A stretch of DNA of 64,000 nt from sequence record NC_070936.1; one strand, 5' to 3'. The notes under the pieces are model-generated. The model was not told the origin of the DNA, did not search any database, and was given only the letters and a program-made list of their open reading frames with translations. This document shows positions 1 through 64,000 of the stretch, one piece after another. The position numbers and the translations under genes were made by a program. The stretch's first letter is position 1. The number at the start of each line of letters is the position of its first letter.

Positions 1-3
1 CCA

Positions 4-33
4 ACACTCCTAGGGCTCAGGCTCTAGGAGTGT
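4..33 (+). terminator. Stem-loop, probable intrinsic terminator of upstream gene
   Basis: acactcctagggc-tcag-gctctaggagtgt inverted repeat followed by ttatg. Confidence 0.5.
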
Positions 34-50
34 TTATGTGAGGTAAGCTT

Positions 51-425
51 ATGTCGGAATTAATCAAACTAGAACAAATGGCCAAAGTAGTTCGTGGAGT
101 TTTATTATCATACAACTCTCGTGAATTGACGGGAATCAAGTATGGTGATCAAATTGCTGAAGCCAAGTTTGGTGTGTACGTTATGCGTTGTTACTTCTCA
201 GGTAAGAATGACAATAAGTACGCTACCGCCGTTCTTTACAAAGAAGATCCAGCTGGCGAATATCCTCCGGAAGAGATATTCCGTTTCTTCCCGACTGGTA
301 TTCAAAGTGAAATCGAATTTGCCATGCCTTTCTATTCCCGGATTATCCGTGGTAATGAAAAGGGTATTGTTTTACGTATGTTACAAGTAGCAGGAATTGA
401 AGATGCGATTAACGATGATCTCTAA
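51..425 (+). CDS. Hypothetical protein
   Basis: 124 aa ORF, gaggt RBS upstream, overlaps next gene. Confidence 0.7.
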   Translation: MSELIKLEQMAKVVRGVLLSYNSRELTGIKYGDQIAEAKFGVYVMRCYFSGKNDNKYATAVLYKEDPAGEYPPEEIFRFFPTGIQSEIEFAMPFYSRIIRGNEKGIVLRMLQVAGIEDAINDDL

Positions 426-819
426 AGCTCGACTGAAAGATATTTGTGAACATGTCTGCCGTCGTAAACGTTGTATTGGTAAGAACGTTCAAATCGGTAT
501 TCCTCATGGTGATGCAGTTGCCATCGCTTTAAAGGAAATTACCCACGACCTGTTCCAGGTTAATATGCGAGTGGACAATGGTGATAAGCCAGGCTTTGTC
601 GACTGCAAATGGGAAGGTATGGGTAATGATCGCCATATCTGCGTTAAAGCTGTCTTTATAGATTCTCGTGAGCCTAACAAAGTCCTGTTATCCACTTGGG
701 TGGATGAAGATGGAGCTGCTCATATTGAAGTCTATGAAGGGCGTTATACAGCCATTCTCAAAGTAGTAGTTCCTTCTGAACTAGAAGAATGGATTTCTAA
801 TTTCTTACGTGTTATCTAA
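397..819 (+). CDS. Hypothetical protein
   Basis: Co-oriented ORF overlapping previous stop; true start may be ATG 415. Confidence 0.7.
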   Translation: MKMRLTMISKARLKDICEHVCRRKRCIGKNVQIGIPHGDAVAIALKEITHDLFQVNMRVDNGDKPGFVDCKWEGMGNDRHICVKAVFIDSREPNKVLLSTWVDEDGAAHIEVYEGRYTAILKVVVPSELEEWISNFLRVI

Positions 820-828
820 TTTATTTTC

Positions 829-911
829 TACTATCTCTCTTATATATTGTCAGGGGGTAGGGGGTCTATCCGGAAGGATAATTTATATAAATTAGAGATT
901 ACGTAGTAATC
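829..911. repeat. Structured intergenic element, copy 1 (copy 2 at 45566-45649)
   Basis: cttatatattg..gggggtaggggg..tatcc-ggaa-ggata..ttatataaa..gattac-gta-gtaatc; same architecture at 45566-45649. Confidence 0.7.
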
Positions 912-928
912 ATCATGCAGGATTAGTT

Positions 929-1561
929 ATGAATACCTTTTACATTGTAACGTTTATTATCATTATCCTTCTTGGTTGTCTTTATCTTTATGGGGCAAGA
1001 CAAGATAAATTAAAAGCAATTGAAAAACTGAATAAAGTTAAAGAAAGATTGGATTATAACTTTGTACAGTTAATGAAGTATCAACGAGATACTAATAAGT
1101 TTAAAACCTATATTGATATTGTTGAGGAATGTATATCAATAATACAGTTAAGTGATTGCACCATTGGGGTTGAATTAGATATACTTGATCGTTCTGGTTT
1201 CGTAGAGATCATGATGAAGTATAAAGACATCAAAGCTTGTTACTATTTCATCCCACCTTACTCAGGAGAACTCAAAGATGAGATCACTGAACATCGTAAA
1301 AGTCTGTGGCGTAATGAAGTTGATTTGATTCTTCGTTATGCTCAGGAAGATCTAGTCCAGACAGTTAGTCAGGCACAGATTACTAAAGGCACCCATCTGT
1401 GTCGGGATGATTTGAGAGATATCCTGAAGACTCTTACTGAGAAACAACGTCATGTTTTATTTGTAGATTTCAAAATCTCTTATGACTGCGTGATGATTCG
1501 GACTCATCTTAAATCTGATTATTCTAAAACTGTGGAGCAAGTTATCCCAGTTCGTAACTAG
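929..1561 (+). CDS. N-terminally membrane-anchored hypothetical protein
   Basis: N-terminal hydrophobic FYIVTFIIIILLGCLYLYG followed by basic residues. Confidence 0.75.
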   Translation: MNTFYIVTFIIIILLGCLYLYGARQDKLKAIEKLNKVKERLDYNFVQLMKYQRDTNKFKTYIDIVEECISIIQLSDCTIGVELDILDRSGFVEIMMKYKDIKACYYFIPPYSGELKDEITEHRKSLWRNEVDLILRYAQEDLVQTVSQAQITKGTHLCRDDLRDILKTLTEKQRHVLFVDFKISYDCVMIRTHLKSDYSKTVEQVIPVRN

Positions 1562-1569
1562 GAGTTACT

Positions 1570-1821
1570 ATGAGCTTTATGGACATATTACCTTATTGCA
1601 TCATCATCTTACTTGCCGTACTAGTAAGCATTTGGTACAGGCTTCGTAAGCTAAAGCAAGGTGTTGAAACTAGCTATAAGTATACACAGCTAGGTCATTG
1701 CCGTGCTATGATGGTAATGCTTTTGAATCGTTATCTGCACGATGATGGTGAGATAACCAATGAGCACTTAGAGAGCTGTGTCTCAACGGTTAAACACTAC
1801 TTCCCCCGATGTGGATATTAA
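1570..1821 (+). CDS. Small membrane protein
   Basis: ILPYCIIILLAVLVSIWY TM-like stretch; aggag RBS. Confidence 0.7.
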   Translation: MSFMDILPYCIIILLAVLVSIWYRLRKLKQGVETSYKYTQLGHCRAMMVMLLNRYLHDDGEITNEHLESCVSTVKHYFPRCGY

Positions 1822-1936
1822 ATACGAAAGTATCGCAGGGTCATTCCAATACAAAATTAGTATTGGGAAATACTTCGTTACTATCGATGGGTACACGTAC
1901 CCACCTGAAGCCAATAAACCTTACTTTATTAAATGA
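1811..1936 (+). CDS. Possible 41 aa small protein, not in ORF track
   Basis: GTG at 1811 overlapping upstream stop reads VDIKYESIAGSFQYKISIGKYFVTIDGYTYPPEANKPYFIK*; fills an otherwise empty gap. Confidence 0.35.
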   Translation: MDIKYESIAGSFQYKISIGKYFVTIDGYTYPPEANKPYFIK

Positions 1937-2028
1937 GTAAGGATTCTCTGAATTCATTATGATCACTTTTGTGATCTAGTACCTGGACAATACTGTCCTC
2001 CATTACCTTAACTTAGGAAATCTTTAAA

Positions 2029-2724
2029 ATGATCTTTTCAGTAATGAATATCCGTGCCGTAGTTGTTCGTGTACTTCTGACTTTCATTGGTATGAACGCA
2101 GCAGTCATCAACTCTCGGTATAGTGCCATCCTGGCGAGTACTGAGAAACAACTCATTACTATCTGGGACCGCATGGGTGTCATCATGCTCCTGACCAAGG
2201 ATGAAAAGGGTCACTGGCATTTGAGCGTTTCCACAGGTACTGGTAACTCACCTTTCTTTGAGATTAAAGTAGGTAGTACCAACAATGTGTTTAACCGCCG
2301 TACTCTGAATGCACTGGAAGTTTGGTACCATTCAAACTTGCGTACTTACAAAGTGACATTTGATAATGCTGCCACCAATGCAGTAAAACAACTCGATATC
2401 CGTGGTTATATTACCGACATCGGTTTCATGGATCGTTTGTTTAACCGTAGTAAAGAAGTTGATATCAAGCTTCCAACTCCGCTGAATGAAATGATCAGTA
2501 TCCACCTGGATATCAAACGTTCTATCTTTAACAAGCTGATGGTATCGGTAAGTGTTAGTTCCCCAGCTATCACTAGCGACGGTAAATGTGGTAGTGCGCT
2601 AGAGACTCTGTTCCCTATCCACTTCGGCAACCTCCGTCAGTTCAATGCGAATATTGAACAGGAGCCGGTTAATGCTTATGTCCAACAAGCGATTATGGAT
2701 CACATCGAACATAATCTGAAATAA
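2029..2724 (+). CDS. Hypothetical protein, hydrophobic N-terminus
   Basis: 231 aa ORF, aggaa RBS, host-like codon usage. Confidence 0.75.
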   Translation: MIFSVMNIRAVVVRVLLTFIGMNAAVINSRYSAILASTEKQLITIWDRMGVIMLLTKDEKGHWHLSVSTGTGNSPFFEIKVGSTNNVFNRRTLNALEVWYHSNLRTYKVTFDNAATNAVKQLDIRGYITDIGFMDRLFNRSKEVDIKLPTPLNEMISIHLDIKRSIFNKLMVSVSVSSPAITSDGKCGSALETLFPIHFGNLRQFNANIEQEPVNAYVQQAIMDHIEHNLK

Positions 2725-2802
2725 TCTCTTCGGGGTGGTGGGTAAAACCGTCACCCCGTTTTGATACCACTTATTTTTATTTTTGTTAATGGAGTATCAA
2801 TC

Positions 2803-3195
2803 ATGATTGATTATGATATAAAAATTTTAGGTGGTGTAATACTGGCGATTGTTATTCTCTTGTTAATTGCTGCTATCTGGCTGGGATCTATTCTGCTTAA
2901 AGAAGCGGAGGAAATCAAAGCTGCATCAAAGAACGTTCAATCAGCTTTTAATGTGGTTAACGTTGAAGTAACAAGGAAACTCAAAAACAATCGAGCTATT
3001 CACTTTGCAGATCTTCTTTTGATCGTTGAGAAGGTAAGTAAGGTGATACCAGGGATAAAGGTTGAACTGGAGAAAAACTTCGAACTCAAACAAGTCAGTA
3101 TCGTGATTGAGAAAGATGGAATCAAAGCAACCTACACCTTACTGGCTACCATTGTTGAAATACCTTATCGTTCAGCACTGGCTAAAAACATTTAA
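2803..3195 (+). CDS. Membrane-anchored hypothetical protein
   Basis: ggag RBS before ATG 2803; TM ILGGVILAIVILLLIAAIWLGSILL. Confidence 0.75.
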   Translation: MIDYDIKILGGVILAIVILLLIAAIWLGSILLKEAEEIKAASKNVQSAFNVVNVEVTRKLKNNRAIHFADLLLIVEKVSKVIPGIKVELEKNFELKQVSIVIEKDGIKATYTLLATIVEIPYRSALAKNI

Positions 3196-3534
3196 AAATG
3201 AATCATGCAATGGAGATCTTTTATTTGAAAAAGTATTAGATTTCCATTGTATGTAGTCTTGCATTCTCATCTTACCTGTTTCTCCCCTTGGGGTAGGAAT
3301 GGGGATACAAGATTTTCTCTTCTTTTATCTTACTTTAAGGGGTTTGGGGTCAGATTTCATTCTCTTCTTCTTCTCTTACCTTTTAAGGTAATTATACTTA
3401 TTATATATTAAGTATATATAGAGTAAGTATGAGAACGAAGAGAAAACCCTTTTGAGAAAATTAAATTAATTATCCTAGTTATCCGTAAAGGGTAACTGGG
3501 GTGATAAACCTATGTTTAATTCAGGAGTATAGAA

Positions 3535-3798
3535 ATGAAGACTAAGAAAAAGAATAAAGGTATCTCACTTAAAGAACGTTCTGTAGATGTTCGTCTTGAG
3601 ATTCCCGATTTACAGAATCTGATAGAAAAACGTTTCAATGACAACTTACCAGTAACAGAAGTTAAAACGTGGATGCCTCCTTCTCAGGAAAGCGTTAATG
3701 AAGTTAACAAAATCTTGAAAGATGTTATCGAAGGTAAATCAGAAGGCAACCCTTTCGATCTCTATTCCGTCACACAACGCACCAAACCTCTAAAGTAA
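3535..3798 (+). CDS. Hypothetical protein, basic N-terminus
   Basis: aggag RBS, 87 aa. Confidence 0.7.
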   Translation: MKTKKKNKGISLKERSVDVRLEIPDLQNLIEKRFNDNLPVTEVKTWMPPSQESVNEVNKILKDVIEGKSEGNPFDLYSVTQRTKPLK

Positions 3799-3802
3799 GG
3801 AA

Positions 3803-4168
3803 ATGAAAATGAACAAAGTTATCGTTAAAAACTTCTATGATTCAATTAAAGCAGTTGCAGCAGAATTAATGGAAGAAAACGCCGTAGCTAAGTTAACTGA
3901 ACTTTTGCAACAACTTGAAAATGCCAATTATCACGGCGGTCATTTCGAGGTCAATGAAATAGTCTACAGCATCCGACCACGTGGGAATACAGATTACTGT
4001 GTCTGTATCTCTAATTTTAAAGATGGTGTTGAGACGGTATACGGGACAATCGATTTTGAAGATGGTTGCTTTGTTTACCGTAATCGAACCACCAGTGCTG
4101 AAACCATTTACAAAGATCTCATCAATAATCAAATCGAGATCTTGAAAATCTTTATCAATACACTTTAA
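3803..4168 (+). CDS. Hypothetical protein
   Basis: Tightly packed operon ORF. Confidence 0.7.
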   Translation: MKMNKVIVKNFYDSIKAVAAELMEENAVAKLTELLQQLENANYHGGHFEVNEIVYSIRPRGNTDYCVCISNFKDGVETVYGTIDFEDGCFVYRNRTTSAETIYKDLINNQIEILKIFINTL

Positions 4169-4177
4169 GGTAACATA

Positions 4178-4432
4178 ATGACTGATAAAATTTTAATAGA
4201 TCGTGATCTACTACAGCGTTTAGTAGATGCAGCATATGACTTCCACCCAGCTAATAAAGCTGCTGATGAAGGTCAGGAAATTTTGGACAGGCTGGAAGCT
4301 AAACCAGAGTTAACCTTTAACGATCAATTCCTTCGCGACGTTATTGAAGGAGAGCGTAGTCGTAACATCCACGTTATTCAAAAGTGGTGTGAAGATAATG
4401 GTTATGAACTCGTAGCTAAAAAGGATCTGTAA
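4178..4432 (+). CDS. Hypothetical protein
   Basis: aaggt RBS; stop overlaps next start. Confidence 0.7.
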   Translation: MTDKILIDRDLLQRLVDAAYDFHPANKAADEGQEILDRLEAKPELTFNDQFLRDVIEGERSRNIHVIQKWCEDNGYELVAKKDL

Positions 4433-4812
4433 TGGATATCGTGATCATAGCACTAGATGTCTTTATTGGGTTTGCTCTTGGTTACTTAACCAGAGAGCTT
4501 TTGACTAAACGCAAACAACGTAAAGAGAAAGCTAAAGAAGCGACAGCATTGATCAAGGAAATGGAACTTCCTCCTAAGGCTGTACTGAATGCAATAGCGA
4601 TTCATCTTACTTCAGTATTCTCAATCAAATATCTCACCAGTGTGGATGAGTGTGAAGAGTTTATTGAATCTGAACTCAATCGTTATCTTGGTCTAGCTAA
4701 AGAACTGACATGGCGATATCGTTGGACAGCTCCAGATGCAATGGAGCTGAGAATTAGCTATAAAGGCCAGACCATGAAACTGGGTCTTGCAATAACCGTA
4801 ACTAAAAGGTAA
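4432..4812 (+). CDS. Membrane-anchored hypothetical protein
   Basis: TM IVIIALDVFIGFALGYLT followed by KRKQRK positive-inside patch. Confidence 0.75.
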   Translation: MDIVIIALDVFIGFALGYLTRELLTKRKQRKEKAKEATALIKEMELPPKAVLNAIAIHLTSVFSIKYLTSVDECEEFIESELNRYLGLAKELTWRYRWTAPDAMELRISYKGQTMKLGLAITVTKR

Positions 4813-4818
4813 ATGTAA

Positions 4819-5175
4819 ATGGCGCATTACTTAGAAATCGATTTAGTCCCTAAAGAACTGGTGGGTGAGAAGAAAAGCATCGGGTATTGTGATATCGAAT
4901 CTAAAGATATCCGTGGAGTATTTTCAGAACCTCGCACTACCGATCATAACGATGTTCTTCGTGGGATCTTCAAAGCCGATTGGGATGATTGTGATTATTA
5001 TGTACTCACACCAGAATTGGTAGATGAGATCATTGCTAAATTCAGCAAAATGGATCTTGAAGATTTATTCATTGAACCTGATCAACACAACCGCATTATG
5101 AAAGCCATGCGTGCAGTTCAGGACAATATGGATCCTAACTCGGAAGTTTGTTACGTTATTAGTTGGAGTAAATAG
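4819..5175 (+). CDS. Acidic hypothetical protein
   Basis: 118 aa ORF in operon. Confidence 0.7.
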   Translation: MAHYLEIDLVPKELVGEKKSIGYCDIESKDIRGVFSEPRTTDHNDVLRGIFKADWDDCDYYVLTPELVDEIIAKFSKMDLEDLFIEPDQHNRIMKAMRAVQDNMDPNSEVCYVISWSK

Positions 5176-5531
5176 TGAGAACTTTAGAATCATTCCGTAA
5201 TGAGTTATGTGAACTTACTGCACATGCTCTTGATAACCTGGTTATTCAAAATAAGCCAGAATTCCAAACCGTGCAAAAACATAATGGCGGTGGTCCTGAA
5301 AACCATGCACCAACTGAAGTAACTTTTACTCGTGAAGGCCCTTTGGAAATCATCACCATTCCTTTCTACGGTAAGGAAGTGAAGCTGCGCTTTAAGTTTG
5401 GATATCCTCGTGATACCATTCCACAAGGTGTGCTGGATCGCTTCAAAGACAATCGTGACAATAACGTGAAGAATATTGCTATAATGTTTAACCACGTTAT
5501 CCATGAAGTGTTTGAAACACAACCTAAGTGA
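5175..5531 (+). CDS. Hypothetical protein
   Basis: GTG start overlapping previous stop, ggag RBS. Confidence 0.65.
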   Translation: MRTLESFRNELCELTAHALDNLVIQNKPEFQTVQKHNGGGPENHAPTEVTFTREGPLEIITIPFYGKEVKLRFKFGYPRDTIPQGVLDRFKDNRDNNVKNIAIMFNHVIHEVFETQPK

Positions 5532-5535
5532 TACC

Positions 5536-5991
5536 ATGAAAGAAAACGATGATGGTCTCATTGAACTGGATTCACGCAACCTTGATGAGTTTCTCTATAA
5601 ACTCGGATCGGATGTTGGTCGAAGTGTTTGGTGGAAACTATGGATTAAAACCAAGTGGAAACTTGAAGCCATCAGGGAAAAGTTAGAAGGTTCCAATGAG
5701 GAGATTAATTTCTTACATTATGACCTTCGCCACTTAGGATACGCCAAACGTAAAAACCAACCACTCAGACTACGTTACTTTAATAAGCATGGTGAACTTA
5801 AAAGCGCCCGCTTTATTGTGACCTGGTCTTATGGTTCCTATCTTATCAAGGAAAGTAAATTCCCTTTAGTCAAACCAGGTAAACCTCTTAAAGGTCCAAT
5901 GACTATTAAGAAGGGAAGATGTTATAAGAGGAAGATATCCTTTACTGGATTCGTTCGCTCTTGGGAAGTATCATTCAACTCAACTCTATAA
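5536..5991 (+). CDS. Basic hypothetical protein
   Basis: ATG 5536 just after the previous stop (track start 5503). Confidence 0.65.
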   Translation: MKENDDGLIELDSRNLDEFLYKLGSDVGRSVWWKLWIKTKWKLEAIREKLEGSNEEINFLHYDLRHLGYAKRKNQPLRLRYFNKHGELKSARFIVTWSYGSYLIKESKFPLVKPGKPLKGPMTIKKGRCYKRKISFTGFVRSWEVSFNSTL

Positions 5992-6004
5992 GGAAACGTA
6001 ATAA

Positions 6005-6340
6005 GTGGAAACTAAAGCTGGAAACCGTTCTGTATCTAAAGCTGCACTGAAAGCCACAATCCGTGATGGGATGTTGGAAGCATTTAAATCTAACCAACCT
6101 GTAGTGGAAGAGTTAGAAGTAGAAACCATCCTAGGGAAAATGCGTTTTAAAACCCGCCCAACTTCCCCGGACCATGTGACTATCATTTATCTGAACGGAC
6201 ACCGCCTTTATAAAGTTATGGTCGATTGCCGTCAGTCTCGTGATCGCATTGAGTTCGCACAGTACATCGAAGAGAAACTCTCTCGTGAATCATTCGATCG
6301 TCAGTGTGACAAAGTCCTGAGCTACCCTATTACTAAATAA
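6005..6340 (+). CDS. Hypothetical protein
   Basis: aagga RBS, GTG start, followed by terminator. Confidence 0.65.
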   Translation: METKAGNRSVSKAALKATIRDGMLEAFKSNQPVVEELEVETILGKMRFKTRPTSPDHVTIIYLNGHRLYKVMVDCRQSRDRIEFAQYIEEKLSRESFDRQCDKVLSYPITK

Positions 6341-6345
6341 CCTTT

Positions 6346-6377
6346 AACTATCACCTCCAAAAGGGGTGATAGTTTTT
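6346..6377 (+). terminator. Intrinsic terminator
   Basis: aactatcacctcc/aggggtgatagtt stem followed by T-tract. Confidence 0.75.
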
Positions 6378-6397
6378 AGTTCTTATTTGTTTTGAAA

Positions 6398-6419
6398 TAG
6401 ATATTATTAGATTGAATAA
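6398..6419 (+). promoter_or_regulatory. Putative phage (early-type) promoter
   Basis: tagatattattagattgaataa matches the recurrent ATATTATY motif; resembles phiKZ early TATATTAC. Confidence 0.55.
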
Positions 6420-6446
6420 CCCAACATTATTTTAAAGGAGTTTAGA

Positions 6447-7058
6447 ATGACCTTGATCAATAAAGCATTTGCTCAACAAGCCAAAGAAGAAATCATTAAA
6501 CACCTCCGTACTCAGCTGGAAGGTAAGGCAAATAGCAATACCTTTAACCTGAAAGATTCGGGTATTACAGTCACTATCCGAACCACCGCTAACCCTCACA
6601 CCAAGTTGACCAAGTTCGAAGTTTATGTCTTTGATCGAATGGTGGGAAGCGGGGAAGTTAAGTTTGACAAAAAGATCCAGTTAGAAAAGTCTTTTGTTGA
6701 AACTTTACCTGATTTCATCATGACTCATTTGCTTGGGTACATTATCGATGATTCTGGAACTGCCGAAGCTATTGACAATATGCTTCGTGGAATTACTTCT
6801 GGTACTGAAGTGGAACATCCATTTGGAATGAGTATTAAGTTCCATAGCGATGATGATCACCAGGTATTAATGATCACTAAAGGTAAAGATGTCCTCTATG
6901 CCTTAGAAGAGGCAGTTAATCTCAATGAGGGTATCGGGACCGATCTGTTTACTCCAGTCGAGCAACTTAAATATCGGATTAACAAAGTTCTCGCCCATTA
7001 CACCATTCGTGAAGACTTTGGTGTCGAGTATGACTTTGGTACTGGTGCACAATTTTAA
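6447..7058 (+). CDS. Hypothetical protein
   Basis: aaggag RBS, 203 aa. Confidence 0.75.
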   Translation: MTLINKAFAQQAKEEIIKHLRTQLEGKANSNTFNLKDSGITVTIRTTANPHTKLTKFEVYVFDRMVGSGEVKFDKKIQLEKSFVETLPDFIMTHLLGYIIDDSGTAEAIDNMLRGITSGTEVEHPFGMSIKFHSDDDHQVLMITKGKDVLYALEEAVNLNEGIGTDLFTPVEQLKYRINKVLAHYTIREDFGVEYDFGTGAQF

Positions 7059-7073
7059 TTTAAGGAAATAAAA

Positions 7074-7706
7074 ATGATCGTTAGTAAAGAGTGCCTGCGT
7101 AAGCTGGCAGAGTTAACTATCTCCCGTTTAGTTATTGATGGAACTCAAATCGCTTGGTCTGGTGGTTATCAGATCAATTTACTTTCTGGTAACATTGACA
7201 TTCTCATTGATGTGAAGTTATCAGAAATTGATGATTATGGTGTCCGATTGGCACTTCATCATCAAGGAACTACATTGGGTATGGTAATCATTAAAGATTG
7301 CCGGATGTTCACCCGTGACGCACTCAAAGAAGAATTGGGTAAATGGGTGGAACAAACAAAGACTTACCTTATTAATAACTACGCTAAATGGTTAGTAGGT
7401 AAGTACATCAAAAATGATTTACAGGTCAAGCATTGGACTTGTGCCGCATCAACCAATGACAAAATTGGCTCCATGGTAATTTGTGACGTTCGCTTTAAAG
7501 CAAAAGTCCAAACCAATACGGCATGGTTACAAGTCGAAGATAAAGACGTTGTAATCTACAAAGTGGAGCGATCCAATTTCCTGAACATGACAACCAAACA
7601 AGGTTGGCAGGGAATGAACATCAATACTGTTACTGCTGAATTAGGCCGTGTTATTTCTACACTGCTTTTCCAGCGTGATAATTTTGTTATACCGGTAACG
7701 TTGTAA
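7074..7706 (+). CDS. Hypothetical protein
   Basis: aaggaa RBS, 210 aa. Confidence 0.75.
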   Translation: MIVSKECLRKLAELTISRLVIDGTQIAWSGGYQINLLSGNIDILIDVKLSEIDDYGVRLALHHQGTTLGMVIIKDCRMFTRDALKEELGKWVEQTKTYLINNYAKWLVGKYIKNDLQVKHWTCAASTNDKIGSMVICDVRFKAKVQTNTAWLQVEDKDVVIYKVERSNFLNMTTKQGWQGMNINTVTAELGRVISTLLFQRDNFVIPVTL

Positions 7707-8026
7707 TGGCACTACCCAAGAAACATTTACCACGAGTAACTAAATTCGTGGAGATCGTTTTGGGGATGGTGGTAAGAGAAGAATTATCCAGGAACTTCTA
7801 TAAACGAGGTGTTCTGGATAGTAACTATGTACTGACGTTGGAAAACAACATTCTTCTCCCTCCATATAACGATGACCGCATTGAGTTCATTGCTGAAGTG
7901 AATGACAAGAAAGCTGGACCATTCACTATTACCGGTAAGGACTTAGCCGAACATCACCTTGATCCTAAACTTGTTAAAGAAGTGGTTCAGGGAATTATGA
8001 AAATCCGCATTAAGGAAATAAAATGA
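7706..8026 (+). CDS. Hypothetical protein
   Basis: TAATG coupling to upstream gene. Confidence 0.7.
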   Translation: MALPKKHLPRVTKFVEIVLGMVVREELSRNFYKRGVLDSNYVLTLENNILLPPYNDDRIEFIAEVNDKKAGPFTITGKDLAEHHLDPKLVKEVVQGIMKIRIKEIK

Positions 8027-8727
8027 AGTTTACTGTTAAAGAGCTAATGGCTGCTGAACCACAAATGGTGGAAGTCATCAAAGTCTTAGTTCGCAAGATG
8101 ATGATCTTAAATGATCTGCAACAGGAATCCATGGAAACAGTAATCGAGTTCCCAATCATTCCAGACGCACCGGAGCATCCTAAGCTTGTCTTCAAGATCA
8201 AGAAAAATTCATTGCGAACTCTCGGTATTGATGTCAAGGAGCAGATCACTGCTACAGTAAATATCCTTGCTCGCTTACCATGTGTTTTCAAAATGGAAAA
8301 GGAAGACATTGAACGCGGGTATTGTAAAGAAGAAGATATCGAAAGGATCTCCAAAGCCTATCTTCGTGAAATTGCCATGGGAATGTCAACCCATTGGTTA
8401 AATGACTCCGGTTATTTAGAACAGGCAATGAAATACTTGGATAATGACGAGATCCAAGAACTTCGTGATCAGTTTGATGGAATGATCGATGTTCATTATA
8501 ATGACACCGGAGCATCCATTGCTTTACTAAGCAGTCGTGGTGAACCTATTGCCACTGAAGCTAAATTTGCCAAGGTGGATATTGATGGATTCAATTTCTG
8601 TACCAAAGATAGATTCAAAGAGTTCGTCAAGCAAAAGCTTCCGAACTATATTCGTTATGGCTGGGCATTTAGCGGTCATTACGAAATCTGGAAATCTCCA
8701 ATCACTAAACCTGTAGAGGAAATCTGA
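8023..8727 (+). CDS. Hypothetical protein
   Basis: aaggaa RBS, 234 aa. Confidence 0.75.
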   Translation: MKFTVKELMAAEPQMVEVIKVLVRKMMILNDLQQESMETVIEFPIIPDAPEHPKLVFKIKKNSLRTLGIDVKEQITATVNILARLPCVFKMEKEDIERGYCKEEDIERISKAYLREIAMGMSTHWLNDSGYLEQAMKYLDNDEIQELRDQFDGMIDVHYNDTGASIALLSSRGEPIATEAKFAKVDIDGFNFCTKDRFKEFVKQKLPNYIRYGWAFSGHYEIWKSPITKPVEEI

Positions 8728-8728
8728 A

Positions 8729-9190
8729 ATGCTGACTCTGAAAAATAAATTAGCTATCCTGTTTGATAACGAACAAGATCGTGAAGAACTGGAAACCCTG
8801 GTTCATACTGCTCGTACCACCATCATCCGCCGTACACTTCGTGATATCATCAATAATTCTTCTGCAATGGGTATTGGTGATCTGGAAGAAGGTTCCGCAC
8901 TGATCACTGAAGAAGAACTGGCTTCCGGCGTACCCGTAACGTTTGATCTGCTTCAGGTAGATACTCCAATCATCGTTCGTGCAACTATTCAGCGTTATGG
9001 TGATGTGGGTAGTAACTACGTCACACTTCAAATCGATGTTAAATTGAGTGAGCGCAAGCCAAGCTACCTGATGCAACATAACGTCACTACTCTGTTTGTA
9101 GAGTCGGTATCAGTACCTCGTCTGTGGAAACGTATCGATCGCATTCTGAAAGATGTTCCATCCCTGGCCGCACCACTGTTGGCTAACTAA
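8729..9190 (+). CDS. Hypothetical protein
   Basis: gagga RBS, high-expression codon usage. Confidence 0.75.
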   Translation: MLTLKNKLAILFDNEQDREELETLVHTARTTIIRRTLRDIINNSSAMGIGDLEEGSALITEEELASGVPVTFDLLQVDTPIIVRATIQRYGDVGSNYVTLQIDVKLSERKPSYLMQHNVTTLFVESVSVPRLWKRIDRILKDVPSLAAPLLAN

Positions 9191-9241
9191 ATAACTGGGG
9201 AGGTCAACCCTCCCTAATTTTAATAGATCAAGGAAATAGAA

Positions 9242-9568
9242 ATGAAAATCGCATCTGAGAAAATCGCCCGCACCGTAGCTAAACACGCAAATGCCTTTGC
9301 TAAATTCGATTCCAAGTTGGGATCCACTGTCTCCATCATGCTGGCAGATGGCGAAACTAACCGCACCCTGCAATCTAAACTCTACGGCTACAACTCTAAT
9401 CGTACCGGCATCATTATCGAAGTCCGTATCGATGGGTTACTGTTGGATCGCGTTACTCTGACTCGCCCTCAACCGCAGGGTGATTTCCAACATAAGTTTA
9501 AAGTTGATTACACCAAGCTGTACCACATTGCCGCCAAAGAAGGCAACAAAGCTCCCGTAGACGAATAA
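9242..9568 (+). CDS. Hypothetical protein
   Basis: aaggaa RBS, high-expression codon usage. Confidence 0.75.
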   Translation: MKIASEKIARTVAKHANAFAKFDSKLGSTVSIMLADGETNRTLQSKLYGYNSNRTGIIIEVRIDGLLLDRVTLTRPQPQGDFQHKFKVDYTKLYHIAAKEGNKAPVDE

Positions 9569-9577
9569 GGTGGAATT

Positions 9578-10033
9578 ATGCAACGATACGAGTTTACTAT
9601 TGAGAAGGGTACGCTGGTAGTCCACGATCAAGTAACTAACGGGTCGTTGCGTATTATTTTCAAACCTTTAGGTAAACCGACGATCTCCCCAGCTTTAGAA
9701 GCTTGGAACGATCTAGAAACATCACTCAACTCAGGGAAACTTGAGTTGGGTTTGTTCGGTGTAAATACGATCACTGAACGTAAAGGCTTTAAGTTAGAAG
9801 GTAAGGTCGTGCTGTCATCATCTCACCTTTATGACTGTGAAGTACGCAACGGCAATCTTCATATGGTGTCATTCAAACAGAAGACACTTATCTCTGAATC
9901 CACATTACGATATATGGGTTCTAACAAATTCGGTTTAGTTGCTTTTAAAGACTGTTTCTTTAAAAGTAATCCAGAAGGTGGTTTTAAAAGTAGAACCACT
10001 TCTTACTTCAAAAACAAACTAGTAGAGGTTTAA
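9578..10033 (+). CDS. Hypothetical protein, paralog of 10035-10538
   Basis: Aligns by eye with the next ORF. Confidence 0.7.
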   Translation: MQRYEFTIEKGTLVVHDQVTNGSLRIIFKPLGKPTISPALEAWNDLETSLNSGKLELGLFGVNTITERKGFKLEGKVVLSSSHLYDCEVRNGNLHMVSFKQKTLISESTLRYMGSNKFGLVAFKDCFFKSNPEGGFKSRTTSYFKNKLVEV

Positions 10034-10034
10034 A

Positions 10035-10538
10035 ATGAACAATTCTCAAGTAGGTCGTTGGAATGTAATCCTTGATGGTAAACTGATCAAAGTGGTTGAT
10101 CGTCAAACTGGCGGTGAGTTGAACATTCACACTACCCACCATCCAGATCCAGGTGAAAATGATCTTAACCCAACCATCGAGATCATTAACGATCTGATTG
10201 AACAGCTGGCTGAACATCGCCTTATTCTTCAGCTGATCGGTAAAGAAAACAACATCTATGTGACCGGAACTAATGTGGTACTGGATGGTAGTGTTTCACT
10301 GCATCGTTGCGATCTTCGTAACCCGCATCTGACTGATGTTGAATTGCGTATCGTCGACACACGCGAAGCCGATCAAGTTCGCATTAACAAATCTACGGTA
10401 TATGAATTCACTTCACCTAAACTTGAAAGTGAACTTCATATTTCCCACTGTCATTTCACTGGTGAACTCAAACCACGTGTCACTAGTGCTCGTACTGAGT
10501 TCTACCTGAATGAATGTCGTAATGGAGATATGTGGTGA
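10035..10538 (+). CDS. Hypothetical protein, paralog of 9578-10033
   Basis: Aligns by eye with the previous ORF. Confidence 0.7.
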   Translation: MNNSQVGRWNVILDGKLIKVVDRQTGGELNIHTTHHPDPGENDLNPTIEIINDLIEQLAEHRLILQLIGKENNIYVTGTNVVLDGSVSLHRCDLRNPHLTDVELRIVDTREADQVRINKSTVYEFTSPKLESELHISHCHFTGELKPRVTSARTEFYLNECRNGDMW

Positions 10539-10879
10539 TAGAAATCAAAGATGGTCTGGTTGACATCTCTGTCTTTGTTACCTTTACCAGACCGATAATC
10601 GAAGGGGTGACAAAGGTACCTGGCGAATTAGGTTATGTTGTTCTAATGGACAAATTACCTAACCGCTTCCCAAATGGCATTGAGTCATTTAAGATGCACT
10701 TCTTGAATTACTTAGATAACCATAATTTACAGCAGGGATATCCATACAACTTAGTTGAGGATTTCCCTATCCGTGTTCTAAACTCTCTCCGCATCTTAAA
10801 ACTTGCAGGTTGTATCAAAGGGTACGACATTGACGATCGGGGAATTATTTCTTATTGCGAGGAAGATGAAGATGACTAA
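10532..10879 (+). CDS. Hypothetical protein
   Basis: ggag RBS, GTG start overlapping previous stop. Confidence 0.65.
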   Translation: MVIEIKDGLVDISVFVTFTRPIIEGVTKVPGELGYVVLMDKLPNRFPNGIESFKMHFLNYLDNHNLQQGYPYNLVEDFPIRVLNSLRILKLAGCIKGYDIDDRGIISYCEEDEDD

Positions 10880-12623
10880 TACTGCTAAAGACATTATCGG
10901 CGCACTTATTTACAACACTAGTGTTCAGTTAGATTTCCCTGATCACAAAAATAAAGAAGGTAAAGTCGACCCTGACAATATCGTAGCCAACTTTGATATG
11001 GTAGAAAGTGGGTACTTGCAGTTTCAGGGTAAAATTTATAGCAAAGATGAACTTACGTCTCTCGTTAACCAAGCGATCTCTCATCGCAATGGTAGTATTC
11101 TTATTGACATCCTTAAGGAATCTGGTAAGATTAAAGACTTCCCTCCGGCGTTTATGGAGAAACTTTATATCACTGCATTTGAGCAAGCTGGTTTTAGTTT
11201 ATACCCTGTTTCCAACCGTAAAGAAATCGATGGTAAGTTATTCGACGTTCCCGAAAAATACCGTACCGGTGTTGGGTATCCTTCAGATAAAGAAGTGGTC
11301 GCTCTTTGCCATTTCTACCTGAAAGGTATCAAGGGTTACGAAGACCCAGAGTCTAAGAAAACCTATCGCAACAAACTGTTTAACCTGTTGCATGTTTATG
11401 CGCACTTGCAGGAAAGTGTTTTGACAGAATCGCTGGGTGTTGAATGGGTTGCCAACTTTAAAGAAGGCAATAAAACATTTGAAGATTTCAAACAGGCTAT
11501 CGATATGGCTACTCAAGGGGAATCCCTTAAATACACTCGTGAAGAACAACCGTATATTTATTTCCAAGGGCGTGTTCATTTGAATGGCCCAGTAGCGATA
11601 CATTCTCCAAATGACCCTGATGAAGAAATCAAGTTCTTGACTAACATCATGGAAAACACTGAAGATCAAGAAAGCGTGGTATTTACCAAGGCCATCGCTT
11701 TTATTCATCGCAGTGCATTCCAACAGGAAATCTATCATTTCCTAACCAGCCTGTATGATGAAAATGAACAGTACTGGCTTGCGGATAATCGCCAACGCGC
11801 TGACTTTGTTTTCAACCTAGTTGGGCGCTATATGGAAGAGTGTCGTGCTAAAACTAAAATCGCATCCACTCGTTATTCTGAACAACCACGTGACCCACAA
11901 CCTACACAAGGAAAAGAACAAATGTTTAATAGCAATCTGACACAAGCGATCCAATTCCTGGCTCATGCCCGTGGCGTGTCGGTAGAAACTTTAGTTGGGG
12001 AACTGAAACAGCAACTTGGTAACAAACAAGTTACTGAGCAACCTAAAGTTCAAATCTCTGGTCCTGATGGTGAAATGCTCGATCAGCTGAAACAAATCTT
12101 CGGTGATGATTGTGTCATCGTTCCTATCTCACAGGGCGATGATATTTCAGAAGCTATTGCCAAAGCTATCGGTAATAAGAAACCTAGCAAAGAACAAGAG
12201 CTGGAGAAAGGTCTGGATGACCTTACCAGTCGTTGGGCTGAAATCCTGGGTGTCACTGATCCAGAAGCTATCGCGCATCTTCGTGCTGCTGCAGCCAAAA
12301 GTGTTCAGCCAAAGGACGAAGTTAAACGTCCTATTACTACTGAAGTCAGACATGCCAGAACTATGGAGTTTGAAGTTCTTGGCGAACATAACGAAGTAGA
12401 AGAACGTTATCGTGGCCTCTGGAATGAAACCACCAAACTGCTGACTATTAATTATAAATCAGTTGGGATGGACTCATATAGTCAGTTAGTTTGTATTCAG
12501 TTTATGGACTACTCTGATGCTGTCTCTACATTTATCGGAATGTGTCATAACTACGGCATCAAGTCAGTTCGCGAAATCATCCAGGATTTTGTTGAAGCTT
12601 ATAACGGTCACTTCATCGAATAA
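10872..12623 (+). CDS. Large hypothetical protein with probable internal start at 11922
   Basis: Long ORF; ATG 10872 overlaps upstream stop; internal aaggaaaagaacaaATG. Confidence 0.75.
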   Translation: MTNTAKDIIGALIYNTSVQLDFPDHKNKEGKVDPDNIVANFDMVESGYLQFQGKIYSKDELTSLVNQAISHRNGSILIDILKESGKIKDFPPAFMEKLYITAFEQAGFSLYPVSNRKEIDGKLFDVPEKYRTGVGYPSDKEVVALCHFYLKGIKGYEDPESKKTYRNKLFNLLHVYAHLQESVLTESLGVEWVANFKEGNKTFEDFKQAIDMATQGESLKYTREEQPYIYFQGRVHLNGPVAIHSPNDPDEEIKFLTNIMENTEDQESVVFTKAIAFIHRSAFQQEIYHFLTSLYDENEQYWLADNRQRADFVFNLVGRYMEECRAKTKIASTRYSEQPRDPQPTQGKEQMFNSNLTQAIQFLAHARGVSVETLVGELKQQLGNKQVTEQPKVQISGPDGEMLDQLKQIFGDDCVIVPISQGDDISEAIAKAIGNKKPSKEQELEKGLDDLTSRWAEILGVTDPEAIAHLRAAAAKSVQPKDEVKRPITTEVRHARTMEFEVLGEHNEVEERYRGLWNETTKLLTINYKSVGMDSYSQLVCIQFMDYSDAVSTFIGMCHNYGIKSVREIIQDFVEAYNGHFIE

Positions 12624-12641
12624 CAAAATTAAGTAATAATG

Positions 12642-12680
12642 CTCTAGGTACCCAATTGGGTACCTAGAGGTTATTCTTTT
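12642..12680 (+). terminator. Perfect 28 bp palindrome, probable terminator
   Basis: ctctaggtacccaa/ttgggtacctagag followed by T-rich tract. Confidence 0.75.
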
Positions 12681-12716
12681 CTATTTTCTTTTTTGGTAAA
12701 GTTATAAAATTTCAAA

Positions 12717-12738
12717 CAAATATTATCCTCATGTATAA
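12717..12738 (+). promoter_or_regulatory. Putative phage promoter
   Basis: caaatattatcctcatgtataa matches ATATTATY-N4-TGTATA. Confidence 0.55.
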
Positions 12739-12755
12739 CGTGGAGATATCAATTC

Positions 12756-13196
12756 ATGAGTTTAAATAAAACGAGTGTAGAGAATCAGATCATGGGCGGC
12801 ATAGCAATTATTATGCAATCCATAAGGGATAAAACATCTGATCTATATAAAGAAGCGTGTGCTTATTCTAATATGGAAATACCCAACCTATATATGGTAA
12901 TATCTAAGTACACCATTCATGAACCTGGGTTGATTGGTTATTTCTCTATTGGATTTCAAACACCTAACCACAAACATGTCACAGATGTAATGGAGGTAGC
13001 GTATACCACATCGGGAACTTTCTATAGATTCCAAGGTGTCAGCATAAGAATAGCTTGTACCGAAACTATGGAAGTTATGAGCACTCAAGAGCAAATGAAC
13101 TGGATGAAAATAATAGTTCAATCTAATACTGAATTATTAGCAGTTCTAGAAGCTAATGAGGAATTTAATAATGGGAATAAGAAAAACAGTAAATGA
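12756..13196 (+). CDS. Hypothetical protein
   Basis: ggag RBS; AT-rich, ATA/AGA-rich codons. Confidence 0.65.
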   Translation: MSLNKTSVENQIMGGIAIIMQSIRDKTSDLYKEACAYSNMEIPNLYMVISKYTIHEPGLIGYFSIGFQTPNHKHVTDVMEVAYTTSGTFYRFQGVSIRIACTETMEVMSTQEQMNWMKIIVQSNTELLAVLEANEEFNNGNKKNSK

Positions 13197-13545
13197 GATC
13201 TTAGAGGATGCCGTATTCCAAAGAGATCCCAAACCTTATAAAGATGTTTACTTTATCAAGGTACTGAACCCAGGCGATCGTAAAAGTATCTTTGTCAGTT
13301 TTAGATACAAGATCGCTTCTGATATATGTTTGATTTGCCGTATGGAAATCAATCTGGAATATCCAGAGAAAAACACAAGTACCGCAATCAGCATATTGAA
13401 AATAAGAGAACGTGAATCTTTCACCTTCTTCAGAAAACGCCAAGCGATTGCTGGAAGGACCATAATAGATATTGTCCAGAAAACCATCGCACCTATGTTA
13501 ATCGATAAAATCACCAAAGCTAAGGAAATGAACAATGTCAATTGA
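13171..13545 (+). CDS. Basic hypothetical protein
   Basis: gagga RBS before ATG 13171. Confidence 0.65.
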   Translation: MGIRKTVNEILEDAVFQRDPKPYKDVYFIKVLNPGDRKSIFVSFRYKIASDICLICRMEINLEYPEKNTSTAISILKIRERESFTFFRKRQAIAGRTIIDIVQKTIAPMLIDKITKAKEMNNVN

Positions 13546-13939
13546 AAAAGCTACCTCAGCAGTAAAAATCTTCGCTACTCGTAAACTGGTAGAAATCATG
13601 GAAGAATGCAAAGGTAAGCAAATTCCGAATATGTGGAAGTTTGAAGACACTGTCGGGTTCACTGTCAACATCACCGAAGGCGATCTGAACTTTACTATCC
13701 AAGCGGCAGCGGCTCCGGTAGCCGAAGCAGGCCCTGGTAATTTCCTTATTCGGATTCAATCTACCTTTGTTGGGAAAACTGTATTCAAACAAGGTTACAA
13801 CTTCCCAGCCACGCCTGTTGGTCAAATGGTTGTTATGGACTTCCCTCTGTATGCTGAAGATGAACAGGAACTCACAGATGGTATTGCTCAGATCATCCAA
13901 GATGAAGCTGATAACATTCTGTGTCAGATACTGCAATAA
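13535..13939 (+). CDS. Hypothetical protein
   Basis: aaggaa RBS, 134 aa. Confidence 0.7.
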   Translation: MSIEKATSAVKIFATRKLVEIMEECKGKQIPNMWKFEDTVGFTVNITEGDLNFTIQAAAAPVAEAGPGNFLIRIQSTFVGKTVFKQGYNFPATPVGQMVVMDFPLYAEDEQELTDGIAQIIQDEADNILCQILQ

Positions 13940-14081
13940 GTTCGTAGAACACGTTGTAATCAATTGTTTTAAGTAATACTACTGTTTGTATCATGTAGGT
14001 AGAAAAGTCCCTTAGATTTCGATCTGTGTGACTTTATCTCCATCCGACAAAAACCCAATCTCATTTAAAGGAAATGAAATT

Positions 14082-15032
14082 ATGTCTAAAGACTTTAACC
14101 TGTATCACTTTGGCGGCACTGGTATCAACATTCTTAACCGTTACCTGGAGCAAGGTAAGAACTCCCGCTTTATTGATCAGGTGGTGGCGATGGATACTTC
14201 TGAAGCTAACCCGATTACTGATGGTATTTATCCATTGGAACGTCTGGAAGGTGTAGAAGGTTCTGGCGGTAACCGTAAAGCACATGCTGATAAGTATGCT
14301 GACTTTGTTAAACAGGTATTCGCCAAGTACAAACCAAACAAAGTAAACATTCTGGTTTACTCACTGTCTGGTGGTACCGGTGCATCAATGGGTCCTTATG
14401 CATTGCGTTATCTGCTGCAGAAGAAAATCCCTACACTGGTAATTTGTATCGGTGACAAGTCAACCTTTAATGAAGAGAAGAACACCGTAGAAGCACTGGG
14501 TTCAATGTATAACCAGATCAAGACTGGCTCTCCAGTTCTGTTCAACTACATTGAAAACGGTCAGACCATTTCTCAGGGTCAGGTTAACCAACGTGCTGTT
14601 GGTGAAATTGATAATGCAATCATGATGTTCAACATGGAAAACGAACGCATCGATTACGCAGACATCAAAAACTTCTTCTTCTTTACCGATGTGACTCAGG
14701 CAGATCCAATCATGACTCAGGTGACTTTCCTGGCAGAAGGTGATCTGGGTCGCTATGATCGTAAGCCGGTTGCAGCAATCAGCCTGTATAACAACATCGA
14801 CGAAATCCGCGCACCGTTTGAAAATATGCTTTATCGTAAATCTGGTTTGTTCGGTGAAAGTTTCTCCGGTATGACTGTTCCGGTCCACGCAGTCCTGGAC
14901 CACGGTGATACTATTCAGTCACTGAAAACTCTGATCGAAGATAAAGAAACTAAGAACAATGAACTGGCTGGTCAATTCCGTAACAAGGAAACTGATCTGT
15001 TCGCTGATTCTGATGACGACGGTATGATGTAA
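14082..15032 (+). CDS. phuZ: Phage tubulin PhuZ (spindle protein, phiKZ gp39-like)
   Basis: Tubulin/FtsZ motifs FGGTGINI, DTS, GSGGNR, SLSGGTGASMG; acidic C-tail DLFADSDDDGMM; aaggaa RBS. Confidence 0.95.
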   Translation: MSKDFNLYHFGGTGINILNRYLEQGKNSRFIDQVVAMDTSEANPITDGIYPLERLEGVEGSGGNRKAHADKYADFVKQVFAKYKPNKVNILVYSLSGGTGASMGPYALRYLLQKKIPTLVICIGDKSTFNEEKNTVEALGSMYNQIKTGSPVLFNYIENGQTISQGQVNQRAVGEIDNAIMMFNMENERIDYADIKNFFFFTDVTQADPIMTQVTFLAEGDLGRYDRKPVAAISLYNNIDEIRAPFENMLYRKSGLFGESFSGMTVPVHAVLDHGDTIQSLKTLIEDKETKNNELAGQFRNKETDLFADSDDDGMM

Positions 15033-15041
15033 TAACTGGAG

Positions 15042-15065
15042 GCCCTGGCTAGTCCAGGGCTTTTT
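15042..15065 (+). terminator. Intrinsic terminator after phuZ
   Basis: gccctgg-ctagt-ccagggc followed by ttttt. Confidence 0.75.
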
Positions 15066-15068
15066 ATA

Positions 15069-15362
15069 TTGCCTATGAAGATCTTATTTAATTTAGCAAA
15101 TCAACGCGGAGCATTGTCCGAAATATCTAAGAACGATATTGGGACAGCACATGCTATTTTATCCAGAGTCTGTCTAGACCAAGGAATCCCAGTAGAACAT
15201 CATCACTTTGATGCCAACATCTCTTTAGAACATGCCATCGTGTATGAAAGCGTAAAGGCATATGCTGAAGAGAAGTTAATGTTTATCCCTACCCCTGACG
15301 TTGCGGTCTTATCTGATCTCGGCAATCTTCAATTCCAACTCACTTTACATAATCGGGAATAA
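15069..15362 (+). CDS. Hypothetical protein
   Basis: 97 aa ORF in operon. Confidence 0.6.
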   Translation: MPMKILFNLANQRGALSEISKNDIGTAHAILSRVCLDQGIPVEHHHFDANISLEHAIVYESVKAYAEEKLMFIPTPDVAVLSDLGNLQFQLTLHNRE

Positions 15363-15365
15363 GTC

Positions 15366-15842
15366 ATGTTTAATATCGATAAGCCTACATTGTTTACGGC
15401 TATCGCCATCTCTCTCGAACCCAATCTACGCGATGTAGAAGATAAGAAGCCAGAATACGTTAAGTATTTCCATGTTGTACTTGACATGGTTCTTGGTGTT
15501 ATGAATAGCAAAATCAGAAACATCGATGATGCTATTGATGAGCAATATGGACTTTATCCTGAAGATAAAAATCTTCCCTGGCTTGCTGATACAGTTCGTC
15601 AGTTAGTTGTCGATATCAAATGTCAGTTTATTCAAGCTGGGTTTGATAGTCGCCTGAAATATAAAGTTGTAACCCGTCAGATCGGCATCCACACTAAACT
15701 GTATGGTATCGCAATGGACCTGGATGCAACTTTAGCTGCAATGGCGGATACTCTTCTTGATCCTAAAGAAGATGTCGATCAAACTCTGATAGTGTCTGAG
15801 AACCCAACTTATGAGCAGCTCGAAGCAGCATACAACTGGTGA
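15366..15842 (+). CDS. Hypothetical protein
   Basis: 158 aa, packed operon. Confidence 0.7.
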   Translation: MFNIDKPTLFTAIAISLEPNLRDVEDKKPEYVKYFHVVLDMVLGVMNSKIRNIDDAIDEQYGLYPEDKNLPWLADTVRQLVVDIKCQFIQAGFDSRLKYKVVTRQIGIHTKLYGIAMDLDATLAAMADTLLDPKEDVDQTLIVSENPTYEQLEAAYNW

Positions 15843-16380
15843 GTTTATTCACCTAGGTAAGTTCGATAAGGAGATTGAAGCTTATCTGGAAACAAAAGAA
15901 CATTTAGCATCTACTACCATTATGGAAGATGATAAACCAAGTATCGTAGAAGCTTTGCGTATTTGGTTGGTTAAGAATGTTGGATGTTTTAATATCATCG
16001 GCGATTATTATCAAACAGTCAATCTGAAACTTTGGTATGATCACGATGGACTCACGGAAGAGTTTGATGAATTACTTTTAATGTTCCGAGATTGGTTGAA
16101 TATGACACAAGCTCTGGATACCAAGAAAGTTTATAACTTGTTACGTTATATTAGACCTGACACGTTTATTCTTTTCGAAGGTGAAGTTCCAGTAGAGTTG
16201 ATCCCTCCTCCTATCGAAGAACCGGTTGATCACGAAGTACAAGAAGTCATTAGTTGTATCCAGGAATTTGAACTACTCTTGAAAAAGAGATGTAGCGATA
16301 ACTTTGCTGTTGAGCATTTTATTAGCGATCTATTCCCAACTACTACTACCCATGACTTGATCAAAAAGTATATGGTTTAA
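15811..16380 (+). CDS. Hypothetical protein
   Basis: 189 aa; start uncertain. Confidence 0.65.
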   Translation: MSSSKQHTTGEFIHLGKFDKEIEAYLETKEHLASTTIMEDDKPSIVEALRIWLVKNVGCFNIIGDYYQTVNLKLWYDHDGLTEEFDELLLMFRDWLNMTQALDTKKVYNLLRYIRPDTFILFEGEVPVELIPPPIEEPVDHEVQEVISCIQEFELLLKKRCSDNFAVEHFISDLFPTTTTHDLIKKYMV

Positions 16381-16388
16381 GGAGTCCT

Positions 16389-16691
16389 ATGGCTAGGATG
16401 TTATCAGTTAACATCTACCCATTACTTCGAATAGTAAAACGGTACGACCTAGACCAGGACCTCTTCTTTAGAATCATTCTGAATTTCCTCTCGCATCGTC
16501 GGGAGGAAATTCTTAATATTCAACTGTCCAAATGGTTTAGCTCATTTGATGTCTCATTAAAAAGTGAGATGAAACCTATTATATACGAACTCCTAAGTGA
16601 GTTAGACTATTCGGATAATGTGGAAGATTATTTCATCTTAAATGGTCGTTTCTATATTAAGGAAAACACTAATGTTACAGAATCAGAATGA
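16389..16691 (+). CDS. Hypothetical protein
   Basis: aaggag RBS. Confidence 0.7.
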   Translation: MARMLSVNIYPLLRIVKRYDLDQDLFFRIILNFLSHRREEILNIQLSKWFSSFDVSLKSEMKPIIYELLSELDYSDNVEDYFILNGRFYIKENTNVTESE

Positions 16692-16989
16692 GCAGCCAAT
16701 CGCCCTGTTCTCGCACACCATGACTTTCCCTGGAGTGCCATTAGAAAATTTAGTATCATCCATATCGCTTTTATTATCTGCGTATGGTGTCTCTCACCAA
16801 CTACCAGTTTCACCCACCTTCACATCGGAAGGATTGACCAGTGGTGACAATAATCGTGACCAACGTTTCGTAACTGAATACATGCAGTTCAAGTTAATGT
16901 TGGAAGATCTATCCCGTCAATATACAACTGTACAGTGTACCGCACAATCTAACGGAGCATCGGTATACCTAAGGTTCAGTTGTTACTAG
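16672..16989 (+). CDS. Hypothetical protein
   Basis: aaggaa RBS before ATG 16672. Confidence 0.65.
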   Translation: MLQNQNEQPIALFSHTMTFPGVPLENLVSSISLLLSAYGVSHQLPVSPTFTSEGLTSGDNNRDQRFVTEYMQFKLMLEDLSRQYTTVQCTAQSNGASVYLRFSCY

Positions 16990-16998
16990 GAGAGCGTA

Positions 16999-17613
16999 AT
17001 GTACGTTCATATAAACAACTTTGATTATGATGAGTTGCTGAATAACTTAGTTCAGCACTATCATCTAAGTGATGCCCCAATAACTAATGAGATCATTAGC
17101 AAGATCTTTGAAGAATTGGCAGAGCACTATAAATTGAACCAGCGTGAAACTATGACTGAAGATGAAATTGCTTTGGTTGAAGAGTTTATGCGAATTCATG
17201 GTCAGTGGTCTGACTTCCAACCTGGTGATGAAGCTGATATGTTCCTGGAAACTAAAGGAATGGATATTAGTGAATCTCTGGCGGTAATGGAAGGGTTGTT
17301 CTTAGAAGGTGTTACTGAAGATGATGAACTTGATCCGCTTTATGATATAGCAATTAAGTTTACTCAATTCGATTTCACTGATGAAGACTCTATTGGTGAA
17401 TTCAGTGCCTACCTATCTGATCTGATTAGTAAGTATAACAACATTCAGTTTAATGATGCTGAACTGTGTGTGTTAGGACACATCGAACGCTCTTTGGATA
17501 GTTCTGAAATATTAACTGGTATTGAAGTTCTTCCAGTTGCAGGTAAGGTTGTTAAGTATGGGGATACTTTGATAACCTTCCCGATTATCCTGATAAAGGT
17601 TTCTAAACCATGA
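16999..17613 (+). CDS. Acidic hypothetical protein
   Basis: aggag RBS, 204 aa. Confidence 0.75.
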   Translation: MYVHINNFDYDELLNNLVQHYHLSDAPITNEIISKIFEELAEHYKLNQRETMTEDEIALVEEFMRIHGQWSDFQPGDEADMFLETKGMDISESLAVMEGLFLEGVTEDDELDPLYDIAIKFTQFDFTDEDSIGEFSAYLSDLISKYNNIQFNDAELCVLGHIERSLDSSEILTGIEVLPVAGKVVKYGDTLITFPIILIKVSKP

Positions 17614-18041
17614 GCGATTTGAACTTACTCCAGAAGAATGACATCATCAACTTCGATATGATCCGTCCTGGTATCTTTGGCGCTCAATACAAGAGCGCTT
17701 TGATTACCGGTATTGTTGATTATAACACTGCCCGGATTATCGATCCAGATGTATATGCCAAACACCAGGCTTTCTATCCTTTCTTTAAAGATTCGGTAGA
17801 TAACGTTAATAACCCAGAAATCTATAACTATCTGATTCTGCAATTGGACCCAACCAAAGCTGATCGTATTGTTATTGGGTTCCCGTGGATTGATAAGGAT
17901 TCACTGAAAACAATCCAGTCTCGTTACGCAACAGTTATTATTCAGAACTTCCAGGAATATCAACGTGCGCCATTAGTTGATTTCTTAGAAGGTATGAACG
18001 TAACCTATACATTAGTAATCGAAGATACAAACAAGAAATAA
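17610..18041 (+). CDS. Conserved chimallivirus protein (phiKZ gp49-like)
   Basis: Lies directly upstream of the DNA polymerase; SH3-like N-terminal beta pattern (NDIINFDMI..GIVDY..AR). Confidence 0.6.
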   Translation: MSDLNLLQKNDIINFDMIRPGIFGAQYKSALITGIVDYNTARIIDPDVYAKHQAFYPFFKDSVDNVNNPEIYNYLILQLDPTKADRIVIGFPWIDKDSLKTIQSRYATVIIQNFQEYQRAPLVDFLEGMNVTYTLVIEDTNKK

Positions 18042-18046
18042 TTATC

Positions 18047-18084
18047 AGATTACTGAGCCTACCATAAGGTAGGCTCGGTAATCT
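18047..18084 (+). terminator. Stem-loop terminator
   Basis: agattactgagcctacc-ataa-ggtaggctcggtaatct; T-run follows. Confidence 0.7.
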
Positions 18085-18113
18085 ATTTACCCAATTATTT
18101 TTTTTTTCTCTTA

Positions 18114-20207
18114 ATGAGGGAATCGATTATGTCATCTGCTGGACCATTCCTCTCAGAAGAATATACCAGTGATCGCAACATCTTAAAACATGCGATTAAT
18201 CAATACTCTTTAGTTGTCAGTCGTGTACGCGGTGAAGATGAAGATACAGTTCGTCAAAACTTGATGAAGTATTTTAAATCTCAACAGGAAAAGTTCCGCT
18301 CTCGTCGTGCTAAAGTTATTATTAAGAATAAGAACGAAGACCGTGAATTAAAAGTCATTCCTTTGTCTTCGGTATTTAAACATGTTCAGTCGAATAACTA
18401 CCACTTTAGTCCATCAATGGTTGCATACACTAACTCAGATAAAGAAGAATGTGTAAACTCCATTGGCACTCGTCTGTTCATCGATAACCGTAAACACTAT
18501 AAAGATCTTCGTCAGGTAGCTAAAGCAAACAACGATCCAGATCTTTACGGTAAATATCACGAATTACAGAACGCCTTTAAGATCTTTAACAACGCCCAGT
18601 CTGGTGCTATGAGTTCTGAAGGTACACCAATTAACAACAAGACTGGTCACACTTCACTGACTTCTACTTGTCGTTGCTTGACTTCTACAGCTAACCTTAT
18701 TAACGAACAGTTCATCGCAGGTAACCGTTTCTATAACACACCTGAGAATACATTACAAGCTATCGTTGCACGTCTTAAAGTGACTGACTATAAAGCACTT
18801 GAAGATGTAATGGAGAAATATAAACTTCATTATGCAACTGTTGATGATGTAATGAAACAAGTTGAATACTGTTCACGTCGTTATTGGGAATCTGAACGTC
18901 ACACTAACATCATTCGTGGTTTCGTTGAGAAACTGTCTGGTTTAGAACGTTCTTCTATTCTTTACACTATGGACCTGGTTCAGTTGTTCAACCATAACAA
19001 AGAAGTTGTTTCTAAGTTCTTTGACCGTTGGGTTGAAATGAATGATCCAGAAGAAGGTAAGACTGCTGACGATTATCTTGCTCCGGATAATGGAGATAAG
19101 TGGACACTGTGTATTTCTAAACTGCCTAACAAGCCACCTAAGGTTGCTGTTAACGCATTGAACGAATCACACATGAAAGTGGAAACTGAATATGGTGACT
19201 TTATGCGTCAATTCTTCCACTCACCTATTCCACCGTCTGGTCTGTTCGATGTTGTTTCCGCAGTTCGTGATTGCGTATTGACTTCTGATACTGACTCCTC
19301 CATTTATACAGTGGATGAAATGATCGAAGCTTATACTCATGACCGTGATAAAGGTGTTAAACTTAACGCAGTTCTGACTTACTTCATTCGTATGATCTCT
19401 GTTGACCAACACCAACAGCTTTCAGCTAACCTCAACGTAACTAAGAAAAACTTACGCATGTTGGGTATGAAGAATGAATACTACTTCGGTGCTTATGTTA
19501 CTACTCTGATGTCTAAACACTATTATGCTAGCCAGCTTATGGTGGAAGGTGTGATGAACCATGAACCAGAAATGGAAATCAAGGGCGTTCACCTTAAGTC
19601 ATCTAAGATTGCATCTAACATCAAAGACTTTGCTCAGAAGTTAATGAATGATACATTGATTGCGATTGAGAAGAAACAGAAACTGAATGCAGCAGAAACG
19701 CTGAAAGAAATTGGTGATCTAGAACGTACGATCATTGATGATATTCATGCGGGTGATTGGAAGTGGTTATCTCGTCAAGGTGTTAAGTCAGCGGCAGCTT
19801 ACTCTAAACCAATGGCTTCGGTTTACTTCTATCATGAACTGTGGGAAAATGTATTTGCTGATAAATATGGTCCTGCTCCAGAGCTTCCATATATCGGTGT
19901 TAAAATGTCAGTTGACTTAGGTAGTAAAACTAAAGTCAAAGAGTTTATTGAAAAGATCGAAGATCGTGAACTAGCTGAGAAGCTTGAGAAGTTCATGGAA
20001 AAAGCAGGTCGTACTGATTTAGGTAACTTGGTGGTTCCTATGGAACGTCTTCAGTTTATGGCAGACATTCCTAAAGAAATCAAGCAGTGTATTGATTATC
20101 GGACAATCATCAAACAGAACCTTAAGTGTGTTTATGAGGTTTTAAACTCGACCGGTTTGTACTTTATGAACGACTCGATCACTCGACTGGTATCTGACGA
20201 ACATTAA
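18114..20207 (+). CDS. Family B DNA polymerase, catalytic/C-terminal half (phiKZ gp50-like)
   Basis: Motif B QNAFKIFNNAQSG, motif C LTSDTDS, KHYYA, IKGVHLK; likely start ATG 18129. Confidence 0.9.
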   Translation: MRESIMSSAGPFLSEEYTSDRNILKHAINQYSLVVSRVRGEDEDTVRQNLMKYFKSQQEKFRSRRAKVIIKNKNEDRELKVIPLSSVFKHVQSNNYHFSPSMVAYTNSDKEECVNSIGTRLFIDNRKHYKDLRQVAKANNDPDLYGKYHELQNAFKIFNNAQSGAMSSEGTPINNKTGHTSLTSTCRCLTSTANLINEQFIAGNRFYNTPENTLQAIVARLKVTDYKALEDVMEKYKLHYATVDDVMKQVEYCSRRYWESERHTNIIRGFVEKLSGLERSSILYTMDLVQLFNHNKEVVSKFFDRWVEMNDPEEGKTADDYLAPDNGDKWTLCISKLPNKPPKVAVNALNESHMKVETEYGDFMRQFFHSPIPPSGLFDVVSAVRDCVLTSDTDSSIYTVDEMIEAYTHDRDKGVKLNAVLTYFIRMISVDQHQQLSANLNVTKKNLRMLGMKNEYYFGAYVTTLMSKHYYASQLMVEGVMNHEPEMEIKGVHLKSSKIASNIKDFAQKLMNDTLIAIEKKQKLNAAETLKEIGDLERTIIDDIHAGDWKWLSRQGVKSAAAYSKPMASVYFYHELWENVFADKYGPAPELPYIGVKMSVDLGSKTKVKEFIEKIEDRELAEKLEKFMEKAGRTDLGNLVVPMERLQFMADIPKEIKQCIDYRTIIKQNLKCVYEVLNSTGLYFMNDSITRLVSDEH

Positions 20208-20228
20208 TCAATTCTATGTAAACTTATT

Positions 20229-20260
20229 GAACCCCACCTCGCACAAAGCGGGTGGGGTTC
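20229..20260. terminator. Hairpin between convergent genes
   Basis: gaaccccacctcgc-acaaa-gcgggtggggttc. Confidence 0.65.
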
Positions 20261-20275
20261 GTGACAGATATATGT

Positions 20276-21367
20276 TTATTTCAAACGACTAACTTCTTCA
20301 TGCAACATGGAGAAATGCTTCCTCCATATAGGGTCTTTGATTTGGTTTTCCTGAGATGTGACAGACAGTTGATAATAGAGTTTCAAGTCACTACGCAACT
20401 TACCATCTACAGCACCAATAAAGTTACTATACTCTAAATAAGGTTTAACCATCCCAAGAGAAGCAATAGTCCAAACCCAACTCATTTGAACAAAGAACAA
20501 TGACTTACCTGCTTGAGGGAATATCATCTTAGATTGATCAACTGAGATATTGGTAACAGCATTGACTTCGACAAAGTTAGTAAATGATTTCATCGGCTGG
20601 GATAACAGATAGCGATTCTTGAAATCAGTATAGTCAATTAAGTTTTGGAAATAAGGTTCCAAGTTAAATGGACCTTTCCTTACTTCTATTTTCCCAGCAT
20701 TACCATTCAGGTAATTATAGTTGGTCAGCTCATTGTGATACAAATAGAAGTTCATCAATGGCAAACCAGCTAAATAACCATGTGGACTATTACCCCATTC
20801 AACACCACGTTTGAGGTGTCTCCAATATCCTATTACAAGAGCGTACACATCAATCTGAGCGATCGTATAAGCTGGGTTAGCTAACTCATAGACTTTAGTA
20901 TTGATTAGGTCTATGGTGTTCCAGCGCTGTTTTGTGTCAGTTGTGTAAATAGGAAAGATTGGAACTAAGGTATTTATTTCGTTATTGAAGTAACCATTTA
21001 TTTGCGAAGCAGAAGGTTTATCAAATGGAACAACCAAAAGAGTATTGTGATTCTTTTCAGGATACAAACTCAACGGATGGTTCTTTCCTCTATTATAGAG
21101 GGATGTAAAATTGACTGCACTTGCGTATTGTTGAATGTGAGTATCAATTACATTAATTAAGTAGTTGGGTTCCCATTCTACGTTCACGGAAAACATTAGC
21201 AGAAATTGAACTAATGGATTTTCATTGGGAAGAACTCTATTGCCAAGTTTGATCCAGTCTTCATACCGGTCATCATTCCTGGCCATAATACGTCTCAGGT
21301 TTCCGAGTGTACCCCATTCCCTGACTGCGTAGTTTAACCCATTAGGCGAAAGCTTAAAGTAAGACAT
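20276..21367 (-). CDS. Virion structural protein (phiKZ gp52-like)
   Basis: Minus-strand ORF between DNA polymerase and chimallin, as in phiKZ-like synteny; gagg RBS before ATG 21367. Confidence 0.65.
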   Translation of the reverse strand: MSYFKLSPNGLNYAVREWGTLGNLRRIMARNDDRYEDWIKLGNRVLPNENPLVQFLLMFSVNVEWEPNYLINVIDTHIQQYASAVNFTSLYNRGKNHPLSLYPEKNHNTLLVVPFDKPSASQINGYFNNEINTLVPIFPIYTTDTKQRWNTIDLINTKVYELANPAYTIAQIDVYALVIGYWRHLKRGVEWGNSPHGYLAGLPLMNFYLYHNELTNYNYLNGNAGKIEVRKGPFNLEPYFQNLIDYTDFKNRYLLSQPMKSFTNFVEVNAVTNISVDQSKMIFPQAGKSLFFVQMSWVWTIASLGMVKPYLEYSNFIGAVDGKLRSDLKLYYQLSVTSQENQIKDPIWRKHFSMLHEEVSRLK

Positions 21368-21536
21368 TAATAGAAGCCTCTGGAATATCTTCATTAAAAA
21401 ATTAATGAACATATCTATTATATGTAAAAATAAACTTTCAAGGTTAATCCTTGAAAGCTAGACGTGAGTCGCATGTCCATTTGAATGTATTCATACGATT
21501 TAACGTTGCAATTTTATCATCTCTAAAATATTTGAA

Positions 21537-21559
21537 GTCTATATTATTAGAGTGTATAA
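21537..21559 (+). promoter_or_regulatory. Putative promoter of chmA
   Basis: gtctatattattagagtgtataa; near-identical to 31352-31373. Confidence 0.7.
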
Positions 21560-21624
21560 GGAAACAGATGTTTCTATTATCCCTCACCAATCGTTAACGT
21601 TAACTATATATTAAGGAATTCCAC

Positions 21625-23541
21625 ATGTCTCTCGATAACAACATGAACGCAAATAACGCTCAATCTTCTTCTAACAACAACGCTGGTAAAAACACTATGT
21701 CTAATGCAAATCCACTGTTCGGCCTGCTGGGTGAAGCGAACCTGTTCTCTTCTACTCACTCCATCACTGAAGTAAAAGACATCCAGAAATCTCTGGAAGA
21801 AACCATTAAGTATCTGCAGAAGAACACTGCTTCTCAATCTCAGAAGCTGTCCCTCCCGACTCTGGTTCAGTCTATCACTTCCGACATCAGTTCTCAGCTG
21901 CCTGGCCTGACCATCTCCACTGTGATCAATGGCGTCCGTTATGTCATGCCGGTTCTGTTCTACAAAACTGGTGTAACCGAAGCTACAGAAGTGATCATGC
22001 TGGCTAACGAAAACATGCCGCGCGGTATTGCCAAAGTTCCTGCTTCCTTCATGAACAGCGAGCTGATGGAAAAGATCAAGTCTACTTCTGCATTCCACGA
22101 AGGTCAGCAGATGAAGAACGTTGTGATCGTAGCACCGTCTGTAGTTAACCTGGAAACCTTCATCAAGAACGCTGTCAAAGTTGAAGACGTTGTTCCTGAA
22201 GTTCGTACCAACCTGCTGAAAGAGTGGAACACTGCTCTGTACAACCTGGTTGTTCTGGAAGTAACTAAACAGGGTGTTGAATTCCCAACTCCGTTCAAAG
22301 ACGGTAAACTGTTCGGTAAAGACGATGCAGCTGTTGCGCGTATCGAGCCGGTAAACCGTGCTACCATCGACGGCAAACCAACTCCGTTCAACCTGGCGGT
22401 GAAACTGCACACCACCAATAAGAACAACACGCAGAACATGAACAGCAACAACACTCGTTCTATCTGCACCACTTATCTGAACGTATCTCTGGAAGCAATG
22501 TCTCAGCCTCAGTTCTTCCAGGCTCGTCAGCAGCGTCCAGGTCACAACGTCGGTCCTCTGGTTCCGGTAATCTCTACTGGTATCACTATCCCAGGCGAAA
22601 CCCTGAACAACAACAACTCCATGCTGACTGCTCTGCTGGGTCTGTACGCTTCTATCGGTGCAAACCAGATGCAGTTCTTCTCTGAAGCATTCCGTGGTAA
22701 AGAAGTTGGTCACCGTGGTAACATCGGTAACTTCAACAACTATCTGACTCAGATGCTGGGTAGCGCTTACGGCACCGCTCAGATGATCACTGATAAGAAC
22801 ATCACCAATGCAGCAGTTGTTAACCAGTGGCTGAACACCTACGTTGCTCCGAACGCAGTATACGTTCTGGATCTGGCATCCTTCACCGAAGACGTTTCTA
22901 ACTCCGACTTCTGGTGGAACATCATCGGTCAGCCGAATGGTTCTACTTACCATAAAGCTCTGATCAACCTGATGGACGTTCTGTCTAACAAAGCTTTCAG
23001 CCGCATCATCGCTGAGAACGCTGCAAAAGGTCAGAACCGTGATCCTCGTAAAGACTGGACTGCAGGTGATGCAATCCTGAAACCTACTCCGATCATGATG
23101 CCTGCTGGTATCGCTCGTGGTAAAGATGGGAAATGGTTCGACCTGGCAGAAGTTGACGGCATGTTCCTGCGTCAGGAAAACTACTACGGTCAAAACGAAC
23201 CAGCTGTTAATCAGTACCTGGGTCTTATCTGTGGCGCAACCGGTACCGATCCGAAAGCACGTCAGTATGCAATCTACAACCTGCTGAACCAACTGTTCGA
23301 TACCAACGTAATCATCGAAGGTTGGAAACGTCGCTTCGTATGGGAAGATGCATTCTTCAACACTGCAGCACGCGCAATGGCAACTGCTGGTGCAATGACC
23401 ATGTCCGCAAGCAACAACGTATCTGCTTGGACTGTTCAGCACAGCAACGACTACCTGAACTACACCATGTCTGCAGTTCTGCAGCAAGGTATGCAGGTTG
23501 GCGCAATGGGTGGCTTCTCTGGCGCCTACACCCACTACTAA
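21625..23541 (+). CDS. chmA: Chimallin, major nuclear shell protein (phiKZ gp54-like)
   Basis: 638 aa with extreme high-expression codon bias; immediately upstream of the nvRNAP beta-prime gene; disordered N-rich N-arm; aromatic C-terminal end. Confidence 0.9.
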   Translation: MSLDNNMNANNAQSSSNNNAGKNTMSNANPLFGLLGEANLFSSTHSITEVKDIQKSLEETIKYLQKNTASQSQKLSLPTLVQSITSDISSQLPGLTISTVINGVRYVMPVLFYKTGVTEATEVIMLANENMPRGIAKVPASFMNSELMEKIKSTSAFHEGQQMKNVVIVAPSVVNLETFIKNAVKVEDVVPEVRTNLLKEWNTALYNLVVLEVTKQGVEFPTPFKDGKLFGKDDAAVARIEPVNRATIDGKPTPFNLAVKLHTTNKNNTQNMNSNNTRSICTTYLNVSLEAMSQPQFFQARQQRPGHNVGPLVPVISTGITIPGETLNNNNSMLTALLGLYASIGANQMQFFSEAFRGKEVGHRGNIGNFNNYLTQMLGSAYGTAQMITDKNITNAAVVNQWLNTYVAPNAVYVLDLASFTEDVSNSDFWWNIIGQPNGSTYHKALINLMDVLSNKAFSRIIAENAAKGQNRDPRKDWTAGDAILKPTPIMMPAGIARGKDGKWFDLAEVDGMFLRQENYYGQNEPAVNQYLGLICGATGTDPKARQYAIYNLLNQLFDTNVIIEGWKRRFVWEDAFFNTAARAMATAGAMTMSASNNVSAWTVQHSNDYLNYTMSAVLQQGMQVGAMGGFSGAYTHY

Positions 23542-23580
23542 TAAATAGTAGTAAAAGCTAAAGTGTGATTAACTAAATTA

Positions 23581-23620
23581 ACAGAGAGGGTGGGTGAAAG
23601 CCCTCCTCTCTGTTGTTTTT
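23581..23620 (+). terminator. Terminator after chmA
   Basis: acagagagggtggg-tgaaag-ccctcctctctgt followed by T-tract. Confidence 0.7.
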
Positions 23621-23637
23621 ATAGGGGTTTTATTTTT

Positions 23638-25227
23638 ATGTCAAGTATGGCAGATGTACTTAACAAATTCGCAGATGAACATATGGTTCCAAGTAAGCTT
23701 TTTGATGCAATGATAAAAGCTACAGGAATAGTACCACAGCAGGATGACCAGTCGTTCTATACCCCAATTTATCCAGACTTCATTGACTTCGATGAGAAAC
23801 ATGATCAGTCTATCACACCACCAATCTATCTGAATGACTTCGACTTTAATATCGAAGAAGATCGTCAGGCAATCATTGAACTACTACGTACAGAGTTCGA
23901 AGGGAACAACTTTGACACTGTAGCTTCTTGTAGTTGTAAGAAGTATCGTAGTAATGCGTATTTAGGTTCCGGCTTTGTTTGTGAAGTTTGTGGTCACGAA
24001 GTGGTTAAACCACTCACCAGTCGTATCGAAACAAAAGTATGGCTTAAACGTCCAGCTAAAGTAGCAGGGTTTATTAGTCCAGCTATTTATGCTGTGTTCT
24101 TCAGCAAACTGAATACCAAATCTCCTAAAGTTAACTTGGTTGACTATTGGGTCAATCCAGATATCCGAAATGAGAAACGGTTTAAAGACGGCAACAATAA
24201 CGCATTTAAAATCGCATGTAAAATCGAAGCATTCCGCGAAACTCTGAATATCCCATATGGGTATAATAGTTTCATCGAAAACATCGATCTTATCATCCGT
24301 AGCGCTATTGAAGCTGATGTTAGTAAAGTGCTGGATCTGACAGAACAAGATCGTCAGTATTATTCTGAGTTCTGGGACAAGTATCGTACTAAAGCAGTAT
24401 TCAAATATTTACCACTTCCAAACAAGATCACCACAGTAGTTGAGTCGGATCAACGAGATCGCTATGTTAATAAAGAACAAACCGATCTGGATAAAATCTA
24501 TTTCACTCTTGCCGACACATATCCTGAATATGATATCCGCGTAGATGAAAACGAAGATCTGATGGGTCGTAATCTGAAAGGTCTGGTAGATGCCCTGGCT
24601 GAAGTACAGAAGAACATTCTGTTCGGTAAGAAAGGGATGATCCGATATCACGCAGGTGCTGGTAAACTTCCATTTACTGGTCGTTCTATTATTACCGGTG
24701 AATCAGGTGTATGTCGTTCAGATACCATTATCCTTCCATGGATGTATGGATTAACTTGTCTGGATAAACACTTAACTTCCTGGTTGTATCGTAAAGGTTA
24801 TACACCGAAGAAAATCAAAGAGATAATCCGAACTGCGGCTCATGCTAAACTTCCGATTATTGAAGAATTCTATACCTGGATTGAAACCAATCGTTATGCA
24901 ATGGTAACGGCCGGTCGAAATCCATCAATCCAATATCTGTCTGCACGTGGGTTCTTTGTTAAGTTTAACCGGGACCTTGATGATAAGTCCATCCGTATTC
25001 CAATTACTACCGTAAAAGAATTCGGTGCTGACTTTGATGGCGATCAGATGTATGTGATCTTTATCCCAGATATGATGTCTAAAATTGAAGCATATTCTAG
25101 CTGGGGTCACCATCAGATGTTGGATCCTAATAAACCATTTAGAACTAGTCGTTTTGCAACGCACACCAAGACTAACCTGCTGAATATTAATTCGCTGTTT
25201 CTTGATGTTCCTATTGAGGAGGATTAA
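23638..25227 (+). CDS. Non-virion RNA polymerase beta-prime N-terminal subunit (phiKZ gp55-like)
   Basis: Zn-finger CSC..CEVCG, GKLPFTGRSII, GRNPSI, catalytic FGADFDGD. Confidence 0.92.
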   Translation: MSSMADVLNKFADEHMVPSKLFDAMIKATGIVPQQDDQSFYTPIYPDFIDFDEKHDQSITPPIYLNDFDFNIEEDRQAIIELLRTEFEGNNFDTVASCSCKKYRSNAYLGSGFVCEVCGHEVVKPLTSRIETKVWLKRPAKVAGFISPAIYAVFFSKLNTKSPKVNLVDYWVNPDIRNEKRFKDGNNNAFKIACKIEAFRETLNIPYGYNSFIENIDLIIRSAIEADVSKVLDLTEQDRQYYSEFWDKYRTKAVFKYLPLPNKITTVVESDQRDRYVNKEQTDLDKIYFTLADTYPEYDIRVDENEDLMGRNLKGLVDALAEVQKNILFGKKGMIRYHAGAGKLPFTGRSIITGESGVCRSDTIILPWMYGLTCLDKHLTSWLYRKGYTPKKIKEIIRTAAHAKLPIIEEFYTWIETNRYAMVTAGRNPSIQYLSARGFFVKFNRDLDDKSIRIPITTVKEFGADFDGDQMYVIFIPDMMSKIEAYSSWGHHQMLDPNKPFRTSRFATHTKTNLLNINSLFLDVPIEED

Positions 25228-25895
25228 TGCTAAATGCAACTAGCGCATTTACTCGTGCATGTAGCGGGTCTATGACAGATGCAAGTGCAGGTGCTTTTAA
25301 CACATTCATGAATGGGTTCTATGACAGATATCAGAACTTGAGTGGATGGTTGGGTGAAACTTTAAATACGGTAAAGGAAGCTCATAAGAACTTTATGGAT
25401 TCTCGTATGTGGGAATTCTCTAATCGTATCAATGGCAAAGACGGTCAGTATGTAGGTCGTTTTGAAATAGGTTATCTGTCCGAAGTTCAATATCAAAGAC
25501 AGGCAACTGGGTTCATGCGAGATTACATTATGGCTAACCCACTCTTGATGGATCTCTATCAGGAAGGGCGAGTTGATGGTTATGGTGGAGACTTTAGTGA
25601 CCTGTGTTCTGGAGTAGGTCGCGATAACTTCTATTATAACAAAGCCATCGACGGTAAGGTCATGTTTAATGAAGAAGAGAATACACTGAACCGAACTGTG
25701 TATACATCTTCTCGTGATTCCCTGACACACCTGACATTCTCCGAACGTGTTGATATCCATCGCACCTGGCAAGCTACTAACCTTCATATCGCAGCAAATC
25801 TGTTCGATCCGACTTCCATTATCGGTGACAACATTCTGAGTGTTGAAGAAGTAGAAGAACGTCGTCGTAAGTTAGAAGAAGAAAGTTCTGAATAA
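25227..25895 (+). CDS. Conserved chimallivirus core hypothetical protein (gp59-like)
   Basis: Coupled to the RNAP gene; YIMANP..LY..G..DGY pattern recalled from phiKZ-like phages. Confidence 0.6.
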   Translation: MLNATSAFTRACSGSMTDASAGAFNTFMNGFYDRYQNLSGWLGETLNTVKEAHKNFMDSRMWEFSNRINGKDGQYVGRFEIGYLSEVQYQRQATGFMRDYIMANPLLMDLYQEGRVDGYGGDFSDLCSGVGRDNFYYNKAIDGKVMFNEEENTLNRTVYTSSRDSLTHLTFSERVDIHRTWQATNLHIAANLFDPTSIIGDNILSVEEVEERRRKLEEESSE

Positions 25896-25902
25896 CTGAA
25901 AC

Positions 25903-25934
25903 AGCAATGGGGTGGAAACACCCTGTTGCTTTTA
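25903..25934 (+). terminator. Intrinsic terminator
   Basis: agcaatggggtg-gaaa-caccctgttgct followed by ttt. Confidence 0.7.
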
Positions 25935-25970
25935 TCAGGTTCTTATTTTTTTGTCTTCAAGAGTGCGTAA

Positions 25971-26396
25971 ATGGATATTGTAACTAAAGTTCATATCAAA
26001 GTTCCCATGATGTCTCGTTCTGAGGTAGAGTATCTCGTACTTAACAATCTAATCGATGATGAGGGTAATATGCAAGTATTTACTGACAACCTGGTCGTGG
26101 TCAAACGTAAAGCAGATGAAGTTAATAACTTTAAGATCTATAACCATTTCGGCCAGCGTATCGGTCGTGTCAATTTCCAGGATGGATTTGTAAATGAAGA
26201 AACTGGTGCCAATGGTTTGACTAACGAAGCATTGATTGCTATTACTTTGAATCGTCTCGAAAGTCAGAATAAAGGTAAGTTCAAGTCAATCCATAACGAT
26301 AAAGCCATCGAATGTTTACGTGGTGCTTTGGTAGCATTAAAGGATCGCGTAGATGACAGAATGGCTCGTGGTGTTTCTAACACTGATGCGGAGTAA
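25971..26396 (+). CDS. tad1: Tad1-family cyclic-nucleotide sponge (anti-Thoeris/anti-CBASS)
   Basis: [59 protein letters not shown] matches recalled Tad1 pattern IKFQKG..HGV..DLLEIVRDRL..FQ.GPFSSREN..AL..EEAL....RR..DR..R.V. Confidence 0.82.
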
Positions 26397-26864
26397 ATGA
26401 TGTCTAATTTTGGTTACTGTGAATTGCAGGTAGACCTTAACACCGGGATGAAGATTCAAAAGGCCATCGACTCTGCTGAAGTTGAACAACCTTTAGATCT
26501 CATCCCTGCTAACAAGCTTCACGCTACAATAATGTACGATGAGCGGAATCCTGATATCTTCCCTTCTAAATCTAATAAGGTTTACAAGGCTAAGGTTAAA
26601 GGCGTAAAGACATTAGGTGATCCTAATTCCAGATGGTACGCGGCAGCTTTGGTTCTGGAGTGCCCAGCAATACAAAGCCGTCATAAGCAACTACTGGATG
26701 AAGGTTTCAAACATTCTTATGACGACCTTCTGCTACACGTTTCATTATGCTACGGTAAAGACACAGATATTGTTGCACCACTATTGGAGAAATTGATGTC
26801 GGAAGGTAAGTTCCCTGACACCATTACTCTGTGCAATGAAACCTGGGAACACTGCGGCGACTAA
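26397..26864 (+). CDS. acb1: Acb1-family 2H phosphoesterase (anti-CBASS nuclease)
   Basis: Two HxT/S motifs, IPANKLHATIMY and LVLE...SRH.....G..HSYDD...HVSLCY, aligning with T4 Acb1 (57B) VPREKIHSTICY and LVLD...CRH.....G..HDFDDYTPHITLSY. Confidence 0.85.
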   Translation: MMSNFGYCELQVDLNTGMKIQKAIDSAEVEQPLDLIPANKLHATIMYDERNPDIFPSKSNKVYKAKVKGVKTLGDPNSRWYAAALVLECPAIQSRHKQLLDEGFKHSYDDLLLHVSLCYGKDTDIVAPLLEKLMSEGKFPDTITLCNETWEHCGD

Positions 26865-26942
26865 GCGTGGAGCTGTAAAAGGATATTTTAGTAGAGGGAT
26901 CTGGTAGGAGAGTGGATCAAGATTCACTTGTATTTCATTTCA

Positions 26943-26965
26943 GACCTATATTACTTAAGTGATAA
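26943..26965 (+). promoter_or_regulatory. Putative early promoter
   Basis: gacctatattacttaagtgataa contains exact TATATTAC. Confidence 0.7.
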
Positions 26966-27009
26966 ACCTAAACAGTTTTAACTTAATTAACTATAGAGAG
27001 AAACTAACT

Positions 27010-27177
27010 ATGTTCTTCAACAGCCCACATGACTCAGTAGTAATCGGTTCTGCATTCTTCAGCGGTGTTGGTGTACTGGTATTCGGTACTGCTGCATACT
27101 ACGGTATCAAGGCAGCTATCATTCAGTTCATCAATAGCCGTGAAGCAAACCGCCCAATGGCTACTCGCAATAAATAA
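27010..27177 (+). CDS. 55 aa single-pass membrane protein with its own promoter and terminator
   Basis: gagag RBS; TM SVVIGSAFFSGVGVLVFGTAAYYGI; high-expression codons. Confidence 0.7.
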   Translation: MFFNSPHDSVVIGSAFFSGVGVLVFGTAAYYGIKAAIIQFINSREANRPMATRNK

Positions 27178-27180
27178 GTC

Positions 27181-27217
27181 ATAACCAGGATCTCCCCTAA
27201 CCGGGAGATCCTGTTAT
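27181..27217 (+). terminator. Stem-loop terminator
   Basis: ataaccaggatctccc-ctaacc-gggagatcctgttat. Confidence 0.75.
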
Positions 27218-27280
27218 TCTATACTTGTTTATTTTTTTTTGTTTTCATATTTTGATTAGCTTTATATAGAGGAAAGCAAA

Positions 27281-27688
27281 ATGTCTAAAGGTGTAGTAGG
27301 AACTATGGATACGGTAGGATTTATTACCGAACCCACTATCAAGATAGATAGACTCATTGCATATTGGTTTGCTAACCGAATTGACCAATGTTTGATCTTA
27401 AGAAATATTCACTCTTATCAGTATGTCATCGCTAAACACCAGGATGATAAAAAGAGTGAAGAACGGTTACTGGCGGATATAGAAAATAACCTGCGTGAGT
27501 ATCTACTGGAATGTTTCGAAGGTTGCTCTGTTAGTGCTTGGGCGAAACGTGAAAATCCTGGTGACAAGATGTTTACCTTGGTTCTGTCTGGAACAGTCTT
27601 CCAAGACGGCAAGGAATACGATCTTGCAAAATCTGTACTGATTAACGGCAGTACATACGAACTCATTGATAAAGGACGTGGTGGTTGA
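27281..27688 (+). CDS. Conserved chimallivirus core hypothetical protein
   Basis: gagga RBS; position in the core block upstream of SbcD. Confidence 0.65.
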   Translation: MSKGVVGTMDTVGFITEPTIKIDRLIAYWFANRIDQCLILRNIHSYQYVIAKHQDDKKSEERLLADIENNLREYLLECFEGCSVSAWAKRENPGDKMFTLVLSGTVFQDGKEYDLAKSVLINGSTYELIDKGRGG

Positions 27689-28493
27689 TATGGTAGACAA
27701 AACTCAATTTGAAGGCATTGACAGATCTAAGCATGGTAAATTGATTGAATTCATGACTGATGCTTTCCGTTCGGTAGAGATTGCTGGTAAGAACGTTATC
27801 CAAACTCCAGATGGTGAATTCATCGAATATGTTCTTATGGAAGAACAGTACTTCGTTGATAACTGGTTGGTGCAGTTTGCTATTGGGCATGTGGGAGAGA
27901 AGAACTATTTCAACCACTCTGAATGGTCTCGCTTAACTAATGCATTCACCAAAGGTGTTATCGTACTTAATGAAGATAAACAGCCTGTGGTACTGATCCG
28001 TAAGTTTATTGATATGGATCTTAACTACATGCAGCAACACTATCTTCAGGATGTTGCAGGACAAGCTTCAGATGCTAAATTCATTCCTAATAAGGAAGAA
28101 GCTGATGAGCTGGTTAACCGCTTTGCTGAGGCAGTTAAAGTGATCACTAGTCAGAACCCTGACTACGACACACTGACAAGCATGATTCCAATGGAATACT
28201 ACCTTAGCAAAGGTGTTGATCCAACAGTCGTTAAACAAGTCATCTATATTCGTGATAACTATCAGATTGATAACAAACCTATCGAGCCTGATTGTGAAGT
28301 AATGAAGGAAGTAGAAGCCATCCTTTATAAATATGCACGTAATGAAACTGTTACTGCAAAAGAAAAAGCTTTGGTTCAAGAAGTCACTAATGGCGATTTT
28401 ATTTTCGACGAGACCAGTAATAAGGTAGAAGATAAAGTTAACCAAGCTGGTGAAGATACTCCAGCAGCAGATTTCGATCCATTAGCTGATTAA
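27666..28493 (+). CDS. Conserved hypothetical protein
   Basis: 275 aa, upstream of SbcD; start uncertain. Confidence 0.7.
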   Translation: MIKDVVVDMVDKTQFEGIDRSKHGKLIEFMTDAFRSVEIAGKNVIQTPDGEFIEYVLMEEQYFVDNWLVQFAIGHVGEKNYFNHSEWSRLTNAFTKGVIVLNEDKQPVVLIRKFIDMDLNYMQQHYLQDVAGQASDAKFIPNKEEADELVNRFAEAVKVITSQNPDYDTLTSMIPMEYYLSKGVDPTVVKQVIYIRDNYQIDNKPIEPDCEVMKEVEAILYKYARNETVTAKEKALVQEVTNGDFIFDETSNKVEDKVNQAGEDTPAADFDPLAD

Positions 28494-28519
28494 TGAGCTT
28501 GTGGGTGTAGAGGAAAAAT

Positions 28520-29656
28520 ATGAAAAAGAAATTCTTCGGTGTACAGACCACGGACCAACATTGTCTGCACCCACATACTCCAACCAGACATATTCTAGCC
28601 AACCTTGATAACTTCTACTATAAAGAGTTGAATTTAGAAGAGGTTGACTTTAACATATTAACAGGTGACTTCTTCCATGACTTAGCACCTGCTAACGATC
28701 CAAATATGATGCTCTGTCAACGCTGGATTAAAAAGCACTTGCAGATATGTCATGATAAGAAAGTTCATGTTCGTATTCTTGAAGGTACGTCTTCACACGA
28801 CTGGGGACAACCAGAAGTATTTGATATCCTTAAACCTAAGGATACGCCGTACATTAAGTACATTAACACTTTGTCCATTGAGTATATTCCAGAGTTAGAT
28901 ATCAACGTCATGTACGTTCCTGATAACTTTGGTCATAAGTCTACAGAACTTATTTATGAGGATGCTTTAAAACTTCTAGCAGGAGCTGGACTTAAGCAAG
29001 TTGACTTCATTTTGTTGCATGGTGGATTTGATTATCAGTTACCACCTATCGCCAACAAGAACGGATCACTTTATGATTCTGTTAAATGGTCGGCTTTAGC
29101 TAAGAAAGCAATTTTCAGTGGACACATTCATAAACCAAGTCATAAACTGAATATCTATTGTGGTGGTAGTTTTGACCGTACTGCTTTTGGTGAAATGCAT
29201 CCAAAGGGCGGGTATAAATTCTGGTGGAATGATGATGAGTTTAAAGCTGAGTTCTGGGAGAACCGTAGTGCTTTAATCTATGATAAGATTCTCATTAACC
29301 GTGAGATGACTTCTAAGGAGATTCAAAAGGAATTGAATAACTACTTAGCTAAGAACCCACCTAAGAACACCCACATTCGTTTAGTTGGTGGTTTGGCTTC
29401 TATTACTGGTTCTTTGATCAATGATTATAAAGAACAATACCCTAACTATCATTTTGATCTGGATAATGTAAAAGAAGATAACATCGAAGTAGATGATACT
29501 CTTTATACACCAGAAATGTACACGGGTGTTTCTCTGACTAAGTTAAACCTTCAGGATAGTTTGTTTAACTTCATGGAGTCTACTCTTCAACAGAATGATG
29601 AAATTGATCGTGAGTTGTTGAAGCAGCTCCTCTCAGAGGTAATGGAAGATGACTGA
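28520..29656 (+). CDS. sbcD: SbcD/Mre11-like metallophosphoesterase nuclease (phiKZ gp65-like)
   Basis: Motifs TTDQH, TGDFFH, GTSSHD, LHG, SGHIH, YCGGSFDR..FGE. Confidence 0.9.
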   Translation: MKKKFFGVQTTDQHCLHPHTPTRHILANLDNFYYKELNLEEVDFNILTGDFFHDLAPANDPNMMLCQRWIKKHLQICHDKKVHVRILEGTSSHDWGQPEVFDILKPKDTPYIKYINTLSIEYIPELDINVMYVPDNFGHKSTELIYEDALKLLAGAGLKQVDFILLHGGFDYQLPPIANKNGSLYDSVKWSALAKKAIFSGHIHKPSHKLNIYCGGSFDRTAFGEMHPKGGYKFWWNDDEFKAEFWENRSALIYDKILINREMTSKEIQKELNNYLAKNPPKNTHIRLVGGLASITGSLINDYKEQYPNYHFDLDNVKEDNIEVDDTLYTPEMYTGVSLTKLNLQDSLFNFMESTLQQNDEIDRELLKQLLSEVMEDD

Positions 29657-30443
29657 AAGAACTAAAGGTACACTTCCCATAAGCGTCGGTACGGCGCTTG
29701 CTATTGAAGTGTTGCCTGGGACAGCCATGCATAAGTATGGCGCCCTCCTGATTAACCTCAGGACGATTATCCGTAATGCTAGACAAGCATATGACGATTA
29801 TGTTCCAACGGTTAAGGAATTGACTCAAGCTGTCAAGGAAGACATTGTTGGGATAGCTGAAGCAATAGTCGCGATGAAAATAAAGACAGTCTTGGAATTA
29901 AAGTTTTACTACCCAAGCTATCTATCGTTACCAAGATTATTCCCTTTAGCAAAATTGAAAGATGTTGAAAAGGACGGTAATGAAAATCAGAAGAAACTGG
30001 CTAGACTGGATAAAGATGTTGCAACTAACATCCTAAGAGAGTTTGGAGATAACATCCTTAAAACGGATTCCAAGATTCCTCAGTTTACTCACGACGCACT
30101 GATAATCACTCACCATCCTGTCGATCTGGTTACAACCGAATCTTACGCTCGATTGAACTTATTAGAATCACATACTGGAGCAATAAAGAACTACACATTG
30201 TTCTATACTAAGCTAACAGGTTCTGATAAGTTTACAAACATACCTTTTAATAAACTGACGATACAGATATTTGGAGACAAATCTACAAACTTCTATTCTC
30301 AGTCTTTAGGTGTGAAAAACGAGGTTAAGCAATTGGCTGATACCGCTCGCTGGAGTACAGCTTCAACACCTTCACTAGTTGCACGATCCATTCGATCTTT
30401 GGGCAATACCCCAGAGAAACAAATTCTATTGAAAATGATTTAA
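29649..30443 (+). CDS. Conserved core protein with degenerate PIN/flap-nuclease-like fold (gp66-like)
   Basis: LLINLRTIIRNA, IITHHPVDL, LLESHTG; between SbcD and ChmC. Confidence 0.55.
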   Translation: MTERTKGTLPISVGTALAIEVLPGTAMHKYGALLINLRTIIRNARQAYDDYVPTVKELTQAVKEDIVGIAEAIVAMKIKTVLELKFYYPSYLSLPRLFPLAKLKDVEKDGNENQKKLARLDKDVATNILREFGDNILKTDSKIPQFTHDALIITHHPVDLVTTESYARLNLLESHTGAIKNYTLFYTKLTGSDKFTNIPFNKLTIQIFGDKSTNFYSQSLGVKNEVKQLADTARWSTASTPSLVARSIRSLGNTPEKQILLKMI

Positions 30444-30457
30444 ATAAGGAAACTACT

Positions 30458-31225
30458 ATGAGCCAGCAACAAAACTTCGTACGTCGCCCGCAGACCATGT
30501 TCAACGATTTCCGTTATCCGATGCCTACTTCTGATAAACCAGTTGAAGGTGCCAAATACCCAGCACGCTGGGTTTGGGACTTCGGTCTGAATGGTAACAT
30601 CTACTTCAAAGTTAACGATGGTGTTTGGGGTAAAGATGACCGCAACGCTAAATCTAAAGAAGTAGAACTGTCAGTATTCGACCGTGGTGCTCTGCTGAAT
30701 CTGATGGAGAATGCGATCAATGATCCTAACTTCACCAAAGCTCAGTATCATGTTAAGAAAATTACCTTTGGTTCTGGTGGTCGTCTGAATGATCATCCGT
30801 CTACTCTGGGTACCTTCACTGTAATCCGTGATCAACATGGTCGCATCCTGGTTGGTTACACCAAAGGAACTTACAAAGTAATGTTCCCGTTCACTTCTCC
30901 ATTTGAATCAACTATCCTGGTTTCTTCTAATGGTGGTGAACCAACTGAAGATCGTGGCCTGATGTCTCGCGTTTACTGCAAAGCCTTCATCGACTTCTCT
31001 CGTAAATTCATGGATCAATATGAATGGGATAACTACAAACCTAAAGAGAAGAAAGGTGGCGACAACGGCGGTAACAACCGTGGTAACGGCGGTGGAAACT
31101 CTTGGGGTAACAATAACAACCAAGGTGGCGGAAACAGCTGGGGTGGCAATGGCGGAAATAATAACCAGTCTTCTGGTCAAACTCGCCAGGCTCCTACCGA
31201 CTTCGATGATGACATCGACTTCTAA
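30458..31225 (+). CDS. chmC: ChmC-like nucleus-associated RNA-binding protein (Whirly fold plus N/G-rich tail)
   Basis: Directly upstream of the gp68-like RNAP subunit; C-terminal GGDNGGNNRGNGGGNSWGNNNNQGGG IDR ending in acidic DFDDDIDF. Confidence 0.72.
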   Translation: MSQQQNFVRRPQTMFNDFRYPMPTSDKPVEGAKYPARWVWDFGLNGNIYFKVNDGVWGKDDRNAKSKEVELSVFDRGALLNLMENAINDPNFTKAQYHVKKITFGSGGRLNDHPSTLGTFTVIRDQHGRILVGYTKGTYKVMFPFTSPFESTILVSSNGGEPTEDRGLMSRVYCKAFIDFSRKFMDQYEWDNYKPKEKKGGDNGGNNRGNGGGNSWGNNNNQGGGNSWGGNGGNNNQSSGQTRQAPTDFDDDIDF

Positions 31226-31242
31226 TTCATAATACCATAACT

Positions 31243-31275
31243 GAGAGTATCCCTTCGGGGATACTCTCTCTATGT
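31243..31275 (+). terminator. Intrinsic terminator (UUCG loop)
   Basis: gagagtatccc-ttcg-gggatactctc. Confidence 0.8.
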
Positions 31276-31351
31276 TTGTTTGTTATTTTAATTAATAACT
31301 CTATGATCCATATCCTGTCAATTCATTTTATAATCTCTAAAAATGTTTAGG

Positions 31352-31373
31352 CAGATATTATTAGAGTGTATAA
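31352..31373 (+). promoter_or_regulatory. Putative promoter
   Basis: cagatattattagagtgtataa. Confidence 0.7.
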
Positions 31374-31405
31374 ACATAAATGAATTTAGTTTAGGAGGAT
31401 GTGCA

Positions 31406-33046
31406 ATGCTACGTTATGATATCCGAATGAGCGGCAAGAAGAACATTGACGCCATTGTTGTTTCTTATAAAGGTGAGGAGATTATCTTCCGAGGCGTTCA
31501 GAAAGTAAATGGTGGGGATGCCGACCAGGAACTGTTCGAATATCTGAATGAATTCTTCCAGGGTTGTATGCCCAAGAAAATCGATAAACTGTGGGATCTT
31601 CTAAAGCGGGGCAAGAAGATTTTGGAACCAGGTTATTTCGATGAGGTTGATTCTGCTGACCTTGCTGAACTCAGAAAGAATAATGGTGATTATCGATATC
31701 TCCAAGAAAAGCTGGAACCGATCATTCGTGAGATCTATGAAACCATCCCTCCTAATGAAGTAGGTTACGGTGCGATGGTAACTGGTCGTTGTGAAGCTCC
31801 TAGAGATCTGATGGCGATGTCTCAACTGGGTGATTATCCAGAAGAAACTACCATCGACAACATTAAGTATGGTGAGTTGGTTAAGTTGGCTTTTGCAGCT
31901 CAGCTGTCATTCCCAATTATCAACCAGTTCCTTGATCATGTTGTTGATCTGACCGGTAAAGACTATAAAGATGCAACTGCCGGCTCCATTATGGCAAACA
32001 TCTCTCAGTTAACTGCAATGGATGGATGGAAGATTCTCGATACCTACGTTCGAGCATCCTGCCTCCGTCAGGAAGCAAGACGCAACAGTATCGGTGTAGT
32101 TAGTGATGTGAAGTATATTGACTATATCGTATATAAAGGTTTGTTTAACAAATTGTGTCTGACCTTCTTGCCAAGTAAAATCAATGGCAAAAATCTTTCT
32201 AAAGAACTGAACAGTTTAGTAGAAGGTGAGATTCGTGGCGGAGCTGATATTAAGTTCAAAACTTATAAAGATCCAAAGCCAGGTTCTGATGATCAATCGA
32301 TTCCAGAATCCTATCGAATTACTCAAGCAGTAAACGGTACCGATGAAATTGCTCAGGCTGAGTATTTCACATTCGATTTATATATCGAAGAACACACCCA
32401 AGATCAATGGGGTAATCCGGTAGTTAACTATCGTAAGAAGAATAAAGATTTCTTCTCCCATCAGTGTCGCGGGCTCGGTATCAAAAACCAGTTCTTGGCT
32501 GAACGTCTATTTAACACATTACCACGTGTCTGGGAATTCCGACTGACTTCTATCCATATGAAGTTACTCCAACTGGCATTCATCGAAGACATTAACTATA
32601 ACCTGATCCCGGTCCTGAACTATGACCAATTGATGTCAGCTATTTGTCTGGCACAAGTTAAACTGTTTGAAATGGGATTCGAACATTTGGCATGTCTGTG
32701 CTCTATCGTTCGTAATCCAACTTATCCTGTAACGTTCCTGGATGATGACTTTAAGTTGTCCACCAAAGATCGCGAAATGCTAACCGAAATGTGTGATGTA
32801 TATGTGGGTCAATCTGTATCCACCACTGAAAACATTCTGGTTAAATCTGTATCTGATTTCCTGGATGAACTCAGTACCTCTGGTTGGGATTCTACTATTG
32901 AACCTGGTCTATTAGGTAATGAGAAATTTGTGAACGCAATGGCTTCCGGTCAAATGTATCAGGTAGACCTGGTCCCCGAAGTTAAACGTGAACTCCTGGA
33001 ATTAGTTAAATTAACAAACACTGTAGAAGAGAAGGAAGCTGAATAA
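31406..33046 (+). CDS. Non-virion RNAP promoter-specificity subunit (phiKZ gp68-like)
   Basis: aggagg RBS before ATG 31406; size and synteny (ChmC-gp68-PicA-gp70-nvRNAP beta). Confidence 0.72.
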   Translation: MLRYDIRMSGKKNIDAIVVSYKGEEIIFRGVQKVNGGDADQELFEYLNEFFQGCMPKKIDKLWDLLKRGKKILEPGYFDEVDSADLAELRKNNGDYRYLQEKLEPIIREIYETIPPNEVGYGAMVTGRCEAPRDLMAMSQLGDYPEETTIDNIKYGELVKLAFAAQLSFPIINQFLDHVVDLTGKDYKDATAGSIMANISQLTAMDGWKILDTYVRASCLRQEARRNSIGVVSDVKYIDYIVYKGLFNKLCLTFLPSKINGKNLSKELNSLVEGEIRGGADIKFKTYKDPKPGSDDQSIPESYRITQAVNGTDEIAQAEYFTFDLYIEEHTQDQWGNPVVNYRKKNKDFFSHQCRGLGIKNQFLAERLFNTLPRVWEFRLTSIHMKLLQLAFIEDINYNLIPVLNYDQLMSAICLAQVKLFEMGFEHLACLCSIVRNPTYPVTFLDDDFKLSTKDREMLTEMCDVYVGQSVSTTENILVKSVSDFLDELSTSGWDSTIEPGLLGNEKFVNAMASGQMYQVDLVPEVKRELLELVKLTNTVEEKEAE

Positions 33047-34590
33047 TGAACATGACTCTGGTAAAAGCGCGCGCTGGTCTGACTAACTACTATCATCAGC
33101 AGGTTATCCGAAATGCAGCAATGGACATCGATTCCACTTTGATCGATCAGCTGACTGAAGAAAACCTGATGGGTGGTGTTAAAGCATCGACTCTGCAGAT
33201 GGCCGCGGTTTATTCCGGCGGTCTTAATGCTCAGGCATCTGACTTTGCAAATATCATGGGTGGTTGGAACGAATCCAAAGGTTTGATGATGCTGGACTTC
33301 ATCACTCAGGATTCTCCAGTAGCCGTTGAATATATGCACGTCATTGGTTATGTTACCAACAATGGTTCTGATCAAGGTTTAACAACCGATGCGATCTTCA
33401 CTCCAGTAATGAGTTGGAAATCTCATGAAACCATCACAGCTAACCTGATGGGTGGGGATAATCCAACAACAACTCGTCGCATGATCGGTGGTCGTACTGA
33501 CTATCTGTTGAACGATGGTTCTCAGGCTCAGGGCATGGTATCCATGCGACCTAATGATGTCATTGACTTCTCCATCGAACGTGCATCTGCTCAAGATGTT
33601 ATCGAACGTATGGAAGATGAAGGTCTGACCGGTCAGGTTCCACAGATCGGTGTGGCTGGTACTGATATTGGTCGTGTTGGTGTGATTGCATCTAAGCGTA
33701 ATAACTTGAACCCAAGTTCTTATGCAAAAGACATCCTGGCTGCAGGTACAGGTTATCAACGTAACCAACAACTCAGCAGCAACATGATGGATAACATGGG
33801 TGAAAACCTGACAGCCTTTGATGGAATGTTTAACGAACTGGCTAACATCTCCTATCAGGCAAGTAACAAAGAACCGCAGCTTCTGCGTGATGACTTCTTC
33901 CGTTCTATGATGGATGTAATGGGTCAAGCGCAAATGCGTGGCTTTACTGGTTATCCTATCAGCGATCTGCTGTGTGCATTCGAAAACCTGAACGATGTTC
34001 TTGATCTGACATTCATGGATAAAGGTCAGTTTGCAGTAAATGACTTTACTCAGAACACTGAGAGCATGGGTACTTCTCAAATTGAAGAATTCGTATCTCA
34101 GGAAATCACCATGAACATCATGGACCTGATGATCAAATATGGTCTGTCTGCAATCAACTTCCGTGGTTCTAACTGTGACCACTTTGGTGGCGACGGTAAT
34201 CTGAGCAACGTAGTTATTCTTCCTTATTCTCCGGCATCTCTGTCTGAAGACGATTTCGATATCGGTAATAAGGTACAGGCATTCGTTGACGATCTGACCA
34301 ACCAGATCTTTGCTAAACTCAATGGTCTGCGTAGCTCTGACCTGACGCCAATTCGTTTTGATGTCAATGCTGAACTGTTTGGTACTTGTATCATCAATAT
34401 GGTACGTGTAACTGATACCAACATGAGCAGCGGTTTCAACCTGCAGGAAACTGGAGTTCCTACTGGTATGTGTTCTCGTGTATATCCAACTTATGCACTC
34501 AATAACTATTCTCCAGTTATTGGTAATAAAGAACAGGCACAGATTGCAGGTTCTAACTTCTTCACCAATATCAACAACTACTTCTCTTAA
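33046..34590 (+). CDS. picA: PicA/Imp1 nuclear protein importer (phiKZ gp69-like)
   Basis: Synteny after the gp68-like gene; 514 aa; contains SMRPNDVI and SKRNNL.P..Y; call rests mainly on gene order. Confidence 0.72.
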   Translation: MNMTLVKARAGLTNYYHQQVIRNAAMDIDSTLIDQLTEENLMGGVKASTLQMAAVYSGGLNAQASDFANIMGGWNESKGLMMLDFITQDSPVAVEYMHVIGYVTNNGSDQGLTTDAIFTPVMSWKSHETITANLMGGDNPTTTRRMIGGRTDYLLNDGSQAQGMVSMRPNDVIDFSIERASAQDVIERMEDEGLTGQVPQIGVAGTDIGRVGVIASKRNNLNPSSYAKDILAAGTGYQRNQQLSSNMMDNMGENLTAFDGMFNELANISYQASNKEPQLLRDDFFRSMMDVMGQAQMRGFTGYPISDLLCAFENLNDVLDLTFMDKGQFAVNDFTQNTESMGTSQIEEFVSQEITMNIMDLMIKYGLSAINFRGSNCDHFGGDGNLSNVVILPYSPASLSEDDFDIGNKVQAFVDDLTNQIFAKLNGLRSSDLTPIRFDVNAELFGTCIINMVRVTDTNMSSGFNLQETGVPTGMCSRVYPTYALNNYSPVIGNKEQAQIAGSNFFTNINNYFS

Positions 34591-34612
34591 TAACTAATTC
34601 GGAATATAGAAA

Positions 34613-36085
34613 ATGAACAAGCTGAACAAACTGTATGAAGCAATGCTGAAATCCTGGGGCTGTGTGTTTAGTGACGACGCAGCAATCATGCTGAACTTCG
34701 CAGGTAACGAAGTACCAGTTAAAGTAGATGATAAACAAACTTATCTGCCTACTTCTGAAAACCTGAACGGTGTGACTATCGGTAAAGTGTTCTTCCATCC
34801 GGCATGTGAATCTATCATGTCTAAAGAAACCGAAATCTTCAAAGTTATCCGTAAATTGACTGCAGCAAAAATCTATGCGGTGTTCCAACCAATCGCTGAA
34901 GTTCTGTTTGCAGCTTCTAGCAAGAAGTCTGGTAAAACTCTGACTGGTAAAATGCTGGAACAGCTGGAACCATTCAAAGCGGCAACCAAAGCGATCAAAC
35001 AGGAAGTGATTGATATCATCAAAACGATCTCTATCACTATTGAAGACAATGGTCTGGATACTCGACTGATTAACTTCAGTCTGATCAAAGGCGGTAAAAC
35101 TGAAGATGATGAATCTATCTATTATACCGCAACTCCAAGCTTCCCGTTCTATACTGAACTGTGTCGCACCATCGGTCAGAACGAACATCTGAAAGCTGCT
35201 GATCGTGTTAGCTTTAATAACATGAATGTATCTATGCAAGCTCTGCGTACAGTTCAGGCTCTGTTTGAATTTGCGCTGCCGGCATGTCTGGATCCATCTC
35301 GTAAGAAGTATTCTACTACTTCTCCTGATGCGGCGCGTCTGGTTGCTTATCTGCATTCTTATGGTCTGATCGCATCTGACCTGAATAGTCTGATCGGTAA
35401 GTTCCGTAAAGAGTTTGACTCCATCGGCATTTATGGTATTGATCTGGAATGGTTATCTGATCTGGATGAAATCGGTGAAATTAAGAAACTGATTCCTTCC
35501 CTGGATTATAATAACTACAACATGACTTCTGCTCCAGAAGCTCCTGCTGCTAACAGTGGTGCTCGTATCTCTAGCTATAACCCAATGGCTGGTGTTATGA
35601 ATACTCCAAGCAGTGGTAATGTTCCAGCTCCTACTGGCGCAAATACTCCGGCGTCTGCACCTAAGACTCCAGATGCGCTGCCTGGTGAAAACTATATCGG
35701 TTGTGACTATAACCAGACTAGTGGTATTTATGAATTTAAATTCCAACAGTCTAATGGTTATATTCGTGTTCGCTGTGTGGCTGAAGATGGTCGTTTCATT
35801 TCTGAAAACTTCCAGAACCCAATGCAGCAACCGAATATGGGGATGGCAATTCCAAATACCGGTCTGAACCCATATGGTATGCCTAACGGTATGATGGTTC
35901 CAAATACCGGTCTTCCAATTGGTATGGGTATGCCTGGTATGATGCGTGACCCGTACACCGGTCAGTATATCCAGGTTCCTCAAAACCAAATGCAGAACAA
36001 CTTCCAACAACCAATGACCACTGGTTTCCAGAACCCAATCGGTGGAATGGAATTCGGTGGTACTGTTGGGATTAACAACTACTAA
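34613..36085 (+). CDS. Conserved nucleus-block protein (phiKZ gp70-like) with low-complexity M/P/G/N/Q tail
   Basis: LYLPT..NL, KVFFHPACE..MSKETEIF; synteny between PicA and nvRNAP beta. Confidence 0.68.
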   Translation: MNKLNKLYEAMLKSWGCVFSDDAAIMLNFAGNEVPVKVDDKQTYLPTSENLNGVTIGKVFFHPACESIMSKETEIFKVIRKLTAAKIYAVFQPIAEVLFAASSKKSGKTLTGKMLEQLEPFKAATKAIKQEVIDIIKTISITIEDNGLDTRLINFSLIKGGKTEDDESIYYTATPSFPFYTELCRTIGQNEHLKAADRVSFNNMNVSMQALRTVQALFEFALPACLDPSRKKYSTTSPDAARLVAYLHSYGLIASDLNSLIGKFRKEFDSIGIYGIDLEWLSDLDEIGEIKKLIPSLDYNNYNMTSAPEAPAANSGARISSYNPMAGVMNTPSSGNVPAPTGANTPASAPKTPDALPGENYIGCDYNQTSGIYEFKFQQSNGYIRVRCVAEDGRFISENFQNPMQQPNMGMAIPNTGLNPYGMPNGMMVPNTGLPIGMGMPGMMRDPYTGQYIQVPQNQMQNNFQQPMTTGFQNPIGGMEFGGTVGINNY

Positions 36086-36107
36086 TCAGAAAACATTTAT
36101 GTAAATA

Positions 36108-36140
36108 ACTACCACCTACTCTATAGTAGGTGGTAGCTTT
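36108..36140. terminator. Bidirectional hairpin between convergent genes
   Basis: actaccacctact-ctat-agtaggtggtagc. Confidence 0.75.
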
Positions 36141-36157
36141 ATATGTTTGTTTTCTTT

Positions 36158-36505
36158 TTATTCTCGTCTTACACGAGTTACCTGTATAACGGAATCAATC
36201 TGTTCCGGAGTAACCGTATAAAGACCTGTAAGATGCATAAAGTCTTGATTGGGATCTTCAATACCATTAAGGTAACTGATAGTCCAAATCAGTTCCTCAG
36301 GAATGGTCGGATTCTCACCGCCTAATTGTCTAAGGAATTTGTGGAAGTTATAACGATAAGCAAACTTTATACTATCCCCGATGAATGGAGAGAAAGAAGC
36401 TTGTGCTAATAGGATCTCCTTACAAGAACGAATTATCGTTTTGTATTCTGGAGTGAAGTAATAAGCATTACTATAAGGAACAATTAAAGGCATAAAAGCA
36501 TCCAA
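36158..36505 (-). CDS. Small protein with T4 gp53/LysM-like motif, possibly baseplate-related
   Basis: EELIWTISYLNGIEDPNQDF resembles the LxWxxxxxNxxxDP motif of gp53-type wedge proteins. Confidence 0.5.
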   Translation of the reverse strand: MDAFMPLIVPYSNAYYFTPEYKTIIRSCKEILLAQASFSPFIGDSIKFAYRYNFHKFLRQLGGENPTIPEELIWTISYLNGIEDPNQDFMHLTGLYTVTPEQIDSVIQVTRVRRE

Positions 36506-36531
36506 TTAATTTTGAGCCAAAGATAATCAGA

Positions 36532-36553
36532 CAGATATTATCTATATGTAATC
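36532..36553 (+). promoter_or_regulatory. Putative promoter
   Basis: cagatattatctatatgtaatc. Confidence 0.6.
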
Positions 36554-36572
36554 AACATAGAGGTATTAGTGA

Positions 36573-38681
36573 ATGAGCAATAAACATAACCAAATAAAAT
36601 CGAATACTGCTGGCCTAGCCATCGGTATGAACCCAAACCGTGCAACTAACTCCTCTGCACGTTTATATATGCTTGGTAAGAACCAAGGTAAAGCTGCCGT
36701 TATCTGGGGTTCTACTAACCGCAAATATTCCTCTGGTGATGAACAAGAATATGCACGAACTGCTCGTAAGGTACAAACTCTCTCTGATGTGGAAGTCGAA
36801 GAGGTTCTGTTTGTACGCGACATCATCAATGACAAAGAACCTAGTATGTGGGGAACGTACTATGTAATCGTGAAGGATCTGGAAACTGGTTTCTATGATC
36901 TCATTGAGATGCCTAAGTTCAATGCTCAAAATATGGACCTTGGGTTCGAGTATCATTATGATAATGACCTGATGCGTCAATTGACCAAAGGTGCACGATT
37001 CCGTAAAGGTACGGTATTCGCAACCAGTGCTCGTATTACTGAGTCCAATGAATGGTGTCCTGGTGTTGAGACTAAAGTAGCTGCAATGTCTCACCCATAT
37101 ACCGAAGAGGATGCGGTATTCATCTTTGAGCATTATGCCAAGAAGATCGGTGTTACATTTAAACGTGGTCTTGAGTTCCAATGGAACGAAGAAGAATATG
37201 TGATGCTGAATCTCTATGGTACTGTTGATAACCATCAAGGTTTCCCACTGTCTGGTGAGAAAGTTCGTAGTGATGGTATTGTAATGGGTTTCCGTCGTAA
37301 AGATCCCGATGCAGCAATGGCTGGTTTAACCAAAGCGGCGTTAATGAATCCGGATCCGATTTATGACCACCTGTTCTATGCATCTCCGAACTGTGTTGTT
37401 GCGGATATCAAAGTTGAGACAGAACGTTATAAGAATCTGTCCAACAACAAGCGTGCTGAAAAACGTAGTCAACCCCATACCAGACTGCTGGAGAAACTGG
37501 AAGAAGAACAAAACAGTTTTGCAAATAGTATCGTTAGCTGGTATCGTTCTAAGCAGAAACAGTATATCGATAAGAAACCACCTCTTACTCGTGAACTGTG
37601 GAACTTCATTACCTTCATGGGTGCCGGTCAGATTACTCGTGACTTCACCACTCCAACATCCAACGGTAAGTTTACTAAGATCAAACGTAAGCTGGGTAAC
37701 ATCCAGTTGAAAGATTGGCGTATCCAGATTAACCTACGTGAAGATGTAGAAGGTCAGGTCCGATTTAAGAATACCGGTATGGATGGTAACAAATCTGTTA
37801 TCATGAAGATTCTACCATCTGAATGCGCTCCGGTAGATGATCATGGTATCATGGCAGATATGGTAGTTGGTAACACTCCTGGCTATCGTCGTCAGATTTT
37901 CAACTCCTTCATGGAATTGGATATCAACTTTGTCAACATTCATCTCTATCCAGAAATCGTTAAGGCATATAAAGCTAAAGACTTCAAAAAGGCTTGGCAG
38001 ATTGCTCGTGATTTCTATGAAACGGTTTCCCCAGACCAAGGTGCAATGGCTGATCTATTCACACCAGAAGAACGAATGGCTCATCTCGACTGGATCATGA
38101 AAGATGAGAATGAGTTCTCTGCTCTAGGTAATAACACCGATGATGTACAGGGTGTTAAAATCATTGAGCGTCTGGCTGATAAGTATCCGTATATTCAACC
38201 TACACCGGTTACCTGGATTAATGAATGGGGCGAGAAGAAACGTAGTCGACATCCTATCGTGATTAGTAGTGTCTATTATATCATGTTGGATAAGTTCGGT
38301 GACGATATCTCTTGTCAGTCTACTCCGAAGCTGAATATCTTTGGGTTGCCGACATCGTTATCTAAACATGAACGTGCTCGCGATTTCTATCGTGCAACAC
38401 TTAACCGAAATGTGGGTGAAACTGAAGGACGACTTTATATTAACCAGAAAGGCGGTGCTGCTGCAGTACGAGTACTTGCACTTGCCAATAGCGCTGAATT
38501 GCTTGAAGAGGCCGTGCGCCGTTTAATCCGTGCACCTAACCCATTCACAATTGAACGCTTAGTTCTGCCTGGTGAAGAGAAGAAGAACCATTCTCTCCAG
38601 GTAATTGATAACATGCTCTCTGACTTTGGTTTAGGATTTAGGAAAGAAAATGAAAACGATAAAGCTGCGCGAGTTCGCTAA
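36573..38681 (+). CDS. Non-virion RNAP beta C-terminal subunit (phiKZ gp71-73-like), uninterrupted
   Basis: SSARLYM, GVETKVA....P...EDA, GNKSVI, YYIMLDK, NVGETEGR. Confidence 0.9.
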   Translation: MSNKHNQIKSNTAGLAIGMNPNRATNSSARLYMLGKNQGKAAVIWGSTNRKYSSGDEQEYARTARKVQTLSDVEVEEVLFVRDIINDKEPSMWGTYYVIVKDLETGFYDLIEMPKFNAQNMDLGFEYHYDNDLMRQLTKGARFRKGTVFATSARITESNEWCPGVETKVAAMSHPYTEEDAVFIFEHYAKKIGVTFKRGLEFQWNEEEYVMLNLYGTVDNHQGFPLSGEKVRSDGIVMGFRRKDPDAAMAGLTKAALMNPDPIYDHLFYASPNCVVADIKVETERYKNLSNNKRAEKRSQPHTRLLEKLEEEQNSFANSIVSWYRSKQKQYIDKKPPLTRELWNFITFMGAGQITRDFTTPTSNGKFTKIKRKLGNIQLKDWRIQINLREDVEGQVRFKNTGMDGNKSVIMKILPSECAPVDDHGIMADMVVGNTPGYRRQIFNSFMELDINFVNIHLYPEIVKAYKAKDFKKAWQIARDFYETVSPDQGAMADLFTPEERMAHLDWIMKDENEFSALGNNTDDVQGVKIIERLADKYPYIQPTPVTWINEWGEKKRSRHPIVISSVYYIMLDKFGDDISCQSTPKLNIFGLPTSLSKHERARDFYRATLNRNVGETEGRLYINQKGGAAAVRVLALANSAELLEEAVRRLIRAPNPFTIERLVLPGEEKKNHSLQVIDNMLSDFGLGFRKENENDKAARVR

Positions 38682-40671
38682 TCTGTCTCTAATCTCCATG
38701 CTTCAATTTACTGAACGTCGTTTCAAGGTTGAAGTTCTGGATGATGTAGGCGAAAAGATCGTGACTGATAGTTGGATGTTAGGTCTTTCCTGGTTTAGTT
38801 TGATTGTTCATCGACACTTCAATGACGAACCTTATCATGTTGATGAATTAGCGGTACTGGTGGCTCCTAAGGGCCGCCAAGCATTTATCGATGATGATAC
38901 GCTTAAGGAACCCATTGATGCGTTCCTGGGTCGTTTGATGCCCAAGTATGATGATCCAGTGTTCTATGATTTCATCAAGCAATTGGTATTCACCTGGCAT
39001 AACCAAGTTCACAACTATATGGCTGTGATCTCTGAAACAGGTGTGGTATCTGCACGTGCGATGGACGTAGTACATTGTTATCGTCACCCTCCGGTAGCCG
39101 ATTTGAAGAAACGAGTTCGGGAAGGTAAGACTAATCTGGCAGATGCTGCTAAAGAGTTCGAAAAGATCATGATGGAAGATCCGGCTTTCGATAAGTCCGT
39201 CTTCGGTCTGTTGTATCGTACTCGTGCGGTTAACCCGACTCAGTCTTTCCAACTGGTAATTGCTCGTGGTGACGTATTCGACTTGAACAACGTAATCTTG
39301 CCGAATACCGTAATGACTTCTTATGCAGATGGCATTACAAACCTGGCTGACTCCTTAGGTGACTCCAAAGGTGCTGGCTTCTCTCTGATCAGTAATGGCT
39401 CTGCGCTACAGGACTCTGAATGGTTCCATAAAAAGATCCATAACGTGTCTCAGGTAGTGCAAGGTATTCGTTATCAATCTGATTGTGGTTCTACAACAGG
39501 TCCGGTACTGAAGATCATCTCCAGAGATTTCAAAATGTCTTTGGCTGGTCGTTATCGTATTAATGACGATGGGACTACAACTCTCTTAACTTATGATGAG
39601 TTGAAGAAGATCGAAACTGGTGACATCATCCGTATTCGTGATGTTGCCTGGTGTAAAGATTCGGGGCATGATGGTAAGCCTTGTTCTGTATGTTTCGGTA
39701 AAATGGAATCTGCACTTCCGTATAATCCATATACTAAGAAGTCTGCAGTCCCTGGTCTGTTCTATGGTTCTACCTTTGCGGAACCTATCGGTCAGTCCAT
39801 TCTGAAAACTAAACACCGTATCGGTTCCGCAACTGCAAAAGGCTTTGTGGTTCAACGTCAGGATGTTGACTATATCACTACAGATGAATCTGGAGACTTC
39901 ATCTATTTCAACAAAGGAATCCTCAACGAAGAAGCTGATCCGTATATCATCCTGGATAAAGAAACCCAGCAGGACTTCTCTGACTTCCAGTTCATGGATA
40001 ACATTGAAGATCTTGATGTGTCTCGTCTGCGTACTTATGAATCCATCAAACTTCGTGTTAACATTGTAAACCCGATGTTCGATAATCGTAAAGCAGTTCA
40101 TTATCCAATCGTGATCACTACGGTGGCTTCCCGTGATGCTCGTATGACAAAGCCGTTCATTGAGTATCTGTTAAGCAAACCAATGGAAGAAGAAGGTCGT
40201 ACATTTAAGATCAGTCTTAAAGACTTCAACTTCAAAGAACCAGCATTCGAACTACCACTGGTAAACGAAGACCTCGATGCTTATCGTAAACGTGTTGAAA
40301 CATTCCTGAAGTTCCCGAATATCAATCGTCGTTGGGATGTCAAAGTAACTCCTGAGTTGCATGGCGAAACCATGATTGCATTCTGGAAGGTAGTGGATGA
40401 GAAGTATAAAGGTGCGAATAGTATTATGCACTCTATCTTCTTGTGGGCATGTATGGCACGAGATCCTGAACATCTGGATTTTGGTATTCCAATTGGCGAC
40501 GAACCACGTAACTTCATTAGTCTGCATGATGCGGTACTGAGTCGTGGTTTGGGTAATACCTTGCTGTATGGTTGGCAGGGTAGTGCGTTGCTGGGTAGTC
40601 CGATCAACTTCTTGATCAAGAATCGACAGGGTGGGGCTCTAGAAGCATTCTGTCATCCAATCACACGTTAA
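38650..40671 (+). CDS. Non-virion RNAP beta-prime C-terminal subunit (phiKZ gp74-like)
   Basis: LQDSEWFHKK, DCGS, Zn site WCK...CSVCFG, EPIGQSILKTKH. Confidence 0.9.
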   Translation: MKTIKLREFANLSLISMLQFTERRFKVEVLDDVGEKIVTDSWMLGLSWFSLIVHRHFNDEPYHVDELAVLVAPKGRQAFIDDDTLKEPIDAFLGRLMPKYDDPVFYDFIKQLVFTWHNQVHNYMAVISETGVVSARAMDVVHCYRHPPVADLKKRVREGKTNLADAAKEFEKIMMEDPAFDKSVFGLLYRTRAVNPTQSFQLVIARGDVFDLNNVILPNTVMTSYADGITNLADSLGDSKGAGFSLISNGSALQDSEWFHKKIHNVSQVVQGIRYQSDCGSTTGPVLKIISRDFKMSLAGRYRINDDGTTTLLTYDELKKIETGDIIRIRDVAWCKDSGHDGKPCSVCFGKMESALPYNPYTKKSAVPGLFYGSTFAEPIGQSILKTKHRIGSATAKGFVVQRQDVDYITTDESGDFIYFNKGILNEEADPYIILDKETQQDFSDFQFMDNIEDLDVSRLRTYESIKLRVNIVNPMFDNRKAVHYPIVITTVASRDARMTKPFIEYLLSKPMEEEGRTFKISLKDFNFKEPAFELPLVNEDLDAYRKRVETFLKFPNINRRWDVKVTPELHGETMIAFWKVVDEKYKGANSIMHSIFLWACMARDPEHLDFGIPIGDEPRNFISLHDAVLSRGLGNTLLYGWQGSALLGSPINFLIKNRQGGALEAFCHPITR

Positions 40672-40708
40672 CGAAAAGGACAAGGATGTCCTTATAAAGG
40701 AATTAAAC

Positions 40709-41008
40709 ATGCAAACTTTATCTTTGGATTACATGGCTGAAACCGCGGTACCTGAAAATATCGATCACCTTTCCATTACTGTGATCCGCTATACCAATAA
40801 GATCCTGGGTGTAGAGGAAACGTTTGAACCAATCCCTGATAACAAGTTTGCATGGGAGAAACCTTTACCTGGATCAGAATACTATTTGGGATTCCTGAAT
40901 ACAGGACGTGGCGGGATCATCGAGATCCGTTATCATAAAGCACAAAACTTTATGATGGTCCGTGGTCCTATTCGTACTGATATTACTTTTGAATTAGTGG
41001 GTGAATAA
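40709..41008 (+). CDS. Small beta-rich hypothetical protein
   Basis: aaggaa RBS. Confidence 0.7.
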   Translation: MQTLSLDYMAETAVPENIDHLSITVIRYTNKILGVEETFEPIPDNKFAWEKPLPGSEYYLGFLNTGRGGIIEIRYHKAQNFMMVRGPIRTDITFELVGE

Positions 41009-41310
41009 TGACAACTGAAGTTCATACGCTTACACTGAAAGTAGGTGAAGAAGTCAAAGTGCCTGATCGTGGTCCTTTCGCAAGCTTCCCTAAATTGCGG
41101 GTAACCGGCGTGACCAAAGATGGTGTAACTCACGCAACCGAATACTGGCCAACTAACAACAGTATTCCAAGTAACCTCCATACTAAAACCATTCGTCTGT
41201 TGAACCTTCAGTGGAACGGCATCGTAGTTCAGGGTGAATATGACGACAGTTCCAAATTGGTTAAAATTACCAAAGGGAACGTTGATTCGGTAACGATCGA
41301 AATCCGGTAA
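41008..41310 (+). CDS. Small beta-rich hypothetical protein, possible paralog of previous
   Basis: TAATG coupling; similar N- and C-terminal strand patterns. Confidence 0.7.
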   Translation: MTTEVHTLTLKVGEEVKVPDRGPFASFPKLRVTGVTKDGVTHATEYWPTNNSIPSNLHTKTIRLLNLQWNGIVVQGEYDDSSKLVKITKGNVDSVTIEIR

Positions 41311-41357
41311 CCTTTATAGTATGATAACTAACTATCATACTTTATTAAGGCACTACT

Positions 41358-41588
41358 ATGATTACCAAGATCCAGGACATGAAACCAGGGGAATACTTTA
41401 AAGTAGACTCTAATGAAGGCGGGTGTAAGAAAGCACCATGTACTCGTCGCATTTTAGCTATCGGTGAAACATCAGTAGCTTCCGATCTTAAAGAAGATCA
41501 AGGTTTCTATTTCCGTTTGAAAATGGAAAACTATTTAGGGACGATTAAAACACCTAACGGTATGGTTGTACATCAGTTCAGTAAATAA
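41358..41588 (+). CDS. Hypothetical protein
   Basis: aagg RBS, followed by terminator. Confidence 0.65.
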   Translation: MITKIQDMKPGEYFKVDSNEGGCKKAPCTRRILAIGETSVASDLKEDQGFYFRLKMENYLGTIKTPNGMVVHQFSK

Positions 41589-41590
41589 GC

Positions 41591-41626
41591 TATTACTCAC
41601 CTTCCTTAATTGGAGGGTGGGTAATA
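41591..41626 (+). terminator. Stem-loop terminator
   Basis: tattactcaccttcc-ttaatt-ggagggtgggtaata. Confidence 0.7.
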
Positions 41627-41636
41627 AATTTTTAAG

Positions 41637-41653
41637 TAGATATTATTTATAGG
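41637..41653 (+). promoter_or_regulatory. Putative promoter
   Basis: tagatattatttatagg. Confidence 0.5.
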
Positions 41654-41661
41654 AGTTAGAC

Positions 41662-41931
41662 ATGCAGGTTATTAAAATTGTAAACGGTGAAACTACTGTC
41701 GTTGGAGATTCAAAGTTCACTCACGGCTATTTGGCCAGTGTCACGTTAGAAGATGGTGAACGTCGCACTTATCATAAGCCAACCTACCCTGGTGAGTATG
41801 ATTGGAAAACCGCAGCAAACATCAATTACAATTATGATGGCATGTTGTTGAATCTCAAATTCATTATTGAAGAGAAATCCATCAAAGGTGGTGGATACGG
41901 CTGGAAAGAATGTGAGTTCGTCGTATTCTAA
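41662..41931 (+). CDS. Hypothetical protein, monocistronic unit
   Basis: aggag RBS; own promoter and UUCG terminator. Confidence 0.7.
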   Translation: MQVIKIVNGETTVVGDSKFTHGYLASVTLEDGERRTYHKPTYPGEYDWKTAANINYNYDGMLLNLKFIIEEKSIKGGGYGWKECEFVVF

Positions 41932-41940
41932 TATCTGGGT

Positions 41941-41961
41941 GGGAGACTTCGGTCTCCCTTT
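41941..41961 (+). terminator. Intrinsic terminator (UUCG loop)
   Basis: gggagac-ttcg-gtctccc-ttt. Confidence 0.75.
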
Positions 41962-42088
41962 ATGTGTACCAAAAGGAGGAGGTATTTATAAATACTACGA
42001 GGTCAATATATTAGAGAAAACCATATTTTGTGCTATAACCCTCACGGGTAAAGGGTTGGTGCTCTAATAGTTGAAGAAGGGTTAAGTT

Positions 42089-43633
42089 ATGCGTAGAACA
42101 TTAGTTGTTCATAAAGCGAGCACATATGTTCGTTTGACTGACTTTAAACCTGAACTCGTGCAGCAAATATTACGTCCTTTTTGTGCTCGTAACTTTTATA
42201 GGGTTCAGAAGGTCCCCATACCCGGCGGTGGACCTAATGCATTCAAAAAGGAAGTGAGTCATGTATTTGCTCGGTTTAATGAAGATAAGAGCGAGTTAAG
42301 GTTTAATGCTGAAAAGCTACCTGATCTTATTAAGTTCATGGAAGAACACGGGTATAGTAAATCTCGTATCCAGGTTTTAGAAGAAGCAGTTATCGATGCA
42401 GCTCCGGCTAACTTGAAACTGAAAGATCCTAAAATCAAACCAAGGAATGAGATTCAGGAAGAATACACTGCATTTATGGGTGGGCCAAAACCTTTAGTTG
42501 TTAACAATATGGGTACTGGTCAAGGTAAAACTTTCTGTGCTATCTGGACAGCGGTACAACTTGGTAAGCGTGTATTGATTACTGTGTTACCTCGTTATGT
42601 CGATATCTGGATTAAAGCATTTGGTGAGTTCCTAGATATCCATCCAACTGACATTTTGGTGGCTGATACATTTGGTGTTGAGAAATTACACCAGACCATG
42701 AAAGATGGATTAATTAACCCGTCAATCATTATTCTGCCGTTAACCAAAATAGATGTGTATATAAAACGTATGAAGGAAGATCCGTCTCTTCCTGGATTGG
42801 ATGAAGTATTCCATGACATGCGTTGTGGTGTGAGAATCATTGATGAAGCACATGAATCGATTTACTCGGTTTATATGTCATTGATGTTTGGGAACCACCA
42901 GAAGACAATGGCATTGTCAGCAACCTTGAAAGGTGATGATGATTTCATTAACTCTATCTATGGACAGATATTCCCAGCTCATTGTTATTTGCGACCACCT
43001 GAGTACACTAAGTATATTCATGTTATCGCTTATAGTCACCGGATGGATGTAAACAAATACCGAATCAATGCTAAAGGGTTTGGTGGTTATTCTCATGTGA
43101 AGTTTGAACAGGGGATAATGAAAAGGAGCTTCGTCTTTGAAGAGTATTACAAAATGCTCAAAGAGGCGTTCGTCACATATTACATGGATACGTATCGAGA
43201 AGGGCAAAAGGCTATGTGGTTCTTTGCAACTATCGAAATGTGTGACTTGTTCCTTAGACGACTTAAACAGGATTATCCTGATTTGGATGCAATCGTATTC
43301 ACAGGTGAGCAGAGTAGTAAGAAGGAAACTAAAACGGCCTATCGTGAGCACCAGGTGGTTATTACAACTCCAGGGTCTTGTGGTACTGGTAAGGACATTC
43401 CTCAGCTCTACATTGTGTTTAGCCCCATTTCTGTGAGTTCTTCACAGCGTAATGATCAGATGGTTGGACGTACTCGACCTATCGATAAATGGTGGCCGGA
43501 TTTGGACCCGATCTTCCTGTACTTCGTTTGTCCAGATATACCTAAGCAAGTAGACTATCACCGTAAACGTAGAACCATCTTTGATAAGAAGATGAAGAAG
43601 TTCACGCTGATTGACTCTGGTTCACGTATTTAA
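42089..43633 (+). CDS. SF2 DEAD/DEAH-like helicase (phiKZ gp75-like)
   Basis: Walker A GTGQGKT, Walker B IIDEAH, motif III SAT, GTGKDIP, QMVGR. Confidence 0.92.
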   Translation: MRRTLVVHKASTYVRLTDFKPELVQQILRPFCARNFYRVQKVPIPGGGPNAFKKEVSHVFARFNEDKSELRFNAEKLPDLIKFMEEHGYSKSRIQVLEEAVIDAAPANLKLKDPKIKPRNEIQEEYTAFMGGPKPLVVNNMGTGQGKTFCAIWTAVQLGKRVLITVLPRYVDIWIKAFGEFLDIHPTDILVADTFGVEKLHQTMKDGLINPSIIILPLTKIDVYIKRMKEDPSLPGLDEVFHDMRCGVRIIDEAHESIYSVYMSLMFGNHQKTMALSATLKGDDDFINSIYGQIFPAHCYLRPPEYTKYIHVIAYSHRMDVNKYRINAKGFGGYSHVKFEQGIMKRSFVFEEYYKMLKEAFVTYYMDTYREGQKAMWFFATIEMCDLFLRRLKQDYPDLDAIVFTGEQSSKKETKTAYREHQVVITTPGSCGTGKDIPQLYIVFSPISVSSSQRNDQMVGRTRPIDKWWPDLDPIFLYFVCPDIPKQVDYHRKRRTIFDKKMKKFTLIDSGSRI

Positions 43634-43669
43634 TAACTAGGCTCTGGGGACTTTGAGTCCCTGGAGTCT

Positions 43670-44095
43670 ATGTATTTAGTAATGGCGGTGATTATGGAAT
43701 TATTAAGTATCAATATCAGATTACCTGGTATTAATGACACTACTGTTTTAGAAGTAGTGGGTGCGGGTATTATGGTTATGTTTGATAGCCATAAAAAGTT
43801 AGGAACGGAGTTTGAAGATTTCTTAGTCATGGAAGAAGCCAAGTTGACGATGGGTGACCATTGTAGTGACCTGGTGATAGACGATGTTCAATTTGAACGT
43901 GTATTTCAAGCAGCAGACAGTGCGCTTAAAACTGTCCTAGCAGGACAGAGCGAAGATTTAAAATCTCTGGCTCTCCAAGTTAATGGTGTTGAAGATATCA
44001 TGACTATGGAGTATCCAGGAGTTATTAAGATGTACGTAAGGGAGAATCCGGAAGGTGAACAACTTCTTAGATATCGTCTCTTTAACGTTTGTTAA
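43670..44095 (+). CDS. Hypothetical protein
   Basis: 141 aa; start uncertain. Confidence 0.6.
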   Translation: MYLVMAVIMELLSINIRLPGINDTTVLEVVGAGIMVMFDSHKKLGTEFEDFLVMEEAKLTMGDHCSDLVIDDVQFERVFQAADSALKTVLAGQSEDLKSLALQVNGVEDIMTMEYPGVIKMYVRENPEGEQLLRYRLFNVC

Positions 44096-44450
44096 TAATA
44101 AAGTCAATAGTGCTATTTATACCGATCAAACATTCCTGCAGGAAATCATCGTCTTTATATTAGGCGAGCAACTTATGTTGGGACCTACTGATCCTTTTGA
44201 AATTAAAGGACGTATGTTTGACTACCTCTTGCAGGTATTAGATCCGTTAGATAAGCCTGTTGCGGAAACCATCATTACTGAAATTGAGAAACGAGTAGCT
44301 GACTTATCTTCTGAGTTAACTTATCGTTCTTTGTATCTCAGTGGGGAGTGTTTCCTTAAGTATGAATATGAACTTAGACATCGGTTTAGCAAGTTATATG
44401 TCTACACCGATGCCCATGCCTTTAATGATCCCTTCGATCAACCAATTTAA
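44055..44450 (+). CDS. Hypothetical protein
   Basis: GTG start, ggag RBS. Confidence 0.6.
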   Translation: MNNFLDIVSLTFVNNKVNSAIYTDQTFLQEIIVFILGEQLMLGPTDPFEIKGRMFDYLLQVLDPLDKPVAETIITEIEKRVADLSSELTYRSLYLSGECFLKYEYELRHRFSKLYVYTDAHAFNDPFDQPI

Positions 44451-44469
44451 CTTATCTGGAGATTTACAA

Positions 44470-45030
44470 ATGTTACAATCAACTAACGCAGCTGGCATCA
44501 CTGAGAACATGGTTACTTACAAATTCAAAGTACCTGACCTGGCTGACTTGTTTGAAACATTCACCCCTGATCAATCCCATATCGCACTGGAAGGTGCGCT
44601 GAACATTATCTTTGGTCGTGCTCCAGCTCAACTGGCTGCGGTTAAACTGGAAGGCGAAGAAGCTGAGCCAGAACAGACTGAAGAAGAACTGCAACAAGAT
44701 CATGAGACTCAGATCGTGGGTGAAGTTGCATATGCTCTGTATTGCCACCAGATGGGTGCTGAAGCGGCTGCTCTGGTACCGGAAGGTTGTGCTACTGCTT
44801 GGACCATTCCGGATGACTACGAGAACTCTGAGCAGTATCAGCGCATGGAAGAAATGTTCCGTGGTATCGTTAGTCATATTAGTAATCACATTGCTGCAGA
44901 TAAGTTTAACCAGGACGTTATTACTCTCCATGGTGAAATGGAATTCTTCAGCCGTATTGAGTTGTACACCTATAACTACAATACTGATTGCGAAGTTCTG
45001 TCTGTAACTATTGCTGCTATGCTTTCCTAA
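44470..45030 (+). CDS. Acidic hypothetical protein
   Basis: ggag RBS before ATG 44470; high-expression codons. Confidence 0.7.
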   Translation: MLQSTNAAGITENMVTYKFKVPDLADLFETFTPDQSHIALEGALNIIFGRAPAQLAAVKLEGEEAEPEQTEEELQQDHETQIVGEVAYALYCHQMGAEAAALVPEGCATAWTIPDDYENSEQYQRMEEMFRGIVSHISNHIAADKFNQDVITLHGEMEFFSRIELYTYNYNTDCEVLSVTIAAMLS

Positions 45031-45032
45031 TC

Positions 45033-45066
45033 AACTCCTTACCCTTCCTAGTGGAGGGTAAGGGTT
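45033..45066 (+). terminator. Stem-loop terminator
   Basis: aactccttacccttcc-tagt-ggagggtaagggtt. Confidence 0.7.
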
Positions 45067-45097
45067 ATATGTTTATCTTTCTATAGGTCCTTTTCTA

Positions 45098-45553
45098 ATG
45101 TTCAAATATAATAACCCAGCCCATAACGAAGCCGAACTATCTTTCCGCCAGTTAGTGACTCAGCCATTCTTTAAAGATCTTAAACATGACTTTATTCACA
45201 ATTTCAAAAATATGTGTTACCACTCATCTATAGGTAACCTATTTGCCAACCAATACATCAAACCAGATGCCAAAGTACGACTGGTAAGAGAGATTGTTGG
45301 GTGTGACCCTATTTGTAAGATCTCCATGTCCTGGGATCAGGAAGATGAAGTACTTACCCTCATGAACGGTGTTATTATTGAATTGAAAACGGAACGTTTA
45401 AATGCGTCTAAGGCGTTCCTGGCAATGTCTGCCGATAAAGAGCAAATAGGATTTGATATCGAGATCCATGTTCACTTTAAGACCGGGATTAAATCAGTAT
45501 ATAAAGTACCTAATAATAAACTTAAAGAAGCTTTGATTATTGCTTTAGGTTAA
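45098..45553 (+). CDS. Paralog family member A1
   Basis: AELSFRQL..FIHNFKNMCYHSSIGNLF; aligns with 45697-46146. Confidence 0.75.
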   Translation: MFKYNNPAHNEAELSFRQLVTQPFFKDLKHDFIHNFKNMCYHSSIGNLFANQYIKPDAKVRLVREIVGCDPICKISMSWDQEDEVLTLMNGVIIELKTERLNASKAFLAMSADKEQIGFDIEIHVHFKTGIKSVYKVPNNKLKEALIIALG

Positions 45554-45565
45554 TATTTTTATTAT

Positions 45566-45649
45566 ACTCTATTTCTTATATATTGGGGGTAGGGGGTTAA
45601 TTCCGAAGGAAAGTTATATAAACTTAAAGGAACGATAGTGACTTCCTTT
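45566..45649. repeat. Structured intergenic element, copy 2 (copy 1 at 829-911)
   Basis: cttatatattgggggtagggggttaattcc-gaa-ggaaagttatataaa..aaaggaac-gata-gtgacttccttt. Confidence 0.7.
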
Positions 45650-45696
45650 TATGTTATTCTCTTTTAAGTAAACTAATTAAACAAGGAAATATAGAA

Positions 45697-46146
45697 ATGA
45701 ATAAGTTCAATAAAGCAGCTATTAACCGTGCAGAGCAATCTTTCCGTGATCTGTTGAAACTAGATATCATGAAAGATGTTAAGAAACAATTCATTCATGA
45801 CTTCAAGAACCTGTGTCATCATTCTGATGTAGGCAACTTGTTTGATCATTACCTGGTAAGTAAAGTGGGCGATGTTAATCTGGTTTATGCCGCAATCAAT
45901 CAGATTGTTGAATGTGGGGACACTCCATTCATTTCAGAGATCGTAGAGGGTCTGAACGCAGTAGCTATTGAACTGAATCCTGAACGAGCTGGCGTCCGAC
46001 GAGCTTATTTGATGATCTCTGCAGATACTGCACAAATTAAACCAGTTGCTGAAATCCACGTTCATTACTATAGCGTTGGTAAAGTAATTTACCCAGTTAA
46101 AACTGATAACCTGCACAACACTCTGCTACTAGCAATCGGTAAATAA
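45697..46146 (+). CDS. Paralog family member A2
   Basis: AEQSFRDL..FIHDFKNLCHHSDVGNLF; aaggaa RBS. Confidence 0.8.
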   Translation: MNKFNKAAINRAEQSFRDLLKLDIMKDVKKQFIHDFKNLCHHSDVGNLFDHYLVSKVGDVNLVYAAINQIVECGDTPFISEIVEGLNAVAIELNPERAGVRRAYLMISADTAQIKPVAEIHVHYYSVGKVIYPVKTDNLHNTLLLAIGK

Positions 46147-46152
46147 CACATA

Positions 46153-46180
46153 CCTACTCACCCAATTAAGGGTGAGTAGG
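46153..46180 (+). terminator. Stem-loop terminator
   Basis: cctactcaccc-aattaa-gggtgagtagg. Confidence 0.75.
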
Positions 46181-46207
46181 ATTTATATGCTTTCTTTTAT
46201 TTTGTTT

Positions 46208-46244
46208 CAGACCTATATTATTAATATGTGCTTACACATATTAA
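46208..46244 (+). promoter_or_regulatory. Putative promoter overlapped by a 24 bp palindrome
   Basis: cagacctatattattaatatgtg plus ttaatatgtg-ctta-cacatattaa. Confidence 0.65.
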
Positions 46245-46347
46245 GTTAGTATGAAGGCTATGCATATCTTTTTACTACGAAGAGTATTTTAATACTATGT
46301 GTTAGATAAAATGACTAATAATGAAATATTAACAAATAGGAAGCATA

Positions 46348-47412
46348 ATGACCATACTGATTTATAAAGATACAAATTTCGATATGTTCACTCCAATTCA
46401 ATCTGTATTGGGAGTAGATGATTTAAGTGAAGAAGAAAAAGTAAGAGCCAGAGAAGAACATATCAAAGAACAACTATTGAAAAACCCTCGCTATTACTGC
46501 TGGGATTATTTAAATTACTATAGAACGACTAGAGATAGTGATCTAAAAGAAGGGGAACTCTATCAACCATATATCATGGTTTCATCTAGAGGTGAGATAG
46601 CCTGGTGGATGCCAGAAGAAAATGAAGTTCATGTTACCACCGGAACTCATTCTGCTAATTACCTGATGACGCATATATATGACGATGAAAAGGAAGCATT
46701 TAAAAATATCTACATTCATCGTGCCGTTGCTTCTACCTTTATAAGTAAAAAGGAATCGCATAAAGATATACCTTACTCTAAACTTCAGGTTAACCATAAA
46801 GATGGTAATAAATTATGCCCTCATTTCGGTAATCTAGAATGGAGTACCCAATCTGAAAATAGACAACATGCAATAGACACTGGATTAGTTAAGTCTGGAA
46901 TTGATGATCCAAATACTAAACCAGTACTTGGAACAGTCGTAGTAGATAGCATGTGGAAGGGAACACAGTTTGTTATTTATGGTAGAACCGCTATAAAGAA
47001 TCTTGGTTTAGATCCAGCATCCATTCAACAGACAGTGTCAGGTAAAGCTAAAACTACATATGGATGTTCATGGTCATATATAACCAGGGAAGAAGCTGCC
47101 ACGTATACAAACACAATACCACCTCAATTACTTGATAGAATGGTTAATGATGGTGTAACTTTACTATCTACGACCAAACCAGTTATGGGGACTATAGTAA
47201 TTCCTGGAAAACACCAAGGTGATAAGTTCGTATGCTACGGTGGTAAAGAACTAACTAAGTATGGTTTCCAGCAAGCCCATGTGAGCAGGGCCACCAAAGA
47301 TCCATCAATAGTTAGAAGCGGATGTGTTTGGGAGTATGTTGATTTAAGAAAGGCAGAGACATTACCTAGAGGAATAACTGAAGAACAAAGAGTTACACTA
47401 TTTGGTAAGTAA
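46348..47412 (+). CDS. Free-standing HNH homing endonuclease with two C-terminal DNA-binding repeats
   Basis: IHRAVASTF..QVNHKDGNK....GNLEWSTQSENRQHA (I-HmuI/HNH_3 type); two TKPV.GT repeats; AT-rich AGA/ATA codons. Confidence 0.9.
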   Translation: MTILIYKDTNFDMFTPIQSVLGVDDLSEEEKVRAREEHIKEQLLKNPRYYCWDYLNYYRTTRDSDLKEGELYQPYIMVSSRGEIAWWMPEENEVHVTTGTHSANYLMTHIYDDEKEAFKNIYIHRAVASTFISKKESHKDIPYSKLQVNHKDGNKLCPHFGNLEWSTQSENRQHAIDTGLVKSGIDDPNTKPVLGTVVVDSMWKGTQFVIYGRTAIKNLGLDPASIQQTVSGKAKTTYGCSWSYITREEAATYTNTIPPQLLDRMVNDGVTLLSTTKPVMGTIVIPGKHQGDKFVCYGGKELTKYGFQQAHVSRATKDPSIVRSGCVWEYVDLRKAETLPRGITEEQRVTLFGK

Positions 47413-47454
47413 ACATAACCTCTACTCCCATCACGGGAGTAGAGGTCTGTTATG
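47413..47454. terminator. Bidirectional hairpin between convergent genes
   Basis: cataacctctactccc-atcac-gggagtagaggtctgttatg. Confidence 0.75.
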
Positions 47455-48762
47455 CTATCTTAAAATTTGATCCATTGTCATAGATATTGTACGTAGTTGA
47501 GAAACATGCATTGCCTTCATACGAGTTAACATGAACTGTGTAAAGATGTAAACAGCTTCAGCGGAAACACGGTTTTCAATCTTACCCAGTTTCTGACCAC
47601 AGCAAATATGGCAGAGGTTATCTTCAGGTTGAGTGCAGTATTGCGGCACACGCATTTCAACTGTCTTACCAATCAGATCGGTATCTACCTTAGACAATAT
47701 CTTAGGTTGACCACCTACCATATGGAAACCACCAATCCAACCTTTAAAGTTATGTTTATTCAACTTAACAGTTTCAGTTCTTGGTGAACCACAATCATGA
47801 CCAGCTACTCTGATACGGTTAGTTAATAGAATAGCTACCTTAACTTCCGCACCACCTTCACCAGTTGCGTTACCACGGTCGAATGATGCAGAGATTGCGG
47901 TGTTGATATATTCAGGATAGTGGTCTGGATCCCAACCTTCATCCAGTGACTTACGTAACAGGTTATATTTACCAGTGTTAAAGTCAGGAACCATATCAAA
48001 GATAATGAACATCTTCTTACGGGCGTTATCAATAAACTTACCGTTAATGAAGAAGTCTTTAGAAGGACCGGAATATTGGATCTTAGCATCCAGGGCAATT
48101 ACTTTATCAATGGCAACAGCGACAGCCGTAGGATCGTCTAGCTTGCCTTCATCCTCTAACTGCTTGAGTAGTTCATCCCTGAGTTTAATAACCTCTGGGT
48201 GGACTGTGAGGACGTCTATAGATGATGCTTTAACAAAGACCTGGTTCATACCTTCCAGATAGTCTAACTGTTTAGTAACTTTCAAACAGTCATCTACAGA
48301 AGCTTTACCTTCAGGAACTTCTTGACCTGGTTCTGGGTTATCAACCATTAGACCATCGATGATCCCTTGAATGGTACCGCCAGCAATCTTACCATTAAAG
48401 TAATTGGTACGGTTCTGGAATGATTCAAAGAGAACAACGATATTGGTTAAAAAGATCCCTACAGTTGTTTCCATCTTTTCAGTGATGAAATCATGGGATT
48501 CAACGTCAACCGTAATCTTTTCATTCTTATTGAAAAGTGGCAGTGAATAATCGCCGCCTTCGATTGTAACCCTCTGACGGTTTTCATCAAGGAAGTATAT
48601 AGTTTTAGTTTCGTCATCTCGTATAGCAGCATATGGAACATCCTCCAACATCTTCCGGTTAGCCGGATTGTCGTGAACCAAACTAAAGATTGACATTAAA
48701 AACGATTTACGAATGTAAGCTCGTTTCTTGAAGGTGAGAAAGAGATAATCTAACTTATGCAT
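47455..48762 (-). CDS. Virion RNA polymerase beta-prime C-terminal subunit (phiKZ gp80-like)
   Basis: RGNATGEGG, DCGS, MRVPQYC.....LCHICCG, MKAMH. Confidence 0.85.
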   Translation of the reverse strand: MHKLDYLFLTFKKRAYIRKSFLMSIFSLVHDNPANRKMLEDVPYAAIRDDETKTIYFLDENRQRVTIEGGDYSLPLFNKNEKITVDVESHDFITEKMETTVGIFLTNIVVLFESFQNRTNYFNGKIAGGTIQGIIDGLMVDNPEPGQEVPEGKASVDDCLKVTKQLDYLEGMNQVFVKASSIDVLTVHPEVIKLRDELLKQLEDEGKLDDPTAVAVAIDKVIALDAKIQYSGPSKDFFINGKFIDNARKKMFIIFDMVPDFNTGKYNLLRKSLDEGWDPDHYPEYINTAISASFDRGNATGEGGAEVKVAILLTNRIRVAGHDCGSPRTETVKLNKHNFKGWIGGFHMVGGQPKILSKVDTDLIGKTVEMRVPQYCTQPEDNLCHICCGQKLGKIENRVSAEAVYIFTQFMLTRMKAMHVSQLRTISMTMDQILR

Positions 48763-49651
48763 TAAGTTTAACCTTATTCAAAATACTAGTTCCTTTATAA
48801 GCTTCTTCAATGGAATTACAATGTTCTTCCACCAAAGCTGTAAATTGGCCAACAATATCTGTATCGGTCATATAGGAGATTAGCATGAGGCTTAGTACAT
48901 TGGTCAGATAAACTGTGTTATCTTCATCAACTAAAGCTTTAGCCAGTTGGTTGGTGAACAGTTTATGATAACCATCGAAATCTTGACCAACACCGCCGCC
49001 ATTGACGATATGCTCTCCAGCAACAGTTCCTTTTAGGAATTCGCCATTGGCTTTGATTCGTTTTTGTAACCATGGATCTACCCAGGTCTCGTCATCTTGA
49101 TCGATCACATTAATACCGATCATGATACCACGAATAACGTTGGTAGAAACATCCTTGATGTAGTATTCCATGTTCTCCATATCAAACTGTGGTTGAACCA
49201 TTCTTACTACACGAATGAATCTTTCTTTAGGATCAGCTTGGTCATCATTAAGAGTATCATACAGACCAATAAGATCAGTCATACCGTCTACCATAAAAAT
49301 GGTATCCAATACTACGATTAATTCAGGTAATGAGTTTGGATCAATCCAGTCTTTATCAATGATGATTCCCATTATCTGCAAGGCATCAATGATTGTGTCG
49401 ATAAACAACATTCTCATATGTGCCATCATATCTGCAGTACCCAGCGCTTCATCCACTAGGATGTGGGTAATCGTATTGTCGATAAAGCTATCAGGAAAAC
49501 TGATTGCAATTAAATTATACGCCTGGTTGTATTGTGTAGCGTGTTCAGGTGTGCAGCGAGCAATAAAGTCCTGCCACATCTCACCAAGGTTTTCCACACC
49601 TAAATCTACGTTGGTAAGATCGATCATTTCTGACATAGGTTTACCTATCAC
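48755..49651 (-). CDS. Conserved acidic hypothetical protein (gp79-like)
   Basis: Coupled upstream of the vRNAP subunit; likely start ATG 49636. Confidence 0.65.
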   Translation of the reverse strand: MIGKPMSEMIDLTNVDLGVENLGEMWQDFIARCTPEHATQYNQAYNLIAISFPDSFIDNTITHILVDEALGTADMMAHMRMLFIDTIIDALQIMGIIIDKDWIDPNSLPELIVVLDTIFMVDGMTDLIGLYDTLNDDQADPKERFIRVVRMVQPQFDMENMEYYIKDVSTNVIRGIMIGINVIDQDDETWVDPWLQKRIKANGEFLKGTVAGEHIVNGGGVGQDFDGYHKLFTNQLAKALVDEDNTVYLTNVLSLMLISYMTDTDIVGQFTALVEEHCNSIEEAYKGTSILNKVKLNA

Positions 49652-49673
49652 TTATATTAAAAGGGTTCATAAC

Positions 49674-50429
49674 ATGTCCAAGAAAAACACCGCTCAAGTT
49701 AAAGCTGCTAAGCGTAATGCTCGTGCAAAAGCTAAAGCAAAATCAGTAGCAAAAGCTAAAGCTTGTCCTCAAGCTATCCAGCAACGCAAGCTGCGTGGTG
49801 CATTGGGTGCAGATGGACGTATCGCTGATTTCGATACTGTTCTGGAGAAAGCAGTTCTCGATATCAACAAAGGTAAGAAAGTTACCTCTGAGTTCAAGAC
49901 CACAACTGATATGATCGCTGGTATTAAAGAAGCAATCGGTCAGGTGTTTAAACTGTATTGCTACGTTACTCTCGGTAAAACTCTGGCAGATGCTGGAGCA
50001 ATGGAACATCAGGTAACCATTCCGATTGATGATATCTCCCGTGTACTGATGAACTTCGATAGCCGTATTGGTCGTCTGGAATTCATGGATAAAACTCCAG
50101 TTGAAGAACGTGACAATGTTGCTATTGAAACCGAAGCTCTGGATATCGGTACTAACCTGGCAAGCATCTCTGAAGATCTGTACGGTGAAGTTGCTCGTAT
50201 GGAAACCCATAGCTTGATCATGGAAGAAGCTATTTCCCGTATGGCTCTGGAAATCACTGAAGGTGAACCAGAACAACGTCGCATGGCTGCACTGCAAGCT
50301 GTGGCTTACAAATACCTGGCTGAGCTTAAGCTGCATGATGCCCGTGTTGAGAAAGAACAACGTGAAGCAGCTGACCCAAGTGAACACCTGACAGGTGTTG
50401 ATGAAGCACCATTTGTTCCACAAGTTTAA
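49674..50429 (+). CDS. Hypothetical protein with K/A-rich basic N-terminus
   Basis: aaggg RBS before ATG 49674; KAAKRNARAKAKAKSVAKAKA. Confidence 0.75.
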   Translation: MSKKNTAQVKAAKRNARAKAKAKSVAKAKACPQAIQQRKLRGALGADGRIADFDTVLEKAVLDINKGKKVTSEFKTTTDMIAGIKEAIGQVFKLYCYVTLGKTLADAGAMEHQVTIPIDDISRVLMNFDSRIGRLEFMDKTPVEERDNVAIETEALDIGTNLASISEDLYGEVARMETHSLIMEEAISRMALEITEGEPEQRRMAALQAVAYKYLAELKLHDARVEKEQREAADPSEHLTGVDEAPFVPQV

Positions 50430-50461
50430 TTCATCCATTTATCCTTATATAAGGTATTAAC

Positions 50462-52075
50462 ATGTCTGAGAATATTCCTCAAACTGAAATGCAGGAGAAC
50501 GTGAACAAGGAAGCTGCAATCATTGCACTTACCAATGCTCTCGTTGGTCCAGCAGATGACTACGATCCATCACTGCCTATGTTCCTCGGTACCATGAAAG
50601 AAGAACATGAGGCGATCTACAAAACAGCAGTTGCTTTCCTGGGTTGGCGTGATGCAGCTTCTTCCGGTAAAGAACGTGAGGCTAATGTCCTCAAAGATCG
50701 TTTCGAAGAATTACGCGATACTCACTTTGAAGGCGTAGAAGAAGAATTACTTGGTAACATGCTTACCAACTACTTCCGATTCTATTTCAATGGCTTTGAT
50801 CGCGGGATGGTTCGTAATGCTACAGTTGATGTTACTCGTCAACGTAAAGTTATCAATACGGTACCAATGAAGAACGGCCAACGGTTGGGATTGATTTCTG
50901 CGATTACCCCTACCGTTAAGAGCGAAATGGGTGTGCGTGAACGTATGCGTCGTACATTCCTCAAAGCTTCAGGTTCTCCAGATAGCTTCAACGTTATCCT
51001 GGCTAACTCTCTGATCTTCTTACGTGTTAAGATTCCTACTCCATTGGATCTGGTTCGTCTTATTAACGACATCGTTACCAAGCTTCATATGTACGGTGAA
51101 CGTTATAACCAAACCTCTATCCATTTGGAACGTGCGGGTATCAGTCAGATCCTGGTAGACTTCATTCTGGATCGTGTCAGCTACCACAGCGTCAAAGGTA
51201 TCGATGATCCTATCGAACTGAAGAACTATATCCTCAGTAATGACATCAACCACTTAGCCCAAGCTCTGCTGAAAATCACTTCCCCTAAAGGTGTGACTTA
51301 CCGCATGAACTGCCTGGCTAATAAATGTGGCTGGTCTTCCAATATGGTAATCGATCCAGCTAACATGCTTCTGTATGTTGAAGAAGATCAGCCTGAAGAA
51401 CGTCGGACTCTTCTGTTCAAATTAGTTAACGAAGGTCTTAAACTTTCTCCTGAAGATCTAGCGAATAACCCTCCTGTCTATAAAGACAAAGATGGTAACG
51501 TTCTGGATACCACGGTTGAACTGACAGAAGGTAATGGTCGTCTGGTCATTGATGTTCCTTATCTGTCAGAATACTTCCAGGCTTATGATGAAATGGCTGC
51601 TCGCATTAACCCTGAGTTACGTGAGTTGGCTGTTAAGTTTGCTAACCCTCAGGTGTTTGATGAGAAACGTCGTGAGTATCTGGCCCAGATGCGTGGTCAC
51701 GAATATATCCAATGGTTCCGTTCAATGGAGTTTGATCCACCGGCTGACTCTGAAGGAACTAAGGACGTTATCTATCGTGAAGAGAACCCGAAAGAGTTTG
51801 ATGAAGGTTTGATGGATATCTTCAACAAAGACGATCAGATGTATTATCGTGCTCTGGAAAAGGTTATTACAATCGCACCTCGCATGACCTATACCTATGT
51901 GGGTATTTGTGAAGACGAGTGTCCGAACTGTAAAGAAAAATCAGAAGGGAAAGATCAGGACCAGTTACATAACTTTACTCCTATCGATCCTATCCTGAAT
52001 TTTTTCGACCATACCCGAATGATGATCTCAATCAGAACCGGTCAGCAGAGTTTACAAGAGGACGGTCTTTCCTAA
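50462..52075 (+). CDS. Conserved protein with T4 gp26-like baseplate/tail assembly chaperone features
   Basis: CLANKCG and CPNC Zn pairs and C-terminal NFF mirror T4 gp26 CTCG...CPECG...EFF. Confidence 0.55.
   Translation: MSENIPQTEMQENVNKEAAIIALTNALVGPADDYDPSLPMFLGTMKEEHEAIYKTAVAFLGWRDAASSGKEREANVLKDRFEELRDTHFEGVEEELLGNMLTNYFRFYFNGFDRGMVRNATVDVTRQRKVINTVPMKNGQRLGLISAITPTVKSEMGVRERMRRTFLKASGSPDSFNVILANSLIFLRVKIPTPLDLVRLINDIVTKLHMYGERYNQTSIHLERAGISQILVDFILDRVSYHSVKGIDDPIELKNYILSNDINHLAQALLKITSPKGVTYRMNCLANKCGWSSNMVIDPANMLLYVEEDQPEERRTLLFKLVNEGLKLSPEDLANNPPVYKDKDGNVLDTTVELTEGNGRLVIDVPYLSEYFQAYDEMAARINPELRELAVKFANPQVFDEKRREYLAQMRGHEYIQWFRSMEFDPPADSEGTKDVIYREENPKEFDEGLMDIFNKDDQMYYRALEKVITIAPRMTYTYVGICEDECPNCKEKSEGKDQDQLHNFTPIDPILNFFDHTRMMISIRTGQQSLQEDGLS
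52000..52006 (+). other. Candidate -1 ribosomal frameshift slippery heptamer T TTT TTC
   Basis: In-frame X XXY YYZ site; the -1 frame is open from here to 52518. Confidence 0.55.
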
Positions 52076-52152
52076 ACGACTCTAACTTTGATCCCCGTGT
52101 TCTGACACGCTGTAGTGAACTCTTCATCGCAGCGGCCAGGGAAACTGACCAT

Positions 52153-52518
52153 GTGAAATTAGCCGTCTTAGAAAGGCGGCTTTTCATGATCAAGTATGGT
52201 TATATCGCAGAGCAAGAATCGATGAGTTCCCATCTGCGGTATAATACTAATACTAGAGATTACTTCCACCCGTGGGCAGCTAAGGTCATAGGCCACACAT
52301 TCGGGGCTAGAGAGTATAGTAAATTCATTCCTTTCAAAGACTATCTTGAAATGCCAGTGGATTTTATAGAGGACTTCATTGAAGGTTTAGCAGAAGGTGA
52401 ACAAGCTGTCGTCAAAGCTAAACTGGAAGCCGCCAAACGTGAAGCTTCTAAACAAGGTGGTGTTGGTGATCCTCACCAAGCCGCTATCGCTTTAGCTCAA
52501 AAGAGCAATAAAGGATAA
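52153..52518 (+). CDS. Small conserved protein, possibly the C-terminal part of a frameshift product (gp51/GT-like)
   Basis: FKDYLEMPVDFIEDFI resembles the tail-chaperone second-ORF motif; frame open upstream to 51973. Confidence 0.65.
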   Translation: MKLAVLERRLFMIKYGYIAEQESMSSHLRYNTNTRDYFHPWAAKVIGHTFGAREYSKFIPFKDYLEMPVDFIEDFIEGLAEGEQAVVKAKLEAAKREASKQGGVGDPHQAAIALAQKSNKG

Positions 52519-52523
52519 CTATT

Positions 52524-53066
52524 ATGGGTAACGCATACCAACCTCCTAAGTTGGAGAAACGTGAGAATACTGTTGTTAAACAGGTTAAAGATGAAGCCCA
52601 AGGTGATCGTGTACTGGGTGTGAGTTCTGTTAACATGCAAATGTCTGCTGATGATATCTATAAAAAGAACATCACTGACTTTGCTGAATTCCTGAAAGGT
52701 AACATTGCCGCTGGTACTTTGGAAGAACGTCAGAAGTTCCAACGTACTTTCTTTAACTCTATCCCGGCTATGCTTCGTCTGAGCGATGCTCAGGTTAAAG
52801 CGGTCCTGGATCACTTCCTGGTGACCATTGCTGAAAACCGTCAGGTATTCGATTACAGCGTAGTTCTGTCCCCACTGTACACTATCGAATCTCAACTGAA
52901 TAAAGTTGAAGTAGAACGTTACAAGCGCTTCATGCTGTTCATTATCCTGCTGTCTGATAATGCTCGTGATCGTCAACGTTTCCTGGCTAACTTTGACATG
53001 ACTAAGTTTACTAGCATGTTTGATCCGGTCACCAAACAACGTCTGACCAACTACGTATACCGTTAA
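52524..53066 (+). CDS. Conserved all-helical hypothetical protein
   Basis: aagga RBS, high-expression codons. Confidence 0.75.
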   Translation: MGNAYQPPKLEKRENTVVKQVKDEAQGDRVLGVSSVNMQMSADDIYKKNITDFAEFLKGNIAAGTLEERQKFQRTFFNSIPAMLRLSDAQVKAVLDHFLVTIAENRQVFDYSVVLSPLYTIESQLNKVEVERYKRFMLFIILLSDNARDRQRFLANFDMTKFTSMFDPVTKQRLTNYVYR

Positions 53067-53070
53067 TAAG

Positions 53071-53107
53071 CTCCCTACTCCCTCCGAAAGGAAGGGGTAG
53101 GGGTTTT
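53071..53107 (+). terminator. Intrinsic terminator
   Basis: ctccctactccctcc-gaaa-ggaaggggtagggg-tttt. Confidence 0.75.
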
Positions 53108-53129
53108 ATGTTGTCTATTGATTTTCAAG

Positions 53130-53150
53130 CAGATATTATTAACATGTATA
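53130..53150 (+). promoter_or_regulatory. Putative promoter
   Basis: cagatattattaacatgtata. Confidence 0.65.
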
Positions 53151-53154
53151 GGTA

Positions 53155-53685
53155 ATGAAGGAAACTGAAATGAAAGATACATTTAAGAATATAGGTGAGT
53201 CAGAAGTTAAACATCCAGTCCAAGCTGGCAAAGATCTGATTAACCTGCTGACTAAGAAACGTCGCCATGCGTTCAACTACGTCAACCCAATCCCAGCGGA
53301 ACAATCTTTCCGTGACTGTATTCATTATGACGCTCTGTGGATCGGTAGTAACACAGTTAATACGGTAAAGGAAATCGCTGCTCTGAGCTTCCGCACCAAA
53401 AACCTATTTGAAACTTCTATCATACACCCGTCATATAAGTGCAGGGTGGTTTATGGACAACCGTGTATTGATAGTGAGAGCGATGGTATTATTATCCCAC
53501 TTAAGGCTCATGGTGAAGACTGTCATGCACGTCTGTTCGTTTCTGAGTATCGTGATATCGTTCTCCAGGTTAAACTGGGTCGTGAGTTTGAGTGGTTGAG
53601 TCTACCAGTTAAATCCCACCAAGTTAAAGCAGCTTACGATAAGCTGTTTCCTACCATCCAAGTTCCTAACTGTCCCGTGGAGTAA
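53155..53685 (+). CDS. Hypothetical protein, distant paralog of family A
   Basis: FNY.NP..AEQSFRD, KNLF and LPVKSHQVKAA echo 45098/45697; likely start ATG 53170. Confidence 0.7.
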   Translation: MKETEMKDTFKNIGESEVKHPVQAGKDLINLLTKKRRHAFNYVNPIPAEQSFRDCIHYDALWIGSNTVNTVKEIAALSFRTKNLFETSIIHPSYKCRVVYGQPCIDSESDGIIIPLKAHGEDCHARLFVSEYRDIVLQVKLGREFEWLSLPVKSHQVKAAYDKLFPTIQVPNCPVE

Positions 53686-53687
53686 TA

Positions 53688-53966
53688 ATGACTACTTCTA
53701 CAGTACGCCCAGGTGAACTCACTAATGAGAAATGGGTGGTATCATCCAAAGGTCGTCCATCTAGTTGTGTCGAGATCTCTGCTGTCCAGAATGGCGCACA
53801 TGGTCAGATATCTTGGGGATGGCCAGGGCCAGATAAGATAATCGTACTTGATGATAAAACTGGTTATCATCCAGACTTACCAAATGCTGCAGAGTTAATC
53901 AAAGATGCTGAAGAACTCGCACAAGTGATCTGTGATCACAAAAACAAGAAGTTAGGTTTACTGTAA
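53688..53966 (+). CDS. Hypothetical protein
   Basis: ggag RBS, 92 aa. Confidence 0.7.
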   Translation: MTTSTVRPGELTNEKWVVSSKGRPSSCVEISAVQNGAHGQISWGWPGPDKIIVLDDKTGYHPDLPNAAELIKDAEELAQVICDHKNKKLGLL

Positions 53967-53999
53967 TAATAACCCTCACCAATAAAAAGGAAATACAAT

Positions 54000-54539
54000 A
54001 TGTTACTCAATCAAGAAAATATCACCACCCTGGCTCAGAAACTGTTCGATGCTATCAAAGGTGCTGAACCAAAAGCAACTTCCATTGAAGTTGATAATCT
54101 GGCACTCATCAAAATCATTGATACCGAATGTGACCACGGGATGGGTACCGATGTATTCGGCGTCTACGTTAATGGTAAACGTCAGGGCGTGATACGTCTT
54201 CCATCGGAACTGGGAACAGCCGACCCTGTTCGCGCCACACTATCTCGCCTTATTGGTGAAACGATCAAGAGCAAAGTGGAAGCTATTACTTCCCACATCC
54301 TCTGTGGTGAAGAAGGTATGCCGAACCCAACCTATGTGACTCGCACTCTTAGCATCATTAAGAAGTGTGAAACCACGCAGGGTATCATGGTATACCAGAT
54401 TATCGTTAATGGTGAAATGGTTGCTAACATTCCTCATGAAGGTAAGATCACCGAACATGACTGGATCTACATCACCGTTCGTGGTATTATCCACAACGCA
54501 GCAATGGATGGCGATTATCATCTGACCGTACTCGAATAA
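54000..54539 (+). CDS. Hypothetical protein with internal duplication
   Basis: IIDTEC..G..VFGVYVNGKRQGVI versus IIKKCE..G..VYQIIVNGEMVANI. Confidence 0.75.
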   Translation: MLLNQENITTLAQKLFDAIKGAEPKATSIEVDNLALIKIIDTECDHGMGTDVFGVYVNGKRQGVIRLPSELGTADPVRATLSRLIGETIKSKVEAITSHILCGEEGMPNPTYVTRTLSIIKKCETTQGIMVYQIIVNGEMVANIPHEGKITEHDWIYITVRGIIHNAAMDGDYHLTVLE

Positions 54540-54543
54540 CAAA

Positions 54544-54585
54544 CATAACCCCTACCCCTCCTTTCGGAGTGGGTAGGGATCTATG
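54544..54585. terminator. Bidirectional hairpin between convergent genes
   Basis: cataacccctacccctcc-tttc-ggagtgggtagggatctatg. Confidence 0.7.
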
Positions 54586-54600
54586 ATTACTTATTTTTTT

Positions 54601-56340
54601 TTATGCTGCTTTCTTAGCTTCATTAATGAATGGGATTACAGACTCTTCATAGAAAGAGTTAATCTCAGTCAGTTGAGGCATACCGTAAATGGTATTACAC
54701 AAAGTCACCGCATTAGCAATTGGGGACGAAGCGTAGTTAACACCGACACGACGGAACTCGAAACGATCCAGACCTTCAATTTCACATACTTCCAACTTAG
54801 TTGTTTTGTTGGATACGTTAAGTGAAACTGTAATGTGAGGATATGCGCCCGTTACGTCGATATCATCCGTGTCGCCACGACCACGTGAACGCCATGAAGG
54901 AAGACCAGCATAGATTGGTTTACCTTTATCTTCATTAAGCTCAGCATGGAGCAGAGCGATCCAGTCACGAAGATCTGGCTTGATATCTTTCCAAATATCT
55001 TCTTTCTTACGGCCAACTGTTCCCCAAACATAACCATGTTCCAAAGCAATGAAAGATAACTTATCAGAAATCATTGATGGTTGTGATTGGTATGAACGAA
55101 GTTCAGAAGAAGTAATCAGAGAAGGCAATGACAGAGAGTAGTCATTAGTTACTCGGTTAAGATCTTCAATTACCCAGTTATCTCGAATGTTATACATTGC
55201 GTAGATATAAGGGAATTTCTTCTGCATGAATTTGTGCCATTCGGTAGAACCAGCTTGCAAGTGATCTGCTTCAGGAGTATATAACTTACCTTCTACCCCT
55301 TCAGCTTTAGCCGTGTTCTGTAACGAGTAAGATTCCTTCTTACCACCTGGAGCACGTTTAATCGCATAGAAAGACATCCCATCAAACCACTGCCACTTAG
55401 CAGGTGCCTGAAGAACAGGGAAACGTTCTTGAGGTTCTAGTGGCGATTTGGAACCATCAACCTTAGTTTTAAACTCACGACCTTTAAAATAGAAATAATC
55501 GCGATAAGGTTTAGGAACTTCTGGATCACTATATACGTCGGCTAAATCATAACCTTCATTAGTTAATGAATCTTCATTAGCTTGCATATCAAAGTTTGCG
55601 TTCCAGCTAACGACATAGTCTGGACCGATACGGTGAAATGCTTGAATGTTGTTATAAACAACTTGACCTGGAGTATCATAAAGTTCAAATACAATTTTGA
55701 CCTTATGTTTTTCCATGTACTCTTTCAAGTGTACTTCAGCTGCTTCATTCAGTTTACGCAGAATAGTCGCATCATCTTCCCCAGGGAAGAAGCTACGTAG
55801 GCCAGCCCAATATACTGTATCTCCACAGGTAATGGAAGCCATGTTGACACAACCGGTTGAACCATCATTATTGATATACGTTTCAACGTCGTATGCTGCT
55901 ACTTTATAAGCTTCCTGTGGTTGGTAATCAGGATACTTTTTATAGAAGCGTTCTTTAAAGATAACCGGAACACTTTCCTGACAACCAAATACATAAGGGC
56001 TGTTCTTTAATTCGCCCAGTTGAGCTTTACGATCTGGACGACCATAAAGACATTTACTAATTTGAACTGCCAAACGTGATTCATTAGAGCTATGCTTATC
56101 GCATTTAGCGATTTCAATGTAATCTCGTTTATCCTGGAATGTTTGATATTTCTTTTTGACGATATAGAAGTCTCGTTTAAAGTTTTCAATCTTAACTAAT
56201 CGATCTTCACGAGTACCGTCTTTACGAATGTTGGTTATCTTGGCAGTAAGTAAATCGTTACCGTCCATAAATTTGTTGAACGATAAGTATGCATGTTTAC
56301 AAACACGCCCAACAATTGGATTGTCAGTTTGATCTGTCAT
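54601..56340 (-). CDS. Family B DNA polymerase, N-terminal half with 3'-5' exonuclease and motif A (phiKZ gp82-like)
   Basis: ExoI AYDVET, ExoII SWNANFD, ExoIII YNIRD, motif A DIDVTGAYP near the C-terminus. Confidence 0.88.
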   Translation of the reverse strand: MTDQTDNPIVGRVCKHAYLSFNKFMDGNDLLTAKITNIRKDGTREDRLVKIENFKRDFYIVKKKYQTFQDKRDYIEIAKCDKHSSNESRLAVQISKCLYGRPDRKAQLGELKNSPYVFGCQESVPVIFKERFYKKYPDYQPQEAYKVAAYDVETYINNDGSTGCVNMASITCGDTVYWAGLRSFFPGEDDATILRKLNEAAEVHLKEYMEKHKVKIVFELYDTPGQVVYNNIQAFHRIGPDYVVSWNANFDMQANEDSLTNEGYDLADVYSDPEVPKPYRDYFYFKGREFKTKVDGSKSPLEPQERFPVLQAPAKWQWFDGMSFYAIKRAPGGKKESYSLQNTAKAEGVEGKLYTPEADHLQAGSTEWHKFMQKKFPYIYAMYNIRDNWVIEDLNRVTNDYSLSLPSLITSSELRSYQSQPSMISDKLSFIALEHGYVWGTVGRKKEDIWKDIKPDLRDWIALLHAELNEDKGKPIYAGLPSWRSRGRGDTDDIDVTGAYPHITVSLNVSNKTTKLEVCEIEGLDRFEFRRVGVNYASSPIANAVTLCNTIYGMPQLTEINSFYEESVIPFINEAKKAA

Positions 56341-56428
56341 TTTAATTACCCGAATGTTATGACGTCTTGAGTTGAATTTTCTACATTATTCATCTCGCCC
56401 TTTTAAATTACTCCGGAGTTTTACTCAT

Positions 56429-57772
56429 ATGTTAGGAATCGACTTCCTCCAACCGCCACGGCCGATCACCGTAGCAGGCGTGGAGTTTATGGATTATCAG
56501 GATCCTAAGTGCTACCTTGAATTGGTAGACATCTTTAACAAAACACTTGTCGATGAAGTTGTTGATGAAGCAACTCACGTAACCTTTCAGGGCGGTATTG
56601 AAGCACTGAGAAGTATTGAAGATATTATCTTTAATCAATTCGGCATTAAAGTAAGTTTACACGCACCTTCAGACAGAACGGGTAACGTTGCTGTTGAATC
56701 TGGTTGGTTCTCTCCTAACCATGTATTCAACAATAAAGGTCTGGATGGTGTACTGAAATCTTCAGATAGTAATATTGGTCGTGCATTCCGTCGTCTTAAA
56801 ACCGACGTACTTCGTGGATGGGTCGATACCTCTAAAGGTAAAGTCGGTGGGGACTATAGTAAAATAGAATTCCCGATGTACATTGGTCGCTATATCGATT
56901 CCTTCTTAAAAGCTGGTATGCTTGCTCGATACAATATTACCATGAGTGAAGCACTTGCCTCTTTCATTCTGCATGAAGTAGGTCATATCTTCACTTCCTT
57001 CCTGTTCATTACCCGGAACATTATCGACACCATCATGCCGACAATTGCTGCCCGCATGATCACCGAAGGTAATATCTACGGTAAAGAGCGTTCTGCTATT
57101 GTTCATCAAACACTGACCGAACTTGAATGTTCTACCAGACCTACTGTTGAAGAACTCGACAGAATGGGTGGCCAGGAAATTATCGTGATGTTTGATAAAG
57201 CTATCAATACACGCGATCAACGCCGTACTCTTTCTTTAGGTGCCACTGACCGTGGTGCAGAGATTTATGCTGACCTCTTTGCTGTGCGTTGCGGTGTTCC
57301 AAAAGCATTGGTTGCTGCATTGATTAGTTCTGATGCAGGTGACTTCCTGAAAAGACTGAGTACCACAGCTGTTGGGGTTACTGTTCTTACTGCTATGGCG
57401 GCTATGCCAATTCTGGCTGGTATGTCTGCAGCTATCGGTGTATTCTCAGGTTTGCTGAACGTCCATATGTTACTTAACCCTAACGATCTGTATGATTCCC
57501 CATACCGTCGTGTTAAGAACCTGTTACGCGATCAGATCATCAGACTTAATACTGATAAGTCTTTAGACAATCGTACTAAAGCCCAAATGCTCAAAGATAC
57601 AAAAGAACTTGAGCAAATGGTCTCTGAAGCAAAACCTTTCTTTGAAGGTACTGCTGTTCAACGTCTGATCGGTTGGATTTTCTCCGGTAGTGATTTCAAA
57701 GCTTCTGAGTTTGAGCATTACACTGATGAATTAGTTGCCCATTCTCTGTCTGTTTATAAAGATGCCTTTTAA
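56429..57772 (+). CDS. Virion head protein (phiKZ gp83/84-like) with HExxH zincin-like motif
   Basis: ggag RBS; AGVE|F protease-type site; ILHEVGH...AEIYADLFA; hydrophobic helices. Confidence 0.65.
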   Translation: MLGIDFLQPPRPITVAGVEFMDYQDPKCYLELVDIFNKTLVDEVVDEATHVTFQGGIEALRSIEDIIFNQFGIKVSLHAPSDRTGNVAVESGWFSPNHVFNNKGLDGVLKSSDSNIGRAFRRLKTDVLRGWVDTSKGKVGGDYSKIEFPMYIGRYIDSFLKAGMLARYNITMSEALASFILHEVGHIFTSFLFITRNIIDTIMPTIAARMITEGNIYGKERSAIVHQTLTELECSTRPTVEELDRMGGQEIIVMFDKAINTRDQRRTLSLGATDRGAEIYADLFAVRCGVPKALVAALISSDAGDFLKRLSTTAVGVTVLTAMAAMPILAGMSAAIGVFSGLLNVHMLLNPNDLYDSPYRRVKNLLRDQIIRLNTDKSLDNRTKAQMLKDTKELEQMVSEAKPFFEGTAVQRLIGWIFSGSDFKASEFEHYTDELVAHSLSVYKDAF

Positions 57773-57781
57773 GGATTTAAC

Positions 57782-58216
57782 ATGAGCCATTTAGCCCATA
57801 TCGTAAAACTGAAACAAAACCTGATTGCAGAAGGTGTGACCAATCCAGAAATTCAGATTGCCATTGCACGTACTGCTTACGTTAAAGCTCTGATCACTGT
57901 CAATACTGCTAATAAACTGGATGAAGAAAAATGCATCGAGTTTAACCGCTATGTATTGAGCTACTGGAATGAGACAACTCCGGTAAACGGTCTCCTGGTT
58001 ATGAAAACTATTGGTGACTTCTTCCGTAACCTGGAAAACTTCCTGGAACACACTTTCACTGATTGTGTGTTGAACATTCAGATCGTTCCTTATGTAGAGA
58101 ACCCAGCTGACCTGGAGTATACCAAACTGGAAACTTATCAGTCTCTGGTACAGCAGTTGGTTGATGAAGCTAACTACAAGCTTCCTCAGTTCATGGAAAC
58201 CGAGCAGATCGTCTAA
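57782..58216 (+). CDS. Probable small virion protein
   Basis: aagga RBS; within the head-protein operon. Confidence 0.65.
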   Translation: MSHLAHIVKLKQNLIAEGVTNPEIQIAIARTAYVKALITVNTANKLDEEKCIEFNRYVLSYWNETTPVNGLLVMKTIGDFFRNLENFLEHTFTDCVLNIQIVPYVENPADLEYTKLETYQSLVQQLVDEANYKLPQFMETEQIV

Positions 58217-58230
58217 TATAAGGAATCATC

Positions 58231-59811
58231 ATGTCTGAAGTTAAACAAGTTAAAGATGATGATTCTGTTGAGCTGGGGACTGTTCTCCAGCTTGCTCCAC
58301 ATACTCCGACTAATAAAGTAGACTCTATTACTCGTGGTAAAGATGGTGAAGAATACATCTCTCTGGATGACGTTTATTCTACTACTGGTCAGGAGTCTTT
58401 CCAGCAAGTAGTTGATAACTGCCGTGCATACATCAAAAACAAACGACTGCACCGTTCAGGGTTTGAAGCTCTCCGTATTTCTGGTGTTGAAGGCTTAGTC
58501 CCAGGTTACGATCGCCTTAATGCCATTCGTGGTGGTGAATCATTTATTGATAGTCTGAAGAAAGGTTTTGTCACTATCATTAAAGCGGTTAAGCGTTTCT
58601 GTCTTGCTGTTATCGATTGGATCATTCTCCGTATCCGTACTCTTCTTGGGTTTGAGAAGACCGAGAAAGAATTAGCTATCGTAGCTGAGTACTCTGATTC
58701 AGTGAAAGCTAAGATCGGTAAACTGTTGGCACTGATGGCCAATGAAGATGGTGTCTCTCTTGACGTTAATGAACTGTTCTCTGGGTTACCTGATAACGTA
58801 AGTAACCAAGATGCTTTCACCATCATTCAGCACAAGAACCGTAATGCCTTAGAACAATCTCAAGCTTTAGTTGGTCTAACTAAAGATCTGGATAAAGCAG
58901 AAGAGATTATTCTGGCAGCTGGCCAGCGTGCTCGTAGTTCTGCTAGCCGTTATCAAATGGCTACTCGTAAACTCGAACAAGCCTTCAAGAACAAAGACAG
59001 CTTTAACGAGTCTGACATTCTTGAATATCGCCATGCCCTGGATCGTGAGATTCTGGAAGAGTTGGATGCGAAACCTCTGACTGACATGGTTAGTGATATT
59101 GTCAGTAAAGCATGGGGTATTGACCTCGGTGATATCGGTATTGAAAGTAACTTTAAGGCAAGCATGGAGAAAAACCGTGAAGCCATCCAAGCTACTGTCA
59201 AAGTCCGACTGAATGAAGAGTTCTACGAAGAGTATCGGAAGATCTCTAGTCAGCTCTCTAGAGTTCTGATGAGTGCTTCTAAACGTCGTTATGATGCTAA
59301 TCAGTTAGCTAATCTGAAATCTCTCATTGAAGTTAAAGATGCTGAACTGATTCAGGCTATTGATGCGTTTGCACCAGGGTCAGGTATTCTTACTGCTACC
59401 TATTCCACTTATTCTGGTTTGATCACTCGTTACATCAGTCAGCTTGAATATCTGGTTACACTAGTTTCTCAGATTCGTCGTTCTATTGCAGGTATCGTCA
59501 ACTGGTCTAATAAAGTTGATAAACTGATGTTGGCTTATATTAGTCGCGATATCAAAAATATCCTGGAAACTGAATCAGAGGTTCTCCCTCCAGCAGGTAT
59601 TGATGCTGTTCGTGCTGAAGATAGTGGTGAACGTAAACGTTCAACTCTGGATATCGATTATGATGCTTTGTTCATTAACAAGCATCCTAAACTCTCAGGT
59701 ATTCTGGAAGCATGGCGTGGTCAGACAATGAACTTCCGTAAGAAGAACATTGGGATCATCAATACCATCAACGAAGAACTGAAAAAGATCGGTATCACAA
59801 GAGGCATTTAA
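58231..59811 (+). CDS. Inner head/ejection protein with cleavable propeptide (phiKZ gp86-like)
   Basis: Acidic N-terminus with GQE|S, GVE|G, GGE|S sites, then SFIDSLKKGFVTIIKAVKRF..IDWI amphipathic helix. Confidence 0.7.
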   Translation: MSEVKQVKDDDSVELGTVLQLAPHTPTNKVDSITRGKDGEEYISLDDVYSTTGQESFQQVVDNCRAYIKNKRLHRSGFEALRISGVEGLVPGYDRLNAIRGGESFIDSLKKGFVTIIKAVKRFCLAVIDWIILRIRTLLGFEKTEKELAIVAEYSDSVKAKIGKLLALMANEDGVSLDVNELFSGLPDNVSNQDAFTIIQHKNRNALEQSQALVGLTKDLDKAEEIILAAGQRARSSASRYQMATRKLEQAFKNKDSFNESDILEYRHALDREILEELDAKPLTDMVSDIVSKAWGIDLGDIGIESNFKASMEKNREAIQATVKVRLNEEFYEEYRKISSQLSRVLMSASKRRYDANQLANLKSLIEVKDAELIQAIDAFAPGSGILTATYSTYSGLITRYISQLEYLVTLVSQIRRSIAGIVNWSNKVDKLMLAYISRDIKNILETESEVLPPAGIDAVRAEDSGERKRSTLDIDYDALFINKHPKLSGILEAWRGQTMNFRKKNIGIINTINEELKKIGITRGI

Positions 59812-59812
59812 A

Positions 59813-60466
59813 ATGCAGAAAGAAGAAATTATTGCGCTTCTTGACCAACTGTATCTCGACCAAGAGAAATATAATAAATTCACTGATTATGTAAGTGACT
59901 TTGTTTCTCAACCACGTTGTAAGAAAGGGATCATCTCCTTCATTGAAGATATCTTTAACTTACCTGAGATCGCTGGCAAGAACCAACTCGCTATTCAATT
60001 GTTGTCTTCCAAGACTACTGGTAACTCCTTAAAAGCAGCTGACTTTATTTTCAGTCATCCTGTTACTAAGGGATATAATAAAGCATTGGTTGATGCTCGT
60101 TTAATGATCATGACCAAGATCGCTGAATATATCCTGGAGATGTCGAAACGTATTCAGGAGACGACTCTCGAAGATCGCCCAGAGCGTCAGGTGTATCTAC
60201 GCCGTGCAGTTGCACGTCTGATCACTGCTACCAGTTATAGTCTGCAGACTTCGATTACTGCTGAACAGTGGGCTGAAGTTGAACCATACAAATGGACCAA
60301 CTACCTTACCACCACACTGGAAGAATTAACCGACGCTATTAAAAATGAAAAGCGTATTGTTGAATGGTCCGACACCACCTATGCTGGTATGGAACTTGAC
60401 AACCTTCACGTTATTCGTTCACTTAGCTCGTATCTGGATTACCTGGAAACCTTCTTAGTGTTCTAA
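59813..60466 (+). CDS. Hypothetical protein
   Basis: gagg RBS, coupled to previous gene. Confidence 0.7.
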   Translation: MQKEEIIALLDQLYLDQEKYNKFTDYVSDFVSQPRCKKGIISFIEDIFNLPEIAGKNQLAIQLLSSKTTGNSLKAADFIFSHPVTKGYNKALVDARLMIMTKIAEYILEMSKRIQETTLEDRPERQVYLRRAVARLITATSYSLQTSITAEQWAEVEPYKWTNYLTTTLEELTDAIKNEKRIVEWSDTTYAGMELDNLHVIRSLSSYLDYLETFLVF

Positions 60467-60471
60467 ACAAA

Positions 60472-60512
60472 CATACTCCCTACCCTTCCTTACGGAGGGG
60501 TAGGGGGATATG
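60472..60512. terminator. Bidirectional hairpin between convergent genes
   Basis: catactccctacccttcc-ttac-ggaggggtagggggatatg. Confidence 0.75.
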
Positions 60513-60513
60513 A

Positions 60514-63501
60514 TTAGTTCATGTTTTCAGGCATGTGACGTTTGAACTGAATATCGATATCTTCTTTAATAGAGAGATAACGGTCAGCAGTTTGGTCAAT
60601 AACTTTACGTACAGAGAAACCGTTAGTGGTATCAACGTTAGTGATAATATCAATTGGGGAAGTACCCGCAGAAGAAGTTACTTTAACATCAATAACATCA
60701 CTACCACCTGCAGTCTTAAGTTCAGTAATAGCTTCACTGACACTAACTGTATCATTACGCAGTATAGTGTTAAGAATGCGATGAGTTGCAATAACCAGGT
60801 TATCTTTAAGGTTCTGGTTACGCAGACCTTCTCTGGTAAGCGAGTATACAACAGTAAATGACAGATCCGTTTTGAGCATACGTTCGATTGCTTCGTTGAT
60901 AACGCAACGAGTATAACCCATAGTAGAACGTGGTTTGAATACTAGACGAGTTTCATCCAAGGTAATCTTGTTGAATTCATCCAACTGAGAGATGACTTCA
61001 TCAACAAAGAAGTCATCAATACGGTCCATGTAGTCAGTATCGTATTCATCCTGAGAAACCATGTAGTTAAAGTCGAAACCGATGAAGTCGAAGTAATACA
61101 ACATCTTGCGTGGTTCCAACATGACAGGGTTACCCAAGTCATCATAAACTGTTTGACCCTTAGTAAACTTCCATACCGGTTTGCCATCAGGAGTGAAGCG
61201 TTGTTCACCTTTCTTATGGAGAATGATTGGAAGATTAGTTTTAGGATCAATAACCAATTGCTGCATTGGTTTGCCGTTCACAATCACAGTTTCATACTTG
61301 TATTCTGTTTCTTCATATACAGAAGGAACGTTGGTAGTATATTTCTTATACTGAGCCAAACCAGTGATTGGACGAATACGAGTATAAAGAGATTTCAACT
61401 GACGTCCAAATTCAAGCACGTAATCAGTTTCAATCATGGAGATCGTTGTTGACTTAAACAGAGACTGATCGATCTTCATATCAGAAGCTGATTTCAGCTC
61501 TAAGTTTTTACCGCTATAAGTAAAGATAAAGTTAGCAGTAGTTCCCAGATCAACATAGGTCTTTTCTTGTTCACGACCAAACTGGTTAAATCCACCCAGA
61601 TCAATCTGATCGTTGGAGTCGACATCAAACCGAGTAGGCAATGTGAATTTAAAGATACGTTCACCGTCTTTTGTTTTGCCCATGTATTGCGCACGGGTAG
61701 TTGCTGGTGACGTTGTACCGGTTGGTGTCAAGCTAAGCTGAATACCCAATTGGTTATCTGGGATATTCTTATACGCATCACTAGACTGGGTTCTGATTTC
61801 AATCTCGTAAGCCGTATCAGTGGCTTTAACATTAATAGCACCCACCCCTACCTGAACACCCAAATTAACGTTTTCAAAACGGAAGGTCTGATAACGAATG
61901 TTAGGTTTAGACAGTCGATAGATGCGACAAGCCACTCGATCCTGAGTTGTGTCGATAACATATGCAAATGGGTTATAACACATTGTCTTATTTGCCAAGG
62001 CGTCGATCTTACCTTGGTTAGACATATTCATTAATGTATTATAATCATTCTTAACAACCAGGAATGGTGTTTGGTTAGTGATATCAAAAACAGAACGCGC
62101 TAACAAAGTCACACGTTTACCGTTATCAATACCCCAGCCAGTACCAATCATATTTTCAAGAGAGGTAGTTAAAGAACCCACATGTGTGCCGATAGAACTG
62201 TTAAAGCGAGCTACTGTATCATCCTGGTACAGTTTATCATCTTGCAGAGGTAAGTTCTTGGTAACGCGATACAGACGACTAGTGACCTGGTCAATTGACT
62301 TAACAGACGAATAACCATTTTCCAGCAAGAACTGGGAAACGTCAGAGTTACTCACTGGAATCAAACGACGACGGTGACCATAGATCTGTTGTTCCTTCAA
62401 TTGCGCAAATGGCATTGAGTTACGACCACCGGTAATAGGTTCAAGCGAATCAATCAACACATCGTTAATAGAACGGAATGGAGCTTCATACTGATTCAGC
62501 TTACCTTTATCGTTATTGTAGTTGTAATACTCGGCACTATGGTACTGAGCTTTCAACGTAGTCAAGTCACGATAGTATTGACCTTTGGTGGTATAAACCA
62601 AAATGGTAATACGACCAATACCGGTCCCATTCTGAACATACACGGATGGAAGAGAAGCAACAAAGCTACCCGTACCCAAATCAGTGGTACCGTTAGTATC
62701 CTGCAGATCAATGGTCAGTGTTGGTTGAATAGGATCATAAATATCGTTATTGAATACGACAGCCATTTCATTGCGAATGTTAGTTCCTTCAGGTGTTATA
62801 AAGGCACGTACCGCATAAAGGCTATCTGAGAACTGAACTTGTTCACGGAAACCAGAAGACTGGTTGACCGGGCGGTTAGGTAGTTCAGTAATTTCCAATT
62901 GACGGAGAGGCAGATGAATAGAGAGATATTGACGACGATCAATATTCAAGTAATCAACATCTGGTGTATTGGAGCTTAAAGGGTTCAAAGGAGATTGGCG
63001 AGCAACGTCATAAACAACCTGATATCCACCATGATCCATTACTCGAATCTCAACCGGGTTTTCCAGCAAGAAAGGAATGTCTGCAATAGTGAAGCGAGTA
63101 TCACCTGGGATAACTAATTTACGATAAGAGTTATCAAGATTACCACTTGGTTCATTAAAGCGAACTGAATAACGATCCAGTGATTCTTCACTAATAATGA
63201 AACGAATTGCCGTTTGAGATGGATCAGCAAATACACCATACCAATCTTCATCCGACATTACCTGAGCAAGGTCAGAAATGTTTCTGGCATGTACTGCATA
63301 ACTTCTTGCTTCAGAATCACCCAGTCTCGAAATGAAACCAAAGTTAGTTCCAACTACCAGATCGACCATATAGCTAAATGGATGACCTGAACCATTAAGA
63401 GTACCAAAACCCTGATCGAACGATGCTTCAATATCGTTAAAGATAGTTGAGATTGCACGAGCAGGGTTATTGGCTGTACGATTTAACTCATCGAAATCCA
63501 T
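60514..63501 (-). CDS. Baseplate wedge protein (phiKZ gp87-like, T4 gp6-related)
   Basis: 995 aa; LVIPGDTRF, ITGGRN..PFAQLK..IY baseplate-J/gp6-like motifs; synteny. Confidence 0.75.
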   Translation of the reverse strand: MDFDELNRTANNPARAISTIFNDIEASFDQGFGTLNGSGHPFSYMVDLVVGTNFGFISRLGDSEARSYAVHARNISDLAQVMSDEDWYGVFADPSQTAIRFIISEESLDRYSVRFNEPSGNLDNSYRKLVIPGDTRFTIADIPFLLENPVEIRVMDHGGYQVVYDVARQSPLNPLSSNTPDVDYLNIDRRQYLSIHLPLRQLEITELPNRPVNQSSGFREQVQFSDSLYAVRAFITPEGTNIRNEMAVVFNNDIYDPIQPTLTIDLQDTNGTTDLGTGSFVASLPSVYVQNGTGIGRITILVYTTKGQYYRDLTTLKAQYHSAEYYNYNNDKGKLNQYEAPFRSINDVLIDSLEPITGGRNSMPFAQLKEQQIYGHRRRLIPVSNSDVSQFLLENGYSSVKSIDQVTSRLYRVTKNLPLQDDKLYQDDTVARFNSSIGTHVGSLTTSLENMIGTGWGIDNGKRVTLLARSVFDITNQTPFLVVKNDYNTLMNMSNQGKIDALANKTMCYNPFAYVIDTTQDRVACRIYRLSKPNIRYQTFRFENVNLGVQVGVGAINVKATDTAYEIEIRTQSSDAYKNIPDNQLGIQLSLTPTGTTSPATTRAQYMGKTKDGERIFKFTLPTRFDVDSNDQIDLGGFNQFGREQEKTYVDLGTTANFIFTYSGKNLELKSASDMKIDQSLFKSTTISMIETDYVLEFGRQLKSLYTRIRPITGLAQYKKYTTNVPSVYEETEYKYETVIVNGKPMQQLVIDPKTNLPIILHKKGEQRFTPDGKPVWKFTKGQTVYDDLGNPVMLEPRKMLYYFDFIGFDFNYMVSQDEYDTDYMDRIDDFFVDEVISQLDEFNKITLDETRLVFKPRSTMGYTRCVINEAIERMLKTDLSFTVVYSLTREGLRNQNLKDNLVIATHRILNTILRNDTVSVSEAITELKTAGGSDVIDVKVTSSAGTSPIDIITNVDTTNGFSVRKVIDQTADRYLSIKEDIDIQFKRHMPENMN

Positions 63502-63509
63502 AATTTACC

Positions 63510-64000
63510 TTACGCTGTTTTAGGGACCCACCAGGTCAGCTTGATACCAGTACGTAGTGCAGTCCTACCACCTTCACCCTTTACTTCACCTTGGCGTGGG
63601 AGTAATAAAGGATAAGCTCCATAGTTGTAGGGGATGTACTCCTTGGCATTCAGCTCACGGAAATACGTATTTCGCATTTCTGGTCTGAGTCTTGGGTTAT
63701 ACATAAATGAATGTTCATTGAAGGACTGGATTAGTCCCCACTCATCAAATCTCATACCCACTGAAGCGAACTGGATGGTAAAGTCATCCTGACCTTCACC
63801 ACGCAAAGTGTTGGAGGTATTATCGATATCAGCAATGGAACCTGCTGGATAAGTAACAGGTATGGATTGAACGGTGGCAAAGATATGTTCCAGATACTCA
63901 GTATCTTTGTTCATTATCAAGTGATAGATACGACAGTCATAATCTATACGGTTAGACATTAAGTACCAATCTCTAGGTGTTACTTGCCGGTCACCAGAAA
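63510..64000 (-). CDS. Structural protein (phiKZ gp88-like), 5' end outside the window
   Basis: Frame stays open from ATG 63959 to the window edge (SGDRQVTPRDWYLMSNRIDY...); DYDCRIY and F..VG...DE tail-tube-like motifs. Confidence 0.65.
   Translation of the reverse strand, partial: SGDRQVTPRDWYLMSNRIDYDCRIYHLIMNKDTEYLEHIFATVQSIPVTYPAGSIADIDNTSNTLRGEGQDDFTIQFASVGMRFDEWGLIQSFNEHSFMYNPRLRPEMRNTYFRELNAKEYIPYNYGAYPLLLPRQGEVKGEGGRTALRTGIKLTWWVPKTA

Follow-up and report, generated by a model that had tools for sequence, protein, structure and literature searches.

Intergenic hairpin elements of Klebsiella jumbo phage N1M2 belong to a family conserved among giant phages and may be structured RNA modules

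In jumbo phages equipped with their own multisubunit RNA polymerases, early promoters are known, while middle and late signals, and control at the RNA level, mostly are not. What, then, are two short non-coding elements of such a phage that share linear boxes and two small hairpins in the same order? The window considered here, 64,000 nucleotides in length, corresponds, at 100% identity in megablast, to bases 1-64000 of the Klebsiella jumbo phage N1M2 (MN642089; 253,367 bp; NC_070936.1), called OBP-like in the paper describing it, which reported one promoter motif (TBYAWWWWWTTTCARRYAKATATTATYWAAGTGWA, 31 sites) and 56 predicted terminators (PMC7058600). The genome annotation includes multisubunit RNA polymerase fragments (beta and beta'), both virion and non-virion, together with RNase H and a DnaB-like helicase. 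The first element (copy A) lies in the gap that separates N1M2_2, which stops at 819, from N1M2_3, which starts at 929; the second (copy B) comes after N1M2_61, whose stop is at 45553, and precedes N1M2_62, whose start is at 45697. The proteins N1M2_1-4, 61, 62 and 167 matched no family in Pfam or PHROG. A preliminary description had read both copies as built from ultra-stable hairpins, and had proposed that they act in replication initiation, in ssDNA recognition or as non-coding RNA.

The sequence blocks named in that description are all present, in two copies and in a shared order, and its limits of the element were right for these blocks, except that the start was set about 20 nt too late, an AT-rich box preceding it. 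The conserved unit thus opens with this box (box 1), right after the upstream stop codon on the + strand, on which all parts are given here: AATTTATTTTCTAC at 818-831 from the N1M2_2 stop codon in copy A, as placed by alignment, and ATATTTTTATTATAC at 45553-45567 from the N1M2_61 stop codon in copy B. In both copies and their counterparts in other phages (types A and B), the order is box 1 (TTTATTTTCTAC-like), a spacer of about 7 nt, a core (CTTATATATTG), a G tract, a first hairpin (H1), an AT-rich box (TTATATAAAT-like), a second hairpin (H2) and a tail (ATCCTAC or ATCCTYT). The core, at 839-849 in copy A and as the exact 11-mer at 45575-45585 in copy B, resembles the ATATTAT core of early promoters and is a putative -10-like element. 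It is followed by the G tract GGGGGTAGGGGG (853-864 and, as the exact 12-mer, 45585-45596; GGGGGAAGGGGG in the SXP01 orthologue of copy B), which may mark where a transcript begins and would supply the 5' strand of a candidate closing helix, P2. This 12-mer occurs exactly twice in the whole 253 kb genome, in copies A and B, and so does the 11-mer, both times beside the 12-mer and in the same order; the observed G-tract count was reached by none of 100 shuffles.

Further downstream, H1 reads TATCC-GGAA-GGATA at 867-880 in copy A, as established from a pairing table of the copies, and TTCC-GAA-GGAA at 45601-45611 in copy B, whose SXP01 orthologue has TCCC-GGA-GGGA with compensatory changes. The AT-rich box (AT box) that comes next (ATTTATATAAATTAGA at 881-896; AGTTATATAAACTTA at 45612-45626, from the alignment) is conserved in all types of the element and is predicted to be single-stranded. 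In copy A, H2 is the simple hairpin GATTAC-GTA-GTAATC (897-911). The second hairpin reported for copy B is also present, at 45626-45649, but is not a simple one: a 7-bp outer stem (AAAGGAA/TTCCTTT) surrounds a 2-bp mini-hairpin, AC-GATA-GT (45632-45639), with a 3' bulge, an arrangement supported by changes in SXP01 and Yubaba. The tail of copy A, ATCATGCAGG (912-921), is the counterpart of the ATCCTAC/ATCCTYT found elsewhere, the 3' strand of P2, and is followed by the Shine-Dalgarno sequence and ATG of N1M2_3 at 919-931. The pyrimidine/U-rich tail of copy B, TATGTTATTCTCTTTT (45650-45665), could pair with the G tract and resembles the tails of N1M2 terminators.

Are these two copies isolated, or do they belong to something larger? 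The preliminary description had proposed a search for further copies and a covariance model; the search was positive both in this genome and in related phages, and the model could be built. Copies A and B are real members of an undescribed family of hairpin elements, kept at matching sites in the genomes of a dozen related giant phages. N1M2 carries at least four copies, two of them outside the window, at about 166.6 kb (type C) and 74.5 kb (type D). Syntenic orthologues are present in Yubaba, Sureiya, OBP, pEt-SU, Survivor, SXP01, Kc263, AH04, Aeromonas LAh10/D6 and uncultured contigs of 260-271 kb, with type A in six phages, type B in four and type C, beside nrdB, in at least 12 phages or contigs. 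When positions 600-1150 were compared with phage records by blastn, Yubaba and Sureiya aligned along the genes, while in Shewanella phage SXP01 and Kosakonia phage Kc263 the query segment 218-336 matched alone, that is window positions 817-935, the intergenic element. As the N1M2_3 protein has no relative in SXP01 or Kc263 at E <= 1e-3, the element is conserved above its flanking genes across genera. Copy B is retained after the N1M2_61 orthologue in Yubaba, Sureiya and SXP01, and OBP and the Aeromonas phages LAh10, D3, D6 and D9 were added by short-query blastn.

Type C came to light in a local search, in which the exact 18-mer GATTACGTAGTAATCATC, covering H2 of copy A, recurred at 166653, adjoining and divergent from nrdB; this H2 18-mer is common to N1M2 copies A and C, Yubaba, Sureiya, LAh10 and D6. 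The type C element occupies the same site in OBP, pEt-SU, Survivor, SXP01, Kc263, AH04, LAh10/D6 and the uncultured contigs. A covariance model made from nine type C copies alone, and run against 295 kb, recovers the type A copies of N1M2 (E 1e-4), Yubaba, Sureiya and SXP01 (E from 1e-4 to 0.013), and also detected type D at N1M2 74467-74547 (E 0.02), where a canonical terminator follows. Type D is conserved in Sureiya as well, and absent at that site in SXP01, Kc263, pEt-SU and AH04, which are more distant relatives. In types C and D, the box and core (CTTATATTATTTAC or CTATTATTTAG) are followed after 10-20 nt by H1, the G tract, the AT box (TTTGTTTATATAC; type C consensus TTTGTTTATATA), H2 and ATCCTYTTT, and in type C the tail leads on to a canonical early promoter that serves the next gene. 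The order of the modules is therefore permuted, H1 standing downstream of the G tract in A and B and upstream of it in C and D. The region upstream of AH04-type type C copies aligns with that of N1M2 copy A, so that the 5' box of copies A and B corresponds to the TATTAT core of type C. A 7-nt half match to an NrdR box in type C was set aside by eye, being confined to N1M2 and not conserved in other phages.

The central observation of the preliminary description, that pairing is kept while the stems differ, is borne out by compensatory changes in both hairpins, among orthologues as well as among paralogues. H1 is paired in 60/60 cells across 15 non-redundant copies, and none of 5000 shuffles was as good; each of its two outer pairs is seen as A-T, T-A, C-G and T.G, and within N1M2 its stems already differ between copies (ATCC, TTCC, CACC). 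H1 could not be aligned by MAFFT because its distance to the G tract varies; it was tabulated by script, and in model R1 it is noisy. H2 is paired in 70/72 cells of a hand-registered table (0/5000 shuffles as good) and at 98% in the alignment, three of its six pairs having changed on both sides across phages. In type B, the mini-hairpin AC-GATA-GT becomes GT-GATA-AC in SXP01, with both pairs flipped, and an A-T pair of the outer stem becomes G-C in Yubaba. Wobbles are always T.G on the + strand and never A.C, and the loops vary in length (3-5 nt in H1, 3-4 nt in H2), GNA and GNNA alternating at one position. One-strand wobbles together with variable loops point to a hairpin of the single + strand rather than to a duplex site for a dimer. 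Compensatory pairs and strand-specific wobbles are also what is generally sought in structured RNA, and a + strand ssDNA hairpin would fit them too.

The stability and the loop class claimed for these hairpins fared less well. Ultra-stability finds no support in their predicted ssDNA energies, which are just -1.4 to -3.5 kcal/mol; the H2 stems are short and AT-rich, and whole-element folding energies are mostly no better than those of shuffles (z -0.2 to -1.9). Nor are C-G-closed G..A loops rare in this genome, with 122 on the + strand versus about 92 in first-order random sequence, and four close pairs of such hairpins versus 0-5 in random sequence; owing to their commonness in N1M2, the loop class taken alone is weak evidence. 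C-G-closed GNA triloops are better known as stable motifs in DNA than in RNA.

Neither copy looks like the usual promoter of this phage, as the preliminary description had noted. With an early-promoter weight matrix derived from 24 sites, on which 29 genuine sites score above 15, copies A, B and C reach -13.4, -9.6 and -12.0, and the canonical early promoter TTTCARRYAKATATTATYWAAGTG is not found in them, the ATATTAT-like core being the sole part shared with it. In the OBP copy, the core and start region nevertheless match the OBP early promoter at 14/16 positions. Box 1 is conserved as strongly as the G tract among the A and B copies of six phages, as seen in the alignment, and a similar box lies upstream of type C. 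A 34-nt profile of box 1 and core has whole-genome matches at copies A and B only, which makes it an element-specific signal rather than a general class of promoter. Type C has no co-directional gene upstream, so it would need its own promoter if transcribed, and in SXP01 a canonical terminator stands between the upstream gene and the type B element; if the elements are RNAs, then, the box must be a promoter. We accordingly read the upstream bipartite box as a putative non-canonical promoter, from which transcripts of copies A and B may start at or near the G tract.

The claim that the copies do not look like usual terminators holds only in part. Copies A and B are missing from the published ARNold list (they figure in neither the promoter nor the terminator list for N1M2), and for copy A a terminator scan of 1-12000 lists nothing at 829-921, where no T run comes after the AT-rich H2. 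The terminators of N1M2 form a large, near-identical family, CCCTACCC...GGGGTAGGGG plus the tail TTATGTTTG, in which GGGGTAGGGG is the 3' arm, and it is to this arm that the G tract of copies A and B is identical; it is also the exact complement of the C arm in at least 10 N1M2 terminators. H1 resembles the terminator tip CC-GAAA-GG, both being of the form CC-G(N)AA-GG, copy B and types C and D carry a pyrimidine/U-rich tail, and type C takes the place just ahead of an early promoter where this genome normally has a terminator. Unlike terminators, however, the elements lack the C-rich 5' arm, their G tract pairing, if at all, downstream, and they possess in addition a dedicated box upstream, an AT box and H2; a T run is lacking in copy A.

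What the G tract would pair with downstream is the pyrimidine tract after H2 (in orthologues UCCUAC or CCUCUUCC), the two forming the putative P2. This helix appears in the single-sequence minimum free energy structure of 9/10 type C/D copies, with z-scores down to -3.8, and in that of five further copies when folded from the G tract (the A copies of Yubaba, SXP01 and OBP, and the B copies of N1M2 and Yubaba); it is absent from the minimum free energy structure of the SXP01 type B and Kc263 type A copies. P2 duplex energies fall within the best 1-17% of random 12-mers, and the interruption of the G tract (UA versus A) agrees with that of its partner (UCCUAC versus CCUCUUCC). P2 changes in the type C alignment are one-sided only, and in N1M2 copy A the helix is weak (-1.2 kcal/mol). 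Another pairing, between the 5' TTATATA and the downstream TATATAA, had been put forward in the preliminary description; it is in register, 54 of 500 shuffles reach it, and since both boxes are conserved anyway, the register would be kept in any case. Should the 5' box be promoter DNA, the question falls away. Pairing of an upstream pyrimidine tract with the G tract was dropped, as it was no better than slid registers and any CT tract pairs with G runs. An intramolecular G-quadruplex was also discarded, four G runs not being kept in all copies: copies A and B have two G5 runs, and a split into 4 x GG needs at least 5 G per run, while Sureiya and Kc263 have GGGG-TA-GGGG in their A copies and L030 has a purine tract instead.

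How can these features be accommodated? The best explanation, to which we give about an even chance of being right, is that copies A and B are modules of structured RNA that are transcribed, as a leader or a short RNA, from a non-canonical promoter of their own. Among the three functions proposed in the preliminary description, non-coding RNA fits best, given T.G wobbles on the + strand only, a G.U-rich closing helix, an element-specific promoter-like box and a position at the head of genes or in a terminator slot; replication initiation and ssDNA recognition found no support, GC skew following gene orientation. Box 1, the spacer of about 7 nt and the early-promoter-like core would act as the non-canonical promoter, and transcription of copies A and B would start at or just before the G tract. 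The RNA would then fold into a C-G-closed H1 with a GNRA or GNA loop, an AU-rich single-stranded box and H2, the domain being closed by the G.U-rich P2 between the G tract and the UCCUYU after H2. In types A and B, the module would be the 5' leader of N1M2_3 and N1M2_62, respectively, while in types C and D it would stand alone, in a terminator slot before an early promoter or ahead of a canonical terminator, and give a short RNA. Its role may be cis control (leader stability, translation, or conditional termination giving a short RNA) or that of a platform for proteins. We infer transcription, its start, P2 and function from these features, whereas family membership, synteny and the covariation of H1 and H2 are direct observations.

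The one-strand wobbles would also suit hairpins of a displaced DNA strand, and this brings in origins of replication primed by transcription or opened through ssDNA hairpins. Transcription from the element-specific promoter would run into the G cluster of the non-template strand and leave a stable R-loop, the displaced + strand would fold into the C(GNA/GNRA)G mini-hairpins and the AT box would melt, giving a primer or an entry site for helicase and primase, as in T4 oriF/oriG and ColE1. The R-loop origins (T4 oriF/oriG, ColE1 RNA II, mitochondrial CSB II) share with the elements a promoter or promoter-like box, a G-rich non-template stretch and an AT-rich segment, an order conserved here on the non-template strand in all copies, but they have no counterpart to the covarying hairpins. 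A low copy number (3-4 per genome), a box used nowhere else in the genome, the alternation of GNA and GNNA at one position, as expected of DNA mini-hairpins given the stability of such loops, and the RNase H and DnaB-like helicase encoded by N1M2 would all agree with an origin. Against it, cumulative GC skew tracks gene orientation, without a turn at 0.85, 45.6, 74.5 or 166.6 kb (a weak test for phages), little stability is predicted for the ssDNA hairpins (-1.4 to -3.5 kcal/mol), the G.U-rich P2 would be poor in DNA and type D is lineage-specific; the only nearby note of the kind, 'SPP1 replication initiation' on N1M2_165, belongs to an HNH endonuclease instead. We regard such an origin as improbable, and slightly more so its general form, in which the elements would be the replication start sites of phiKZ/OBP-type jumbo phages, with 3-4 origins per genome conserved across genera. 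ssDNA hairpins also act in the promoters of the N4 virion RNA polymerase, the analogy drawn in the preliminary description. By the rules known for these promoters, in which the hairpin occupies the template strand immediately upstream of transcription start, they resemble the elements in their low copy number, in their small hairpins (3-nt loop, 5-7 bp stem) beside a conserved sequence and in that one strand matters. They differ in that the whole-genome annotation has only multisubunit fragments and no N4-type single-subunit vRNAP; moreover, the hairpins of the elements lie on the strand that is non-template for the neighbouring genes, 15-60 nt downstream from the promoter-like core, and number two, accompanied by a G tract.

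Other readings start from the terminators or from the duplex. The elements might be cis-acting RNAs of the lambda nut or HK022 put kind, which would alter the phage RNA polymerase so that it reads through the many strong terminators, or, in a related version, trans-acting RNAs in which the G tract would hybridize to the C-rich 5' arm of CCCTACCCC...GGGGTAGGGG terminators. boxA/boxB likewise combine a hairpin with a GNRA-type loop and a linear box, and as in lambda nut and HK022 put, there are few paralogous copies downstream of special promoters or promoter-like boxes, with GNRA-like-loop hairpins beside conserved linear boxes, and structure is kept while stems have diverged; that the G tract exactly complements the C arm in at least 10 N1M2 terminators, and that a strong terminator lies inside the type A operon (2731-2758), goes in the same direction. 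The polymerase is different, however, there is no N-like or Nus context, no sequence or Rfam family was matched, and the gene context of B and C does not call for read-through: type B has only one or two genes downstream before a strand switch, and for type C it is unneeded, a canonical promoter following directly. Furthermore, the sole terminator seen in SXP01 (GGGTAGTAGGG arm) mismatches the SXP01 G tracts, and we consider this reading unlikely. The same degree of doubt attaches to sites in double-stranded DNA for a phage DNA-binding protein (a regulator, or one for partition or packaging), in which the inverted repeats would be half-sites of a dimer. H2 is a near-perfect palindrome, its exact 18-mer being shared among copies and phages, and box 1, core, G tract and AT box are conserved in sequence, not in pairing alone; but the distance from one half-site to the other is variable (3, 4 or 5 nt for H1, 3 or 4 for H2), contrary to what an operator would require, T.G is tolerated on one strand and A.C never, and since H1 stems differ within N1M2, several proteins would be needed. 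Finally, the identity of the G tract with the terminator 3' arm and the likeness of H1 to the tip CC-GAAA-GG could suggest decayed or rearranged terminators devoid of a function of their own, which we hold to be very unlikely indeed, since across genera the elements are better conserved than the genes around them, both hairpins have undergone compensatory changes and the flanking boxes are conserved.

If the elements are instead a structured RNA module, as preferred here, they have recognizable company. In phiKZ and 201phi2-1, many 5'-UTR short RNAs, mapped by ONT-cappable-seq, are produced via early termination (PMC10914365, PMC11512511). The elements of N1M2 are similar in that a short structured segment lies between a promoter (here a promoter-like box) and a gene, the phages on both sides being jumbo phages that have two multisubunit RNA polymerases, and in that its position is conserved among relatives; their succession of promoter-like box, structured segment and tail or terminator would suit such RNAs. 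They differ in that the phiKZ-like RNAs are defined by a mapped 5' end and a mapped 3' end no more than 250 nt further on, and the elements of N1M2 by sequence, and in that the N1M2 family has several copies per genome and a permuted module order. A link of copy D to the conserved sRNA005 (upstream of phiKZ gp182 homologues) was set aside: the gene that follows copy D, N1M2_91, has its 201phi2-1 match at 109 kb, which, as judged by position only, does not look like gp277, the gene beside sRNA005, and copy D is absent at that site in SXP01, Kc263, pEt-SU and AH04. The family of elements is undescribed, while its probable kind, the structured leader or small-RNA elements of phages, is already known. 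It is a multi-copy non-coding element more conserved than its neighbouring genes across phages of Klebsiella, Serratia, Pseudomonas, Edwardsiella, Pantoea, Shewanella, Kosakonia, Erwinia and Aeromonas, and may represent a promoter class, so far undescribed, that is used by one of the phage polymerases, or a new family of phage leader or small RNAs; less probably, it may mark replication start sites. Its compact parts (promoter-like box, hairpins) also offer material for engineering these phages.

Comparison with existing collections agrees with this novelty. No family of Rfam 15 was matched, the best E values (0.59 and 1.9) being far below gathering scores, ARAGORN found nothing and no description of the motif was found in the published literature. 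In IMG/VR, two composite patterns and the N1M2_61 protein gave no matches, and a type C pattern, which had none in metagenome and genome collections, returned OBP, pEt-SU and one new contig, and nothing else. A search with the exact 19-mer that joins H2 to ATCC brought four or five new phage-like contigs, along with three chance matches.

In the type C copies of the element family, those lying by nrdB, the tail that follows the second hairpin (H2) reads AAUCAUCCUUUA (L004:16664-16680 in the N1M2 genome, and also in the type C copies of other phages), and resembles the 3' end of 16S rRNA, GAUCACCUCCUUA. The predicted pairing partner of this post-H2 tail is the Shine-Dalgarno-like G tract, and the putative helix P2 therefore looks like an SD/anti-SD duplex. 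A divergent copy on a metagenome contig (JACCDZ011269227.1, L030:700-960) keeps the AT box and H2 intact, and carries a purine tract, GGAAAAAGAAAAGAAGAAG, in place of the G tract.

Copy B is flanked on both sides by paralogues, N1M2_61 (45098-45553 in the window) and N1M2_62 (45697-46146), and in SXP01 one gene copy takes the place of the two and is followed by the element. N1M2_63 (46348-47412 in the window) encodes an HNH homing endonuclease, found in Sureiya and absent from the corresponding place in Yubaba. N1M2_165 (L004:14495-15292) encodes another, its note on SPP1 replication initiation being misleading; both genes are annotated as hypothetical.

Between N1M2_6 and N1M2_7, 340 nt (window 3195-3535) are devoid of genes, and contain the G tracts GGGGTAGGAATGGGGA and GGGGTTTGGGG, together with long stretches rich in C and T and a palindrome rich in A and T, TATACTTATTATATATTAAGTATATA; the family covariance model R1 gave no match in this gap. 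Window 5175-5503, annotated as intergenic, is coding-like and may represent a missed gene or an extended N1M2_12.

The early-promoter profile has 29 strong matches in the whole genome, every one of them on the + strand (those in the window at 6391, 21531, 26938, 31345, 36525, 41630, 46205 and 53123); the - strand, which carries many virion genes, has none.

In N1M2 the terminators make up one family of near-identical repeats, each consisting of CCCTACCC(N)(T/C)CC, then a loop and GGAGGGGTAGGGG, and usually ending in a TTATGTTTG tail instead of a plain T run. Members occur in the window at 53071-53104 (+), 54548-54578 (-) and 60480-60507 (+), and in the genome at 84036, 99509-99554, 115859-115915, 187904-187944, 232501-232545 and 247875-247919. 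That they share a stem sequence suggests that they either were copied or are recognised by some factor, and the TATG within their tail brings to mind the phiKZ late-promoter motif. The record itself begins inside a terminator-like inverted repeat (window 1-35; AACACTCCTAG...CTAGGAGTGTT, then TATG).

Follow-up and report, generated by a model that had tools for sequence, protein, structure and literature searches.

Two adjacent genes of Klebsiella phage N1M2, located close to the gene of the nuclear shell protein chimallin, encode a member of the Tad1 family and a member of the Acb1 family of 2H phosphodiesterases. We estimate with a probability of roughly 65% that the two genes constitute a lineage-specific, co-expressed anti-signalling unit directed against complementary sets of messengers. 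The gene structure, the family assignments by sequence and fold, the residue conservation, the synteny, the fusion of the two genes and the purifying selection are established directly; from these we infer the ligands, the substrates, the timing of expression and the benefit to the phage. The window, that is, the whole stretch of 64,000 nucleotides analyzed, corresponds to bases 1-64000 of the N1M2 genome and contains the following features in the region under study:

21625-23541, plus strand: chimallin, the nuclear shell protein, N1M2_36 (phrog_4795, E 1.9e-127)
23638-25227, plus strand: nvRNAP beta'-like subunit, homologue of phiKZ gp55, N1M2_37 (phrog_2987, Pfam RNA_pol_Rpb1_2, BLASTP)
25227-25895, plus strand: gene 38, phrog_3254, homologue of phiKZ gp59 (BLASTP E 3.6e-17), left border of the variable slot
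25896-25938, plus strand: terminator-like hairpin between gene 38 and the cassette (RNA folding)
25971-26396, plus strand: Tad1-like gene N1M2_39, 141 aa (profile, phmmer, AF2, Foldseek)
26390-26393, plus strand: GGAG, Shine-Dalgarno-like element for the Acb1-like gene in the last Tad1-like codons (sequence read directly)
26397-26864, plus strand: Acb1-like 2H phosphodiesterase gene N1M2_40, 155 aa (Pfam, PHROG, AF2, Foldseek)
27010-27177, plus strand: N1M2_41, small hydrophobic protein, 55 aa (tblastn matches in relatives)
27281-27688, plus strand: gene 42, phrog_3294, homologue of phiKZ gp62 (BLASTP E 5e-4), right border of the variable slot

From chimallin it is 2.4 kb downstream to the pair, which follows the gp55-like nvRNAP subunit at an interval of one gene (25227-25895). 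The original prediction had recognized both open reading frames at the coordinates listed here as well as the neighbourhood of chmA and an nvRNAP gene, and our analysis bears this out, with both frames on the plus strand. N1M2_37 matches phrog_2987 (E 6e-146) and the Pfam family RNA_pol_Rpb1_2 and is similar to phiKZ gp55 in BLASTP (E 7e-29). The BLASTP comparison of N1M2_36 with phiKZ gp54 was not significant and the chimallin assignment is therefore based on profile and synteny. Chimallin and the gp55-like subunit upstream, together with the gp59-like and gp62-like flanking genes, give the locus a Chimalliviridae context. Most relatives carry N1M2_41 just 3' of the Acb1-like gene, with tblastn matches in OBP, Kc263, AH04, D3, SXP01, Survivor, Yubaba and a genome from IMG/VR; in N1M2 a terminator-like site follows it at 27186-27213. 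Screening with PADLOC and NCBIfam yielded as sole match Cap12 at chance level (15 bits versus a cut-off of 450).

The protein N1M2_39 has been deposited under the name "ABC transporter ATPase". Sequence, predicted fold and key residues support its membership in the Tad1 family, as originally predicted. It matches phrog_2428 (E 2.6e-20), which is also matched by the founding SBSphiJ7 Tad1 (E 8e-47) and by the validated phiKZ gp184 (E 3e-18). Searches with phmmer against Tad1 proteins of the PDB gave 8kbb (E 4.8e-7) and 7uav (E 1.2e-6), and SBSphiJ7 Tad1 was matched in tblastn with E 4e-7. The AF2 model (pLDDT 92.6) has strands between residues 33 and 69 and helices at 85-99 and 107-132. When this model was compared by Foldseek with the PDB, a check which the original prediction had proposed for both proteins and which returned the expected structures for both, the top 20 matches were all Tad1 (probability 1.00, TM 0.64-0.74, 17 of 20 at or above 0.70) and the first match after these had an E value of 0.23. 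The Pfam model PF24729 (Acb2/Tad1 hairpin) did not match N1M2_39 at E<=10; since this model is insensitive, missing also the validated phiKZ gp184 and leaving another family member below its cut-off, we regard the miss as weak counter-evidence. The conserved core begins with M34 (ATG 26070, with GAGGG 4 nt upstream) and is preceded by a two-helix extension (residues 1-33) that evolves fast. At a dN/dS of 0.44 the gene as a whole changes much more rapidly than the genes around it (0.02-0.12); for the C-terminal half the N1M2-Yubaba comparison gives a dN/dS of 0.17, that is, purifying selection. The Tad1 family as a whole comprises 1,235 cluster representatives at E<=0.001.

In the gcADPR/cyclic-dinucleotide pocket, residues N92, R109 and R113 of CbTad1 correspond to N109, R126 and R130 in N1M2_39 and are all kept. 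Among 78 family members R130 never varies and N109 and R126 hardly do, and the stand-alone N1M2_39 has the FQxG and NG motifs found across the family. The pocket residue F82 of CbTad1 is replaced by Q99; alanine or tyrosine also occurs at this position in other family members, including phiKZ gp184. The residues associated with cyclic trinucleotides and the hexamer, namely R90 and T97 of CbTad1 and Q98, E99, M102, W103 and K106 of CmTad1, are replaced as well, their equivalents being I107, E114, R117, G118, V121, A122 and D125, and because of these replacements the oligomeric state and the ligand range may differ from those of the known Tad1 proteins. These seven positions mark only some of the characterized Tad1 proteins and are no condition of membership.

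For N1M2_40, deposited as "RNA ligase", sequence, predicted fold and key residues likewise support the predicted assignment, here to the Acb1 family of 2H phosphodiesterases. The protein scores 54.3 bits against Pfam PF23474 Acb1 (cut-off 27, E 1.6e-14) versus 14.5 bits (E 0.037) against the Pfam family 2_5_RNA_ligase2, matches phrog_755 (E 2.7e-27), and PF23474 is precomputed on 43 of 43 close homologues. With the AF2 model (pLDDT 93.4), Foldseek ranks 1-5 are occupied by 9q2y, 9q2g, 7t26 and 7t27 (E 7e-9 to 3e-6), the best being 9q2y/9q2g, the 2H PDE-9 of BCSR5 (E 7e-9), with FBB1 Acb1 (7t26) at E 4e-7; LigT-type structures follow from rank 6 with E>=1e-4. The motifs H42-A-T44 and H114-V-S116 are both invariant, in an alignment of 22 homologues as well as in one of 36, and line up with the His motifs in 7t26 and 9q2g. 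A serine for threonine in the second motif is usual among 2H enzymes (PMC5283653). Y7 and W150 do not vary and W80 hardly does; their positions are plausible for base-stacking or lid residues, although the sequence alignment does not set them on Y12, W74, F107 and W147 of FBB1. In the N1M2-Yubaba comparison the gene is under purifying selection (dN/dS 0.12). Because the 2H phosphodiesterases of the Acb1 group vary in their substrate range (10.1101/2025.08.21.671373), the substrates of N1M2_40 are not readable from the fold.

At the junction, positions 26390-26402 read GGAG TAA ATG ATG, so that the Tad1-like stop codon abuts the ATG at 26397, as the original prediction of a zero spacing had it. 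The spacer is, however, probably 3 nt and not 0, since the GenBank start of N1M2_40 is the second ATG at 26400 (giving 154 aa instead of the 155 aa from 26397), the close homologues begin MSNFGY with a single methionine, and GGAG then stands 6 nt upstream of the start codon rather than 3 nt. This GGAG would be the ribosome-binding site of the Acb1-like gene. In relatives the spacer between the two genes measures 1-9 nt. The hairpin ahead of the cassette has a 12-bp core stem (25903-25930) followed by UUUUAU and folds with -25.7 kcal/mol (z -3.69; 1 of 200 shuffles folded equally well); it may act as terminator or attenuator. A sigma-70 scan found no promoter directly upstream of the cassette. 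Two further sequence elements were considered and dropped. The word TATATTAC, which we take to be the early-promoter word of phiKZ, shows no enrichment in the window (2 observed versus 2.7 expected), and neither does the T-rich motif TTATTTTTTTG after hairpins (7 observed versus 4.2 expected).

A comparison of related genomes, in line with the synteny survey suggested with the original prediction, shows that the pair is adjacent, with the order kept, in at least 17 distinct genomes of phages infecting Klebsiella, Serratia, Pseudomonas, Shewanella and Aeromonas. N1M2, Yubaba, OBP, SXP01, PS1 and D3 share the succession chmA, nvRNAP, gene 38, Tad1-like gene, Acb1-like gene, gene 41, gene 42, gene 43 and SbcD; the coordinates of Sureiya match this order, and the adjacent pair occurs in 10 further Aeromonas phages. 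Between Aeromonas and Klebsiella phages protein identity falls to about 40-45% and the pair is still adjacent. In PS1 an additional 347-aa gene stands ahead of the pair. Of 15 Tad1-family loci from IMG/VR, that of OBP is the only one with an Acb1-like gene no more than 4 kb away. With the order kept in at least 17 genomes and a fusion in six more, the adjacency is far beyond chance. The cassette, which had been placed in a phage-nucleus core block, is indeed beside chmA and nvRNAP but is lineage-specific and lies outside the chimallivirus core, because the corresponding slot of phiKZ holds the unrelated genes gp60 and gp61 and because pEt-SU and Survivor have kept the Acb1-like gene and lost the Tad1-like gene in one event. 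On account of their similar size and position gp60 and gp61 had also been considered as diverged Tad1 and Acb1, an idea which we rejected when neither HMM nor BLASTP revealed any similarity. We found no published description of the pairing or of the fusion. The genome paper of N1M2 discusses neither gene, and N1M2, OBP and their relatives do not appear in the accessible part of the supplements of the Acb1 paper.

In one clade of six genomes, comprising AH04, Kc263 and four metagenomic genomes, the two genes are fused into a single open reading frame of 240-245 aa. Among the close protein clusters 16 of 43 have fused length (224-245 aa), and the five that were read all carry a Tad1-like N-terminal domain. 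The family HMM gives only 13-25 bits on the fused N-domains, and profile-profile comparison was required to establish their homology to the stand-alone Tad1-like protein (hhalign 98%, E 2e-13). The fused clade has lost the FQxG loop and the equivalent of R126. The N-domain is nevertheless under purifying selection, with a dN/dS of 0.09-0.25 for pairs within the AH04 subclade, which hints at a role that may not need the canonical pocket. As far as can be judged from sequence, the synteny across five host genera and the natural fusion lend independent support to the originally predicted action of the two genes as one unit. The fusion by itself is no proof of the scheme "sequester then destroy" because the fused pocket has decayed.

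These observations could also be accounted for if the Tad1-like part were no independent sponge but a physical partner of the nuclease with a capture, oligomerization or regulatory function, the two forming a two-subunit or, in AH04 and Kc263, a single-chain signal-destroying enzyme. The fusion in six genomes and in the clusters of fused length, the purifying selection on an N-domain without its pocket residues, and a pairing that is obligate in position across the five host genera are what one would expect for such a partner. The stand-alone form, however, has retained N109, R126, R130, FQxG and NG, which suggests that ligand binding has been retained; moreover Acb1 has been described as a monomeric, partner-free enzyme (10.1101/2025.07.12.664507), and pEt-SU and Survivor do with the nuclease alone. 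We consider this explanation unlikely. Similarly doubtful is a more far-reaching proposal, according to which the Tad1-family domain is a capture or oligomerization module supplying or organizing an Acb1-type nuclease, initially through translational coupling and later, in AH04 and Kc263, by fusion, and the slot flanked by the gp59-like and gp62-like genes serves as a general anti-defence site. If true, the sponge-nuclease hybrid would be an anti-signalling machine of a hitherto undescribed type, and phiKZ gp60 and gp61 would become candidate anti-defence genes.

Somewhat less probable still, in our view, is that the two are unrelated accessory genes which share a variable slot, a kind of anti-defence islet, without functional complementarity and with one or both possibly acting on messengers other than those of Thoeris and CBASS. 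The variability of the slot, as seen with phiKZ gp60/gp61 and the 347-aa gene of PS1, the fast evolution and single loss of the Tad1-like gene, and the varying substrate ranges of the Acb1 group speak for an islet, but from Aeromonas to Klebsiella phages, over which protein identity falls to about 40-45%, the two families remain neighbours in an unchanged order and 1-9 nt apart, and a fusion arose and persisted. That N1M2_40 is instead a LigT-type RNA-repair enzyme or 2',3'-cyclic phosphodiesterase serving cytoplasmic phage mRNA or tRNA, with the Tad1-like neighbour being incidental, is improbable: the 2H fold and the HxT/HxS motifs are common to LigT and CPDases, a weak sequence match and lower-ranking fold matches to these enzymes exist, and the mRNAs of chimalliviruses are unprotected in the cytoplasm (PMC13282480), yet the Acb1 family scores 54 against 14.5 bits, the Acb1-group folds match better by 3-5 orders of magnitude in E value, the neighbourhood holds no kinase or ligase partner, the gene is conserved beside and in one clade fused to a Tad1-family domain, and its homologue in Serratia phage BF has NAD-salvage genes, a Sir2-like and a Nudix gene as neighbours.

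We therefore prefer the co-expressed anti-signalling unit, which would work as follows. The unit would act in the host cytoplasm, beyond the protection of the chimallin shell, where signalling defences such as NucC still reach nucleus-forming phages (PMC13282480). The tight junction, with the Shine-Dalgarno element inside the upstream gene, would make sure that the two products come from a single mRNA. Tad1 proteins are known to bind gcADPR, cyclic dinucleotides and cyclic trinucleotides (PMC10680739). The original prediction had named gcADPR and some CBASS cyclic oligonucleotides as ligands; judged by its residues, the N1M2 sponge most likely binds TIR-made gcADPR of Thoeris and some cyclic dinucleotides in a pocket at the dimer interface but probably no cyclic trinucleotides, given the replacements at the trinucleotide site and at the hexamer interface. 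The Acb1-like enzyme most likely linearizes adenosine-containing 3'-5' cyclic di- and trinucleotides, which would include cA3, the activator of NucC in CBASS and type III CRISPR. Acb1 does not cleave 3'2'-cGAMP (PMC10680739). Sponge and nuclease together would give a complementary coverage of messengers.

Jumbo phages that form a nucleus are protected from defences that target DNA but exposed to those that spread small-molecule alarm signals. According to a 2026 review, no anti-defence protein of jumbo phages has been described other than the Tad1 that phiKZ injects (PMC13282480). The N1M2 locus would be a second solution, with an expressed Tad1-family protein and an Acb1-family nuclease beside the shell gene in phages of five host genera, and is a direct candidate for conferring resistance to immunity of the cA3/NucC type, to which these phages are known to be vulnerable. 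The natural variants, in which the two genes are separate, fused or reduced to the nuclease, are a ready-made experiment on whether sponge and nuclease cooperate or replace each other. The locus is thus of relevance for choosing and understanding therapeutic jumbo phages.

Compared with the Tad1 proteins known so far (SBSphiJ7; CbTad1, 7UAV/7UAW/8SMD; CmTad1, 8KBB), N1M2_39 falls into the PHROG of the founding member and shares the predicted fold of an N-terminal antiparallel beta-sheet followed by two long C-terminal helices. Its identity to the solved structures is about 25%; it differs from them by the N-terminal two-helix extension, and from the Tad1 genes outside its lineage among the 15 IMG/VR loci, which are not beside Acb1, by its Acb1-family neighbour. 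A parallel is phiKZ gp184, likewise a Tad1 domain in a nucleus-forming jumbo phage and likewise without equivalents of CbTad1 R90 and T97. However, gp184 has 230 aa and an N-terminal capsid anchor, is encoded at 198 kb and is packaged into the virion and injected, whereas N1M2_39, a free protein of 141 aa with its gene alongside chmA, has to be made once infection has begun. The tblastn matches listed for gp184 include no Klebsiella, Serratia or Aeromonas phage, and the 60 listed for N1M2_39 include no phage of the phiKZ type.

With Acb1 (T4 gene 57B; Erwinia phage FBB1, 7T26/7T27) N1M2_40 has in common the Pfam family, the compact 2H fold, the catalytic His-x-Thr/Ser pairs and a similar length, and an invariant tryptophan on the C-terminal strand may correspond to the lid tryptophan of Acb1. 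In contrast to the solved Acb1 structures, to which it is 16-18% identical, its second motif is H-V-S instead of H-x-T, and it is located in a presumed early-gene block of a chimallivirus, paired with or fused to a Tad1-like domain. Its best structural match, 2H PDE-9 of Burkholderia phage BCSR5 (9Q2G/9Q2Y; E 7e-9, TM 0.74-0.78), belongs with T4 Acb1 to one structural group (10.1101/2025.08.21.671373). PDE-9 of BCSR5 has an N-terminal lid and spares 2'3'-c-di-AMP; in the model of N1M2_40 only six residues precede the first strand, which makes a PDE-9-like lid unlikely. Anti-signalling modules joined in pairs, within a single polypeptide or locus, so as to block more than one messenger are known from Acb4-Tad2 of Pasteurella phage Pm86 and from the Sequestin fusions (10.1101/2025.07.12.664507). 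These combine sponge with sponge, whereas here a domain of a sponge family is combined with a nuclease, and its pocket has decayed where the two are fused.

Bases 1-64000 of Klebsiella phage N1M2 (MN642089.1, 253 kb, genus Nimduovirus) are identical to the window. Both open reading frames proposed originally lie exactly where predicted, and the expected neighbours, the nuclear shell gene chmA (chimallin) and an nvRNAP gene, are found upstream:

21625-23541, + strand, chimallin (phrog_4795, E 1.9e-127), upstream of the cassette
23638-25227, + strand, homologue of the phiKZ nvRNAP subunit gp55 (E 7e-29), after chimallin
25227-25895, + strand, homologue of phiKZ gp59 (gene 38), between the gp55 homologue and the cassette
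25971-26396, + strand, Tad1-like gene N1M2_39 (141 aa, deposited as 'ABC transporter ATPase')
26397-26864, + strand, Acb1-like gene N1M2_40 (155 aa, deposited as 'RNA ligase')
27010-27177, + strand, hydrophobic protein N1M2_41 (55 aa), which most relatives also have directly 3′ of the Acb1-like gene

N1M2_39 matches phrog_2428 (E 2.6e-20), which is also matched by the founding Tad1 of the Bacillus phage SBSphiJ7 (8e-47) and the validated phiKZ gp184 (3e-18), and a phmmer comparison with PDB sequences retrieved CbTad1 and CmTad1 with E-values close to 1e-6. N1M2_39 is not detected by the PF24729 hairpin model of Pfam, which is uninformative because this model also misses phiKZ gp184. An AlphaFold2 model built from a 78-sequence alignment (pLDDT 92.6) has a sheet of four strands and, after it, two long helices. 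Its best 20 fold matches in the PDB are all Tad1 (E 2e-7 to 2e-4, TM 0.64-0.74) with no other PDB fold below E 0.2. N1M2_39 is thus a Tad1-family protein, as had been proposed. Its helical half (window 25971-26393) gave weak matches to 'repebody' and internalin constructs built of leucine-rich repeats (E 0.005-0.5), and a search of cluster representatives added P0108 and P0149, both very long repeat proteins; we take these as compositional similarity instead of homology. The search of representatives also yielded metagenomic proteins in which a Tad1-family domain is fused to other modules (P0150, P0080, P0165, P0126 and P0131); among the partners are an RyR domain in P0150, a replication-initiation-like domain in P0080 and unassigned extensions of about 110 aa.

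Key residues, whose roles in the pocket, in cyclic-trinucleotide binding and in the hexamer were shown in the Tad1/CBASS preprint (PMC10680739), were transferred to N1M2_39 by HMMER alignments. The residues N92, R109 and R113 of the CbTad1 gcADPR/cyclic-dinucleotide pocket correspond to N109, R126 and R130 and are all retained; across the family R130 is invariant and the other two are nearly so. F82 of CbTad1 is replaced by Q99, at a position which is variable in other members too. The cyclic-trinucleotide and hexamer residues (CbTad1 R90 and T97; CmTad1 Q98, E99, M102, W103 and K106) are all substituted. Residues 1-33 form an additional two-helix extension (window 25971-26069) that is only 24% identical between N1M2 and Serratia phage Yubaba, as against about 90% for the remaining locus. 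Between these phages the first 37 codons evolve almost neutrally (dN/dS about 0.86) and the last 75 are constrained (0.17). Because the extension is so divergent the start codon is ambiguous, and it may be either 25971 or 26070; M34 is preceded by GAGGG 4 nt upstream and many relatives begin at its equivalent.

The second protein also bore out its assignment as an Acb1-like 2H phosphoesterase. N1M2_40 scores 54.3 bits against PF23474 (cut-off 27) and 14.5 bits against the 2′,5′ RNA ligase family, and H42-A-T44, H114-V-S116, Y7 and W150 are invariant in 36 homologues. The best fold matches of its model (pLDDT 93.4) are the 2H PDE-9 of Burkholderia phage BCSR5 (E 7e-9) and FBB1 Acb1 (E 4e-7), followed by LigT-type enzymes from E 1e-4. 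N1M2_40 is an Acb1-family 2H phosphodiesterase; the defining features of Acb1 were taken from PMC9117128. Substrate range differs among enzymes of this structural group (10.1101/2025.08.21.671373), and the substrates of N1M2_40 are therefore not readable from its fold. In the 357-kb Serratia phage BF (L020:5535-11394) an Acb1-like homologue lies amid genes for nicotinamide phosphoribosyltransferase, a bifunctional NMN adenylyltransferase/ADP-ribose pyrophosphatase, a Sir2-like protein and a Nudix hydrolase; this locus resembles an island for NAD salvage and anti-defence.

Direct reading of the junction gives GGAG-TAA-ATG-ATG. The stop codon does abut the ATG at 26397, as described for a zero spacing, but the GenBank record and close homologues beginning MSNFGY favour the second ATG (26400) as start codon; the spacer is then probably 3 nt, and GGAG lies 6 nt before the start. 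Whichever ATG is used, the putative ribosome-binding site lies within N1M2_39, and the junction appears to be of the translational-coupling type. A strong hairpin followed by U residues (−25.7 kcal/mol, z −3.7) separates the gp59 homologue from the cassette. Downstream are N1M2_41, a strong terminator-like hairpin (27186-27213), a phiKZ gp62 homologue and SbcD, and N1M2_41 may be part of the cassette transcription unit. An identical 19-mer, ATATTATTAGAGTGTATAA, occurs 5′ of chimallin (21541-21559) and 5′ of N1M2_47 (31355-31373), and with 2 mismatches at 6401-6419 (3 matches observed, 0.08 expected), and is considered a candidate promoter of the phage. Between the Acb1-like gene and gene 41, at 26946-26964, there is a looser form, TATATTACTTAAGTGATAA; no such word lies directly upstream of the cassette. 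In the Aeromonas phages PS1 and D3 (L005:1874-3508; L006:4424-4733) the gp55-like gene is in two in-frame pieces, in PS1 about 1.6 kb apart with an HNH endonuclease gene in the gap, which looks like an intron-type insertion.

By tblastn the adjacent pair is present in the same order in at least 17 phages (N1M2, Sureiya, Yubaba, OBP, Shewanella SXP01 and twelve Aeromonas jumbo phages). Local searches of 14 loci gave the single order chmA, nvRNAP, gene 38, Tad1-like (present or missing), Acb1-like, genes 41, 42 and 43, SbcD. The cassette itself has three states. The genes are separate in N1M2, Sureiya, Yubaba, OBP, SXP01 and the Aeromonas phages; they form one ORF of 240-245 aa in Erwinia phage AH04 (gp67), Kosakonia phage Kc263 and four IMG/VR genomes, with no stop codon between the parts and the former start Met persisting at the joint; and pEt-SU and Survivor have the Acb1-like gene alone. 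Among the 43 protein clusters closest to N1M2_40, 16 have the fused length (224-245 aa), and all five of these that were read carry the Tad1-like N-domain. A tree built from three flanking proteins groups the fused genomes in a single clade (support 97) and those with only the nuclease in a second (support 100); most simply, the two genes would have been separate in the ancestor, with a single fusion and a single loss afterwards. N1M2 and Yubaba share 88-98% identity in the flanking proteins, 88% in the nuclease and only 65% in the Tad1-like protein (dN/dS 0.12 and 0.44 for the latter two).

Both genes of the cassette are real and under selection, belong to the Tad1 and Acb1 families, form a conserved pair and have been fused once. 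From the family literature, the sponge would take up gcADPR and some cyclic dinucleotides, including isomers such as 3′2′-cGAMP, which is bound by Tad1 and not cut by Acb1 (PMC10680739). The nuclease would remove adenosine-containing 3′-5′ cyclic di- and trinucleotides (PMC9117128) and, since the sponge is without the cyclic-trinucleotide site, would alone counter cA3. This messenger activates NucC, which has been documented as a danger to nucleus-forming phages (PMC13282480). As the main alternative, the Tad1-like part would serve the nuclease as a working partner and not be an independent sponge. The fused N-domain, which by hhalign (98%, E 2e-13) is homologous to the stand-alone protein, lacks the R126 equivalent and the FQxG loop, and N109 is missing as well in the Kc263 type. 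Despite this pocket loss it is under purifying selection: in the ten pairs within the AH04 subclade its dN/dS is 0.09-0.25, that of the nuclease domain 0.06-0.12, values obtained with synonymous rates near saturation and with most Kc263 comparisons not estimable. Such conservation speaks for a partner; the intact pocket of the stand-alone protein and the existence of nuclease-only genomes speak against it. A role of N1M2_40 in RNA repair is unlikely given its family and fold scores. The existence of three variants (separate, fused, nuclease-only) gives a clear handle for experiments.

Both families are already known, as are Tad1 in phiKZ and sponge-sponge fusions (10.1101/2025.07.12.664507), and according to a 2026 review no anti-defence protein other than Tad1 has been described from jumbo phages (PMC13282480). 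Our literature search found no report of a conserved Tad1-Acb1 pair, of its position beside chmA or of a Tad1-Acb1 fusion; one deposited Aeromonas phage record names the pair 'immune evasion protein' and 'nuclease'. The pairing appears specific to the lineage of N1M2: of 15 Tad1-family loci taken from IMG/VR only one, that of OBP, has an Acb1-like gene within 4 kb, and the matches listed for gp184 include no phage of Klebsiella, Serratia or Aeromonas. In the equivalent slot, between the gp59 and gp62 homologues, phiKZ instead carries gp60 and gp61 (L016:2670-3456; 111 and 154 aa; phrog_26086 and phrog_25720), which are unrelated to Tad1 or Acb1 and by position are candidate anti-defence genes. 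The phiKZ Tad1, gp184, in contrast to the cassette sponge, is anchored to the capsid, injected and encoded at a different locus.

Follow-up and report, generated by a model that had tools for sequence, protein, structure and literature searches.

A likely programmed −1 ribosomal frameshift, conserved across relatives, in the jumbo-phage core gene cg18

The window analysed here is a stretch of 64,000 nucleotides from sequence record NC_070936.1, which is from Klebsiella phage N1M2. All of the features described lie on the plus strand. The gene N1M2_67 (50462..52075) encodes a protein of 537 amino acids and is surrounded by genes for a vRNAP β′ subunit, a virion structural protein, hypothetical proteins and a DNA polymerase, a synteny that is unchanged in relatives. 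Close to its 3′ end the zero-frame codons at 51998–52006 are AAT TTT TTC, and the heptamer T_TTT_TTC at 52000..52006 is therefore in X_XXY_YYZ phase, with TTT (F514) as the P-site codon and TTC (F515) as the A-site codon. The −1 frame is shut by a TAA at 51970–51972 and is then open (51973..52518) until its own stop, which ends at 52518. Its first ATG, GTG or TTG codon is GTG 52153, with none earlier from 51973, and ATG 52186 is in the same frame. The GenBank annotation places a separate gene, N1M2_68 (52186..52518; 110 amino acids), at this second position. We read N1M2_68 as the C-terminal part of a predicted −1-frame extension of 170 codons plus a stop (52006..52518), which shares the dual-coding stretch 52007..52075 with the zero-frame tail (22 residues and the stop) and continues through an annotated-intergenic stretch (52076..52185) that evolves like −1-frame coding sequence. 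A stable 9-bp hairpin (52161..52181) lies inside the extension and is followed by TTTTC and ATG 52186. The long product would comprise 515 zero-frame codons through the A site plus 170 −1-frame codons, giving 685 residues. The heptamer position, the bounds of the −1 frame, the 537-residue length and the 685-residue arithmetic had been proposed in a first-pass annotation made from sequence alone, and all held against the window sequence.

N1M2_67 is the Chimalliviridae core gene cg18, which is common to all nucleus-forming jumbo phages. Its orthologues are phiKZ gp077, PhiPA3 gp074, EL ORF047 and Goslar gp081. The identification rests on tblastn chains (N1M2 reaches EL, EL reaches PhiPA3, and PhiPA3 in turn reaches 246 records), the annotation notes of PhiPA3, the core-gene table and orthologue hits in BFVD; membership is supported by homology together with synteny beside a vRNAP subunit and gp079/gp078-like genes. 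Relatives of the cg18 gene were found with tblastn in about 250 deposited jumbo-phage records.

The arrangement of the heptamer and the long −1 frame is an outlier within the window. There are 27 in-phase slippery heptamers inside long frames, and only T_TTT_TTC at 52000–52006 leads into a long −1 frame; this frame is open for 172 codons, compared with a median of 8 and with 24 for the next best. Runs of A or T are strongly depleted across the window, with one A run of at least six observed against 48 expected and six T runs of at least six against 21 expected. The T6 at the heptamer is the sole A/T run of this length within the body of any ORF of at least 100 amino acids in the window. The combination of heptamer and long −1 frame is far beyond chance, and the depletion of such runs elsewhere suggests that slippage-prone runs in general are selected against.

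The locus was compared in 36 related phage genomes, including OBP, EL, phiKZ-type phages, PhiPA3, SPN3US, Goslar, Ea35-70 and RSL2, with protein identities to N1M2_67 down to about 25% among the tblastn hits of N1M2_67 itself; in the phiKZ-type clades they are lower still. A family-wide alignment was too divergent to serve as a locus query, and single-protein queries added a few loci. Without exception among the 36, the downstream ORF occupies the −1 frame and is open across an in-phase T-run heptamer, which lies 31–79 nt before the zero-frame stop. The heptamer is TTTTTTC in 22 genomes, TTTTTTT in ten, TTTTTTA in one and GTTTTTT in three (PhiPA3 and two uncultivated relatives), and the T run is six long in 25 genomes, seven in seven and eight in four. 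The extension is 154–180 codons long in all relatives.

One explanation for such a layout is an artefact in which a sequencing or assembly indel in the homopolymer splits a single 685-residue gene. Homopolymer indels are a common sequencing error, and one relative, vB_PQ1 (L022), is a low-quality assembly that is fragmented in this region and was excluded from the comparison. Against this, 36 genomes, each sequenced independently and on a variety of platforms, show the arrangement, the zero-frame stop lies at a conserved distance (73 nt in 22 of 32 genomes) and the zero-frame tail is conserved. A fused-length protein is also absent from the databases searched: no in-frame fusion was found among 45 upstream homologues, which are 527–557 residues long, and 55 of 56 clusters of the downstream domain are 73–172 residues long, with no genuine fused-length protein. 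The lone long hit to the downstream domain (P0070) was rejected as spurious, being a low-complexity eukaryote-type protein. We consider an artefact to be all but excluded.

The conservation extends to the nucleotides of the site. The P-site Phe codon is TTT in 36 of 36 genomes, although TTT is the minor codon, accounting for 12–68% and on average about one third of the Phe codons in these genes. The two Phe residues are among only seven invariant columns of a 12-member family-wide alignment. The preceding codon encodes Asn, Ser, Val, Thr, Gly, Ala or Leu, yet in 33 of the 36 genomes its last base is T, which supplies the T at heptamer position 1; since this T is retained through seven amino acids, protein conservation cannot explain it. 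In Kc263 the A-site residue has changed from Phe to Leu and the seventh base is now A, and the heptamer is retained. Synonymous-codon identity is highest at residues 510–524 (0.67, compared with a gene mean of 0.48), and between the heptamer and the stop (52000–52075) 74 of 76 nt (97%) match the Serratia phages, compared with 85% for the whole region.

The sequence beyond the zero-frame stop also behaves as −1-frame coding sequence. Across the 36 codons of 52076–52185, N1M2 and Sureiya differ at codon positions 1, 2 and 3 by 2, 3 and 17 changes, respectively, corresponding to 12 synonymous and five non-synonymous codon changes. The −1-frame residues P2, P4 and R18 are 81–90% conserved, and every start-like codon comes after them. 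The first such codon in the −1 frame is scattered between extension residues 22 and 86, and the annotated starts of the downstream ORF are scattered between residues 23 and 102, with gene callers differing widely among relatives. The relative L044 has a −1 frame that opens just one codon before the heptamer, and entry must therefore be at the T run.

These observations bear on a second explanation, in which there is no recoding: two genes would be present, the downstream one starting internally (in N1M2 at GTG 52153 or ATG 52186, or at a non-canonical codon), and the overlap and the heptamer would merely reflect conservation of an Asn-Phe-Phe motif in the upstream protein. In its favour, all 28 of the GenBank annotations that were read show two genes, an AG-rich stretch precedes GTG 52153, an ATG at the 52186 position is common in the N1M2 clade and a separate downstream product could exist alongside a frameshift product. 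However, GTG 52153 is replaced by GTT in Sureiya and Yubaba, the two closest relatives, and so is not conserved even at 85% identity, start-like codons are scattered, and both the coding signature and the conserved residues begin before the earliest of these codons. All 36 genomes keep the −1 relation, whereas one in three would be expected per independent lineage. Two genes without recoding are thus very unlikely, although it remains possible that N1M2_68 is also initiated separately at its own start, which is not excluded.

Taken together, the comparison shows the site and its phase, the constraint on its synonymous positions, a coding signature in the 'intergenic' stretch, the lack of a usable start codon and the family-wide presence of the arrangement. 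The likely interpretation is that N1M2_67 and N1M2_68 are one recoded gene with a family-wide programmed −1 ribosomal frameshift. In the proposed mechanism the majority of ribosomes would read 50462–52075 and terminate to give the 537-residue protein. Some ribosomes would slip back by one base at 52000–52006 with peptidyl-tRNA-Phe on TTT and aminoacyl-tRNA-Phe on TTC, both of which would be able to re-pair with TTT in the −1 frame. Translation would then proceed for 170 further codons to 52518, yielding a protein of about 685 residues that would have its first 515 residues in common with the short form and a different C-terminal domain. That the event is ribosomal rather than transcriptional, and that both isoforms are functional, are inferences, and the efficiency of slippage is unknown.

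The locus meets several criteria for tandem slippage, namely an in-phase heptamer, an open −1 ORF without a start, and synonymous constraint with a dual-coding overlap. It fails another, as neither a downstream stimulatory structure at 5–9 nt nor an upstream stimulator resembling a Shine–Dalgarno (SD) sequence was found. No SD-like motif was found upstream of the heptamer, and no consistent stimulatory fold was found downstream of it in 28 genomes, with minimum free energy z-scores of about zero (pseudoknots were outside the search). The alignment fold downstream of the site has an energy of −3.25 kcal/mol and no covarying pairs.

The hairpin at 52161..52181 has a z-score of −4.4 in N1M2, −3.5 to −3.6 in Sureiya and Yubaba, and −3.9 in SXP01, where one pair is swapped on both sides. 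The remaining OBP-type phages and the phiKZ-type clades have no hairpin of similar stability; two phages of the Vibrio group have an unrelated stable fold at the position aligned with the N1M2 hairpin. The hairpin is restricted to the N1M2 lineage and is terminator-like; it counts against the recoding model and its role is unexplained. A scan for sigma-70 promoters and terminators found nothing between the two ORFs, although such a scan has little bearing on phage-polymerase promoters.

The main rival to ribosomal frameshifting is transcriptional slippage, in which the phage or host RNA polymerase would add one U at the run of six to eight T in some mRNAs, giving the same long protein. Several points favour it. 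What is conserved is a run of 6–8 T, which is also a substrate for polymerase slippage, no ribosomal stimulator was found, and the three genomes with G at position 1 still keep six T. These phages use their own polymerases, and A/T runs are purged elsewhere in the window, as a slippage-prone polymerase would predict. On the other side, in the systems known to us, productive slippage by a polymerase needs more than a short run such as six T, and longer runs, which would favour slippage more, are in the minority. The base before the Phe pair is under phase-specific selection in 33 of 36 genomes across seven amino acids, and the heptamer of Kc263 is still tRNA-compatible with A as its seventh base. 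We therefore regard transcriptional slippage as unlikely.

The function of cg18 was approached through profile and structure comparisons. Searches of Pfam, NCBIfam and PHROGs left both pieces, and the neighbours as well, without a functional name. No Pfam or NCBIfam profile matched N1M2_67 or any of 34 homologues, and the Goslar, PhiPA3 and SPN3US orthologues had no match in NCBIfam. N1M2_68 matches PHROGs 19747 and 24181, both of unknown function, and sequence and fold searches of the PDB were both empty. The AF2 model of N1M2_67 (pLDDT 79.6, pTM 0.80) was compared with BFVD using Foldseek and matched six named T4-type entries (E values of 4e-5 to 2e-3, target-normalised TM-scores of 0.40–0.57). 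The best baseplate-hub matches had E values of 4e-5 to 7e-4, a probability of 1.00 and target-normalised TM-scores of 0.46–0.57, and the names matched were 'Baseplate hub assembly protein, bacteriophage T4-like', 'Baseplate hub subunit' and 'Baseplate hub assembly chaperone'. Tail-assembly-chaperone entries appeared only at E values of about 1. The structures compared are predicted on both sides, and the names were assigned automatically. The model of the −1 extension alone was poor (pLDDT 49), too poor for a fold search, and this counts against the recoding model. The function of cg18 is not established; the best lead is the fold-level likeness to T4-type baseplate-hub assembly proteins, and a role in tail or baseplate assembly is possible, though judged somewhat less likely than not.

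Virion mass spectrometry of Goslar (bioRxiv 10.64898/2026.04.21.720040, Table S4) identified both annotated parts, gp081 with 24 peptides and gp082 with only one, which counts in favour of the recoding model, and gp081 was estimated at about 22 copies per virion. The same preparation contained chimallin and PhuZ, and carry-over of gp081 is therefore possible. The spectra were searched against annotated proteins only, and the listing cannot tell whether gp081 and gp082 are joined; no peptide spanning the frames or from the 'intergenic' stretch has been seen, which counts against the recoding model.

The wider claims of the first-pass annotation fared unevenly. A programmed −1 frameshift with products of 537 and 685 residues is supported, as the heptamer and the open −1 overlap are conserved in 36 genomes that span the whole family; a lack of such conservation in orthologues had been set as the refutation test, which was run and strongly favoured the frameshift. 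The caveat that translation might start independently at GTG 52153 is weakened by the GTT of the two closest relatives and the scatter of start-like codons. The description 'lambda G/GT-like' held in part, for the recoding logic only, since the cg18 pair departs from G/GT in where the gene lies, in its size and in its sequence family. The label 'gp26-like' has only fold-level support, from the T4-like baseplate hub assembly names, with no profile match. A 'GT/gp51-like motif' in the downstream ORF is unsupported, because the searches gave no named hit for that piece.

No earlier description of a cg18 frameshift was found in the literature searched, and on the best reading the family-wide frameshift is new. 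None of the 28 deposited annotations that were read includes a frameshift or a long isoform; in all 28 the start of the downstream ORF is arbitrary, and core-genome tables carry only the upstream half of the cg18 locus. A frameshift that a whole virus family has retained, with neither a fusion nor a pair of clean genes ever taking its place, implies that the two isoforms are both important and that so is the ratio between them, which in turn points to a role in assembly or stoichiometry for a core protein of unknown function. A bolder reading, which we offer only as a possibility, is that the cg18 pair is the jumbo-myovirus counterpart of the tail-assembly-chaperone frameshift, acting as a hub or tape-measure assembly factor resembling T4 gp26/gp51 with an isoform ratio fixed by slippage. 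If true, T4-type and phiKZ-type myoviruses would gain a 'missing' G/GT analogue and a core gene without a known role would gain a function. Alternatively, both isoforms may conceivably be packaged in the virion, with copy numbers similar to that of the virion RNA polymerase. On the preferred reading of a ribosomal frameshift, cg18 has a conserved bacterial −1 site with an all-U heptamer and no evident stimulator; the phages that carry it keep transcription and translation apart, and it would therefore be a clean natural case for studying the determinants of slippage efficiency.

The proposed frameshift can be compared with several known systems. Escherichia coli dnaX (tau/gamma) and the orfA–orfB genes of IS3-family elements use canonical bacterial tandem-slippage heptamers, and in each one locus gives two products in a set ratio. 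Their heptamers are A/G-rich and are accompanied by an upstream SD-like element and a downstream hairpin, whereas neither stimulator was found at cg18, and in dnaX the shift shortens the protein. In phage T7 a −1 frameshift in gene 10A/10B affects the major capsid protein. As proposed for cg18, the slip occurs on a U-rich Phe-codon site near the end of the gene, does not strictly need a strong pseudoknot and adds a longer form of a phage protein as the minor product. The T7 case differs in that the protein is the major capsid protein and the extension is far shorter and is not conserved family-wide. The T4-type baseplate hub assembly proteins (of the gp26/gp51 kind), the predicted BFVD structures of which are matched by the AF2 model of N1M2_67, are 226–285 residues long, about half the length of N1M2_67, and share no sequence-profile match with it; PDB searches found no solved structure for comparison. 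To our knowledge, no frameshift is known in these proteins. The tail assembly chaperone frameshift of the lambda G/GT type is conserved in long-tailed phages (Xu, Hendrix and Duda 2004). The cg18 pair differs from it in not lying between the tail tube and tape-measure genes, in the size of its upstream product (537 residues compared with about 100–150 for G) and in lacking a match to a tail-chaperone family in Pfam, NCBIfam or an annotated PHROG. The Goslar orthologue was found in virion preparations, possibly through carry-over, whereas virions contain neither G nor GT. The two systems are alike in that slippage into the −1 frame close to the 3′ end of the upstream ORF gives, or in cg18 would give, a minor C-terminally extended isoform, in that the two ORFs are annotated separately, and in that this arrangement, rather than an in-frame fusion, has been retained over long evolutionary distances.

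The heptamer T_TTT_TTC lies at 52000-52006 in X_XXY_YYZ phase, with AAT TTT TTC as the zero-frame codons. After a TAA at 51970-51972 the -1 frame stays open as far as 52518, across the annotated intergenic gap and into N1M2_68. The first-pass annotation had noted this combination and had predicted products of 537 residues without a shift and 685 (515 + 170) with one; the observation is confirmed in the sequence and all four counts are correct. Over this region the sequence matches Klebsiella phage N1M2 (MN642089) at 100% identity, with identical coordinates, and GenBank annotates the upstream ORF N1M2_67 (50462-52075) and the downstream ORF N1M2_68 (52186-52518) separately, each as a hypothetical protein. 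They are flanked by minus-strand genes for the virion RNA polymerase beta' subunit and a 'virion structural protein', by two more hypothetical genes and by a T4-like DNA polymerase.

Across the whole window, 27 in-phase slippery heptamers occur in long frames, and only that at 52000-52006 leads into a long -1 frame (172 codons; the median is 8 and the runner-up has 24). Homopolymer runs of six or more are strongly depleted relative to a first-order Markov model, both for A (1 observed versus 47.9 ± 6.5 expected) and for T (6 observed versus 21 ± 4 expected), a pattern suggestive of genome-wide selection against slippage-prone runs. The T6 of the heptamer is the sole such run within the body of a sizeable ORF, the others being either intergenic or located at the very 5' end of an ORF. 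Three long T-runs (T10 at 18098-18107, some 20 nt upstream of ATG 18130, and T9 at 27232-27240 and 54594-54602) fall outside ORFs and may serve the phage transcription system as promoter- or terminator-associated elements.

A tblastn search with N1M2_67 matched 69 phage records, and chaining via EL ORF047 and PhiPA3 gp074 reached 246, spanning phiKZ-type, SPN3US-type, Ea35-70-type, Goslar, RSL2 and other clades. The PhiPA3 annotation equates gp074 with phiKZ gp077, 201phi2-1 gp136 and EL gp047, and in the core-genome table of Prichard et al. (2023), Goslar gp081, PhiKZ gp077 and RAY gp267 share the entry cg18, a core gene labelled 'hypothetical protein'. The locus was compared in 36 distinct genomes. 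In every one the downstream ORF occupies the -1 frame, which is open across a T-run heptamer of the same phase (TTTTTTC in 22, TTTTTTT in 10, GTTTTTT in three and TTTTTTA in one); the zero-frame stop follows the heptamer by 31-79 nt and the -1 extension measures 154-180 codons. Pseudomonas phage vB_PQ1 (PQ516283) was left out of these counts. In this record and in HHBS8_1 (PQ287644), both of them EL-like, the orthologue is split into several short ORFs or matched in two pieces, probably through assembly errors.

The alternative that the downstream ORF is simply translated from its own start finds little support. The first-pass annotation had offered GTG 52153 as such a start; this is weakened, as Sureiya and Yubaba, two Serratia phages 85% identical to N1M2 over the region, both have GTT at that codon. 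N1M2 and these Serratia phages share 74 of 76 bases from the heptamer through the zero-frame stop. Over the 36 'intergenic' codons, N1M2 and Sureiya differ at 2, 3 and 17 sites in codon positions 1, 2 and 3, with 12 synonymous and five non-synonymous codon changes; this third-position bias and synonymous excess indicate that the stretch codes in the -1 frame. In 30 of 32 genomes the -1 frame has no ATG, GTG or TTG from its opening up to the heptamer. Beyond the site, the first start-like codon is scattered among genomes from extension residue 22 to 86 and annotated starts are spread over residues 23-102, while residues 2, 4 and 18 (P, P and R) are kept in 81-90% of genomes. One relative (L044) has a -1 frame that becomes open just a single codon ahead of the heptamer, leaving the T-run as the point of entry. 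For Erwinia phage Ea35-70 (2889), a scan showed the start deposited for the downstream ORF to be none of ATG, GTG or TTG, illustrating the difficulty gene callers have in placing it.

The simplest reading is a tandem -1 slippage of two tRNA-Phe on U_UUU_UUY. Both Phe codons are decoded by one tRNA-Phe species, so re-pairing would be complete. Several features indicate that the bases of the site, beyond the residues encoded, are under selection. The P-site codon is TTT in all 36 genomes, although these genes use TTT as the less frequent Phe codon (12-68%, mean about one third), and both Phe are among just seven invariant columns of a 12-member family-wide alignment. In Kc263 the A-site residue is now Leu and the slippery heptamer is retained. 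Synonymous-codon identity in 21 genomes reaches its gene-body maximum at residues 510-524 (0.67 versus a mean of 0.48). Dual coding accounts for the invariant base blocks that follow the heptamer and for those at the zero-frame stop, as the -1 peptide is conserved along with the zero-frame tail. The serious rival is transcriptional slippage on the T-run. Against it, the codon preceding the Phe pair encodes N, S, V, T, G, A or L and yet ends in T in 33 of the 36 genomes, a phase-specific feature, and the minimal T6 predominates among the T-runs; we consider this rival unlikely, but it is not excluded. A canonical-type -1 frameshift in a core gene, conserved family-wide, is thus the likely interpretation, in support of the first-pass proposal, with the ribosomal mechanism inferred.

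No stimulatory element was identified: downstream RNA folds were no more stable than shuffles, the alignment fold downstream was weak and without covariation, and no SD-like element was found upstream of the heptamer. Within the -1 extension, a 9-bp hairpin with a 3-nt loop (52161-52181) is followed by TTTTC and ATG 52186. Its stability is far above shuffles in N1M2, Sureiya, Yubaba and SXP01, the last with one pair swapped on both sides. A comparably stable hairpin is absent from other OBP-type phages and phiKZ-type clades, and in the Vibrio-group phages PDCC-1 and Vibrio 2TSL the aligned position carries a stable but unrelated fold. It may be a lineage-specific terminator, processing site or regulator of internal initiation.

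No in-frame fusion was found among 45 upstream homologues (527-557 aa) or 56 representative clusters of the downstream domain, of which 55 are 73-172 aa and the single long match is spurious. Two BFVD structural neighbours of N1M2_67, J7KJQ2 (Erwinia phage phiEaH2, 686 aa) and A0A8S5P0M5 (Myoviridae sp., 687 aa), are close to the predicted length of the long isoform. SPN3US-type orthologues (656 aa) extend further at the N-terminus, which probably accounts for these lengths, although a fusion is not ruled out for either. We found no description of the frameshift site in the literature searched, and the word 'frameshifting' is absent from the top-ranked jumbo-phage literature retrieved, recent reviews included; most subscription journals were not covered and an older mention is possible.

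The AF2 model of N1M2_67 is usable (pLDDT 79.6, pTM 0.80) and no PDB neighbour was found for it. Its BFVD matches are first orthologues from other jumbo phages and then predicted structures named T4-like baseplate hub assembly protein, hub subunit and hub assembly chaperone (E 4e-5 to 7e-4), in agreement with a few GenBank labels ('putative baseplate protein', 'baseplate hub assembly protein'). A 'ZipA-like' label in some records is unsupported by the present analysis. Goslar virion mass spectrometry (Table S4, bioRxiv 10.64898/2026.04.21.720040) records gp081 with 24 peptides covering 49% of the protein, at an estimated ~22 copies per virion, and gp082 with one peptide and ~3 copies; virion residence is uncertain because chimallin and PhuZ share that preparation. 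The estimate for gp081 is close to that for the adjacent virion RNA polymerase subunit gp078 (~21), which could reflect co-packaging or coincidence. A function in tail or baseplate-hub assembly therefore remains a tentative lead, on balance not yet favoured. Any kinship of N1M2_67 with T4 gp26/gp51 is at the fold level only and rests on predicted structures on both sides. The first-pass label 'lambda G/GT-like' fails as a statement of G/GT membership on position, size and sequence family, but holds for the recoding logic, which at the cg18 site is that of lambda G/GT and T7 10A/10B.
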